A DNA stretch of 40,000 bases, taken from positions 94,871 to 134,870 of the forward strand of contig NZ_BCTM01000015.1 in the NCBI RefSeq assembly GCF_001571285.1. The letters are read 5' to 3'. How positions within the stretch are numbered: position 1 is the first letter of the stretch; each line of letters starts with the position of its first letter. Source of the stretch: Kluyvera cryocrescens NBRC 102467 (GTDB lineage Bacteria > Pseudomonadota > Gammaproteobacteria > Enterobacterales > Enterobacteriaceae). The position numbers were made by a program, and so were the translations under genes. The notes under the pieces were generated by a model that worked only from the letters and a program-made list of their open reading frames with translations, searched no databases and had not been told where the DNA came from. This document shows, piece after piece, positions 1 to 40,000 of the stretch.

Positions 1-279
1 AGGGTGACCTCACATTCTGGTTAATTATTTGTTTGTTTTGTGTATCAATAAAGTTTCAGAATGCATTTTTGATAAGTCAGTAACGAAAAAGAAGGCCATA
101 TTCCGTTCAAAAATTGCACTTTCGAACAGTTTTGCAAAAGTGTGGGCGACATCAACTCTTCGGCCATGGGCAATTGTCGCTGAATTTTTGCACATTGTTT
201 GATCCTGACCAGATAGCCCATGCGCACTCTTCGGGTACAAGTAGGGCATTACGCGGATGTTTTCTTGGTCAGGGTCATT

Positions 280-1056
280 ATGGAAGTCGATCAGTCAGAA
301 CAACGAGTCATTACCCGGCTCTGCATTCAGTGCGGCCTATTCTTATTACAACATGGCGCAGAGAGCGCCCTGGTGGAGGAACTCTCAACCCGGCTTGGGC
401 GTGCGTTGGGGATGGACAGCGTCGAAAGCGCGATCTCATCCAACGCGATCGTTCTGACCACAATCAAAGACGGGTTGTGCCTCACCTCCACGCGCAAAAA
501 TAGCGATCGCGGCATCAACATGCACGTGGTCACCGAAGTACAGCACATCGTCATTATGGCCGAGCACAAATTGCTGGATCATAAAGACGTCGCGAAGCGT
601 TTTTCCCAGATTAAGCCGCTGCGCTATCCGCGATGGCTGGTGGTGCTGATGGTCGGGTTATCCTGTGCTTGTTTCTGTAAGCTCAACAACGGCGGCTGGG
701 ACGGTGCGCTCATCACCCTCTGCGCCAGCACCGTGGCGATGTATATCCGTCAGATCCTCACCCACCGCTCGATGCATCCGCAGATAAACTTCGGCCTGAC
801 CGCCTTCGTGGCAACCACCGTCTCCGGGCTGATGCTACAGCTTCCCGCTTTCCAACAGACATCTACCGTTGCCATGGCGGCAAGCGTGCTGTTGCTGGTC
901 CCCGGCTTCCCGCTGATTAACTCAGTCGCTGACATGTTTAAAGGCCATATCAATACCGGGCTCGCCCGCTGGGCCATCGCCAGCCTGTTGACGCTGGCAA
1001 CCTGTGTTGGGGTCGTGATGGCCATGACGTTATGGGGGCTTCGCGGATGGGTGTAA
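280..1056 (+). CDS. yjjP: YjjP, ThrE-family inner-membrane protein (YjjPB dicarboxylate/succinate exporter subunit)
   Basis: ORF 220..1056 is collinear with E. coli YjjP as I recall it ([25 protein letters not shown]..., [25 protein letters not shown]). I trimmed the start to ATG 280 (MEVDQSEQ) to match the E. coli N-terminus. The stop overlaps the yjjB start. Confidence 0.9.
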
Positions 1057-1520
1057 TCGATTTTCTGTTACTGCTGGCACAAGACATGGTGCTGTCAGCG
1101 ATCCCTGCCGTCGGTTTTGCGATGGTCTTTAACGTTCCCCAGCGTGCGCTTCCCTGGTGCGCTTTGCTTGGGGCTATCGGCCACGCTTCGCGGTTCACCA
1201 TGATGACGGCCGGTTTCAACATTGAATGGGCCACCTTTCTCGCAGCCATGCTGGTGGGCAGCATCGGCATTCAATGGTCGCGCTGGTATCTGGCGCATCC
1301 CAAAATTTTCACCGTGGCGGCGGTGATCCCAATGTTCCCCGGTATCTCCGCCTATACGGCGATGATTTCGGCGGTAAAAATCAGCCACTTCGGTTATACC
1401 GAAGAGTTGATGATCACCCTGTTGAGCAACTTCCTCAAAGCGTCCTCCATTGTCGGCGCGCTCTCTATCGGCTTGTCAATTCCTGGGCTTTGGCTCTACC
1501 GCAAGCGCCCTCGCGTTTGA
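1047..1520 (+). CDS. yjjB: YjjB, small membrane partner of YjjP
   Basis: ORF 1032..1520. From ATG 1047 it gives 157 aa ([14 protein letters not shown]...[11 protein letters not shown]), matching E. coli YjjB in length and sequence. It overlaps the yjjP stop (1054-1056) by 10 nt. Confidence 0.9.
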
Positions 1521-1522
1521 CC

Positions 1523-1554
1523 GCAAGGGCGGCACAGGAGAGTGCCGCCCTTGC
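1523..1554 (+). terminator. 13-bp GC-rich stem-loop after yjjB
   Basis: gcaagggcggcac (1523-1535), a 6-nt loop, then gtgccgcccttgc (1542-1554), starting 3 nt after the yjjB stop. There is no clear U-tract, so terminator function is uncertain. Confidence 0.45.
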
Positions 1555-1635
1555 CTAAGCTTGTGCTACTATGTGCAGTATTCGTGCGGATTTCCCGCAC
1601 CCTTCCCGTTGTTTTTTCTGTATTGAGATAGTGTT

Positions 1636-2175
1636 ATGTCTTCGCGAATTTTAACGCCTAATGTGATTGGTATTGACGCATTCATCGCCGATCCCGCGGC
1701 TATTCTTGCGCAAACCCAGGGTGGTGCGCTCGCGGTGTTTGCCAATAATGCCCCCGCGTTCTATGCCATTACGCAAGAACGCCTGGCGCAACTGCTGGCG
1801 CTGGAAGAAAAACTATCCCGTCCAGGCAGCGACGTGGCACTGGATGCGCAGTTCTTTGAAGAACCGACTCCAGCGCCCATCGCCGTGCCAATGGGAAAAT
1901 TTGCCATGTATGCAGGCTGGCAGCCGGATGCAGAATTCCTGCGGCTTTCCGCGCTGTGGGGTATTGCGCTTAGCGAGCCGGTCACCCCGGAAGAGCTGGC
2001 CGCGTTCGTCGCTTACTGGCAAGCGGAAGGAAAAGTATTCCACCACGTTCAGTGGCAGCAAAAACTGGCGCGCAGCGTACAGATGGGCCGGGCAAACGGC
2101 AGCAGCCAGACGCGCCGCGATATTAATACGGTCAGCGAGCCTGACAGCCATATTCCACCGGGTTTCAGAGGTTGA
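1636..2175 (+). CDS. dnaT: Primosomal protein DnaT
   Basis: 179 aa, the same length as E. coli DnaT. Near-identical blocks include [48 protein letters not shown] and the C-terminal PPGFRG. Confidence 0.95.
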
Positions 2176-2177
2176 GC

Positions 2178-2915
2178 ATGAAAGACGTTGGCGAATTAAT
2201 GAAACGCTTGCAGAAGATGATGCCGGCGCATATCAAACCGGCATTTAAAACCGGCGAAGAGCTGCTAGCCTGGCAAAAAGAGCAGGGAGAGATCCGTGCC
2301 GCGGCGCTGGCGCGGGAGAACCGCGCCATGAAGATGCAGCGTACCTTCAACCGTTCCGGTATTCGTCCACTGCACCAGAACTGCTCGTTTGATAACTACC
2401 GCGTCGAAAACGAAGGCCAGATGAACGCGCTCGCCAAGGCGCGACAGTACGTCGATGAATTCGACGGCAACATCGCCAGCTTTATCTTTTCCGGCAAACC
2501 CGGCACCGGTAAAAATCACCTGGCGGCGGCCATCTGCAATGAACTGCTGCTGCGCGGCAAATCGGTGCTGATCATTACCGTTGCCGATATTATGTCGGCA
2601 ATGAAAGAGACCTTTGGCAACCGGGAAACCAGCGAGGAGCAGCTGATAAGCGATCTGAGCAACGTCGACCTGCTGGTCATTGATGAAATCGGTATGCAAA
2701 CCGAATCACGCTATGAAAAAGTGATCATCAACCAAATCGTCGATCGCCGTTCCTCATCCAAGCGTCCAACCGGTATGTTGACCAACAGCAACCTGGAAGA
2801 AATGAACAAGATGCTGGGTGAGCGCGTAATGGACCGCATGCGCCTCGGCAACAGCCTTTGGGTTATTTTTAACTGGGACAGTTATCGCAGCCGGGTGACG
2901 GGAAAAGAGTATTAA
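2178..2915 (+). CDS. dnaC: Helicase loader DnaC
   Basis: ATG 2178 (MKDVGELMKRLQKMMPAHIKPAFKTGEELLAWQKEQG) gives 245 aa as in E. coli. The Walker A motif is GKPGTGKNH. The start lies 3 nt after the dnaT stop. Confidence 0.95.
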   Translation: MKDVGELMKRLQKMMPAHIKPAFKTGEELLAWQKEQGEIRAAALARENRAMKMQRTFNRSGIRPLHQNCSFDNYRVENEGQMNALAKARQYVDEFDGNIASFIFSGKPGTGKNHLAAAICNELLLRGKSVLIITVADIMSAMKETFGNRETSEEQLISDLSNVDLLVIDEIGMQTESRYEKVIINQIVDRRSSSKRPTGMLTNSNLEEMNKMLGERVMDRMRLGNSLWVIFNWDSYRSRVTGKEY

Positions 2916-2983
2916 GATAAATCCGGTGAATGAGAAGAGTATACTCATCAGGTTAACTTTTACTTGCACACACGAGTCCATCC

Positions 2984-3472
2984 ATGAAATCAGTAAAATC
3001 GATGCTTTGCCGCGTAATCATTGCTAGCGCGTTTGTTTCTACTGCGGCAGGTGCCGTATCGTTACAGGACCTGAGCAGCGCGGCAACACAGCTGAGCGGT
3101 GGTAGCAGCACGCAAAGCGGCGGTTCTTCGCTTTCGTCCTTAACCAGCCTGCTTAACGGCGGCAGCCAATCGCTGAGTTCCAGCACCATGAACAACGCCG
3201 CGGGGATCATGCAGTACTGCGCGAAAGAGAAACTGGCTTCCGTCACCAACGTCGATAACGTGAAAAATCAGGTGCTGGATAAACTGGGCCTGAGCACACC
3301 GGCCGAGCAGAAAAAAGACACCGGCTATATGGACGGTATTGAAGGTCTGCTGAATGCCAAAGATGGTCAGAAGCTGGATCTCGACAGTTTAGGCAATACT
3401 GAACTGGGCAAAAAGGTGAAAACCAAGGCCTGCGATCTGGTTCTGAAACAAGGCGTTAACTTCCTTTCCTGA
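2984..3472 (+). CDS. yjjA: YjjA (DUF2501) secreted protein
   Basis: 162 aa with an N-terminal signal peptide (MKSVKSMLCRVIIASAFVSTAAGA) and a Ser/Gly-rich N-terminal part. It occupies the same position after dnaC as E. coli yjjA. Confidence 0.85.
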   Translation: MKSVKSMLCRVIIASAFVSTAAGAVSLQDLSSAATQLSGGSSTQSGGSSLSSLTSLLNGGSQSLSSSTMNNAAGIMQYCAKEKLASVTNVDNVKNQVLDKLGLSTPAEQKKDTGYMDGIEGLLNAKDGQKLDLDSLGNTELGKKVKTKACDLVLKQGVNFLS

Positions 3473-3478
3473 TGCCAT

Positions 3479-3517
3479 ATTGCGATGAATGAATCCTTTC
3501 ATTTCATTCATCGCAAT
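3479..3517 (+). terminator. Stem-loop after yjjA
   Basis: attgcgatgaatgaa (3479-3493), a 9-nt loop, then ttcattcatcgcaat (3503-3517). This is a 15-bp perfect inverted repeat 7 nt after the stop, with only a weak T-tract. Confidence 0.5.
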
Positions 3518-3670
3518 TATCCTCTAGCGCAAAAAATTGGTTATTTCTAAACCAATTCTGAACAACAACACACTTTCATCACGATAGAATTGCAGACAGA
3601 TGACGACACAATTACATTGTGAAGTTAATTTCTGTTCAGCCAGCACACCTGGCGCGGTTGAGGACGTGTA

Positions 3671-5965
3671 GTGTCAGAGTTGTTATCCCTCGTGCTCTTT
3701 CTGGCTTCTATTGCAATTTATGCATGGAAGGCGGGGCGTAATAAATGGTGGTTTGCTGCCACCCTAGCGGTACTGGGCCTGTTTGTGGTCCTTAATATTA
3801 CGCTGTATGCAAGTGACTATTTCACCGGCGATGGTATCAACGATGCGGTGCTCTACACCCTGACGAATAGCCTGACCGGCGCCGGGGTGGGCAAATACAT
3901 TCTCCCCGGTCTCGGAATTGTTGTGGCGCTGATTGCCGTCTTTGGCGGCCTAGGCTGGCTGCTGCGCCGCCGCCGTCATCATCCCCATCACTTTGGCTAT
4001 AGCCTGCTGGCGCTGATCCTGGCGGTCGGTTCGGTGGACGCCAGCCCGGCGTTTCGCCAGATTAGCGAGCTGGTAAAATCACAATCGCGTGATGGCGATC
4101 CTGACTTCTCGGCCTACTATAAAGAACCGTCGAAGACTATCCCGAATCCCAAACTAAACCTCGTTTATATCTATGGTGAAAGCCTTGAACGCACCTACTT
4201 TGACGAGCAGGCTTTCCCGAATCTGGCCCCTGAACTGGGCGCGCTAAAGAACGAAGGGCTGGATTTTAGTCACACCATGCAGCTACCGGGTACCGACTAC
4301 ACGATTGCCGGAATGGTCGCCTCTCAGTGTGGCATTCCGCTATTCGCGCCGTTTGAAGGCAATGCCTCCGCCTCGCTCTCAAGCTTTTTCCCACAGAATA
4401 TCTGCCTCGGCGATATTCTGAAGAACTCCGGCTACGAAAACTACTTCGTGCAAGGGGCTAACCTGCGCTTTGCCGGCAAAGACGTGTTCCTGAAATCGCA
4501 CGGTTTTGACTACCTGTACGGCGCCGAAGAGTTGAAAACCACCGTCGCCGACCCGTCCTATAAGAATGACTGGGGTTACTACGATGACACCGTGCTGGAT
4601 GAAGCCTGGAAAAAATTTGAGGCCCTCTCCCGCGAAGGCAAACGCTTCTCACTGTTTACCTTAACCGTAGACACTCACCATCCGGACGGTTTTATCTCGC
4701 GAACCTGTCACCGTAAACGCTATGACATCAACGGCAAAGCGAATCAGTCATTTAGCGCCGTGGCCTGTAGCCAGGAAAATATTGCGGAATTTATCAATAA
4801 GATAAAAGCGTCACCGTGGTTCAAAAACACCATTATCGTCGTTTCTTCCGATCACCTGGCGATGAAAAATACCGCATGGGATGAGCTGAACAAACAAGAC
4901 CGCAGCAATCTGTTCTTCGTCTTACGCGGTGACAAACCAGAAGAGCAGGATCTGTTGGCGGTGAAGCGTAACACCATGGATAACGGCGCCACGGTGCTGG
5001 ATATCCTCGGTGGCGACAACTTTATCGGCCTCGGACGCAGCAGCCTGTCCGGGCAGTCGCTTTCCGAAGTGTTCCTCAACATGAAAGAAAAAGTGTTGGC
5101 CTGGAAGCCCGACGTCATCCGTCTGTGGAATTTCCCGAAAGAGATGAAAACCTTCTCTATCGACACCCAGAAAAACATGATTGCCTTCTCCGGTAGCCAT
5201 TTCCGCCTGCCGTTGCTGCTGCGCGTTTCGGATAACCGCGTTGAACCCCTGCCGGAAAGTGAGTATTCCGCACCACTGCGCTACCAGTTGGCCGATTTTG
5301 CTCCGCGCGATAACTTCGTTTGGGTCGACCGCTGCTACAAAATGGCGCAACTGTGGTCGCCTGCGCTGTCGCTTTCCACCAACTGGTGCGTCTCGCAGGG
5401 CCAGCTCGGCGGCGAGCAGAAAGTGCAGCAGGTCGATAAAGCCATGTGGAACGGCAAAACCGAATTTAAAGACACGGTGATCGACATGGTGCGCTACAAG
5501 GGCAACGTCGACTCGCTGAAAATCGTCGATAACGATATTCGCTATAAAGCAGACAGCTTTATTTTCAACGTAGCCGGTGCACCTGAAGAGGTGAAAAGTT
5601 TTAGCGGCATTTCACGTCCGGAGTCCTGGGGACGGTGGTCCAACGCGCAGTTGGGTAAAGAGGTAAAGATTGAGTATCAGCATCCGCTGCCGAAGCGCTT
5701 CGATCTGGTGATCACCGCCAAAGCCTATGGCCCTAACGCTAATAAGCCGATCCCGGTACGCGTGGGTAAAAATGAACAGTTGCTCACGCTGAACAACGAC
5801 GTCACCACCACCACGCTGCACTTCGAGAACCCGGCAGATGCCAATACGCTGGTGATCGTGCCGCCGGATCCGCAGTCAACCAACGATGGTAATATTCTCG
5901 GGCACTCCCCGCGCCAGCTTGGGATTGGCATGGTGGAAATCAAAGTAGTTGCCTCTGAAGGCTAA
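3671..5965 (+). CDS. opgB: Phosphoglycerol transferase I (osmoregulated periplasmic glucan biosynthesis)
   Basis: 764 aa with a GTG start. It is collinear with E. coli OpgB/MdoB (MSELLS..., [54 protein letters not shown]). Confidence 0.95.
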
Positions 5966-5978
5966 TTCTCCCGATCCC

Positions 5979-6010
5979 GCCCGGTAGCCGTCTCTCTGCC
6001 GGGCTTCTTT
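5979..6010 (+). terminator. Possible opgB terminator
   Basis: gcccgg (5979-5984), a 14-nt loop, ccgggc (5999-6004), then cttcttt. The stem is short and the loop large. Confidence 0.35.
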
Positions 6011-6023
6011 CCAGGCAGGCCCT

Positions 6024-6539
6024 ATGACCTTCTCCGTCCGTCCCACTACCCGCCACGATATCGCCGCGCTTCCTGCCATTGAGCATGCAGCCGGCCAGCG
6101 TTTTACGCAAATACCTGAGTTGGCCTGGCTTGCGGCAGGGCCCGTAATCTCCGTGGGTCAGCACCAGCAGGCCGCATCGGCGGGCATGAGCTGGGTTGTG
6201 CTGGCCGGCGATTGTCCGGTTGGCTTCCTACTGGCTGAAGCACAAGACGCATCGTTATTTATCGTTGAGATATCGCTACATAGGGCCTGGCAGGGGCAAG
6301 GCTTAGGCCGACGACTGATCGATTTTGTAGCCACGGTGGCGAAGGAGAGAGGCTTTACATCGCTAACGTTAACGACGTTTCGGCAGGTATCGTGGAATGC
6401 GCCATGGTACGCGCGGATGGGGTTTGAAATTCTGCCAGAGGCGGCATTAACCGCCGCACTCCGGCAGAAAAGACAGGAAGAAAGCGCGCATGGCCTCGCG
6501 TACGAATCACGCTGCGCCATGCGCCTGATGCTGGATTAA
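6024..6539 (+). CDS. GNAT-family N-acetyltransferase
   Basis: 171 aa with an acetyl-CoA binding-type motif (WQGQGLGRRLIDFV) in a typical GNAT layout. It sits where K-12 has lgoT-lgoR-lgoD. Confidence 0.75.
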   Translation: MTFSVRPTTRHDIAALPAIEHAAGQRFTQIPELAWLAAGPVISVGQHQQAASAGMSWVVLAGDCPVGFLLAEAQDASLFIVEISLHRAWQGQGLGRRLIDFVATVAKERGFTSLTLTTFRQVSWNAPWYARMGFEILPEAALTAALRQKRQEESAHGLAYESRCAMRLMLD

Positions 6540-6565
6540 CGCGCCCGACGGCGAGCGCGCACGTA

Positions 6566-8230
6566 TCAGAAGGTTTCCCAGTTTTCCCCGGTATCGGTGG
6601 CCGCTGCTTTACGCAGCGTTGTCGGCGCAACCGCCGTCGTACTCACGGGCTCACGCGCCGCAGCGGCCTGGCCTTGCTGAATACGAAACACCGCCACCGC
6701 TTGCGTCAGACGGCTCGCCTGCTCTTCCAGCGCAGCGGCAGCCGCTGCCGACTCTTCCACCAGCGAGGCGTTTTGCTGGGTCACGCGGTCCATCTCGGCC
6801 ACCGCCAGCCCAACCTGATCGATACCACGGCTTTGCTCATCGGACGCCGAGGCGATTTCACCCATAATGTCGGTGACGCGGGTTACCGCGTTGACGATTT
6901 CATCCATGGTTTCACCGGCGCTTTCCACCAGCGTAGAGCCGAGATCGACGCGGTTAACCGAGTCTTCAATCAGACTTTTAATTTCGCGAGCGGCCTGGGC
7001 GCTACGCTGTGCCAGGTTACGCACTTCACCCGCCACCACGGCAAAACCACGCCCCTGTTCGCCTGCACGCGCAGCTTCAACCGCGGCGTTCAGCGCCAGA
7101 ATGTTGGTCTGGAAAGCAATGCCATCAATCACGCTGATAATATCGGCGATTTTCTGCGAACTGGCGGTAATATCGCGCATGGTCTGCACCACGTTATCCA
7201 CCACTTTGCCGCCCTTCTGTGCAGTTTCCGACGCGCTCAGCGCCAGATGGCTGGCCTGGCGAGCATTTTCGGCGTTCTGTTTCACCGTTGCCGTCAGCTC
7301 TTCCATGCTGGCTGCGGTCTCTTCCAGAGAAGCTGCCTGCTGTTCGGTACGAGAAGAGAGATCGTTGTTGCCCATCGCAATTTCGCTGGCACCGCTGTAA
7401 ATCGCATCGGCACCCTGACGAACTTCCCCGACCGTGCGCGCCAGTTCACCCTGCATGTGACGCAGAGAATGCGCCAGCTCGCCCATTTCGTTGTGACTCT
7501 CAACATCGATACGCTTCACCAGATCGCCACCGGCAATATGGCGAATGCTTTCGATTAAACGATTCAGTGGTGAGATAAGCGTTTTACGCACACCCAGCCA
7601 CACGAAGACGATCACCGCCAGCACCGCAATCATGACGGCAAACAGGATCCACAGCGCCTGGCTGTAAGAGGCGTTATTATCCTTCACCGCCATATCGTAC
7701 AGGCTGTCGTTTTGCTGCAGATAGTTGACGTAAGCTTTCTCAAACCCGTCCTGGTAGCCCTGGGTTGGCTGATCGAAGAATTCGTTGATCTTGCCCGCGC
7801 CCAACAGTTGGATCAATTCACCCAGCGCACCATGGTAGATATCGTAGTTACGCTGAATTTCCAGCGCCGCCGCTTCACTTTGACGCGGATCGCGCGGCAT
7901 TCCTTGATACTCGGTCCAGCGTTTTTCCGCTTCCGCCAGCGATTTAGTGGCGATCTGCATCAGTTCAGCGACGGTGGCACCGCTACCAATATTATTCTGA
8001 TCCATCATGTAACGGATCCCGGCGCGGTTTAAGGTATTGCGCGTTTGCAGCAGGGCAACCCAGCTCCCGTTCAGCCCGGACTGCTGCTGACGCACGGTTT
8101 GTAGAATGGTGAAGTTCTCTTTGTCATGCTTCAGGGAGTTAAAGAACAGCCCACCTGATGCCAGCTGCAACAGGCCAAACAACACCAAAACCAGCACAAG
8201 GCTGGTGACGATTTTAAGACGGTTTAACAT
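6566..8230 (-). CDS. tsr: Methyl-accepting chemotaxis protein I (serine chemoreceptor)
   Basis: 554 aa, collinear with E. coli Tsr including the periplasmic domain ([32 protein letters not shown]). It has the conserved hairpin tip ([34 protein letters not shown]) and the C-terminal NWETF CheR/CheB tether. Confidence 0.95.
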
Positions 8231-8259
8231 GTTTCTCTTTCCTTTAGACGAATAACAAA

Positions 8260-8286
8260 TTTTCGGCGGGAAAAAGAAAAACTTTA
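8260..8286 (-). promoter_or_regulatory. Sigma-28 (FliA) class 3 flagellar promoter of tsr
   Basis: The minus strand reads TAAAGTTT (8286-8279), then 11 nt, then GCCGAAAA (8267-8260). The consensus is TAAAGTTT-N11-GCCGATAA. The element ends about 30 nt upstream of the tsr ATG. Confidence 0.7.
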
Positions 8287-8405
8287 CAGAAATTATGCCT
8301 ATTAATACGCAGCATTATCGCGATATTACGTTAGCAACGCGCCGACCGGGCTCGACGAAAATCGTCTGCACAGACGGCGCGCTAAGGGGGATAAAGACGA
8401 ACGGT

Positions 8406-9416
8406 TTAGCCGCGCAGCGCGCAGATCTCATCATACAAGCTGCGAGAAAGCGCCAGCCCCTGCTTTTCACTCTGTAAACGTGCCTGATAGCGCCGCTCAC
8501 CCGGCAGTCTCGCCCCCTGTGCCTGCATGCCGGCAAACAGCGTCTCCGCGCGTGCCAGATGCGCCGAGGCTTCCTCACCTAAGAAACGTTGCGGATCGAG
8601 CGCCAGAATGAGCTCGCCGCCGTACGGCAGACCACCGGCACCGTTATCCCAGGCCAGTGATTCTGCGCTGGTCATATCGCCAATCAACGGCCCGGCGAAC
8701 AGTTCCACCATCGCCGCCAGCGCCGAGCCTTTATGCCCACCAAAAGTCAGCATCGCCCCGTCAAGAACGGCCTGCGGATCGGTTGTCGGCTGTCCTTCGC
8801 TATCAATGCCCCAGCCTTCAGGTATGGATTTACCCGCCCGCTGGTGCAGCTGAATTTCACCGCGCGCCGCCGCGCTGGTTGCCATATCAAAGATAAACGG
8901 ATGCCGCTCACCGCGCGGCCAGCCGAAGGCAATAGGGTTAGTACCAAACAACGGCTGAGTGCCGCCCGCCGGCGCAACCCAGGCATGACTTGGCGTACAG
9001 GCATAGCCAACAAGCCCTGCATCGGTCAGCGGTTCAACATCGGCAAACAGCGCAGAGAAGTGCACACAGCGATTTATCGCCAGCGCCGCAATACCGCAGT
9101 GGCGGGCTTTCTCAATCAGCAGCGGTAGCGCCCGCTCGTAGGCGCACAACGAATACGCCCCCTGGGCATCCGCCTTGACGATAGCCGGAGCCTGGTCAAC
9201 GATAATCGGCTCGGCGTCCGGAGATACTTTGCCCTTGCGCAAGGTTTCAACGATCCCCAGCAGACGCCATAGCCCGTGCGAAGCGCAGCCGTCGCGCTCA
9301 CCCGCCGTCACGTTACGCGCAATCGCCTCGGCGTGAGGCTGCGAAAAACCATTAGCGCGCAAAACCCCGAGGGCCAGCTCATAGGCATCATTGAGCGCGA
9401 TGTTTATCGTCGTCAT
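8406..9416 (-). CDS. Ldh_2 (type-2 malate/L-lactate dehydrogenase) family oxidoreductase, DpkA/LhpD-like
   Basis: 336 aa with family-typical blocks (GCASHGLWRL, GTNPIAFGWP, FDMATSAAARGEI, GGHKGSALA). It is not present between tsr and btsT in K-12. Confidence 0.8.
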   Translation of the reverse strand: MTTINIALNDAYELALGVLRANGFSQPHAEAIARNVTAGERDGCASHGLWRLLGIVETLRKGKVSPDAEPIIVDQAPAIVKADAQGAYSLCAYERALPLLIEKARHCGIAALAINRCVHFSALFADVEPLTDAGLVGYACTPSHAWVAPAGGTQPLFGTNPIAFGWPRGERHPFIFDMATSAAARGEIQLHQRAGKSIPEGWGIDSEGQPTTDPQAVLDGAMLTFGGHKGSALAAMVELFAGPLIGDMTSAESLAWDNGAGGLPYGGELILALDPQRFLGEEASAHLARAETLFAGMQAQGARLPGERRYQARLQSEKQGLALSRSLYDEICALRG

Positions 9417-9484
9417 TCTTCTTCTCCATATTGTCGGGCAGGTTTAAAGCATAGAGGTCGGCGCGGGTTACACCGAGTTAACCA

Positions 9485-9500
9485 AGTGATTTACATCACG
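9485..9500. promoter_or_regulatory. CRP-like palindrome
   Basis: aGTGAtttacaTCACg matches the GTGA/TCAC cores of TGTGA-N6-TCACA. It lies about 75 bp upstream of the Ldh_2 gene ATG and about 435 bp upstream of btsT. Confidence 0.3.
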
Positions 9501-9744
9501 TTTATAGTCATTCACGCCAGCGATGTTCTCTCCAGACTCTATCATGCCTTTTATCAACTGTGGATTATTGATGGTATTTCATTCATCGGTATAACCGGGT
9601 TTGCTAAAGCGCAACCCGGCCAAATACGCCAGCATGAACAAGGCGGCCTGGGGTGGATGCGCCCTTTACGTTGCGATAACCGCCTGGGCATGAAAAAACT
9701 TGAGATCTCAATCACATATTTCCTTGTTGCTCAGCGCTTGTCCA

Positions 9745-9793
9745 ACCGCTTACCCCCGCACGTAACCGCTTAGCCTCCACTTTCAACCGCTCA
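9745..9793 (+). promoter_or_regulatory. BtsR (YehT, LytTR) binding motifs upstream of btsT
   Basis: ACCGCTTA (9745-9752), ACCGCTTA (9765-9772) and ACCGCTCA (9786-9793) start 20 and 21 bp apart. They fit the published YehT motif ACC[G/A]CT[C/T]A, a direct repeat with a 13-bp spacer in the yjiY promoter. Confidence 0.6.
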
Positions 9794-9929
9794 CCGACTT
9801 ACCCAACTTTACACAGACCTCAGTCTGGCAAACTTGTCATCAGCATAACGATCGATACCTCCTCAACCTCAAACTCATAACAACGGCAGCTTCGGCTGAA
9901 TATTCATCCTATAAAAGCCAGGTTTTACT

Positions 9930-12080
9930 ATGGATACGAAAAAGTTATTCAAGCACATACCCTGGGTGATTCTTGGAATCATCGGTGCATTTTGCCTCTC
10001 GGTCGTCGCCCTGCGCCGCGGTGAGCACGTCAGTGCCCTGTGGATCGTCGTGGCCTCGGTTTCCGTTTATCTGGTGGCTTATCGCTACTACAGCCTGTAC
10101 ATCGCCCAGAAAGTGATGAGACTTGACCCGACGCGCGCAACGCCGGCGGTCATTAACAACGATGGCCTGAACTACGTGCCGACCAACCGCTACGTGCTGT
10201 TCGGCCACCACTTTGCCGCTATCGCCGGTGCCGGTCCGCTGGTCGGTCCGGTACTGGCCGCACAAATGGGCTACCTGCCGGGTACTCTGTGGCTGCTGGC
10301 GGGCGTGGTGCTGGCGGGGGCGGTACAGGACTTTATGGTGCTGTTCATCTCCACGCGCCGTAACGGTTCGTCACTGGGCGAAATGGTCAAAGAAGAGATG
10401 GGCCGCGTACCGGGCTCCATCGCGCTGTTTGGCTGCTTCCTGATCATGATTATTATCCTGGCGGTGCTGGCGCTGATCGTCGTGAAAGCCCTGGCAGAAA
10501 GCCCGTGGGGCGTGTTCACCGTCTGCTCGACCGTGCCAATTGCGCTGTTTATGGGTATCTACATGCGCTTTATTCGCCCGGGCCGCGTTGGTGAAGTGTC
10601 GGTGATTGGTATTGTGCTGCTGGTAGCCTCAATTTACTTCGGCGGCGTGATTGCACACGACCCGTACTGGGGCCCTGCGCTGACCTTTAAAGACACCACC
10701 ATCACCTTCGCGCTGATTGGCTATGCCTTTATCTCCGCGCTGCTGCCAGTGTGGTTGATTCTGGCACCGCGTGACTATCTCGCCACCTTCCTGAAAATCG
10801 GCGTAATCGTCGGCCTGGCGCTGGGGATTGTTATCCTCAACCCGGATCTGAAAATGCCTGCAGTGACCCAGTACATCGACGGTACCGGCCCGCTGTGGAA
10901 AGGCGCGATGTTCCCGTTCCTGTTTATCACCATTGCCTGTGGCGCCGTTTCTGGCTTCCACGCGCTGATCTCCTCTGGCACCACGCCGAAGCTGCTGGCC
11001 AACGAAAACGATGCTCGTCTTATTGGCTATGGCGCAATGCTGATGGAATCCTTCGTCGCAATTATGGCGCTGGTAGCGGCCTCGATCATCGAGCCGGGTC
11101 TGTACTTCGCCATGAACACCCCGCCGGCTGGCCTGGGCATCACCATGCCAAACCTGCATGAGATGGGCGGCGAGAACGCGGCGCTGATTGCTGCGCAGCT
11201 CAAAGACGTCACCGTACATGCGGCAGCGACCGTCAGCTCCTGGGGCTTCGTCATCACCCCTGATCAGATTCTGCAAACGGCGAAAGATATCGGCGAACCG
11301 TCGGTTCTGAACCGCGCAGGCGGCGCACCAACGCTGGCCGTCGGTATTGCGCACGTGTTCCACAAAGTGATGCCGATGGCCGATATGGGCTTCTGGTACC
11401 ACTTCGGGATCCTGTTTGAAGCGCTGTTTATCCTCACCGCGCTGGACGCCGGTACCCGTGCAGGCCGCTTTATGCTGCAGGATCTGTTGGGCAACTTCGT
11501 ACCGTTCCTGAAGAAAACCGATTCTCTGGTCGCGGGCGTTGTAGCCACTGCGGGCTGTGTTGGTCTGTGGGGTTACCTGCTGTATCAGGGCGTTGTCGAC
11601 CCTCTGGGCGGCGTGAAGAGCCTGTGGCCGCTGTTCGGTATCTCTAACCAGATGCTGGCCGCCGTGGCGCTGGTACTGGGTACGGTTATCCTGATTAAGA
11701 TGAAACGCTCTAAATACATCTGGGTAACGACTATCCCTGCTGTATGGCTGCTCATCTGCACCACCTGGGCGCTGGGTCTGAAGCTGTTCAGCACCAACCC
11801 GCAGATGGAAGGCTTCTTCTACATGGCCGGCCAGTACAAAGAGAAAATTGCTGCCGGTGGAGAACTGACCGCCCAGCAGATTGCTAACATGAACCACATC
11901 GTTATCAACAACTACACCAACGCAGGCCTGAGTATTCTGTTCCTGGTGGTGGTGTACAGCATCATCTTCTACGGCTTCAAAACCTGGATGCAGGTGCGCA
12001 ATAGCGATAAACGTACCGACAAAGAGACACCGTACGTGCCGGTTCCTGAGGGCGGCGTGAAAACCTCTTCACACCACTAA
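9930..12080 (+). CDS. btsT: Pyruvate/H+ symporter BtsT (CstA family, formerly YjiY)
   Basis: 716 aa, the same length as E. coli BtsT and nearly identical to it as recalled ([22 protein letters not shown]...PEGGVK.SSHH). Confidence 0.95.
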
Positions 12081-12084
12081 ACCT

Positions 12085-12117
12085 GATGCCGGATAGCGCT
12101 ACGCTTATCCGGCCTAC
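12085..12117. repeat. REP (repetitive extragenic palindrome) element
   Basis: gatgccggatagcgctacgcttatccggcctac is an imperfect palindrome with the canonical REP tail cttatccggcctac. Confidence 0.6.
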
Positions 12118-12128
12118 CGCAAATGCAG

Positions 12129-12159
12129 GCCCGGTAAGCGTAGCGCCACCGGGCTTTTT
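12129..12159 (+). terminator. Intrinsic terminator after btsT
   Basis: gcccggt (12129-12135), a 12-nt loop, accgggc (12148-12154), followed by TTTTT (12155-12159). Confidence 0.6.
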
Positions 12160-12175
12160 CTATCTGGATGGCACA

Positions 12176-12379
12176 ATGTTTGGTAACTTAGGACAGGCAA
12201 AAAAATACCTCGGTCAGGCGGCAAAAATGCTGATTGGCATTCCGGACTATGACAACTACGTTGAGCATATGCAGACCAACCATCCGGATAAGCCGTACAT
12301 GACCTACGAAGAGTTCTTCCGCGAACGCCAACAAGCACGCTACGGCGGCGATGGAAAAGGCGGCATGCGCTGCTGCTAA
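12176..12379 (+). CDS. yjiX: YjiX (YbdD/YjiX family small protein)
   Basis: From ATG 12176 the product is 67 aa ([64 protein letters not shown]), essentially the E. coli YjiX sequence. The 97-aa track ORF is an upstream extension across the REP and terminator. Confidence 0.9.
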
Positions 12380-12390
12380 AAGGAGACAAC

Positions 12391-13344
12391 ATGGCACCGA
12401 TTGCAGTTACCCTACTTACCGGTTTCCTCGGCGCGGGGAAAACCACCCTTCTGCGCCACATTCTGAACGAACAGCACGGCTTTAAAATTGCCGTCATTGA
12501 AAACGAGTTCGGCGAAGTCTCCGTTGACGATCAGCTAATTGGCGATCGCGCCACCCAGATTAAAACCCTGACCAACGGTTGTATCTGCTGCACCCGTTCA
12601 AACGAACTGGAAGATGCGCTGCTCGATCTGCTCGATAACCTCGACAAAGGCACTATCAGCTTTGACCGTCTGGTGATTGAGTGCACCGGCATGGCCGATC
12701 CGGGCCCTATCATTCAAACCTTTTTCTCCCACGACGTCCTGTGCGAACGCTATCTGCTGGACGGCGTGATTGCGCTGGTTGACGCGGTCCATGCCGACGA
12801 GCAGATGAACCAGTTCACCATTGCACAATCGCAGGTTGGCTACGCCGACCGCATCCTGATGACCAAAACCGACGTGGCGGGTAACGCCGAAAAACTCCGC
12901 GAGCGCCTGACGCGCATTAACGCCCGCGCGCCGATTTACACCGTCGTCCACGGCGATATCGACCTGTCACAGTTGTTCAATACCAACGGTTTTATGCTGG
13001 AAGAGAACGTCACCTCGAAGCCGCGCTTCCACTTTATGGCCGACAAGCAAAACGACGTATCGTCTATCGTGGTCGAGCTGGATTACCCGGTCGACATCAG
13101 CGACGTGTCGCGAGTGATGGAAAATCTGCTGCTGGATTTCGCCGACAAGCTGCTGCGCTACAAGGGGATGCTATGGATTGATGGCGAGCCTAACCGCCTG
13201 CTGTTCCAGGGCGTGCAGCGCCTGTACAGCGCTGACTGGGATCGCCCGTGGGGCGACGAAGCGCCGCACAGCACGCTGGTGTTTATCGGTATTCAGTTGC
13301 CGGAAGATGAAATCCGAGCCGCATTTGAAGGGCTACGCAAATAA
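12391..13344 (+). CDS. yjiA: COG0523 metal-chaperone GTPase YjiA
   Basis: 317 aa with P-loop GFLGAGKTT and the GCICC metal motif. It is collinear with E. coli YjiA. An AAGGAG SD lies 6 nt upstream. Confidence 0.95.
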   Translation: MAPIAVTLLTGFLGAGKTTLLRHILNEQHGFKIAVIENEFGEVSVDDQLIGDRATQIKTLTNGCICCTRSNELEDALLDLLDNLDKGTISFDRLVIECTGMADPGPIIQTFFSHDVLCERYLLDGVIALVDAVHADEQMNQFTIAQSQVGYADRILMTKTDVAGNAEKLRERLTRINARAPIYTVVHGDIDLSQLFNTNGFMLEENVTSKPRFHFMADKQNDVSSIVVELDYPVDISDVSRVMENLLLDFADKLLRYKGMLWIDGEPNRLLFQGVQRLYSADWDRPWGDEAPHSTLVFIGIQLPEDEIRAAFEGLRK

Positions 13345-13697
13345 CCGCACCGTCGTTACCCTCTCCGCCCGGAGGGGGTAATAAAATGCGTAGAAATGTA
13401 AATTTACTTTGTCATATGCGACAATTGAAATGTTTTTGGAAATTATTAGAAAGCCCATTATTTCACTTCCAACCAATTCACGCCGCTCTGTTCAGCGTCC
13501 GTTTAGCCAAAATCTAAACAGCCGCTAAACGCGAAAATGTTAACTATTGACGCCATCAAAAACACACAGCCACACAACACCACAAAGCCAATTTGTTAAC
13601 AATATCAGCATAAAAAATCGACTTACCTCACATTTGCAGCGGTAAAAAATGATTGTTAAGGTGTCGGCAGATTAATTCTGATGACGAGGTATACACC

Positions 13698-14243
13698 ATG
13701 AAAAAGCTTAATGTCCTTCTCCTTTCCGCTCTGACCGCCGTATCGGGTTCCGCACTGGCCATGGGGGGCAGCATTGAGCAGGGTAAAAACTTCACCAATC
13801 TGAATGTTGAAATGGGTAAATCCACCTCCGGTCTGTATGCCGAAGGTAACTGGCTCAAAAACACCGATGATGGTACCCAGACCGGTGGCGTCGGCGCAGG
13901 CTATAACCTCGAAGTGGGCCCAGTGATGCTGAATGCCGGCGCGAAGGCCATCTACATCGGGCCGAAAAAAGGCGACAACGGCGTAGCATTCCCAATCGGC
14001 GGCGGTGTTAACGTCGCGGTAACCGACAGCATCAACGTGTTTGGTGAAGGTTATGTCGCGCCAGAAGGGCTGAACAATAGCGTCAAAAACTACGTTGAAG
14101 CGAACGGCGGCGTAAGCTGGACCCCTATCAAACCAGTCACCCTGAAAGTGGGTTACCGCCACGTGAGCGTTGATGGTAAAGACGGTCGTCCAGGCCACAC
14201 TCTGATTGACGGTGCCTACGTGGGCGGCGGCGTGACGTTCTAA
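13698..14243 (+). CDS. YfaZ-family small outer-membrane beta-barrel protein
   Basis: I trimmed the start to ATG 13698, which has a GAGG SD at 13686-13689. The signal peptide is MKKLNVLLLSALTAVSGSALA. The protein is Gly-rich with alternating beta-strand patterns and ends in a C-terminal F (GGGVTF). GYRHVSVDGKDG resembles the YfaZ block GYRYLNLAGKDG as recalled. Confidence 0.6.
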   Translation: MKKLNVLLLSALTAVSGSALAMGGSIEQGKNFTNLNVEMGKSTSGLYAEGNWLKNTDDGTQTGGVGAGYNLEVGPVMLNAGAKAIYIGPKKGDNGVAFPIGGGVNVAVTDSINVFGEGYVAPEGLNNSVKNYVEANGGVSWTPIKPVTLKVGYRHVSVDGKDGRPGHTLIDGAYVGGGVTF

Positions 14244-14955
14244 TCGTACGAGCCTGAAAGAAAACGCGTTATCGTCGTTATTCTGTTCAGCTTTCCTGCC
14301 GGTTGCGCTCCTTATTTACCACCTGCCATTTAACCCGAATGGTGCAAGGAGCGCGCAAGGGGCGGCCAATCGCCGCCGCCCCCTGCACCCCCGCGCTCTG
14401 GCGGCAGAATCGCCGCTGCGCGGTACCCTCAGCTTATGCCTTCCGGCTTTCGGGTCGGGCGCGAGGTAACCTCCCTGTAAAACACGCCCTCAGCCCACAT
14501 CCCTGTGGGCTGCCCCGGCCTCCAGGCAACGCCTCGGCGATTCAGACGCCACCTAAAGTCGCTTCCGTTTTTAAGCTAAAAACAAACGCCAGTGTCGCTG
14601 GAACCGCTGAGTCCCCGCTTGAAATCGGTCAGCCGGAGAAGGGAAGACAAGGTCAGGCCGCCAGGACGGCGGACTGAGATGAACCGAGACACGACAAAAT
14701 TGCCGGGAGCAATGTTGAACAACGTTTGCGTTGGCCCGAAGGGCGAGTCCCAGGGATGGGACAAGTAGCGTCGAATTTCGCCATGCCGCAGGCTGGAGTT
14801 CGCAGGCGAACGCAGTGCGAAGCACCGATTTCGCCGCGGGGCCGCCGGGATTGCTAAGGGGGACGCGGCGTCCCCCTTAGCCCGTTCACAGATGCCGCTG
14901 TGTCATATTCTACAGAACATAAAGTGAACGGGATTTTGCGCTTAGCTGACCCCCA
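14244..14955. other. GC-rich, hairpin-dense non-coding gap between convergent genes
   Basis: No credible ORF is present; the 124, 84 and 62 aa ORFs are Arg/Pro/Ala-rich and lack an SD. Perfect hairpins occur at 14305-14354, 14359-14382, 14401-14416, 14491-14512, 14658-14672, 14853-14881 and 14881-14932. Confidence 0.5.
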
Positions 14956-16326
14956 CTAGCGGCGAACCACCACCAACTTCTGGTTCACAAACTCCTTAAT
15001 CCCCAGATCCGACAGCTCGCGCCCATAGCCCGAGCGCTTCACGCCGCCAAACGGCAGCTCCGCCGCGGTATCCGTCAGCCAGTTGATGTACACCATCCCA
15101 GTTTCAATGCGCGACGCCATTTTCTTCGCCCGTTCGATATCCTGGCTGAAGACCGCACCGCCCAAACCGTAGTGGGAGTCATTGGCCAGCGCGACCGCTT
15201 CATCATCATTTTTCACCACATAGATCTGCGCGACCGGGCCAAAGAACTCTTCAAAATACGCCGGGTTATCGCGCGAAATGTGGGTCAGGATAGTCGGTTC
15301 AAAGAAACTGCCATCGCGCTCGACCGGTTTGCCGCCCAGGTGCAGTTTGGCACCGTTTTTCACGGCGGCGTTGACCTGTTTGGTCAGCGTCTCCAGCGCC
15401 TCTTTTGACGACAGCGGCCCAAGCGTGGTGCTTTCGTCCAGCGGGTCGCCTATTTTCACCTGCTTAAATGCTTCGCTAAATTTCGCCAGGAAGGTCTCGG
15501 CAATTTTCTCATGCAGAATGAAACGTTTCGCCGCCGTGCAGACCTGTCCGGCGTTGTTCAGACGGGCATTGACGCCAATTTTTACCGCTTTCTCGAGATT
15601 GGCATCGTCCAGCACCACGAACACGTCGTTACCGCCCAGCTCAAGGGTCGATTTTTTGATGTGTTTCGCCGCCTGAGCGGCAACCACGCTGCCCGCTTTT
15701 TCAGAACCGGTTAGCGCCGCCCCCTGCACGCGATCGTCGGCAATAATGTTTGCCACCTGCTGCTGGGAGATATAGAGATTAGTCCACGCGCCGTTTGGTG
15801 CGCCGGCTTCGCGAACCAGATGGGCAAAGGCCTCCGCACAGTGCGGCACAATGCTGGCATGTTTGGCGAGCACCGGGTTCCCCGCTGCGAGGTTTGGCGC
15901 CAGCACGCGCATTAGCTGATAGTAAGGGAAGTTCCAGGGTTCAACGGCCATCAACACGCCGATAGGGTGATGTTCCACCCACGCTTCACCCAGCTCAGAG
16001 GGGTACTTCACCGGGGCCAAAAATTGTTTCGCGTTGTCGGCGTAGTAGCGGGCAATTTGGGCACAAAGCTTCACTTCGCCGCGGCTCTGGGCAATCAGCT
16101 TGCCCATCTCCTGACTGGCGATTTTCGCCAGCTCCTCCGCCCTGTCGTCAATCAGGTCGGCAAGCTTGTGCAGCACCGGCAGCCGCTGGTCGATATCGCC
16201 TTTTGCCCAGTCGGAGTGATAAAGCGCATCGGCCGCCTTGAGCGCCGCCTCAACGTCGGCATCAGTGTGGGAAGCGTAGGCTTTGATAAGCTGGTTAGTG
16301 GCAGGATTAACTGTCTGGTAAGCCAT
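14956..16326 (-). CDS. NAD(P)+-dependent aldehyde dehydrogenase, succinate-semialdehyde dehydrogenase (Sad/YneI)-like
   Basis: 456 aa with the ALDH catalytic Glu (LELGGND) and Cys (GQVCTAAKR) motifs. It resembles E. coli Sad in layout (VNPATN..., PWNFP, FGGVKRSGYGRELS). Confidence 0.85.
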   Translation of the reverse strand: MAYQTVNPATNQLIKAYASHTDADVEAALKAADALYHSDWAKGDIDQRLPVLHKLADLIDDRAEELAKIASQEMGKLIAQSRGEVKLCAQIARYYADNAKQFLAPVKYPSELGEAWVEHHPIGVLMAVEPWNFPYYQLMRVLAPNLAAGNPVLAKHASIVPHCAEAFAHLVREAGAPNGAWTNLYISQQQVANIIADDRVQGAALTGSEKAGSVVAAQAAKHIKKSTLELGGNDVFVVLDDANLEKAVKIGVNARLNNAGQVCTAAKRFILHEKIAETFLAKFSEAFKQVKIGDPLDESTTLGPLSSKEALETLTKQVNAAVKNGAKLHLGGKPVERDGSFFEPTILTHISRDNPAYFEEFFGPVAQIYVVKNDDEAVALANDSHYGLGGAVFSQDIERAKKMASRIETGMVYINWLTDTAAELPFGGVKRSGYGRELSDLGIKEFVNQKLVVVRR

Positions 16327-16420
16327 ATTGTGTCTCCTTGTTTTTACCGCTTAGGGTATTAAGGGTAGTCAATATGACTGGCTGCGGGCGTAAAGTTGGG
16401 TATAAACGGAGGTTTCTGAG

Positions 16421-16452
16421 AAAACCTCCCCCGCATCCCAAGCCGGGGGAGG
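16421..16452 (-). terminator. Intrinsic terminator of pac
   Basis: The minus strand reads CCTCCCCCG, a 10-nt loop, CGGGGGAGG, then TTTTC, beginning 9 nt after the pac stop. A second hairpin, ggaggttt/aaacctcc (16408-16429), shares the GGAGG arm. Confidence 0.7.
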
Positions 16453-16460
16453 CCGAAACG

Positions 16461-19001
16461 TTAGCGCTGTACCTGCAGCACTTCCTGAGACTCTTTGTGC
16501 TCGTCAACGTCCTGAGGCGTTAACCACAGCGATTTACGGCCAAAGCTCTCGTACATTTTCAGCTGATCGTCATAGTGCTTATCGGCTTTGCCATCCGGCG
16601 CGATAAAACCGCTTTGCCCCGGCGCCACCACATCCCAGGCAAGAACCGGGCGGTTGCCCGACGTCGGTGAGAAGACAATCATGTCGTTTTCCGTACCGCG
16701 GTTCTGGTACTCCGCCTGATGACGCGCCTCTTTTGCTGCCGCCTGCGGCACGCCGAAGAAGTTATTGGCCCGGAAGGTAAGCGCCATGGCAGGGGTTTTC
16801 CAGCCGGTGACGTCGTTACCGTAGCGTTTTGACAGCGTCTGCCAAGCGTCGTCCAGCGCCGCCAGTACCACTTCCTGCTGCGGTTTCCCGCCAAACAGAT
16901 CGACCGCCTGCGGGATTGGCGACTTATCACCCTGCAGAGCTTCGTAGAGGATTTTCGCCCCCACGCTGATGTTCAGCGAGCCGGTTGGGCCGTCCTGGGT
17001 GGTTTCATAGCCACTGGCGCTGTACCACTTGCCAAACGGCGCCGGTACCGCGGCGACCACCGTGCGCTTGAGCATGCTGGTCAGCCAGGCATTCAGGATC
17101 GCCGAGCCCGGCTGCTGATAGGTTTTTCCGTCATCGTTGACAAGGTTTTCACCGTCCCAGCTCGCCAGTTTATCCACCAGTTGGCGGCGCGGATCGTTTT
17201 CCGCCAGGTTCGCGGTGGCGTCCTTCAGCGCCGGTAAGAACAACCGCAGGTTGAGATCCCGACGGCTGGTCTGGCGGATCACATCCCACGCCTGATCGGC
17301 GGTGAAGCGCGGTTGCTTATCGAGGATCGTGTCGATCTCAGTAACTCGATCCGCACCGCCCCACAGGAACGCGAACAGATCAGAGGCCGGGTAGTCTTTT
17401 TGCGGCGAGTTGTTCCAGTTGGCGATATAGCCCGACTGCGGGTTATACACTTTCGGATTCAAATCAAACGACAGCAGCCCTTTCCAGTCCCATTTTCCAG
17501 TGCCGGGAACCGGCAAACGCGGGTCGTGGCCGGGCTGGCGATCCGGATAGGCGCCGGTATGCACATAGCCGATATTGCCGTTCACATCGGCGTAGTACCA
17601 GTTGATGGTCAGCGCCTGTTTGGCCGCCTGCTGCGTCCACTCCTGCCAGTTTTTGGCCTTCATCTGGTGCGTCCACGCCAGCAGGGACGCCACCTCTTTG
17701 CCATCCCAGGCGCGCGCTTTGGCATAGGCGGTCTGCGTCGCAGTATCGGTTTTAATGACGTTGCCGTGCAGCGTGCGCCAAACGGTAAAGGTCTCCGGCT
17801 GGCCGTCTTTGACCGCAATAGTCTCCTTGCGGCTCAACATCTTCACCCACTCGCCGTTATGCTGGTAATAGCCCGGCTTCTCGGCGGAAAGTTTTTCGGC
17901 AAAGATATCGACATCATCACCAAAACCGGCGGTGGATCCCCATGAAATGGTGCCGTTGTGACCAAAAACGAGGCCCGGATAGGCAAACGGCGTATTGCCG
18001 GTGACGTCATAGCCCGCGCCGTGCAGGCCGATACCGTAGGTGTACGCCGGCGCATACCAACCAAACTGCGGCCCATTGACCATAATGGCCTTCGCATCCT
18101 GGGCTTTGTTTTTGCCAATCACCCACATATTGCTAGTGGTCGGGTAGCCAGCCAGGCCGTTAGCGCCGCTTTGCGCGAACTGCGCGGCGATAGTTTCCCG
18201 GTTCTGATCGGCGGTCAGCGCCAGCAGCGCGCCATCGGCCCCTTTTGCCGGGCGGTCGAGCATCGGTGCCGGCTGGTCGTAGCGCGGCAGCAGCGCCGCC
18301 GTTTGCGTGTTTTGCAGATCAAACTTCAGCGGATAGGCGCTTTCCTGCGCCGCAATGGTGGTTGGCGCGGAAGGATTAACCAGCCATTTCAGCTGGTTAA
18401 AGACCGCCATGCCCTGCTGCTTGCCGTATTTATCTTTTAGCGCCGTCAGCAGCGCCAGGTTATCAATTTCGCTGGTGCTGTCAGAGAAACGGTTCGCCAT
18501 GGTGCCGACAAAAATCATCGCCACATCAAACGGTTCCCAATGCTTGGGTTTAAAACCAAAGGTGGAGAACTGCTGGGGTAACAGCTTATCGGGGCTGGCG
18601 TTCACTTTATCGATCCACGCATTCATGCCATCGGCATAGCCCTGGAGAATGGATTTATCCTCAGCGGAGAGAGAAGCTATCTGCGCGCGAATAGAATCCG
18701 GCCAGTAGTTCTGGCGAATATCTTTATCAAAACTGACGAATGCTTTGCCCAGCACCTCGGAGACGGTCCCCTGAGTACTGCGGCGCGCCATTTCCATCTG
18801 GAACAGGCGATCCTGCGCCACCACGTAGCCATAGCCGTAAAACAGTCGATAGGTATCATCGGCGTAAATATGCGGCATGCCGTATTCATCGCGAACGATC
18901 TTAACCTCGGTTGGCGGGCTTGCCGCCAGCGCTGACAGGCTAGAACAACAGATCAGGGAAGTCACAATACCGTTCACGATCATACGATTTCTATTTTTCA
19001 T
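16461..19001 (-). CDS. pac: Penicillin G acylase precursor (Ntn hydrolase)
   Basis: From ATG 19001 ([26 protein letters not shown] signal peptide) the product is 846 aa. The beta-subunit N-terminal nucleophile context is [17 protein letters not shown]. The sequence matches my memory of the Kluyvera citrophila/cryocrescens PGA more closely than the E. coli enzyme. Confidence 0.95.
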
Positions 19002-19140
19002 TGTATCCTCTTGCAGGTGTATGATTAGCGAATTGATACTAGCAATCACATTGATTTAATGTATTTCATGCGAATAGTTTCCACGCGAACTGTGAGTTGT
19101 GATATGAATTATTGATACAATAAATAACTAAATGTGATCC

Positions 19141-19155
19141 AAAGCGAATCATTTC
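19141..19155 (-). promoter_or_regulatory. Possible PaaX operator in the pac promoter region
   Basis: The minus strand gaaaTGATTCGcttt matches 12 of 15 positions of the PaaX motif WWTRTGATTCGYGWT. It lies 140-154 bp upstream of the pac ATG. An adjacent tgatcc-N5-gaatca imperfect palindrome spans 19135-19151. Confidence 0.3.
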
Positions 19156-19233
19156 AATTTTACTTTTACTGGCGTAACCCTGCCGATACCGTCTGGATGT
19201 GGTATATAAAAATAAACCCACAAGGACGAGCCC

Positions 19234-19977
19234 ATGACCACACCGCGCGAAATCCACCAGACCTTCATCCGCACGCCCGGGCTGGAGCTGCGCAGCACCT
19301 GGCAGAGCACTCAGGCGTACAAGCGCCACAGCCACGCGCAACTGTCGATCGGCGCAATCCTTGAAGGGAACACTCGCTGCATCTGCCAGGATCAGGAATA
19401 TCTGCTGGCGCCCGGCGATCTCATCGTGATACCAGCCCACGCGCCGCACAGCTGTAACCCGCAACAGGGGCAGCCACGCAGCTATCACATGCTGTATATC
19501 GACACGCCACTCCCCTTTGCCCAGCAGGTGATCCGCGACGATGCGCTGTTCAGCCTGTACCTTAACGTCGCCAACAAGATGTCCCCGACGGCGCTGGAAG
19601 CGCTGCTAACCGCGCTTCCAGGTGGCACGAATACTTCAGCACCCCCGCAGACCACCAGCCAGCGGCTACAGCAGGCGCTGCTTTCTGACCTCGCCTTCCC
19701 GCCGACGCTCGATGAACTCGCAAAGCGGTTTTCGCTGCGCAAAGAGACATTAATACGGACCTTTAAACGCGATACCGGGCTGACGCCGGGCAGTTTTCTC
19801 AACATCTCGCGGGTGGAGTACGCCAAAGCGCGCCTGCGCGCCGGGGACGAGATAGCCGACGTCGGCTATCAAAGCGGCTTTGCCGATCAGAGCCATTTCC
19901 ACAAAACCTTCGTCAGCTACACCGCCGCCACGCCGCGCCAATACGCAAAAGGGCGATCAATATCCGACAATAAATAG
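19234..19977 (+). CDS. AraC-family transcriptional regulator (cupin N-domain)
   Basis: 247 aa with a C-terminal double HTH (LDELAKRFSLRKETLIRTFKRDTGLTPGSFL...ADVGYQSGFADQSHFHKTF). It is divergent from pac and upstream of a LysE exporter gene. Confidence 0.85.
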   Translation: MTTPREIHQTFIRTPGLELRSTWQSTQAYKRHSHAQLSIGAILEGNTRCICQDQEYLLAPGDLIVIPAHAPHSCNPQQGQPRSYHMLYIDTPLPFAQQVIRDDALFSLYLNVANKMSPTALEALLTALPGGTNTSAPPQTTSQRLQQALLSDLAFPPTLDELAKRFSLRKETLIRTFKRDTGLTPGSFLNISRVEYAKARLRAGDEIADVGYQSGFADQSHFHKTFVSYTAATPRQYAKGRSISDNK

Positions 19978-20024
19978 CCCCGCCCGCCGCCTAAGCTGGC
20001 CTCAGTTTCTTTGCTGAGGTCATT

Positions 20025-20666
20025 ATGGAATGGATTACACAATTGCTTCCCCCGGCGTTTCCTGCCCTGGCCGTGGCGCATTTTTTGGCGCTGCTGAGCC
20101 CCGGGCCGGACTTCTTTTTACTGGTCGGCTACGCCATCCGCTACCGCCTGCGCGGCAGTATCGGCTTATGCCTCGGCATTGCGGCGGGTAACGGCCTGTA
20201 TATTTTGCTGGTGGTGGTTGGCTCAGATCTGCTGCGTCAGATGCCGCTGCTGTTTAACGCCGTCGAGTTGCTCGGTGCCGTTTATCTGCTGTGGATTGGC
20301 AGCCATCTCCTGCGCAGCCGGGCGAGGGAAACGCCATCGCATTCCGTGCGTTCAACATCTCCTTCGTTAGGCAAACAGCTGCTACTGGGGCTGGGCTCAT
20401 CGCTGCTGAATCCCAAGAATGCGCTGTTTTATCTGGCGCTGATGACCGCGCTGCTCGGGCCTCATGTGACGTTCATTCAGCAGGCAGCCTGCGGGATCTG
20501 GATGACCGCCGTGGTGCTGTTGTGGGATCTGCTGCTGGTCGTGCTGATTGCCTTACCGCAGGTGCAGCACCGCCTTAAGCATCTTATCTGGAGGATTGAA
20601 CGCCTGGCGGGCGGTATTCTGCTGGCCTTCGGCGGCTGGGTTTTGTGGCATGCCTTTGTGGGATAA
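20025..20666 (+). CDS. LysE/RhtB-family amino-acid exporter
   Basis: 213 aa with about six hydrophobic segments and the N-terminal family motif LSPGPDFFLLV. Confidence 0.85.
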   Translation: MEWITQLLPPAFPALAVAHFLALLSPGPDFFLLVGYAIRYRLRGSIGLCLGIAAGNGLYILLVVVGSDLLRQMPLLFNAVELLGAVYLLWIGSHLLRSRARETPSHSVRSTSPSLGKQLLLGLGSSLLNPKNALFYLALMTALLGPHVTFIQQAACGIWMTAVVLLWDLLLVVLIALPQVQHRLKHLIWRIERLAGGILLAFGGWVLWHAFVG

Positions 20667-20671
20667 GACGC

Positions 20672-20702
20672 ATAGGGCGACAAAGAGTCACCGTCGCCCT
20701 AT
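20672..20702. terminator. Stem-loop between convergent lysE-like and yjiS-like genes
   Basis: atagggcgac (20672-20681), an 11-nt loop, gtcgccctat (20693-20702), then ctctcttt. Confidence 0.5.
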
Positions 20703-20708
20703 CTCTCT

Positions 20709-20873
20709 TTAATACACATCGTCTCTACGCAGCCCGACATCTTTCAGCTGTTCATCGCTCATTCGCTGCAAAATGCGGCGGGTTTTCTGCACACGCCACC
20801 ATTTTTTCATAAAGTGCCACAGTAAAATAAAGCCGATAAACGGCTGTCTTGCCCGGTTCTCGTGAAATTCCAT
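20709..20873 (-). CDS. yjiS: DUF1127 small protein (YjiS-like)
   Basis: Not in the ORF track because it is under 60 aa. The minus strand has a strong SD (GAGGAGGTGGAGT) before ATG 20873. The 54-aa product is MEFHENRARQPFIGFILLWHFMKKWWRVQKTRRILQRMSDEQLKDVGLRRDDVY, ending at TAA. The DUF1127-type tail is L.D.GL.R.D. It is divergent from the MocR gene, as yjiS and yjiR are in E. coli. Confidence 0.8.
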   Translation of the reverse strand: MEFHENRARQPFIGFILLWHFMKKWWRVQKTRRILQRMSDEQLKDVGLRRDDVY

Positions 20874-20928
20874 ACTCCACCTCCTCATCTTGTCAGAGGC
20901 TTTATCTTCACGTATTTCCCGCTATGCA

Positions 20929-21029
20929 ATACAGATTCAAAAAACACTTTTATTTAACATACAGATTCGCTAAAACGGTATCTGCGTGCGGTTTTTGTCG
21001 CCTGACTGTACTGGTTTTTTAATCTGTAT
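20929..21029. promoter_or_regulatory. ATACAGATT repeats in the yjiS/yjiR divergent region (candidate MocR operator)
   Basis: ATACAGATT occurs at 20929-20937 and 20959-20967 as direct repeats 30 bp apart. The inverted copy AATCTGTAT is at 21021-21029, and a partial ATACAG at 21044-21049. Confidence 0.4.
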
Positions 21030-21051
21030 GGCGATAACTGGGGATACAGCG

Positions 21052-22494
21052 ATGACGCGTTACCAACACCTGGCCAATCTGCTGGCCGAACGTATTGAAC
21101 AAGGGTTGTATCGCCACGGCGAAAAACTCCCCTCCGTACGCAGCCTGAGCCAGGAGCACGGCGTCAGCATCAGTACCGTACAGCAGGCCTATCAGACGCT
21201 GGAACAGCGCCAGCTGATCACCCCGCAGCCGCGATCCGGCTATTTCGTCGCGCCGCAGAAGGCCCAGCCGCCGGTGCCACCGATGTCGCGCCCGGTGCAG
21301 CGCCCGGTAGAAATCACCCAGTGGGATCAGGTGCTGAACATGCTGGATGCCCGTAACGATAAGTCGATTATTCCCTTCGGCGGCGGCTCACCGGACGTCA
21401 CCCAGCCAAGCCTGAAGCCGCTGTGGCGCGAGATGAGCCGCGTGATACAGCACAATATCGTCGACGTGCTGAGCTACGACGAACTGGCCGGTCGCCGCGA
21501 GCTTCGCGAACAGATCGCCCGCCTGATGCTCGACGGTGGATCGGTAGTCAACGCCGACGATCTGATCATCACCAGCGGCTGCCACAGCGCGCTGTCGCTG
21601 GCGCTGCTGTCGGTGTGCCAGCCCGGCGACATCATCGCCGTCGAATCCCCCACCTACTACGGCACCATGCAGCTATTGCGCGGGCTGGGGTTGAAAGCCA
21701 TTGAGATCCCCACCGATCCCAACACGGGGATCAGCGTCGAAGCGCTGGAAATGGCGTTAGATCAGTGGCCGATCAAAGGGGTGATCCTCGTTCCCAACTG
21801 CAACAACCCGCAGGGCTTTATCATGCCAGACGCCCGCAAGCGCGCGGTGCTGAATCTCGCCCAGCGCTACGATATCGTCATTTTTGAAGATGATATCTAC
21901 GGTGAGCTGGCAACCGAATATCCGCGCCCGCGCACCATTCACTCATGGGATATCGACGGCCGGGTGATGCTCTGCAGTTCGTTTACCAAAACTATTGCTC
22001 CCGGGCTGCGCATCGGCTGGATAGCCCCTGGCCGCTACTACGACAAGCTGCTGCAGATGAAATACGCCGCCAACGGCACCAACGTCCCGTCAACGCAGCT
22101 TGCCGCCTCCAACTTTATTCGTGAAGGCCACTACCACCGCCACGTCCGTCGGATGCGGCAGATCTACCAGCGCAACATGGAGATCTACACCTGTTGGCTG
22201 CGCGAGTTTTTCCCCTGCGGGATCTGCGTCACGCGCCCGCTGAGCGGCTATATGCTGTGGGTTGAGCTGCCCGAGCAGGTAGATATGGTGTGCGTCGCCC
22301 AGCAGCTGTGTCGAATGAAGATCCAGGTGGCACCGGGATCGCTGTTTTCTGCGTCGGGAAAATACCGCAACTGCCTGCGGATCAACTGCGCGCTGCCGCC
22401 AATCGACAAGCATCGCGAGGTGATGGTACAGCTGGGGGAGGCGGTGAAGGTGGCGATGGCGTGGGATGAATCCACCGCCCACCTGAAACGTTAA
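21052..22494 (+). CDS. yjiR: MocR/GabR-type regulator (GntR wHTH fused to a fold-type I aminotransferase-like domain)
   Basis: From ATG 21052 the product is 480 aa. The N-terminal wHTH is LPSVRSLSQEHGVSISTVQQAYQTLE and the PLP-lysine context is SFTKTIAPGLRIGW. It pairs with yjiS as in E. coli. Confidence 0.85.
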   Translation: MTRYQHLANLLAERIEQGLYRHGEKLPSVRSLSQEHGVSISTVQQAYQTLEQRQLITPQPRSGYFVAPQKAQPPVPPMSRPVQRPVEITQWDQVLNMLDARNDKSIIPFGGGSPDVTQPSLKPLWREMSRVIQHNIVDVLSYDELAGRRELREQIARLMLDGGSVVNADDLIITSGCHSALSLALLSVCQPGDIIAVESPTYYGTMQLLRGLGLKAIEIPTDPNTGISVEALEMALDQWPIKGVILVPNCNNPQGFIMPDARKRAVLNLAQRYDIVIFEDDIYGELATEYPRPRTIHSWDIDGRVMLCSSFTKTIAPGLRIGWIAPGRYYDKLLQMKYAANGTNVPSTQLAASNFIREGHYHRHVRRMRQIYQRNMEIYTCWLREFFPCGICVTRPLSGYMLWVELPEQVDMVCVAQQLCRMKIQVAPGSLFSASGKYRNCLRINCALPPIDKHREVMVQLGEAVKVAMAWDESTAHLKR

Positions 22495-23438
22495 GAAGCG
22501 GCGCTAACCGCTGATTCAGCGCTATTCGCCGCATCCTGTGGCCGGGAAACCGTGCGGCTTTTGCTGCCGTCGACGCCTACCGCAATCTCCCCTTCGACCG
22601 TCACCCGGCGCACGACGCGCGGCTGGGTGTCATAGTCGTTCACCGCATAGTGCTGGGTGCTGCGGTTGTCCCAAATCACCACATCGTCCTGCTGCCACTG
22701 CCAGCGCACGGTGTTATCGAGGCGGATAATACGGTTTTGCAACAGCTCGAACAGCTGTGCAGACTCACGCGAGCTAAAGCCCACCAGCCGTTTCACAAAG
22801 TGCCCCAGTAGCAGCGCACGTTCGCCGCTAACCGGGTGGACGTGCACCACCGGGTGTTCGGCTTCCCACAGCGCGGAGACGAAAACTTTCTGATGGTGCG
22901 CCAGGCGGTGCGTTTCCACTACCGTGCGCTCGGCGCCATAGTCATAGTCGTTGCTGTGCACCGCGCGCAGGGTATCGACGAAGCGTTTTAAGGTCTCCGG
23001 CAGCTGTTCATAGGCGCGGGCGGTGTTGGCCCACACGGTATCGCCGCCGTATTCCGGGATGGTGACGCCGCGCAGAATAGAAATTTTCGGGAAGGCGTCA
23101 ACGAAGGTGACGTCGGTATGCCAGGAGTCGGCGCGGCCACCGCCTTTCGAGGCATCAAGCTCAAACAGTTTGGTGCCTTCCGGGGACGGTACCGTCGGGT
23201 GAGGCACAATCTTGCCAAACCGCGCGCCAAAAGCCTGGTGTTCGGCATCGGTGAGGTGGCCCTGCTGGCGGAAGAACAGCACCTTATATTTGACCAGCGC
23301 CGCCTCCACCTGGGCAAACGTCTCGGCATCCAGATCAGCGGAAAGACGAATGTCGCGGATCTCCGCGCCGATGTTACCCGCCACGCGGCGTAAATTTAAT
23401 AAAGGAAAATCGGTATCAGCAGTCTTCACAGCAGTCAT
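22491..23438 (-). CDS. TauD/TfdA-family Fe(II)/2-oxoglutarate dioxygenase
   Basis: 315 aa with the HxD iron motif WHTDVTF, a distal His region (EHPVVHVHP) and WDNRSTQH. Its stop shares TTAA with the yjiR stop. Confidence 0.85.
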   Translation of the reverse strand: MTAVKTADTDFPLLNLRRVAGNIGAEIRDIRLSADLDAETFAQVEAALVKYKVLFFRQQGHLTDAEHQAFGARFGKIVPHPTVPSPEGTKLFELDASKGGGRADSWHTDVTFVDAFPKISILRGVTIPEYGGDTVWANTARAYEQLPETLKRFVDTLRAVHSNDYDYGAERTVVETHRLAHHQKVFVSALWEAEHPVVHVHPVSGERALLLGHFVKRLVGFSSRESAQLFELLQNRIIRLDNTVRWQWQQDDVVIWDNRSTQHYAVNDYDTQPRVVRRVTVEGEIAVGVDGSKSRTVSRPQDAANSAESAVSAAS

Positions 23439-23541
23439 GATTGCGCCCCTTTAAATGGTCAGAAACCCGAATATAGAAATATTCCGCCGGGTGACAAAGT
23501 CGACTTTGTGATATTGATAGCTGTCAGGCGGGATAACCCAT

Positions 23542-23847
23542 TCCCCTAAGCCAATAAATTAGGGGAAACGCCGGGATTGGCTTCCCGGAGGGAACGCCCA
23601 ACCCGGTGGTCGCCCCGGATATCTCAATCTGAAATAAACGGCTAACGCTGCTCCCCTAAGCCAATAAATTAGGGGAAACGCCGGGATTGGGTTCCCGGAG
23701 GGACGCCCAACCTGGTGGTCGCCCCAGTTATCTCAATCTGAAATAAACGGCTAACGCCGTTCCCCTAAACCAATAAATTAGGGAAACGCCGGGATTGGGT
23801 TCCCGGAGGGACGCCCAACCCGGTGGTCGCCCCGGGTATCTCAATCT
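23542..23847. repeat. Three tandem ~110-bp direct repeats, each with internal hairpins
   Basis: Units start at 23542, 23652 and 23761 (periods 110 and 109 bp). The unit is tcccctaagccaataaattaggggaaacgccgggattgggttcccggagggacgcccaacccggtggtcgcccc...atctcaatctgaaataaacggctaacgc. Only a handful of substitutions or indels separate the copies. Confidence 0.9.
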
Positions 23848-23874
23848 ACAATGTGCGACAAAACCGGGCACTTC

Positions 23875-23890
23875 GCCTTATCCGGCCTAC
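23875..23890. repeat. REP half-site
   Basis: gccttatccggcctac is the canonical REP tail, but no partner arm is present. Confidence 0.35.
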
Positions 23891-23916
23891 CGTTTATCTT
23901 GCTGACAGGAGTCCTT

Positions 23917-24159
23917 ATGACCACGGAAATCACCCTCACCCCCGCCGAGCGCGAACGGCTACGCGACCAGCTTTCCGACTACTGCTCAGAGCATTTTGAG
24001 CTGGAGCTGGAACAATTCGACGCCGAGTTTTTTGTCGATTTCGTTATCGATAAACTGGGCCCGGCCTTTTACAACGCCGGGATCGAGGAGGCGATTCGCA
24101 CCCATTTAGCGTGGAGCGAACGCATTCAGGAAGAGATGGATGTGAAGAAAATTTTATGA
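23917..24159 (+). CDS. DUF2164-like small acidic protein
   Basis: ATG 23917 has an AGGAG SD at 23907-23911. The 80-aa product (MTTEITLTPAERERLRDQLSDYCSEHFELELEQFDAEFFVDFVIDKLGPAFYNAGIEE...) is strongly acidic. Its stop overlaps the next gene start (ATGA at 24156-24159). Confidence 0.7.
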   Translation: MTTEITLTPAERERLRDQLSDYCSEHFELELEQFDAEFFVDFVIDKLGPAFYNAGIEEAIRTHLAWSERIQEEMDVKKIL

Positions 24160-24626
24160 CTCAACACGCTGTAATTTATTCACTGCGCGAACACCCGCAG
24201 AAAATGGCAGCGGTTATCGCCTACTTCCAGCAGCAATGGGCATCGGAAGAATCGATGATGGTTTACGACGACGCGCTGCGCCGCACGCCGGGAGCGAAAA
24301 ACCCGCTGCCGCAGTGGTACTGGCTGCAGGACGGCGAGCGGATTATCGGCTGCGCGGGGCTAATTACGAACGATTTCATCAGCCGCGGCGAGCTCTACCC
24401 GTGGCTGTGTGCGCTCTATATCGACCCCGAGTATCGCCAGCAGGGATTGGCCCGCCGGCTGATTGACCATATCGCCCGGCGCACCCGTGAGCTTGGGTTT
24501 GACCAGCTGCATCTGTGCACCGATATCGAAGGGTTTTACGAGAAAGCGGGCTTCGTTTTCAACGGCCTGGGCTATCATCCGTGGGGCGAATCATCGCGGG
24601 TCTACACGCGAGAGTTAGGCATTTAA
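24156..24626 (+). CDS. GNAT-family N-acetyltransferase
   Basis: ATG 24156 gives 156 aa. The acetyl-CoA motif region is YRQQGLARRLIDHI. It is translationally coupled to the upstream DUF2164 gene. Confidence 0.8.
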   Translation: MTQHAVIYSLREHPQKMAAVIAYFQQQWASEESMMVYDDALRRTPGAKNPLPQWYWLQDGERIIGCAGLITNDFISRGELYPWLCALYIDPEYRQQGLARRLIDHIARRTRELGFDQLHLCTDIEGFYEKAGFVFNGLGYHPWGESSRVYTRELGI

Positions 24627-24667
24627 ACCGGCGCTGCGTTGTCCAAAACGCCGCGCCACGGTTGTCA

Positions 24668-25741
24668 CTACTGCCATCTCTCCTGCTGAAGCTCCAGCAA
24701 CAGCAGCATCATCAGCGCCTGAGCGTACGGCACGGGCGCCATAGCAATATCGCAGTAGTACTGAAGATCCGGACCGACCATGGTCCCCTTTGACGCTTCC
24801 AGCACGATCCCACGATCGTCGATCCTGTCGCGCAGCGCGTGCCACGCCCGCAGCGCATGATCGGCCGCTTTCTCATCAAGGATCCCCATCCGTACACCGC
24901 GCAACATACCGTAGGCGATCCCGGCGGTGGCGGAAGATTCCTGCGGTGACAGCGGATCGTCCAGCAGCGTATGCCACATGCCATTATCGGCCTGCACGTC
25001 GCAAAGCGTATTCACCTGACGCGCCACCACCGCCGACAGATAGCGCTGCACGCTGGCATCGAGGCTATCCCCCAGCAGCGCGATAAACTCTGGGATCGCC
25101 ACGGTGATCCAGGCGTTGCCGCGCCCCCAGAAAGCTTTGGAGAAATGGTGTTTACCGACAAATGTCCAACCGTGATACCACAGGCCGCTGGCCGGTTCGC
25201 ACAGATAACGGGTATGCAGCAGGAACTGGTACGACGCTTCGTCGATCAGATCCTTGCGCTTTAGCACGACGCCCGCGGTACCGAGAAACAGACAGGTCAT
25301 AAACAACGTATCGTCCCACAGATGACCCGTATTGGGTTGCTCCTTAACCACATGCTGGAAGCCGCCCTCTTCGGTTTTCGGCAAAGTGCGCAGCAGATCA
25401 TCGGCCCAACTATTCACGACCGCCAGCAGATCCTGACGGCCGGTATGCCCGGCCACTAGCGCCAGGGTGATCATCGGTGCGGTGGTGTTGATCTGGATCT
25501 CCGGTAGCCCTTTCGCCAGTTGGCCTTCGTACCAGGCGAGGATCGCTTGTTGCAGACCCTCGTCACCCTGCTGGCGCGCGTACTGCCAGAAGCCATACAG
25601 ACCAACGCCCACTTCCCATTCCCACTCTTCAAAGTGGATCGCAAAACCTTCGCTGCCGTTACCCACTTCACCGATATTTTTCAGGCGACAGAAACCCTGT
25701 ACCACCTGTTCCAACAGGGTATTTAACGCGTCGTTGTTCAT
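24668..25741 (-). CDS. GH105/GH88-type unsaturated uronyl hydrolase (Glyco_hydro_88 fold, YteR/YesR-like)
   Basis: 357 aa with family-typical blocks WDDTLFM and FWGRGNAW. It has no signal peptide. Its start overlaps the upstream gene stop (ATGA). Confidence 0.75.
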   Translation of the reverse strand: MNNDALNTLLEQVVQGFCRLKNIGEVGNGSEGFAIHFEEWEWEVGVGLYGFWQYARQQGDEGLQQAILAWYEGQLAKGLPEIQINTTAPMITLALVAGHTGRQDLLAVVNSWADDLLRTLPKTEEGGFQHVVKEQPNTGHLWDDTLFMTCLFLGTAGVVLKRKDLIDEASYQFLLHTRYLCEPASGLWYHGWTFVGKHHFSKAFWGRGNAWITVAIPEFIALLGDSLDASVQRYLSAVVARQVNTLCDVQADNGMWHTLLDDPLSPQESSATAGIAYGMLRGVRMGILDEKAADHALRAWHALRDRIDDRGIVLEASKGTMVGPDLQYYCDIAMAPVPYAQALMMLLLLELQQERWQ

Positions 25742-28158
25742 TGTGATTCTCCTGAAAAAACAACCTGAAGTTCATTGCCGGCAAGCGTAGGGAAGACGGC
25801 GCTCATGCCGTCGTTCTGGCATTCACCCTGCCAGCTCAGTTGCATCACGGTACGGCTGGCGTCAATGACCCGCGCGCTATCGCCCTGCAGCGCAATACGC
25901 AGCGCATCACCGCGCTGACAGAAGGTGCGAAACGCCGAGACATCGCCCTCACCCACCTCCAGCCACCACGCGACATGGCTGCCTTCGGCACGCACTTCAT
26001 CGCCATTGACGATTAACGGCTGCGAGCAAAGAATCATCGCAAAAGCGTTGCCGGCACGTACCGCATAGCCCTGCGCCAGCGGGCGTACCTCATCAAAGGC
26101 TTCAGCGGCCAAGTGGAGATGTGTCCAGTTTAGACGTTCACCTTCAGGCAATCGCCACAGCATCAGCGCCCGATTGTTCACCTGCATCACGCGCGGCAGT
26201 ACACCGTTACCGGCCCAGAAGGAGGGGCGCGCTTCGCTGCCCGGCTGCACATCACCGGGATGGTTGATCCACAGACGCGCGTCGGGGCGAGTGGCAAACT
26301 GAACATCAATCAGATGCTGCTGATGCCCACGTTCACCGCTATGGTGATTAACGCAGCTTGAAAGGCTGACCGCCGGCTGTTTCCACGCCACAATATTGCC
26401 GCCGCCGCACTGGTAATACGCGCTCAGCGCCCCGTGGCGCAAGCGGGCATAGTGCGCCGTCTCCACCGGTGGCGCGTAATCACTCAAGCAGAAAAACGGC
26501 AGCGAGGCGCATTTGCGGTTAGCATGCCCACCGCCCCACGCCACGTGGCCAAAGGCGGAAAGCTCAGTAAGTGGGCTGGCGAGCAGCTCTTTTTCATACA
26601 CCCGTCCCATGGTGCCAGCCGCAATACCGGACTGATAGTGCAGCGCGCTGGTCAGCATCAGGCGGTCGATCAGCCGACGGGCGCGCTGACGCAGCGCTCT
26701 ATCCTCGGCCAACTGATAGAGCGCAAACAGGCCAATGTAGTCCACCGGATAATAAGGGGCAGAATTCCACTCCACGAACCCCTGCTGCTCCACGGCATCA
26801 AACCAGGTCTGTAGGCGCTGGCTGGCAATCGCCATCTGCTCGCGTCCCCTGCGGCCAGAAGCGATAAACAACTCGTCCGGGAACATCTGCCCGGCCAAAT
26901 ACTGGGCGACGTGGAAGCACAGCGCGTGGTTCTCACTCCAGAACCACATCACGTCGTTGCCCAGTTCGTCATACCAGTAGCGATAGCCAAGTATGGCCGA
27001 GCGCACGCGGTTCCACAGCACCGCCGGGAAATGTTCGCCATGAAAATCGCGCCAAATCCACAGCAGCGGCACCATGGAGAAATCCGAGCAGTCCTGGCGG
27101 GCGCTGATGCGCTGTAGCGTAGTGATGAGCAGCTCCTGCGCCTGCGGGCCGCTCTCACCAACGTGCAGCATCGCCAGCAGGCGGCCGGTGCGCGGTACGC
27201 CGTGTCGCGCAATATAGCTAAGCGCCTCGCGCTTACGGGTTTCCAGTACGCCTTCTCCGCCGGGTAACGGCGCGTCGCTCAGGACGGTAACGCTCAGGCT
27301 GCGGCTCATGACCACATCGCCCAGCGAGGCGGTGAGTTCCAGCCGATAATGGCCGATACCAAGCGTGTCCGGGAGCGGGAGGATCAGGCCATTATGACCC
27401 GTTTTCAGCGAGCCAAAGTCCAGCGGACAGGTGGCGATACAGTCGTTGCCCAGGCTGTAAACCGCGCCGCTTAGCGTAAGGCTGACATCGGCCAGACACG
27501 GAAGATGGAACGTTGAATGGCGAGTAACCACGCTCGCCGGTAACGAATCCATAAATGCCTGCAGCGTTTCTGCGTCGGCGTGATTCACATCAGGCAGCTC
27601 GGCTTCCAGCGGTTCTCCTGCAAGATAGGTCATGCGGAAAGCGAAAATAGTGTCACGCTCAAACAGCTCGTCAAGATGGACAAGCAGCGTATTACCGCCG
27701 GACTGAAGGGTTATCTCCACGGGCGATGTTTGCAGCGTATTGCGGGTAAATGGCGTAAAGCAGGCGGCCTGTACGCCGTTGCACCAGATACGAACGCCGC
27801 CGCAGGTGGCTATCTCAAACGGATAACAGCCAGCTTTCGCGGCATGCAGCGTGACGCGCAGCCAACGCTGGCTATGGGTGGCAACGGGCTGCACGCCGGA
27901 AAAGGTCACGGTATCGCTGGCTCCGACGTAGGTCACCGCGGCGGCCGGTAACGCACGTTCCGGTGAGACTTCGCGCCGGGCGACGTCGCGACGGAAAATA
28001 CGCCGGCAAAAGGAGTCCTCCGCCGGACCTTTGCCGTTGGCGAAGTGATAATCCATCGCCTCATCTCGCGCTTCGCCCGTGAAAAACTCCGCAAACCGCT
28101 CATTATGCGGTGCCGAAACCGTAAAATGCGTCAGCGCCTTACCCGCTACCAGCCTCAT
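25738..28158 (-). CDS. Uncharacterised 806-aa cytoplasmic protein; central region possibly an alpha/alpha-toroid lyase/hydrolase (heparinase II/III-like)
   Basis: I trimmed the start to ATG 28158, which has a GAGGGG SD 8 nt upstream. The central helix-rich block is WFWSENHALCFHVAQYL...EWNSAPYYP, flanked by beta-rich N- and C-terminal regions. It has no signal peptide. The functional call is a guess. Confidence 0.6.
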   Translation of the reverse strand: MRLVAGKALTHFTVSAPHNERFAEFFTGEARDEAMDYHFANGKGPAEDSFCRRIFRRDVARREVSPERALPAAAVTYVGASDTVTFSGVQPVATHSQRWLRVTLHAAKAGCYPFEIATCGGVRIWCNGVQAACFTPFTRNTLQTSPVEITLQSGGNTLLVHLDELFERDTIFAFRMTYLAGEPLEAELPDVNHADAETLQAFMDSLPASVVTRHSTFHLPCLADVSLTLSGAVYSLGNDCIATCPLDFGSLKTGHNGLILPLPDTLGIGHYRLELTASLGDVVMSRSLSVTVLSDAPLPGGEGVLETRKREALSYIARHGVPRTGRLLAMLHVGESGPQAQELLITTLQRISARQDCSDFSMVPLLWIWRDFHGEHFPAVLWNRVRSAILGYRYWYDELGNDVMWFWSENHALCFHVAQYLAGQMFPDELFIASGRRGREQMAIASQRLQTWFDAVEQQGFVEWNSAPYYPVDYIGLFALYQLAEDRALRQRARRLIDRLMLTSALHYQSGIAAGTMGRVYEKELLASPLTELSAFGHVAWGGGHANRKCASLPFFCLSDYAPPVETAHYARLRHGALSAYYQCGGGNIVAWKQPAVSLSSCVNHHSGERGHQQHLIDVQFATRPDARLWINHPGDVQPGSEARPSFWAGNGVLPRVMQVNNRALMLWRLPEGERLNWTHLHLAAEAFDEVRPLAQGYAVRAGNAFAMILCSQPLIVNGDEVRAEGSHVAWWLEVGEGDVSAFRTFCQRGDALRIALQGDSARVIDASRTVMQLSWQGECQNDGMSAVFPTLAGNELQVVFSGESQ

Positions 28159-28294
28159 GTGAATCCCCTCAATTACCGCTTGGTGAATGGGCGATATTGT
28201 CAAAGAAAGGGCGGGAGGCGTGCCATGCATCTGCGAGGACGGTTTAATGGAACTGACTGGTCATTCACAATCTGCGTCGGCGGGGAGAGTAAAA

Positions 28295-28310
28295 CGTGAT
28301 AATCATCACA
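28295..28310. promoter_or_regulatory. CRP-binding-site-like palindrome upstream of the 806-aa gene
   Basis: The minus strand TGTGAtgattaTCACg matches 9 of 10 positions of TGTGA-N6-TCACA. Its centre lies about 144 bp upstream of ATG 28158, in the 239-bp gap between the 556-aa and 806-aa genes. Confidence 0.45.
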
Positions 28311-28397
28311 CTTAAAAATTTACCCTCGCCGCCGCCACCGGGAAAACTCACGTTTCCCGGCATGGATGACGCATTAGAGGGTGACGAACATCACATT

Positions 28398-30068
28398 TTA
28401 TCCTTTCAATAGCGTCAGCTCATGGCTCAGGCTGTCCGCAAGCATCCGGACGCGCGTGGGATCGAACAGAACGTGTAACCCCGGAGAGGCCTCCGCATGC
28501 TGGGCGCAGAAGCTATCCATCTCGGAAGCACAGCGATAAAGTTCCTGGATATTCACCTGGCAAATCTCTCGCATGCTCCAGCTGTTCTCCACCAGCCGGG
28601 CAAAATGGAGCGTGAAGAAGGCTTTTTGCGCATGGCGGAACAGCAGACAATAGAGATCAAAGCCCTGCCACTCTTCCAGCCAGCGGCGATGCAGCGAGAA
28701 AGGAAACGCCGCGCGGTCGGCAAAAGCTAGCGCCTGCTCGCGCAGAGTCTGCGCCGCCTGATAGGCACGGTCTTTTTCTTCGGCAATCAGCGACAGGTTA
28801 CGGCCGGAAATGCCCACGTCGCTGGCGCTGAAAAAGATATCCCGCTCGGAACCCGGCAGCCAGTGGTTGCGATTGAGCTGTCCGTACAGGCTCCAAACCG
28901 CCTGGCCATAGCTTTCCGGCACCTGGCTGTGGCGATGAAAAACGTGGTCGCGTACATAGATGGCCTGATACAACACCTGGCCCGCCTGCGCCAGCAGTTG
29001 CTGAAACTCGCCAAAAATCACCTCATCAGGGCGCCAGCCGTAGCTCTCATCCAGCCAATGGGTGAGCAGCGCCGCGTGGGTTAGATGCTCATTTTCCCGC
29101 GCCAGGATCTGGCTACAGGCCACGAGGTTACATTCGCTGAGCGTCCCCATCACCCAGTGATTATCGACCCCTTCCCAGCTGGTTTTACATACCGCGCCGG
29201 TAATGGCGGCATTGCCCCGGCACCACAGCAAACGCCCCTGCAGTTCATCAATGCGCGGGAATGGCAGCACGCCCCAGCCCACCTCTTCGCCCACCAGATC
29301 CAGTTCGACCCATACGTCGCGGTCTTCCACATCCACCAGCGCCGGATTATTGGGAAACGTCGGCCAGAAGCGTTCCGGCGTCAGCTTGATCGACACCGAC
29401 ACACAGGAAGGCAACGTTCGGATGGCTTCCATCACATTGCTGATATCGTGGTTTCCTGCCGGGAAGGCGCGCAGTACCAGGTGTTTGTTCTCCCGCATCA
29501 CCGCACGCGCCATCGCGCTAAAACATTGGCTATAGCGGGACAGACTGCGGGGATCGATATGCGGAGAGGGATCATCCTGCCCGGTCAGTTCCCAGTTCGG
29601 TCGGGAGATCGGCAGCAGGCCGTCGGTGTTGGAAAGCGCCACCAGCAGCCCGCTCATCGCCGGAATTTGCTGGCACAACAAGGTGAGCTTATCCGCCAGG
29701 TACTGGCACCAGAATTCGACATCAAAACGAATGCTGCCGTCTTTATCAATCAGCTGCGGATGCGCCGCCAGTAGATCGGCCGGAAAGCTGAGTTCTTTTG
29801 CCTGGAGATAGAATTTCAGCCCGTTTTTCTGACAGTAGCCGGCCAACCGGTTGAGGTAGACGCAGCGAGCGCGCTGCTGGCTGGAGAGGCGATCGTTGTA
29901 CTGATGCGGGGTGTAGCCCTTGGGGGAAACCAGCTTGTCGAACAGATCGACCTGCCCGACCACCACGGTATTAAAATCATGGCGAACGGCCCATTGCACC
30001 AGCTCGCAGGCTTTGTCCCAGTTCCAGAACTCTTGGTTATTGAGCTCCAGCGCGCGCGTCTTCCACAT
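28398..30068 (-). CDS. Uncharacterised 556-aa cytoplasmic protein (possibly a TIM-barrel glycosidase-like N-domain plus a helical C-domain)
   Basis: I trimmed the start to ATG 30068, which has a GGGAGA SD. It has no signal peptide. The first ~330 aa alternate beta/alpha segments and the C-terminal ~200 aa are helical. I recognise no family motif. Confidence 0.6.
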   Translation of the reverse strand: MWKTRALELNNQEFWNWDKACELVQWAVRHDFNTVVVGQVDLFDKLVSPKGYTPHQYNDRLSSQQRARCVYLNRLAGYCQKNGLKFYLQAKELSFPADLLAAHPQLIDKDGSIRFDVEFWCQYLADKLTLLCQQIPAMSGLLVALSNTDGLLPISRPNWELTGQDDPSPHIDPRSLSRYSQCFSAMARAVMRENKHLVLRAFPAGNHDISNVMEAIRTLPSCVSVSIKLTPERFWPTFPNNPALVDVEDRDVWVELDLVGEEVGWGVLPFPRIDELQGRLLWCRGNAAITGAVCKTSWEGVDNHWVMGTLSECNLVACSQILARENEHLTHAALLTHWLDESYGWRPDEVIFGEFQQLLAQAGQVLYQAIYVRDHVFHRHSQVPESYGQAVWSLYGQLNRNHWLPGSERDIFFSASDVGISGRNLSLIAEEKDRAYQAAQTLREQALAFADRAAFPFSLHRRWLEEWQGFDLYCLLFRHAQKAFFTLHFARLVENSWSMREICQVNIQELYRCASEMDSFCAQHAEASPGLHVLFDPTRVRMLADSLSHELTLLKG

Positions 30069-30070
30069 CG

Positions 30071-30128
30071 TCTTCTCCCTCAGGCCACTACGGCGAGCGG
30101 CTATTGTAAGCACAGATGAGGGAGAAGA
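30071..30128 (-). promoter_or_regulatory. 12-bp perfect inverted repeat that would sequester the SD of the 556-aa gene
   Basis: tcttctccctca (30071-30082) and tgagggagaaga (30117-30128) are separated by 34 nt. On the minus-strand mRNA the 3' arm contains the GGGAGA SD and ends 2 nt before the ATG. No U-tract follows. Confidence 0.55.
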
Positions 30129-30147
30129 ATCAGCGTTCTGAAGTGAG

Positions 30148-31209
30148 CTACTTCACAATAAATCGCGTTGGGGCAAAACAGTTGAGCAGACGATGGAGAA
30201 TAAAGACCATCGTCAGGGTCGCCAGCAGCGATACCGTCACCGAGGTTGCGCGGTAGAGATCGCTGAATACCAGATCGCCATCCGGCTGGAGATTCTGGCC
30301 GAACATGATGCCGATGGTGGTGATACTGGCAAAACCTACGCCCGCGCCGACTTTTTCCATCACGTGCAGCCGTGCGCTAAAGGCAAGGCCAAGGCCAATC
30401 AGCGGCATCATCAGCAGCATATGGCTGCTGTGATCGTAGAGGATCAGCTGTACCACCAGAATATACAGACAGGCCAGCACCACGCCCGCCACGCGCCAGA
30501 TCGAGCTTATCACCGCGCCGCGATAGTGCATCGGGAAGAGGATCAGGATCCCGGCCATCAGCGCCGAGAGCGAGTCGCTCAGATCGCTTATCTGGAAAAC
30601 GACGAAGATGATCGTCGCTACGGTGCCGGAGAGCAGCGATTCGTGGCGCACGCGGGCGGCGTCTTTTTCAATCAGCGGCGGCGGCTTACGCGGTTCCACA
30701 TCCGGGATCAGGTAATGCAGCAGCGCGCTCAGCGCCACCGCCATCACGCTAGCTTCGATGTTAGAAAACAACAGCGTATGCCAGTTAGCGGTCGGATAGC
30801 TCATAAAGTTGAGCATCACGCTTTGGCACACCACGCCCATTGAGCCGAATAAAAACAGCGGCCCTTTACTCATAAAGCGAAAGCGCACCACGTACAGTGC
30901 GAACACCACCGCCGTCATGATCACCGGCCATTGGCTGAGATAACCGATGATCAGCACCATTTCGAGGCAGTTTAGCGACGCGCTAAAGATAAATTGTTTG
31001 GCAACGTGGCGGTTAAACACCGGCACCAGCGACATCAGCAGCAGTGGATAAACCACAAAGAAGACGCCGTAGTGGGTGTCGTAAAAGGTCGAAATGCTCA
31101 GTGCAATCGTCCCGGCGATAGAAATGCGCATGGTCTGACGGAAATCATTCGCCGTATAGACGATGTTTCCGTGAGGGGTAAAGACCTGCGCGAGGGTGTT
31201 AATAGACAT
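30148..31209 (-). CDS. DUF2955/FUSC-like inner-membrane efflux component
   Basis: 353 aa and polytopic, with about 10 hydrophobic segments. It overlaps the upstream HlyD-family gene by 11 nt, giving a MarR-HlyD-membrane protein triad. Confidence 0.7.
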   Translation of the reverse strand: MSINTLAQVFTPHGNIVYTANDFRQTMRISIAGTIALSISTFYDTHYGVFFVVYPLLLMSLVPVFNRHVAKQFIFSASLNCLEMVLIIGYLSQWPVIMTAVVFALYVVRFRFMSKGPLFLFGSMGVVCQSVMLNFMSYPTANWHTLLFSNIEASVMAVALSALLHYLIPDVEPRKPPPLIEKDAARVRHESLLSGTVATIIFVVFQISDLSDSLSALMAGILILFPMHYRGAVISSIWRVAGVVLACLYILVVQLILYDHSSHMLLMMPLIGLGLAFSARLHVMEKVGAGVGFASITTIGIMFGQNLQPDGDLVFSDLYRATSVTVSLLATLTMVFILHRLLNCFAPTRFIVK

Positions 31210-32266
31210 AGTGCAGCCAGCTTATAAGATGGATTTGCAGCCCGGAGAAGAAGCGCGCAAAGGCACCTTCACTGTTGTAGAGTTGCACCGTGGCACGTGC
31301 ACCGGTCGGCAGCGTTTTCTCCAGCGGTTCATCGAGGGCGACGTGGATACGCATACGCTGCGCGTCACGCACCCAACGGGTCGACTGCTCGGGCTGCGAC
31401 AGTTCACCGTTCACCGCTTCCTGGCCTGCGAGAATACCGGCATCGCTGCTGGTGACCTTCGCGGCAAACACTTTACCGGGAAACGCATCAAAGACTACCG
31501 CCGCATCAGTACCCTGTTTGGTATGACGCAGGCTCTTTTCGCGGAAATCAGCGACGATATCGGTGTTTTGATTCACGACAGCCATCACCGCGCTGCCTGC
31601 TGCCGCGTACAGCCCTGGGCTCAGCTGCAGGTTACTGACGGTACCATCTGCTTCAGCACGAATCTTCGTCCAGCCGAGGTTCAACTGCGCTTCCTGTAGC
31701 GTGGTCTGATACTGCTGAAGCGTCACGTTGCGATTATCGTCACGTTCACCGCGCTGGATTTGCAGATTATGAATGGTGGCATGCAGCGCGGCGACCGACT
31801 GTTCGCTGGTCTGCCAGGTGGTGCGAACTTTATCGAGATCCGCCTGTGAGACGTTCTGCATACTGCTTAAACGCTGATAGCGATCGTAGGTCACCCGATC
31901 GTTACGCGCGGTGAACTGCGCGGTTTTCAGGTTCGCTTCGGCGGCAGCAATTTGCGCATCAAGCTGCTGGTTGCTCAGTTTGGCCTGCGCCAGCGCCAGC
32001 GTGGCAGCATCGACCTTATTCTGGAAAGGCGTGGGATCGAGCTCGTACAGCAGATCGCCTTTTTTCACTGCGCTGTTGTTATGCACGTAGACCTGCGACA
32101 CATAGCCGGAGACGCGCGAGGAGATCGGCGTCACCACGCGCATCACCGTGGAGTCCGGGGTGAGCGGGATCCAGATATCAGCGACGATAAAATAGGCAAA
32201 CATCAGCAGGAAAGAGACAATACTGACCCTTACCCAGCGGGCAAACTTTTGTTCTGGCGTCATCAT
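31199..32266 (-). CDS. HlyD-family membrane fusion (periplasmic adaptor) protein
   Basis: From ATG 32266 the product is 355 aa. It has an N-terminal TM segment (VSIVSFLLMFAYFIVADIW), a biotinyl/lipoyl-like segment (VKKGDLLYELD) and a coiled-coil. It starts 5 nt after the MarR stop. Confidence 0.8.
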   Translation of the reverse strand: MMTPEQKFARWVRVSIVSFLLMFAYFIVADIWIPLTPDSTVMRVVTPISSRVSGYVSQVYVHNNSAVKKGDLLYELDPTPFQNKVDAATLALAQAKLSNQQLDAQIAAAEANLKTAQFTARNDRVTYDRYQRLSSMQNVSQADLDKVRTTWQTSEQSVAALHATIHNLQIQRGERDDNRNVTLQQYQTTLQEAQLNLGWTKIRAEADGTVSNLQLSPGLYAAAGSAVMAVVNQNTDIVADFREKSLRHTKQGTDAAVVFDAFPGKVFAAKVTSSDAGILAGQEAVNGELSQPEQSTRWVRDAQRMRIHVALDEPLEKTLPTGARATVQLYNSEGAFARFFSGLQIHLISWLHYVY

Positions 32267-32270
32267 GGTG

Positions 32271-32738
32271 TTATTCGGTTTTGTTATTCTCTTCGCGGAT
32301 AATCCGCAGATTGCAGGCAATGTGATTCAGGGTGTCGCTAAACTTCGCGATGTCTTCGGCGGGGATATCGTGTGATACCCGAGTCTGGAACGCTTCAATC
32401 ACCTGGTTTAGCGTCTGGAGCACGGACCGACCTTCATCGGTGAGCGTCAGCAGGCGAATGCGTTTGTCATACGGCGAAACCGTGCGCAGCAGATAGCCCT
32501 GCTGCTCCAGCAGCGTGAGCGTGCGCATCAGCGGCGGCAGCTCAATCCCCTGCATCTCCGCCAGCTCGCTCACCGACACGTTATCGCCCAATTGATGGAG
32601 CTGCATCAGCACCGTCCAACTGGACTGGGTCAGGCCGGTATCGGTAATCGCATGATCGATGATAGATCGCCATTGGCGTACAACCATCGCCATACGCATC
32701 CCCATCGGGCGGCGGGCAAACAGTTCATCTTCAGTCAT
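32271..32738 (-). CDS. MarR-family transcriptional regulator
   Basis: 155 aa with a wHTH region (VSVSELAEMQGIELPPLMRTLTLLEQQGYLLR..DKR...LT.EG). A GGAG SD lies 6 nt upstream. Confidence 0.85.
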   Translation of the reverse strand: MTEDELFARRPMGMRMAMVVRQWRSIIDHAITDTGLTQSSWTVLMQLHQLGDNVSVSELAEMQGIELPPLMRTLTLLEQQGYLLRTVSPYDKRIRLLTLTDEGRSVLQTLNQVIEAFQTRVSHDIPAEDIAKFSDTLNHIACNLRIIREENNKTE

Positions 32739-32771
32739 GACGATCTCCGGTTATGTCGTACAGGTACGATA

Positions 32772-32791
32772 ATACTTACCATGATAAGTAT
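32772..32791. promoter_or_regulatory. Inverted repeat upstream of marR-like gene (candidate operator)
   Basis: atactta-N6-taagtat lies 34-53 bp upstream of the MarR ATG. Confidence 0.4.
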
Positions 32792-32833
32792 CAAGGAACG
32801 CAACCGCTAAACCGCATGGAATGCACAATGGCC

Positions 32834-33190
32834 CTACTTTCCGGCGATGTATTCCACATCCATCAAGGCGCAGTCGACAAAACCAATACGGGCGAGCGTG
32901 GTGGCGGGGCCTTTGGCAACGAACGGCACGCGGTATTCATCATCCTCAATAGTCACTTTGCCAAATACCAGCTCTGGCGTCAGTGTACCGAGGGTGCTTT
33001 TTTCGCGATACCAGTGGGGGAAACGGCCTCGTAAGTAGTCATCTTTTACCCTTAACAAGGCTTTTCGGGAAAGTTCAAGGCGACAAATAGCGGTATCATC
33101 CGAGTCGACCTCATGAATAAGAAATATCACCGTAACGCCCGAAGTCAGCAGGGCACAAAATAGTGCAGTCACTAATAATGTTTTTTTCAT
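32834..33190 (-). CDS. YebF/Cmi-family protein, colicin M immunity protein-like, N-terminally membrane-anchored
   Basis: 118 aa with an N-terminal hydrophobic anchor (LLVTALFCALLTSGVTVIFLI). It aligns to Cmi as recalled: C..(L/V)....A...VK(D/N)DYL.R....W, LGT, VPF.A.GP, then C.....VEY(I)A. The two Cys positions are conserved. Confidence 0.55.
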   Translation of the reverse strand: MKKTLLVTALFCALLTSGVTVIFLIHEVDSDDTAICRLELSRKALLRVKDDYLRGRFPHWYREKSTLGTLTPELVFGKVTIEDDEYRVPFVAKGPATTLARIGFVDCALMDVEYIAGK

Positions 33191-33647
33191 GCTGAAGGTA
33201 AGTTGATTGGTTTAAATAGTTATGACATCAATAGTCATTCTAGAAACAAATAAACGCTTGTAAAGCAACGCATTGGTATTTTTTCGTAAATATCGAGCAA
33301 TTCAATCAATAAAAAATATCAGTCCTACGAAGATAATCGCAAGCGCAATCAACAAAATCATCATTTCATTATACATGCGCTAAAAAAGATACTTAATTAT
33401 TCCTACAGAATTAGAATTATCTAATCTATTATTATTAAAGAGGTCATCTTTGAGCATGTGAAACGGAATGGTTTTATATTTTCCGCTGATAAATTCTTTT
33501 TCAGTAAAGACAATAAATATAACCGCCGGGGGCATTATTCTTCTAATTATTAACTTTCGACGATTGCAACAAGCCCTCTTCTTCGCGGAACAAAATCACA
33601 GGGTCTAAGAGTGGACAACGGCCCCTGTTTGGTGGCAGGATAAAAAG

Positions 33648-33701
33648 ATGAACACAAATGTGACCGTCCTTCGCTCAAACCGTTGGTGGCTGCCTGCATA
33701 A
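33648..33701 (+). CDS. Leader peptide with tandem Trp codons (MNTNVTVLRSNRWWLPA)
   Basis: An AGGA SD (33637-33640) lies 7 nt before ATG 33648. TGG TGG occupies 33684-33689 and TAA 33699-33701. Terminator and antiterminator structures follow immediately. Confidence 0.6.
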   Translation: MNTNVTVLRSNRWWLPA

Positions 33702-33764
33702 CAGGCGGCACGGGTTACGTTACCTATTTTCCAGAAGCCGCCGAAAGGCGGCTTTGTTGTTTCT
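33689..33764 (+). promoter_or_regulatory. Transcription attenuator (segments 1-4) controlling trpS2
   Basis: The 1:2 stem pairs GCUGCCUG (33689-33696) with CAGGCGGC (33702-33709). The 2:3 stem pairs GGCGGC (33704-33709) with GCCGCC (33737-33742). The 3:4 stem is the terminator. Confidence 0.6.
33736..33764 (+). terminator. Intrinsic terminator within the trpS2 leader
   Basis: AGCCGCC-GAAA-GGCGGCU (33736-33753) is followed by UUGUUGUUUCU. It ends 42 nt before the trpS2 ATG. Confidence 0.7.
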
Positions 33765-33805
33765 CAGTGGCGTCTTTCGGCTCAATGCATGATAAGGAGT
33801 CTCTG

Positions 33806-34813
33806 ATGAACACCCTCCACACAATCCTGACCGGCGACCGTCCAACCGGGCAACTGCACCTCGGCCACTACGTGGGGTCTTTACGCCAACGCGTCCAGCT
33901 TCAGTATGAACATCAACAGTTTATCCTGATTGCTGATCTTCAGGGGCTGACGGATAACGGCAGCAATCCGCAGAAAATCAGCCACAACATCCTTGAAGTG
34001 ATGGCCGATTATCTGGCCGTCGGCATCGATCCGCAGCACACCACCATTTGCCTACAGTCAGCCCTCCCCGCGCTGGCTGAGCTGACCGCGCTGTATATGA
34101 ATATCGTCACCGTCGCCCGCGTCGAGCGTAATCCTACGGTCAAAAACGAGATTGCGCAGAAAGGCTTCTCCCGCGCGCTGCCGGTGGGTTTTATGGCCTA
34201 TCCGATAAGCCAGGCCGCAGACATTACGGCTTTCAACGCAGACTTTGTGCCGGTGGGCGACGACCAACTGCCAATGATTGAGCAAACCAACGAGATTGTG
34301 CACAAGATGAATAGCCTGACGACCACACCAGTGCTGCGCCACTGCAAAGCGCTGCTGAGCGACGTCAGCCGTCTACCGGGTATCGACGGCGGGGCGAAAA
34401 TGTCGAAATCGTTAGGCAATACGCTGACGCTTTCGGCCAGTGAAACCGAAATCCACCAAGCGGTGAGTGCCATGTATACCGACCCCAATCATCTGCGGGT
34501 GGCCGATCCGGGGCAAATCGAAGGTAACGTGGTCTTTACCTATCTGGATGCTTTCCATCCGGATAAGGCTCTGGTCGCCGAAATGAAAGCGCATTATCAG
34601 CGCGGTGGCCTTGGCGACAGGCAGTGTAAAAATGTGCTAGAGAGCTGCTTGCAGGAGCTGCTGGCTCCTATCCGCGAACGCCGCGCCAGCGTGATTCAGG
34701 ACAAAGGACAGCTAATGGCGCTACTACGCCAGGGCAGCGAGCGGGCGCACGAAGTGACACAGCAGACGCTGCATGCCGTCAAACGCGGGCTGGGACTACC
34801 GGTACTGTTCTGA
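33806..34813 (+). CDS. trpS2: Tryptophanyl-tRNA synthetase, divergent second-copy type
   Basis: ATG 33806 has an AAGGAG SD at 33794-33799 and gives 335 aa. The HIGH-type motif is TGQLHLGHYVG and the KMSKS motif is GAKMSKSLGN. It is clearly diverged from housekeeping E. coli TrpS (FSGAQPSGELTIGNYMG...) and does not sit at the trpS locus. Confidence 0.85.
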   Translation: MNTLHTILTGDRPTGQLHLGHYVGSLRQRVQLQYEHQQFILIADLQGLTDNGSNPQKISHNILEVMADYLAVGIDPQHTTICLQSALPALAELTALYMNIVTVARVERNPTVKNEIAQKGFSRALPVGFMAYPISQAADITAFNADFVPVGDDQLPMIEQTNEIVHKMNSLTTTPVLRHCKALLSDVSRLPGIDGGAKMSKSLGNTLTLSASETEIHQAVSAMYTDPNHLRVADPGQIEGNVVFTYLDAFHPDKALVAEMKAHYQRGGLGDRQCKNVLESCLQELLAPIRERRASVIQDKGQLMALLRQGSERAHEVTQQTLHAVKRGLGLPVLF

Positions 34814-34821
34814 ACGCCGCA

Positions 34822-34846
34822 CGGGCATCCGCCTGACGGATGTCCG
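34822..34846 (+). terminator. Stem-loop after trpS2
   Basis: cgggcatccg, loop cctga, cggatgtccg. This gives 10 bp with one G.U. A short T-run follows only after 7 nt. Confidence 0.4.
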
Positions 34847-35076
34847 CACCGTGTTTTGATGTTTCGTGTTAATGCCTTTGCAAGACCCTGTTACAAGTAT
34901 GGACATAAGTCAGGTCAGTGTTAGTATGATATTGACGATAGCTATATTTATGCGTGTTTCATTTACGGCCAGGATTGCTGATGATGACCACATGAGTAGC
35001 ACTCTTCACAGCATCCTTCCCCATTTTCATCACGAAACGCGCGCCACTCAGCAACAGGGAACAGAGCGGGTAGCGT

Positions 35077-36144
35077 ATGGACAAAATCAAACGGCATTGG
35101 GCCTGGTATCTCGTGGGTGTCGCGGTGGTCGTTGCCGCCGTGGCGTGGTGGGCGCTGCGTCCACCAGGATTGCCGGACGGGTTCGCCAGCAGCAACGGCA
35201 GAATTGAAGCCACCGAGGTGGATATCGCCACCAAAACCGCCGGGCGTATCGACAATATTCTGGTCAAAGAGGGACAGTTTGTTCGCCAGGGCGAAGTGCT
35301 GGCGCAGATGGATACCCGGGTACTGAACGAGCAGCGTCTGGAAGCCGCCGCACAAATCAAAGAGGCACAAAGCGCCGTGGCCGCCGCCCGCGCGCTGCTC
35401 GATCAGCGGCAAAGCGAAATGCGGGCCAGCGAATCGGTGGTGAAGCAGCGTCAGGCGGAGCTCGATTCCACCGCAAAACGCCATGCCCGCTCCAGCACGC
35501 TGTCCCAGCGCGGCGCAGTATCCGCGCAGCAGCTTGACGATGACCGTGCCGCCGCCGAAAGCGGACGTGCGGCACTCGAATCCGCCAGAGCGCAGGTTTC
35601 AGCCGCCAAAGCCGCCATCGAAGCCGCACGCACCAGTATTATTCAGGCGCAAACCCGCGTCGAAGCCGCTCAGGCCACCGAACGCCGCATCATGGCCGAC
35701 ATTGACGATAGCACGCTGAAAGCCCCGCGCGATGGGCGCATTCAGTACCGCGTTGCCGAGCCGGGTGAAGTGCTGGCCGCCGGTGGTCGGGTACTGAATA
35801 TGGTCGATCTGGCCGACGTCTACATGACCTTCTTCCTGCCAACCGAACAGGCGGGCCTGTTGGCCATCGGCAGTGAAGTGCACATCGTCCTCGACGCCGC
35901 CCCCGATCTGGTGATCCCCGCCAATATCAGCTTTGTCGCCAGCGTCGCCCAGTTCACGCCGAAGACCGTAGAAACCAGCGATGAGCGGCTAAAACTGATG
36001 TTCCGCGTGAAGGCGCGTATCCCGCCAGAGCTGCTGGAAGAACATCTTGAGTACGTGAAAACTGGCCTGCCGGGGATGGCCTATGTGCGGTTGGATAATA
36101 AGCTGCCGTGGCCTGCCGAGCTGGCGGTGAGGCTGCCGCAATGA
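35077..36144 (+). CDS. yhiI: HlyD-family membrane fusion protein YhiI
   Basis: 355 aa, the E. coli YhiI length. It has an N-terminal TM segment and a long Ala/Gln-rich coiled-coil. It is followed by rbbA with an ATGA overlap. Confidence 0.85.
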
Positions 36145-38876
36145 AACAGGATATCTACCCTGCGGTCGCCCGGCTGGAAAACGTCAGTCAGCATTTTGGT
36201 GCCACTACCGCGCTGCGTGACATCACGCTGACCCTGCCCTCCCGTTGTATGGTGGGCCTGATTGGCCCAGACGGCGTAGGCAAATCCAGCCTGTTGTCGC
36301 TGATTGCCGGCGCGCGAGCCATCGAGCAGGGCAACGTGATGGTACTGGGCGGAGATATGCGCGATGCCCACCATCGCCGCGACGTGTGCCCGAAAATCGC
36401 CTGGATGCCGCAGGGGCTAGGTAAAAACCTCTACCACACGTTGTCGGTGTATGAAAATGTCGACTTTTTTGCTCGCCTGTTTGGTCATGATAAAAGTGCG
36501 CGCGAAAGCCGCATCGACTCGCTGCTGCAAAGTACCGGGCTGGCCCCGTTCCGCGACCGTCCAGCGGGGAAACTTTCCGGCGGAATGAAGCAAAAGCTGG
36601 GGTTATGCTGCGCGCTGATCCACGATCCGGAACTGTTGATTCTCGACGAACCGACGACCGGGGTCGACCCCCTTTCAAGGGCGCAGTTCTGGGAGCTTAT
36701 CGACAGCATTCGTGAACGTCAGCCGGAGATGAGCGTACTGGTAGCCACTGCCTATATGGAAGAGGCCGAGCGCTTCGACTGGCTGGTCGCCATGAACGCC
36801 GGGGAAGTGTTGGCCACCGGCAGCGCCGAAACCCTCCGAACGCAAACGGCTACCCAGACGCTGGAACAGGCATTTATCGCGCTGCTGCCAGAAGCGCAGC
36901 GTAATGCGCACCAGCAGGTGATTATCCCACCGCGCGATACCCGCGAAGAAGAGATCGCCATTGAGGCGCGCGGGCTGACCATGCGCTTCGGCGATTTTGT
37001 TGCCGTCGACCATGTTAACTTCCGTATTGCCCGCGGTGAAATCTTTGGCTTCCTCGGCTCCAACGGCTGCGGGAAATCCACCACCATGAAGATGCTGACC
37101 GGTTTGCTGCCAGCCAGCGAAGGGGAAGCCTGGCTGTTTGGCCAGCCGGTCGATCCAAAAGATATCGAGACCCGTCGCCGGGTGGGCTATATGTCGCAGG
37201 CGTTTTCACTTTACAGCGAGTTGAGCGTAAGGCAGAACCTGGAGCTACACGCACGGCTTTTCCATATTCCCGATGCCGAGATCTCCGCCCGTGTCGCTGA
37301 GATGACCGAACGTTTCATGCTGCGCGACGTAGAGGATACGCTGCCCAGCGCGCTGCCGCTCGGTATCCGCCAACGTTTGTCGCTGGCGGTGGCGGTGATC
37401 CATCGCCCGGAAATGTTGATCCTTGATGAACCCACTTCCGGCGTTGATCCAGTGGCCCGCGATATGTTCTGGCAGCTGATGGTCGACCTGGCCCGCCAGG
37501 ATAAAGTGACCATCTTTATTTCCACCCACTTTATGAATGAAGCGGAACGCTGCGACCGAATGTCGCTGATGCACGCGGGCAAAGTGCTGGCCAGCGATAC
37601 CCCGGCGGCGCTGGTCAAGCAGCGCGGCGCCGCAAACCTGGAAGAGGCGTTTATTGCCTGGCTGAAAGACGCCGCCGACCCGGCTCCCGACGCACAGATG
37701 TCCGATGCGCCAGTCAACACCGACGCCGCGCCAGAGCAGCCGCGTCAGGCGTTTAGCCTGCGCCGCCTGTTTAGCTACAGCCGTCGCGAGGCGCTGGAAT
37801 TGCGGCGCGATCCGGTACGATCGACGCTGGCCTTGCTGGGAACGGTGATCCTGATGTTCATCATGGGCTATGGGATCAGCATGGACGTGGAAGATCTGCG
37901 TTTCGCGGTACTCGACCGCGATCAAACGGTAAGCAGCCAGCGCTGGACGCAAAATATTGCCGGATCACGCTACTTTATCGAACGCACACCGCTGGCCAGC
38001 TATGACGAGCTCGACCGGCGAATGCGCGACGGTGAGCTAGCCGTTGCCATCGAAATTCCGCCAAACTTTGGCCGCGACATCGCGCGCGGTACGCCGGTGG
38101 AGATTGGCGTGTGGGTGGATGGCGCAATGCCAAACCGGGCCGAGACAGTTCGCGGCTATGTGCAGGCGATGCATTTAGCCTGGCTGCAGGAGATGGCGGG
38201 GCTACAGCCGAATGCCAGCGGCGATGTTTCGCTGGTTTCTATTGAGACACGCTATCGCTATAACCCTGACGTGAAGAGTCTTCCTGCCATCGTTCCGGCC
38301 GTGATCCCACTGCTGCTAATGATGATCCCAGCCATGCTCAGCGCACTCAGCGTGGTACGGGAAAAAGAGCTGGGCTCCATCATCAACCTGTACGTAACGC
38401 CCACCACCCGCAGCGAGTTTTTACTTGGCAAGCAGATACCGTATATCGTGCTCGGGATGTTTAACTTCCTGCTGCTGTGCGCCCTGTCGGTATTTGTTTT
38501 CGGCGTCCAGCATAAGGGGAGTTTCCTAACGCTGACGCTGGCGGCGCTGCTGTACGTCACTATCGCCACCGGGCTGGGATTGCTGATCTCCACCTTTATG
38601 AAAAGCCAGATCGCGGCGATCTTTGGTACCGCGATCATCACGCTTATCCCGGCAACCCAGTTTTCGGGAATGATCGATCCCGTTGCCTCCCTGGAAGGGC
38701 CAGGCCGATGGATTGGCCAGATCTACCCAACCAGCCATTTTCTGACGATTGCTCGCGGGACATTTTCTAAAGCGCTGGGGCTTAGCGATCTGTGGGTCTC
38801 CTTTATCCCGCTGCTGATTGCGGTGCCATTGGTTTTAGGGCTTTCCGTTTGGCTGCTGAAAAAACAGGAGGGATGA
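36141..38876 (+). CDS. rbbA: Ribosome-associated ATPase RbbA (YhiH): two ABC ATPase domains fused to an ABC-2 permease domain
   Basis: ATG 36141 gives 911 aa, the E. coli RbbA length. The Walker A motifs are GPDGVGKSS and GSNGCGKST, with signature motifs LSGGMKQKL and LPLGIRQRL. The C-terminal part is membrane-embedded. Confidence 0.9.
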
Positions 38877-40000
38877 TGCGCGGATTACGCAATATTTATA
38901 ACCTCGGCGTGAAGGAGCTACGCAGCCTGCTGGGTGATAAAGCCATGCTGGCGCTGATTGTCTTCGCCTTCACCGTATCGGTTTACTCGTCCGCCACGGT
39001 GATGCCCGGTTCGCTGCACCTGGCGCCCATCGCCATTGCGGATATGGATAAATCACAGCTTTCATCACGAATTATTAATGGCTTTTATCGGCCATGGTTT
39101 CTCGAGCCAGAGCTGATTACCGCCGACGAGATGGATGCGGGACTGGATGCCGGGCGCTACACGTTTGCCATCAATATTCCACCTAATTTTCAACGAGATG
39201 TGTTGGCAGGCAGGCAACCGGATTTGCAGGTTAACGTTGATGCGACGCGTATGAGTCAGGCGTTTACCGGCAATGGCTATATTCAAAATATTGTCAGCGG
39301 AGAGGTGAACAACTTTGTTGCCCGCTACCGGGATAACAGTACGCTGCCGGTCGAGTTGGCGGTGCGCATGCGTTTTAATCCAAACCTTGAGCAGGCGCGG
39401 TTTGGCGCGGTGATGGCCATCATCAACAATATCACCATGCTGGCGATTGTGCTGGCCGGTTCGGCGCTGATCCGCGAACGTGAGCACGGCACGGTTGAAC
39501 ACCTATTGGTGATGCCGGTGACGCCGTTTGAGATCATGCTCGCCAAAGTATGGTCGATGGGGCTGGTTGTCCTGATTGTTTCCGGGCTATCGCTGATGCT
39601 GATGGTTCAGGGGATTTTGCAGGTTCCCATAGAGGGTTCGATTCCGCTGTTTATGCTTGGTGTGGCGCTAAGTCTCTTCGCGACAACGTCTATTGGTATT
39701 TTTATGGGGACAGTTGCCCGCTCGATGCCGCAGCTTGGTCTGCTGATGATTCTGGTCTTGCTGCCGTTACAGATGCTGTCTGGCGGCTCAACGCCGCGCG
39801 AGAGTATGCCGCAGGTAGTACAAGATATTATGCAGACCATGCCGACGACCCACTTTGTGAGCCTGGCGCAGGCGATTCTCTATCGCGGGGCCGATTTTTC
39901 CATCGTGTGGCCGCAGTTCCTGACGCTGCTGGCGATCGGGGCAGCATTCTTTACGATTGCGTTGGTGCGTTTTCGTAAAACGATTGGTGAGATGGCGTAA
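38876..40000 (+). CDS. yhhJ: ABC-2 family permease YhhJ
   Basis: ATG 38876 ([25 protein letters not shown]) gives 374 aa as in E. coli YhhJ. Near-identical blocks include EREHGTVEHLLVMP and LSGGSTPRESMPQ. The TAA stop is at 39998-40000, the window end. The start at 38873 is one codon longer and equally possible. Confidence 0.9.
   Translation: MRGLRNIYNLGVKELRSLLGDKAMLALIVFAFTVSVYSSATVMPGSLHLAPIAIADMDKSQLSSRIINGFYRPWFLEPELITADEMDAGLDAGRYTFAINIPPNFQRDVLAGRQPDLQVNVDATRMSQAFTGNGYIQNIVSGEVNNFVARYRDNSTLPVELAVRMRFNPNLEQARFGAVMAIINNITMLAIVLAGSALIREREHGTVEHLLVMPVTPFEIMLAKVWSMGLVVLIVSGLSLMLMVQGILQVPIEGSIPLFMLGVALSLFATTSIGIFMGTVARSMPQLGLLMILVLLPLQMLSGGSTPRESMPQVVQDIMQTMPTTHFVSLAQAILYRGADFSIVWPQFLTLLAIGAAFFTIALVRFRKTIGEMA

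Follow-up and report, generated by a model that had tools for sequence, protein, structure and literature searches.

A tandem repeat array in Kluyvera is probably a locally amplified type II MITE with IS4-subgroup ends

REP/BIME sequences are palindromic intergenic repeats that can form tandem clusters. A REP measures 20-40 bp, carries a GTAG or CGTC tag and has neither terminal inverted repeats nor target duplications; 3'-end mRNA stabilisation is a role that has been proposed for REP/BIME. In ToxIN, a type III toxin-antitoxin system, protein genes are preceded on the same strand by tandem structured repeats. Type II MITEs (Correia/NEMIS, RUP and Nezha; ERIC) are small, non-coding, multi-copy and intergenic, and they combine terminal inverted repeats, target duplications and one long hairpin with a resemblance to an insertion sequence (IS) only at their ends (PMC3184786, PMC10969869). 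It is this confinement of IS similarity to the ends that defines the type (PMC10969869). The IS4 subgroup is characterised by the end signature -AATR--------WTW---- and by direct repeats of 10-13 bp (PMC2266710). MIRU-type VNTRs and the BrickBuilt elements of Porphyromonas gingivalis are dispersed intergenic repeats that also occur as spacer-less arrays with strain-variable copy number (PMC3184786; PMC4596501).

Here we describe three tandem repeats in a 40-kb stretch of Kluyvera DNA (the window, meaning the whole stretch that was analysed). From sequence comparison we interpret the array as a type II MITE with IS4-subgroup ends that has probably been amplified locally into a variable-number tandem repeat (VNTR), and we place the probability of this reading at about 0.87. 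On this reading the three repeats are ordinary selfish DNA and not the RNA partner of the DUF2164-GNAT gene pair beside them. With the IS4 subgroup, represented by E. coli IS4/InsG, the element shares the terminal pattern, the end-proximal hairpin and the length of the target duplications (10-12 bp here, 12 bp around IS4 in MG1655 and 10-13 bp in the subgroup); unlike those IS, the unit is only ~113 bp long, has no transposase gene and has an interior unrelated to that of the 1.4-kb IS described below. It differs from the known type II MITEs in its own sequence family, its partner IS family and its 10-12 bp duplication (TA in ERIC and Correia), in its strong preference for terminator hairpins, and in that its centre rather than its ends is best conserved across sub-families. 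In BrickBuilt a 23-nt minisatellite repeats inside the MITE, whereas here the whole MITE repeats, and the 109-bp unit has none of the size and tag features of a REP.

The array is compact and well delimited. TRF found a single array at 23534-23847 (period 109, 2.9 copies, 92% matches, score 542) and no other repeat of similar size across the window, and a profile HMM built from dispersed copies of the element matched 23538-23641, 23644-23750 and 23753-23855 with E-values of 1e-26 to 1e-29. Together these define an array of three head-to-tail, spacer-less units on the + strand at 23534..23863. Mean column identity among the three aligned units was 91%, and shuffles of the window gave an expectation of 0.00 chance occurrences for the core 35-mer. 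The phase of the units is set by the ends of the element itself, with TAAC at 23534, 23643 and 23752; the three near-identical tandem units reported in the first-pass annotation, starting at 23542, 23652 and 23761, are borne out by TRF and are in register, 8 nt downstream of the element phase. That annotation was also right that the array is not a CRISPR, as the units abut with a period of 109 and no spacers, and that no open reading frame crosses it: the only ORFs touching the array encode 36-58 aa over its 3' part, and none spans it.

All three units lie on the + strand and retain the 5' repeat (TAACGCCGTT), the end-proximal hairpin and a truncated 3' repeat. In unit 1 (23534..23642) the 5' terminal repeat is diverged (TAACCCAT) and the final 4 nt (GTTA) of the full element are missing. 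Unit 2 (23643..23751) begins with TAACGCTGCTCCCCTAAG, which matches the IS4-type end TAACACCGTTCACTTAAG at 13/18 positions, and unit 3 (23752..23863) begins with TAACGCCGTTCCCCTAAA, which matches the same end at 15/18 and is followed at the far side by a degenerate 3' terminal repeat (ACAATGTGCGACAAAA, 23848-23863). At the junctions between units the last GTTA is missing (AAACGGC/TAACGCC). The flanks of the array at 23534-23863 hold no recognisable target duplication, because the 3' end has decayed.

The array occupies a divergent spacer, as the gene coordinates confirm, between a TauD-family gene on the - strand (22491-23438) and two genes on the + strand, one encoding an 80-aa DUF2164 protein (23917-24159; Pfam PF09932) and the other a 156-aa GNAT protein (24156-24626; Pfam PF00583), which share an ATGA overlap. 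The two genes are neighbours only and lie outside the element. Scanning 23380-23980 for promoters returned one match, a sigma-70-like site for the TauD-like gene outside the array (23470..23497, - strand; TTGTCA-16-TATATT, 10/12 matches), with none on the + strand and none inside the array. The same scan gave no terminator-like site within the array or between the array and DUF2164.

The nature of the unit is clearest from its full-length relatives elsewhere. Full-length copies are ~113 bp long and carry the terminal inverted repeats TAACACCGTT...AACGGTGTTA, and the consensus of the main sub-family, A, is the 113-bp sequence TAACACCGTTCACTTAAGCCAATGAATGAGGGGAAACACCGGGATTGGGTTCCCGGAGGGACGCCAAACCCGGTGGTCGCCCCGGATATCTCGTTCTTAAACTAACGGTGTTA. 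Direct target duplications of 10-12 bp lie flush with the TAAC...GTTA ends at 17/19 anchored sub-family A sites. Perfect 10/10 duplications were found at L022 (GGCTGACGCC), L024 (TTCAAACGCC) and L033 (GCCAAAAGGG), with 9/10 at L013 and L027, 11 bp at L015 and 12 bp at L036. The duplication at L024 is non-palindromic, so these are true direct repeats and no echo of hairpin symmetry. When the element and one duplication are removed, what remains is typically a terminator composed of an A-tract, a GC-rich hairpin and a T-tract, with the duplication centred on the loop, as in the restored target at L013 (AAAAAACCTGCC-TTCT-GGCAGGTTTTTT). Most copies are found within intrinsic-terminator hairpins, or next to them, downstream of gene 3' ends. 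A site downstream of frmA was compared with a Citrobacter locus, which belongs to another genus and whose terminator is too diverged for an empty-site comparison. The element's presumed mobility rests on these target duplications, on the terminal repeats and on its dispersal.

Sub-family B, from Superficieibacter, has longer duplications of 19-24 bp that comprise the whole terminator hairpin (L021, L028, L029, L034, L045). These exceed any value for the IS4 subgroup, and their length tracks the size of the hairpin, which hints that cleavage of the target may be guided by its structure.

The ends of the element point to the IS4 subgroup. The two ends of E. coli IS4, TAATGCCGATCAGTTAAG and TAATGCCAGTCAGTTAAG, each match the 5' end of the element at 14/20 positions, and the pattern common to both is TAA..CC..TCA.TTAAG together with an end-proximal hairpin. 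Against the subgroup signature, the MITE end TAACACCGTTCACTTAAG agrees at 3/4 of positions 2-5 (AACA), and TTA at positions 14-16 fits WTW. The partner is not the IS4 of E. coli, because that species lacks the element. A scan of metagenomes with the 5' 18-mer of the element gave 28 matches, 18 of which begin a different, longer element. This is an autonomous IS of 1400-1415 bp (both ends on the contig), one end of which is 18/18 identical to that of the MITE and the other of which is CTTAACCGATCGGTGTTA. Its insertions lie in terminators of the same A-tract/hairpin/T-tract kind and are bordered by 10-bp duplications, for example at L072 (target AAAAAAACGCC-TTTC-GGCGGTTTTTT, duplication GCCTTTCGGC) and at L058 (duplication CCCTTTAAGG). 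The IS encodes a 433-aa protein with Nterm_IS4 (PF13006, 95 bits) and DDE_Tnp_1 (PF01609, 85.8 bits) domains that is 36% identical to E. coli InsG (E 7e-80) and 82-85% identical to its closest named homologues, IS4-family transposases of Dickeya, Pectobacterium and Serratia.

Similarity between the MITE and the 1.4-kb IS is limited to the terminal ~20 bp, and by the definition of PMC10969869 the element is accordingly a type II MITE. The 18-bp end identity, the same 10-bp duplications and the same kind of target together assign the unit to the type II MITEs of the IS4 subgroup. Three other element classes were considered and set aside. The TAAC...GTTA ends recall an integron attC site, which was rejected since cassette insertion gives no 10-bp duplication and a DDE transposase partner was found. 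The hairpins recall REPIN/RAYT and IS200/IS605-type elements, which make no target duplication and carry GTAG/CGTC tags. A SINE-like retroelement, suggested by duplications of variable length, was made unnecessary by the IS4-type ends.

The element is widely dispersed. The core 21-mer GGGATTGGNTTCCCGGAGGGA was scanned against 185,579 species-representative genomes and recovered 39 DNA stretches, nearly all of them with single copies, and the hosts belong to six enterobacterial genera (Citrobacter, Atlantibacter, Kluyvera, Scandinavium, Buttiauxella and Superficieibacter), with at least 14 element sites in one Superficieibacter genome. A 21-mer match in a Nitrospirales contig looks like chance. 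Merging orthologous matches left 32 distinct sites, all but one or two of them intergenic, and at 27/32 at least one gene 3' end faces the element, usually from 15-80 bp away. The flanking genes are unrelated to one another and to DUF2164-GNAT. Of the alternatives offered in the first-pass annotation, a MITE/REP-like repeat confined to the genus therefore survives as a dispersed MITE and fails as a genus-specific one, since at least six enterobacterial genera hold it. BLASTN with the array and the family consensus (word size 11 for E. coli) matched none of 5,426 complete E. coli genomes, no PLSDB plasmid and no phage, which makes the element chromosomal and absent from E. coli.

Tandem arrays are exceptional, with 2 among 32 or more sites. 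The second, independent array is in Buttiauxella (L041, 7223-7515) and consists of three 91-bp units that lack the first ~21 nt and differ in phase from those in the window. One duplication, GGCTTATCGG, brackets this entire array, which indicates that arrays form after a single insertion, by local duplication.

The Kluyvera locus itself varies between strains. Contigs encoding the identical 80-aa DUF2164 protein or 156-aa GNAT protein yielded 20 versions of the locus, in which units were counted by BLAST and profile HMM. One unit is present in four (L008, L010, L086, L087), two in six (L001, L003, L004, L007, L009, L090), three in the window, L005 and L092, and four in L089 and L091; L006 has ~3.6 units, one of them internally deleted between CCGGG repeats. 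Three short-read contigs (L093-L095) stop inside the array. L002, a more distant relative from a sister species that is 88-95% identical to the window, has no unit, and ~8 REP/BIME units occupy the same site instead. In Kluyvera genomosp. 1 strain L2 (L046), whose sequence agrees with the window at 91% identity across 8 kb, the same locus has three units in the same phase, so that the insertion and first amplification are older than the split of the two Kluyvera species. Units at this locus are 92-95% alike within a genome and ~87% alike in comparison with those of the sister species, the pattern that repeated unequal exchange would give.

A history consistent with these observations can be proposed. 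The element would have been mobilised in trans by an IS4-type transposase, through a cut-and-paste mechanism that makes staggered cuts in the target, separated by roughly one helical turn. Before the divergence from Kluyvera genomosp. 1, one copy would have entered the spacer, itself containing a REP, that separates the TauD-like gene from DUF2164. The inserted copy would then have duplicated head to tail, and the array may have grown and shrunk by unequal recombination or replication slippage to give 1-4 units, with an internal deletion between CCGGG repeats in one strain. The first head-to-tail junction (AAACGGC/TAACGCC) is unaccounted for by recombination between target duplications.

The hairpins that had drawn attention to the repeats are all present, and they are the element's own palindromic architecture, an IS4-like end-proximal hairpin and a long central hairpin. 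The end-proximal hairpin tcccctaa-N9-ttagggga lies at 23542..23566 on the + strand and recurs at 23652-23676 and again at 23761-23784, where it is one base shorter; IS4 and the related 1.4-kb IS have a hairpin of the same layout just inside their ends. The core hairpin of unit 1 (23562..23616, + strand) reads GGGG..CCGGGATTGG..TCCC-GGA-GGGA..CCAACCCGG..CCCC and has equivalents at 23672-23725 and 23781-23833. It corresponds to the ccgggattggg/cccaacccgg pairing noted earlier, extended by GGGG/CCCC on the outside and UCCC/GGGA on the inside, and, as had been pointed out, the C>T change in copy 2 (23712) leaves a G.U pair on the + strand. In an alignment of 41 non-redundant copies, RNAalifold predicted a 17-pair central hairpin with 98.4% of cells paired; its innermost helix falls within the 21-mer used for exact-match selection. 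Compensatory changes occur at two pairs, 46/83 (AU 19, GU 15, GC 6) and 47/82 (CG 35, GC 2, UA 1), and this covariation exceeds column-shuffle and slide controls, although it is blind to whether the hairpin forms in DNA or in RNA. The competing ccggga-N6-tcccgg hairpin, also present in the units, has no such covariation support in the same alignment. Full-length copies are predicted to fold end to end into one hairpin with the terminal repeats paired (z -4.9).

Conservation is concentrated in the centre of the element. The central ~55 nt are far better conserved between sub-families than the arms: ~34 core nt beyond the search pattern are almost invariant across sub-families A, B (Superficieibacter) and C (Atlantibacter), and the arms are only about half identical. 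Among five MITEs selected by their terminal repeats instead of the core, three have 1-3 changes in the core 21-mer, and two (L071 and L078) have a different inner core but share the outer segments and fold end to end in the same way. The conserved feature is mainly the palindromic architecture typical of MITEs. Copies of sub-family A that lie behind a single gene are all oriented with that gene (9:0, p = 0.004), and in sub-family B the orientation relative to the upstream gene is 6:4; ORF calls for both counts were crude. Neither the conserved centre nor the 9:0 orientation of sub-family A is predicted for a purely selfish element that decays neutrally.

The best-surviving alternative, although an unlikely one, is that the MITE-derived central hairpin has been exapted as a strand-specific RNA module that, once inserted in a terminator loop, extends or replaces the terminator stem and stabilises the 3' end of the upstream mRNA, and that in the window it forms a three-module leader of strain-variable length which sets the expression of DUF2164-GNAT, or of TauD. 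Such a module would account for the 9:0 orientation, for a + strand tolerant of G.U pairs and for a core that is kept across genera as the arms diverge, and it is consistent with the near-complete pairing and compensatory changes of the core hairpin and with the folding of the array, which against shuffles is better on the + strand (z -6.4) than on the - strand (z -3.9). Pair 46/83 has 15 G.U on the + strand, equivalent to A.C mismatches on the opposite strand, but at all other pairs G.U (7) and A.C (5) are balanced, and a strand assignment from this asymmetry was set aside because it hangs on a single alignment column. Against exaptation, selection by an exact 21-mer inflates conservation, 2/5 of the copies selected by terminal repeats differ in the inner core, and the covariation is equally compatible with a DNA hairpin. 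The site in the window is, moreover, a divergent promoter region with no gene 3' end, the array has no promoter or terminator match, and its copy number is free to vary between strains, down to zero units in the sister species. Core conservation, orientation bias and the sub-family B duplications leave some slight room for selection on the core, and they do not rescue a link to DUF2164-GNAT.

The related suggestion of tandem cis-regulatory RNAs for a flanking gene fared poorly. A search of Rfam over 23000-24400 at E <= 10, and over the whole window at the gathering score, returned only a chance miRNA match, and most copies of the element follow the 3' ends of genes that are unrelated to one another. 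Functionally the array is not tied to DUF2164-GNAT in particular, and at most it makes the promoter or leader region longer, to an extent that varies.

It is more doubtful still that the unit is an enterobacterial repeat already named (ERIC/IRU, REP/BIME, RSA, Box C or RU-3) or a described small RNA. Its size of ~110 bp, palindromic fold and intergenic position do resemble ERIC, and a genuine REP adjoins the array. However, the element is missing from the 5,426 complete E. coli genomes, in which every one of those families is represented, and from plasmids and phages; its duplication is 10-12 bp as against TA for ERIC; and it matches no Rfam family. Full-text searches of the literature with the core sequence, read on either strand and spelled as DNA or as RNA, found no occurrence; those directed at enterobacterial MITEs that target terminators, or at repeats of Kluyvera, returned general reviews only.

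The ToxIN-like proposal, by which transcripts of the repeats would be processed into antitoxic RNAs of unit length directed against a downstream toxin, is exceedingly improbable: the layout of tandem structured repeats upstream of a two-gene operon on the same strand does fit, but the unit bears transposon ends, is three times longer than that of ToxIN, occurs at 32 or more unrelated sites without a DUF2164-GNAT operon and varies from 1-4 units beside identical proteins (none in the sister species), no terminator separates repeats and genes, and the genes encode DUF2164 and a generic GNAT rather than an endoribonuclease of the ToxN/AbiQ/CptN type. The GNAT protein matched only generic acetyltransferase models, far under any equivalog cut-off, and no toxin model; DUF2164 had zero NCBIfam matches, and neither protein matched a PADLOC defence model. 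Occurrence at many unrelated intergenic sites and a copy number independent of the neighbouring genes, both observed here, are among the outcomes that the first-pass annotation had itself set against a functional link.

Reading the array as an amplified MITE removes a candidate new type III toxin-antitoxin system or tandem riboregulator and puts a mobile-element explanation in its place. It also defines, for annotation in six enterobacterial genera, an apparently undescribed MITE family and its candidate IS4-type partner; unannotated, the family will keep resurfacing as 'structured intergenic RNA'. At this locus the array breaks short-read assemblies (L093-L095) and can serve directly as a VNTR marker in Kluyvera strain typing. 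In transposon biology, the near-exclusive use of intrinsic-terminator hairpins as targets and the hairpin-spanning 19-24 bp duplications of one sub-family give natural material for studying how structure may guide IS4-type transposases to their targets.

The spacer between the TauD-like gene and DUF2164 is REP-rich and generally permissive for repeats, and is not a regulatory hotspot specific to DUF2164-GNAT. The BIME array of L002 lies at the very same site, and in the window a REP (palindromic unit) half-site of a separate repeat family, CGCCTTATCCGGCCTAC (23874-23890, + strand), adjoins the MITE array. This half-site, which was absent from the first-pass annotation, falls within the last 70 bp 5' of the DUF2164 ATG.

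The ends of the MITE are shared by a 1.40-kb insertion sequence of the IS4 subgroup, which was found in several of the DNA stretches fetched for comparison (L072:6836-8235, minus strand; further copies at L058:50-1464, L081:751-2153 and L084:55-1468) and terminates in TAACACCGTTCACTTAAG and TAACACCGATCGGTTAAG. Its 433-aa transposase contains Nterm_IS4 and DDE_Tnp_1 domains and is 36% identical to E. coli InsG, and its nearest named relatives are hosted by Dickeya, Pectobacterium and Serratia. Every copy with a readable insertion site sits in an A-tract/hairpin/T-tract terminator and is flanked by a duplication of 10 bp. Superficieibacter sp. 1612_C1 carries a MITE sub-family (sub-family B; L021, L028, L029, L034, L045) with an unchanged core and different arms (TCAGACCGCTGAC...CATCAACCTCA). 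The direct duplications around these copies span 19-24 bp, in contrast to the 10-13 bp usual for the IS4 subgroup (PMC2266710); they correspond to the whole terminator hairpin and their length tracks hairpin size. Orientation relative to the upstream gene was scored at 32 sites in L011-L049 plus the window, using crude ORF calls as genes. All nine copies of the main sub-family, A, that lie behind a single gene had the same orientation as that gene (9:0, p = 0.004), and the ratio for sub-family B was 6:4.

MITEs at L071:~4037-4160 and L078:~6430-6549 share the terminal repeats and outer segments (TTAGGGGAA...GCCCCGTGTATCTC) and have a different inner core, yet still fold end to end as a single hairpin, which suggests that the centre was swapped as a module.

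The same MITE forms a second, independent array of three tandem 91-bp units in a Buttiauxella MAG (L041:7223-7515), at a locus unrelated to that of the window array. This array is bracketed as a whole by one 10-bp target duplication (GGCTTATCGG), and upstream of it is an 83-aa, Ala/Lys-rich, secreted-looking ORF. In a sister species whose DUF2164 protein is identical, the TauD-DUF2164 spacer contains, in place of the MITE array, about eight tandem REP/BIME units with a period of ~110 bp (L002:2100-2985), in which GCCTTATCCGACCTAC and GTAGGGCGGGCAAGCGCAGCGCC alternate. Two unrelated repeat families have thus expanded at this site.

One array unit in another version of the locus (L006:2770-2843) lacks its central ~43 nt through a deletion between two CCGGG repeats (…AAACGCCGGG|TATCTC…) and illustrates how small deletions go along with changes in the number of units. 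In three Logan short-read contigs carrying DUF2164-GNAT (L093-L095), the sequence stops within the last MITE unit, 100-110 bp ahead of DUF2164; assemblies from short reads are broken by the repeat.

In the window, on the TauD side of the array, a MocR-type regulator gene (GntR-HTH/aminotransferase-fold; 20986-22494, plus strand) and the TauD-family dioxygenase gene (22491-23438, minus strand) are convergent, with 3' ends overlapping by 4 bp, and are probably a regulator-enzyme pair with no relation to the repeat.

Follow-up and report, generated by a model that had tools for sequence, protein, structure and literature searches.

Among the described systems closest in design to the leader reported here is the trpL attenuator of the trpEDCBA operon (E. 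coli and Salmonella). It likewise carries two adjacent UGG codons and four RNA segments that pair either as 1:2 and 3:4 or as 2:3, has an intrinsic terminator, and places its stop codon so that a ribosome covers segment 2; the signal, charged tRNA-Trp, is one that we infer for Kluyvera as well. Several features set the two apart. TrpL controls biosynthesis, whereas the Kluyvera leader precedes a tRNA synthetase gene; trpL has a 5' UTR and a Shine-Dalgarno (SD) sequence, whereas the Kluyvera leader is probably leaderless; the Kluyvera element has an extra conserved SD-sequestering module past the terminator; and it gave no match to Trp_leader RF00513 even at E <= 10, with no sequence or structure similarity between the two. 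The pheM leader of E. coli, likewise a leader-peptide attenuator, precedes the aminoacyl-tRNA synthetase operon pheST and senses the cognate charged tRNA, but it uses Phe codons and serves the essential housekeeping PheRS, whereas trpS2 is an auxiliary, dispensable paralogue, and the sequences are unrelated. In another phylum, trpRS1 of Streptomyces coelicolor is said to have been placed by Vecchione and Sello (J Bacteriol 2010) under a Trp-codon leader attenuator, with an enzyme that is reportedly indolmycin-resistant. Its likeness to the Kluyvera leader is one of design: a Trp-codon leader combined with a terminator and antiterminator precedes an auxiliary TrpRS whose expression would rise upon failure of Trp-tRNA charging. 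Some Streptomyces are also predicted to have attenuators ahead of trpS, and trpS2 of S. avermitilis is mentioned by name (PMC1262725).

Two further groups of systems bear on the comparison. In erm/cat-type leaders, a ribosome stall on the leader re-pairs downstream segments and thereby frees a sequestered SD sequence, and the Kluyvera locus similarly has a hairpin around the SD sequence and AUG whose 5' strand has an alternative partner. Transcriptional and translational attenuation are combined in ermK. The differences are that the stall is caused there by a drug-bound ribosome and here by a hungry codon, that the relay considered here has six segments, and that SD release here is predicted and is disfavoured at equilibrium. 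In the leaderless attenuators of S. meliloti (trpL/rnTrpL, PMC6614838) and of mycobacteria (polycysteine short ORFs, bioRxiv 10.1101/834739), the transcript opens directly with the leader ORF, whose translation controls downstream expression according to one amino acid, as proposed here. Their transcription starts were mapped experimentally, whereas the Kluyvera start is deduced from promoter geometry. We know of no report of a gammaproteobacterial leaderless leader-peptide attenuator.

On trpS2 itself, transposon screens in Salmonella and Klebsiella indicate that its presence makes the otherwise essential trpS dispensable (PMC3487940, PMC11481867), and in Salmonella trpS2 was up 2-fold together with trpDCBA in biofilms (PMC2805695). 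Salmonella TrpS2 protein is increased in a miaA mutant, which the authors read as relaxed attenuation at a tandem-TGG leader, citing pheM together with trpS2 (bioRxiv 10.64898/2026.09.09.750475). That one sentence corrects the preliminary description of the present locus, which knew of no account for an enterobacterial trpS2. The Salmonella leader may be a homologue of the Kluyvera leader. Naville and Gautheret 2010 do not mention trpS. Beyond the passing remark in the 2026 preprint, this widely conserved element has never been properly described.

We analyzed a stretch of 40,000 nucleotides from Kluyvera cryocrescens NBRC 102467 (the window), in which the features listed in Table 1 were located. 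The product of trpS2, previously taken for a second TrpRS, is a genuine member of the TrpRS II family: it scored 228.5 bits against TIGR00233 (cut-off 176.75) and matched the TrpRS II of D. radiodurans (PDB 2A4M/1YI8) over residues 7-330 with E = 2e-112. The class I motifs HLGH and KMSKS are present in its translation. Trp is absent from the protein in 71 of 73 orthologs and, among the matches listed, in all 120 database homologs, which are almost all from Klebsiella or Kluyvera and include none from Salmonella. The residue that we take to be equivalent to His43 is, by eye, apparently Gln (ADLQGLT), and we do not claim it as the residue behind indolmycin resistance.

Table 1. Features of the trpS2 leader region of K. 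cryocrescens (positions in the 40,000-nucleotide window)
Feature	Position	Strand	Remarks
Putative -35-like hexamer TGGACA	33612..33617	+	5/6 of consensus; 18-nt spacer to -10
Putative extended -10	33633..33641	+	TG 33633-34, CAGGAT 33636-41; includes AGGA 33637-40
Leader ORF MNTNVTVLRSNRWWLPA + TAA	33648..33701	+	17 codons, TAA at 33699-701; read from sequence
Tandem Trp codons UGG UGG	33684..33689	+	putative sensing site; invariant in alignments A2 and A3
Segment 1 GCUGCCUG	33689..33696	+	5' arm of 1:2 anti-antiterminator; begins at last base of second UGG
Segment 2 CAGGCGGC	33702..33709	+	partner of segment 1, or of segment 3 via GGCGGC 33704-09
Predicted intrinsic terminator	33734..33764	+	9-bp stem GAAGCCGCC/GGCGGCUUU, GAAA loop, U-rich tail
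Segment 3 GCCGCC	33737-42	+	pairs with segment 4 or segment 2
Segment 4 GGCGGC	33747-52	+	3' strand of predicted terminator
Segment 5 GGCGUCUUUCGGC	33769..33781	+	contains anti-SD; pairs with SD region or terminator apex 33740-33752
trpS2 SD AAGGAG and start ATG	33794..33808	+	SD 33794-99, ATG 33806-08; both sequestered in default fold
trpS2, tryptophan--tRNA ligase, TrpRS II type	33806..34813	+	335 aa, without Trp residues

The leader ORF with its adjacent TGG TGG codons, the four pairing segments and the terminator had all been proposed before, and their positions agree with the sequence throughout. The 1:2 pairing amounts to 8 bp, one of them G-U. In the terminator, 33734-42 pairs with 33747-55 (6 GC pairs among the 9 bp) around a GNRA loop, and the tail UUGUUGUUUCU, which ends at 33764, places 8 U within the 12 nt after the stem. 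Isolated folding energies were -15.4 kcal/mol for 1:2, -16.8 kcal/mol for the 3:4 terminator and, with segment 1 masked and segment 4 absent, -13.8 kcal/mol for the 2:3 antiterminator with its inner hairpin. When segment 1 was left free, 1:2 formed and segment 3 stayed single-stranded. The minimum free energy (MFE) structure of 33637-33770 holds exactly the 1:2 hairpin and the terminator, the fold anticipated in the preliminary description; its z-score was -2.49, with 4 of 200 shuffles folding equally well. The terminator was also called by a consensus scan with a loose pattern (4 sites against 2.1 expected in the region), and the region around the leader contains no co-directional upstream gene that could own it. 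The 2:3 antiterminator closes its 27-nt loop with only 6 GC pairs and is less stable than the terminator; therefore, the switch must be kinetic, as in trpL.

The strongest evidence against a chance origin of the element is its conservation. Orthologous loci comprised the best 80 of a genome-collection scan, with one genome per species, and two plasmid copies; Salmonella is outside this set. The earlier proposal had been made to depend on conservation of the leader ORF and its WW codons, and an ATG-started WW ORF of 15-29 codons was found about 150-185 nt upstream of trpS2 in 70 of these best 80 genomic loci and in both plasmid copies. Two further loci of the 80 have a single W and otherwise the whole element. 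The taxa with a WW leader include Enterobacterales, Aeromonadales, Vibrionales, Alteromonadales and others, so that an enterobacterial scope, as first assumed, covers Enterobacterales rightly and is too narrow for an element far older and wider within Gammaproteobacteria. The start codon is ATG in 70 of 70 sequences, and the second codon is mostly AAY. Beyond this, conservation across the best 80 loci is limited to WW and the pairing segments, while the other peptide codons turn over: the residues after WW vary by lineage (LPA/LPS, QP, CCS, RLD, RS.., RTTCGAGFV..) and WW is followed by the stop codon at a distance of 2 to 14 codons. The stop codon nevertheless lies consistently within or beside segment 2.

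The helices are conserved as well. Counted per cell in 31 Enterobacterales sequences, 1:2 was paired in 97.8%, 2:3 in 98.9% and 3:4 in 97.8% of cells. Four of these sequences carry U-A in place of C-G in 2:3, within a compensatory three-way change (C to U in segment 2, G to A in segment 3 and C to U in segment 4), and three pairs of the terminator show compensatory changes. Covariation of segments 2, 3 and 4, for which the preliminary description had suggested looking, is thus present among these 31 sequences, and it rests on few columns because the segments are nearly invariant in Enterobacterales. Duplex-shuffling z-scores for 1:2 and 2:3 were modest in Enterobacterales, at about -1, partly because the shuffling windows clipped segment 2 and GC-rich strings pair even when shuffled; we take the support for 1:2 and 2:3 from the alignment counts and not from duplex shuffling. 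In other lineages, the MFE structure contains a 1:2-equivalent hairpin that starts inside WW, with Morganella and some RWWQP-type sequences as exceptions. Each of the mutually exclusive helices shows covariation in the marine lineage. A terminator with a covarying A-tract/U-tract is kept in Enterobacterales, Aeromonas and Morganella. The U-tract is absent from two lineages, the RWWQP-type enterobacterial group and the marine group, and U-tracts are poor in several Enterobacter loci, which indicates that termination is not universal to the family. One consensus structure for all lineages was impossible because the register of the pairing between the terminator apex and segment 5 (apex:5) is shifted by one base between lineages (A3), and pairs were counted lineage by lineage. 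A cmscan of 33000-34200 against Rfam, on both strands at E <= 10, found no leader, T-box or Isr family; it returned only three matches, which is chance level. Rfam presumably includes an isrQ model. An identity of the leader with IsrQ was rejected, as IsrQ lies on the strand opposite trpS2 in Salmonella and Rfam gave no match on either strand at E <= 10.

Upstream of the leader, positions were counted in 70 distinct orthologous regions anchored on the leader ATG. T, T and T-or-G are enriched at -36..-34 (40-46 of 70), and the -10 region shows T-15 in 47, G-14 in 50, T-12 in 43, A-11 in 57 and T-7 in 57 of the 70 regions; apart from the -35, TG and -10 positions, the upstream sequence is unconserved. 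The AGGA that had been read as the SD sequence of the leader falls into this conserved -10, where orthologs have TACGGT, TAGGGT, TATGTT or TAAGTT, none of them an SD sequence, and the median SD strength among orthologs was -3.1 kcal/mol for the leader versus -7.3 kcal/mol for trpS2. The earlier assignment is therefore doubtful, and AGGA probably belongs to the -10 hexamer instead of acting as an SD sequence, although in the window it could serve as one for transcripts starting further upstream. From the spacing of the -10 relative to the AUG, transcription is predicted to start at or beside the A of the leader ATG. By this geometry, the leader mRNA is probably leaderless.

On these grounds, namely the sequence anatomy, the energetics and the conservation with covariation of all these helices, we consider it highly probable that the element is a ribosome-mediated leader-peptide transcription attenuator of the trpL/pheM type in front of an auxiliary, Trp-free TrpRS II gene. 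The geometry fits: segment 1 lies under a ribosome that waits at either UGG, and segment 2 lies under one that has reached the stop codon. The trpL/pheM logic put forward in the preliminary description thus holds for geometry, alternative helices and conservation, while regulation by Trp-tRNA is what we infer from them. Transcription would begin at the predicted extended -10 promoter, probably at the A of the leader AUG, and the 17 codons would be translated by a ribosome close behind RNA polymerase. With ample charged tRNA-Trp, this ribosome would pass UGG UGG and sit at the stop codon, covering segment 2, or would already have departed after the stop codon, allowing 1:2 to form. By either route, segment 3 would be free for segment 4 and transcription would be expected to terminate at about 33760-64. 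If charged tRNA-Trp is scarce, be it because the cell is starved of Trp, because the housekeeping TrpRS is inhibited or lost or because UGG is poorly decoded, the ribosome would wait at UGG UGG and cover segment 1; 2:3 could then pair and block the terminator, and polymerase would continue into trpS2.

The 42 nt between the terminator tail and the trpS2 ATG, a distance that had been given correctly but treated as mere spacing, are themselves a conserved, covarying SD-sequestering hairpin (33758-33812, -18.7 kcal/mol). The competing apex:5 duplex has an energy of -22.6 kcal/mol and a z-score of -2.7 in the window and is paired in 88.8% of cells in alignment A2; in three lineages its z-score is about -3, and its variant pairs covary. 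Of all helices, the SD helix covaries most strongly (8 of 11 pairs in the marine group), and both the hairpin and its apex:5 alternative are kept in all lineages, including those without a U-tract. In the window, opening the ribosome-binding site cost 12.1 kcal/mol in the default ensemble and only 4.9 kcal/mol once apex:5 had formed; for Enterobacterales, the corresponding means were 10.2 and 3.6 kcal/mol. We chose this calculation over the MFE structure with apex:5 enforced, in which weak SD pairings persist. At equilibrium, with the leader masked up to WW+8 nt or stop+8 nt, the SD sequence stayed paired in almost all sequences; therefore, any relay to the SD sequence must be kinetic. Further, 5:SD remained 2.6 kcal/mol better than 4:5 with 2:3 enforced, and the state with 1:2 and apex:5 lay 8.9 kcal/mol above the MFE. 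The hairpin and its alternative partner suggest coupled translational control, but only if the choice of helix is kinetic. In such a second layer, segment 5 would by default sequester the trpS2 SD and AUG. In an antiterminated transcript, segment 4 would be free and, joined later by the entire terminator apex, could capture segment 5 first and unmask the trpS2 ribosome-binding site, while transcripts leaking through a formed terminator would stay translationally silent. This second layer we regard as a tentative reading with slightly less than an even chance of being right.

In its most extended form, which we offer tentatively and are more inclined to doubt than to accept, the element would represent an ancient regulatory RNA family spread across Gammaproteobacteria, and its leaderless WW mini-ORF would set off a kinetic relay of six segments (1:2, 2:3, 3:4, apex:5, 5:SD). 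If so, a single stall would avert termination and at the same time commit the RNA to a fold that is long-lived and translatable, transcripts leaking past a formed terminator would be locked in the SD-sequestered fold, and lineages without a U-tract would rely on the translational half alone. The Trp-free back-up TrpRS would then sustain translation while its housekeeping counterpart is starved or is poisoned, for instance by antibiotics of the indolmycin type, with possible relevance to the plasmid-borne copies in Klebsiella and E. coli.

The same hairpin raises the alternative that control is mainly translational, as in erm/cat leaders, with a stall at WW exposing the trpS2 SD and the terminator being a minor, lineage-specific addition. 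The persistence of the SD hairpin and apex:5 even where the U-tract is missing, the SD helix as the one that covaries most (the 8 of 11 marine pairs) and the weak U-tracts of several Enterobacter loci would all suit it. We nevertheless judge it unlikely, since the window has a strong canonical terminator (9 bp, GNRA loop, 8 U in 12 nt), Enterobacterales, Aeromonas and Morganella retain a terminator with covarying tracts, and masking of the leader did not open the SD in equilibrium modelling.

Very improbable, in our view, is a leader whose ORF is not translated, that is, one responsive to a protein, tRNA or sRNA, or an independent sRNA, with WW as a by-product of a GG-rich pairing segment. UGG UGG does join the 1:2 helix in several lineages, so RNA pairing constrains these bases too; a good leader SD is missing in most species; and the sRNA IsrQ has been reported in the STM4508/STM4509 intergenic region of Salmonella (PMC2330248). 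Against this stand the intact WW frame of 15-29 codons in 70 of the 80 best loci despite codon turnover, the stop codon consistently in or beside segment 2, an invariant ATG start whose distance from the -10 is fixed, as leaderless translation requires, and the lack of a T-box or any other match in the Rfam scan.

Least credible, and close to negligible, is a TnaC-like leader, in which the nascent peptide in the ribosome exit tunnel would sense free Trp, stall at or near the stop codon and block Rho or alter RNA folding, making trpS2 responsive to free Trp and not to tRNA charging: the leader does contain Trp, and in Enterobacterales a Pro stands two codons ahead of the stop codon (WWLP[AS]*), the stretch 33720-33733 downstream of segment 2 is pyrimidine-rich and unstructured and could be rut-like, and any termination in lineages without a U-tract would call for a factor such as Rho, but TnaC requires conserved spacing of W12, D16 and P24 whereas only WW is kept in the peptides here, at 2 to 14 codons from the stop, the LP codons are conserved because they coincide with pairing segment 1, and induction of a TrpRS at high free Trp makes little physiological sense.

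The proposed attenuator of trpS2 would add a well-supported cis-regulatory RNA family that is absent from Rfam, so genome annotation cannot name the element. It occurs in Klebsiella, Enterobacter, Citrobacter, Kluyvera, Morganella, Aeromonas, Photobacterium and others. Attenuation as proposed would explain why the second, Trp-free TrpRS is silent until charging of tRNA-Trp fails. With its probable leaderless start and covarying SD switch, the element would be a compact natural system in which one stall is relayed to both transcription and translation. It also bears on TrpRS inhibitors as antibacterials: a mobilized, inducible back-up enzyme would be a ready route to resistance if TrpS2 is insensitive. 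The plasmid copies of trpS2 lie on segments flanked by IS26/IS3000, with the leader intact.

Re-reading of the leader upstream of trpS2, the second TrpRS gene, bore out every base-level statement of the preliminary description, which had proposed attenuation of the trpL/pheM type. Folding of 33637-33770 (-45.3 kcal/mol, z = -2.49; 4 of 200 shuffles fold equally well) returned precisely the hairpin of segments 1 and 2 and the terminator of segments 3 and 4 that it had put forward, which alone are worth -15.4 and -16.8 kcal/mol, respectively. If segment 1 is masked and segment 4 has yet to be transcribed, segments 2 and 3 pair at -13.8 kcal/mol, GGCGGC/GCCGCC closing a loop that holds a small inner hairpin; when segment 1 is available, 1:2 pairs and segment 3 is left single-stranded. 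The 3:4 hairpin was also called by a consensus terminator scan, whose pattern is not rare (4 sites vs. 2.1 expected). The genes upstream of the leader (YebF-like protein, SlyA/MarR regulator, EmrA-like adaptor) are all divergent, and there is therefore no co-directional gene for which this hairpin could be the terminator.

Features of the trpS2 region (window positions)
Feature	Position	Sequence or remark
Low-GC intergenic stretch	33190-33610	29-33% GC vs. about 55-60% in flanking genes; between YebF-like gene and trpS2 promoter
Promoter-like site within it	33264-33237	minus strand
Predicted -35	33612-33617	TGGACA
Predicted TG of extended -10	33633-33634	TG
Predicted -10	33636-33641	CAGGAT
AGGA	33637-33640	
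Leader ORF	33648-33701	MNTNVTVLRSNRWWLPA-TAA; ATG at 33648
Tandem Trp codons	33684-33689	UGG UGG
Segment 1	33689-33696	GCUGCCUG
Leader stop	33699-33701	UAA
Segment 2	33702-33709	CAGGCGGC
Terminator stem, 9 bp	33734-33755	GAAGCCGCC-GAAA-GGCGGCUUU
Segment 3	33737-33742	GCCGCC, within the stem
Terminator apex	33740-33752	
Segment 4	33747-33752	GGCGGC, within the stem
Terminator tail	to 33764	UUGUUGUUUCU
SD-burying hairpin	33758-33812	-18.7 kcal/mol
Segment 5	33769-33781	contains invariant CUUUCGG
trpS2 SD	33794-33799	AAGGAG
trpS2	33806-34813	ATG at 33806
Promoter-like site	34900-34927	between trpS2 and HlyD-family gene
HlyD-family adaptor gene and rbbA	35077-38876	downstream of trpS2, same strand; rbbA, ribosome-associated ATPase/ABC transporter

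Ribosome positions relative to the segments share the geometry of trpL. When either UGG occupies the A site, the ribosome would cover the mRNA to about 8-13 nt downstream, that is, the whole of segment 1; segment 2 could then pair with segment 3 ahead of the synthesis of segment 4, and polymerase would read through. At the UAA, the ribosome would instead cover segment 2 and 3:4 would form, while its release would allow 1:2 and then 3:4 to form; transcription should then end at about 33760-33764. Because antiterminator 2:3 is less stable than terminator 3:4, the decision would be kinetic, as in trpL. We regard the reading of the trpS2 leader as a trpL/pheM-type attenuator, a textbook mechanism class, as essentially right on sequence grounds.

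The preliminary description had staked this reading on persistence of the leader ORF and its Trp codons at orthologous loci. Using a protein-anchored scan with one genome per species, we collected the best 80 loci (TrpS2 identity 64-95%), from Enterobacterales, Aeromonas, Morganella, Photobacterium, Vibrio, Psychromonas, Pseudoalteromonas, Cocleimonas, Marinomonas, Acinetobacter, and others. In 70 of them and in two additional plasmid copies, tandem Trp codons (WW) lie within an ATG-started ORF, 15-29 codons long, whose start codon precedes that of trpS2 by 150-195 nt. Among the best 80 loci, the leader is absent at seven Acinetobacter loci and in Pseudoalteromonas luteoviolacea, and a single-Trp leader with the rest of the element intact occurs in Superficieibacter and Dryocola. 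As judged from these comparisons, the element is far older and more widespread than the preliminary description assumed. The leader peptides are unrelated apart from WW (e.g., MNINHAVLTVNRWWLPS, MNMTAFNHNYWWCCS, MQVNHTFNLISVSWWRSIS, and MMNNKITLCLSHNDFWWRTTCGAGFVIQF), and the stretch past WW is anywhere between 2 and 14 codons long, which favors sensing at the codon level and disfavors a TnaC-like sensor peptide. The Superficieibacter leader has TTG TGG, one point mutation from TGG TGG (L036, 2844-2903), and the Dryocola peptide ends in ...SGWRVL* (L041, about 2799-2858); these natural variants could reveal the importance of the tandem codon.

In an alignment of 31 Enterobacterales leaders, 97.8% of cells are paired in both helix 1:2 and terminator 3:4, and 98.9% in helix 2:3, compared to only 31-52% in slid controls. 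The segments are nearly invariant in this order, so covariation is limited, though telling: the outermost pair of the GC core shifts jointly in segments 2, 3, and 4 of Citrobacter-type sequences (GGCGGC/GCCGCC/GGCGGC to GGCGGU/ACCGCC/GGCGGU), and in 11 sequences the A/U pairs at the terminator foot are UA instead of AU. Other lineages differ in segment sequence and have the same complementarities, as in helix 2:3 of the marine group (AGCGGCGCUGAAUC/UAUUCAAAGCCGUC, with the subgroup variant GCAGC.../...GCUGC). From WW onward, the minimum free energy (MFE) fold of most sequences consists of a 1:2 hairpin starting in or just past WW, a middle hairpin, and an SD-burying hairpin; some Morganella and RWWQP-type sequences (lineages are named by peptide tail) depart from this arrangement.

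No U-tract follows the middle hairpin in two lineages, the RWWQP-type enterobacteria (loci L013, L016, L030, L031, L037, and L038) and the marine group (L050-L082), and these leaders cannot be classical intrinsic-terminator attenuators. They still have WW, helices 1:2 and 2:3, the pairing of the apex with segment 5, and the SD hairpin. Their control output is presumably translational or factor-dependent, with an ambiguous direction.

When 70 distinct upstream regions were stacked on the leader ATG, conserved positions were limited to TT(T/G) at -36 to -34 (40-46/70), T at -15 (47/70), G at -14 (50/70), T at -12 (43/70), A at -11 (57/70), and T at -7 (57/70). These positions correspond to a predicted extended -10 sigma-70 promoter (TGnTAnnnT) with its -35 element, which puts +1 at the first base of the leader AUG. 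The AGGA lies where the preliminary description had placed it; its assignment as the leader SD is doubtful, since it lies within the predicted -10 hexamer, where orthologs have TACGGT, TAGGGT, TATGTT, or TAAGTT. It could still act as an SD in the window for transcripts beginning further upstream. Leader SDs are weak (median -3.1 kcal/mol vs. -7.3 for trpS2), with only 7 of 73 reaching -6, and the start codon is ATG in 70/70. Because of the predicted +1, the weak SD, and the invariant ATG, the leader mRNA is probably leaderless, its start being placed by the promoter position. We know of no leaderless leader-peptide attenuator in gammaproteobacteria. Precedents for a leaderless start are the trpL of S. 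meliloti (PMC6614838) and mycobacterial Cys attenuators (bioRxiv 10.1101/834739). Codon 2 of the leader is mostly AAC or AAT (A at base 1 in 62, A at base 2 in 61, and then C/T in 52 of 70 distinct sequences), and trpS2 too starts with ATGAAC in many species. This Asn preference may perhaps be tied to leaderless initiation.

The 42 nt past the terminator suggest a candidate second switch rather than a spacer. In the hairpin formed there, GGCGUCUU pairs with the SD, and the terminator tail with the AUG region. The anti-SD helix is conserved in Enterobacterales, with compensatory changes, and 8 of 11 pairs covary in the marine group. Segment 5 is also complementary to the terminator apex (duplex -22.6 kcal/mol, z = -2.7; 88.8% of cells paired in the Enterobacterales alignment), and the two strands change in concert from lineage to lineage. 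The RNAalifold consensus of the marine group is this apex:5 duplex, with compensatory changes in 8 of 20 pairs. The covarying partners thus number three for segment 3 (2, 4, and 5) and two for segment 5 (apex and SD).

Terminator apex and segment 5 by lineage
Lineage	Apex	Segment 5
Enterobacterales (WWLP type)	CGCCGAAAGGCG	CGUCUUUCGGCU
RWWQP-type enterobacteria	GCCGCCGGAAGGCG	GUCUCCGGUGGC
Marine group	GCCGUCGGAAGAC	GUCUCCGACGGU
Marine subgroup	GCUGCUGGAAGGUA	AUCUCCAGUAGC
Aeromonadaceae (WWRLD type)	CGCCGGAUCGGGCGGC	GGCUCCCGACCGGC

In the window, apex:5 formation lowers the energy needed to open the RBS from 12.1 to 4.9 kcal/mol, and the Enterobacterales mean drops from 10.2 to 3.6 kcal/mol. 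Covariation of both segment 5 pairings across lineages points to a possible translational switch linked to attenuation, albeit with real counter-evidence. After antitermination, the free segment 4 would take segment 5 while the SD is still to be transcribed; once the ribosome departs and 1:2 re-forms, segment 3 would join the duplex, and the resulting fold would be translatable. If the terminator formed and polymerase leaked past, segment 5 would pair with the SD instead. Counting against this relay, 5:SD is better than 4:5 by 2.6 kcal/mol when 2:3 is enforced, and the state with 1:2 and apex:5 lies 8.9 kcal/mol above the MFE; leader masking leaves the SD closed at equilibrium in folding. The probable leaderless start and the covarying SD switch deserve experimental attention.

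The trpS2 product is a genuine tryptophan--tRNA ligase (TIGR00233, 228.5 bits vs. a cut-off of 176.75), and its closest solved structure is the auxiliary-type TrpRS II of Deinococcus radiodurans (E = 2e-112, PDB 2A4M/1YI8). It contains no Trp, where 335 residues would predict about 4-5; Trp is likewise absent from 71 of 73 leader-bearing orthologs, 10 of 10 leaderless loci, and 120 of 120 database homologs listed. Being Trp-free suits an enzyme needed when Trp-tRNA is short, though the absence of Trp is a family-wide trait. Protein identity marks the window as Kluyvera-like (95% to K. sichuanensis), and E. coli is without trpS2 save for two plasmids (5426 genomes scanned). This distribution agrees with transposon screens in which trpS is dispensable in hosts with trpS2 (PMC3487940, PMC11481867).

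The trpS2 leader is widely distributed among clinically relevant bacteria. We did not find a gammaproteobacterial trpS2 attenuator in Rfam, in the attenuator survey of Naville and Gautheret, or in the trpS2/STM4508 literature examined. Attenuation of trpRS1 in S. coelicolor was reportedly demonstrated by Vecchione and Sello in 2010. For auxiliary TrpRS of Streptomyces, attenuation was predicted (PMC1262725). The one gammaproteobacterial description found is a single-sentence remark on the Salmonella trpS2 leader in a September 2026 preprint, in which TrpS2 protein is elevated in a miaA mutant, an effect that its authors ascribe to relaxed attenuation at a leader with tandem TGG (bioRxiv 10.64898/2026.09.09.750475). 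Apart from that remark, the trpS2 attenuator is undescribed in the sources examined, the mechanism itself being classical. Experimental support for the mechanism is indirect and limited to Salmonella. Since Citrobacter leaders are present in the alignment, the Salmonella leader is likely homologous to that of the window. In Salmonella biofilms, trpS2 is up 2-fold along with trpDCBA (PMC2805695). An sRNA, IsrQ, has been reported from the Salmonella STM4508/STM4509 intergenic region, on the strand opposite trpS2 (PMC2330248).

Plasmids of E. coli, Shigella, and Klebsiella have acquired trpS2 complete with its promoter and leader (L001, L002, and plasmid matches H10-H17), including pB379_2 (L001, E. 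coli IncFIB, 4021-5186) and pKTa005_5 (L002, 3972-5127). These copies are flanked by IS26, IS1, or IS3000, in one case with a FosA8-like remnant, and many Klebsiella plasmids hold merely a 3' fragment of trpS2, unannotated or labeled tRNA ligase. P. luteoviolacea is a producer of indolmycin. In strain HI1 (L066, 620-3996), a leaderless TrpRS II-type gene directly follows methyltransferase, glyoxalase-family, and class I/II aminotransferase genes, with an adjoining LuxR regulator; the gene content of this locus is suggestive of a biosynthetic cluster that includes a TrpRS for self-resistance.
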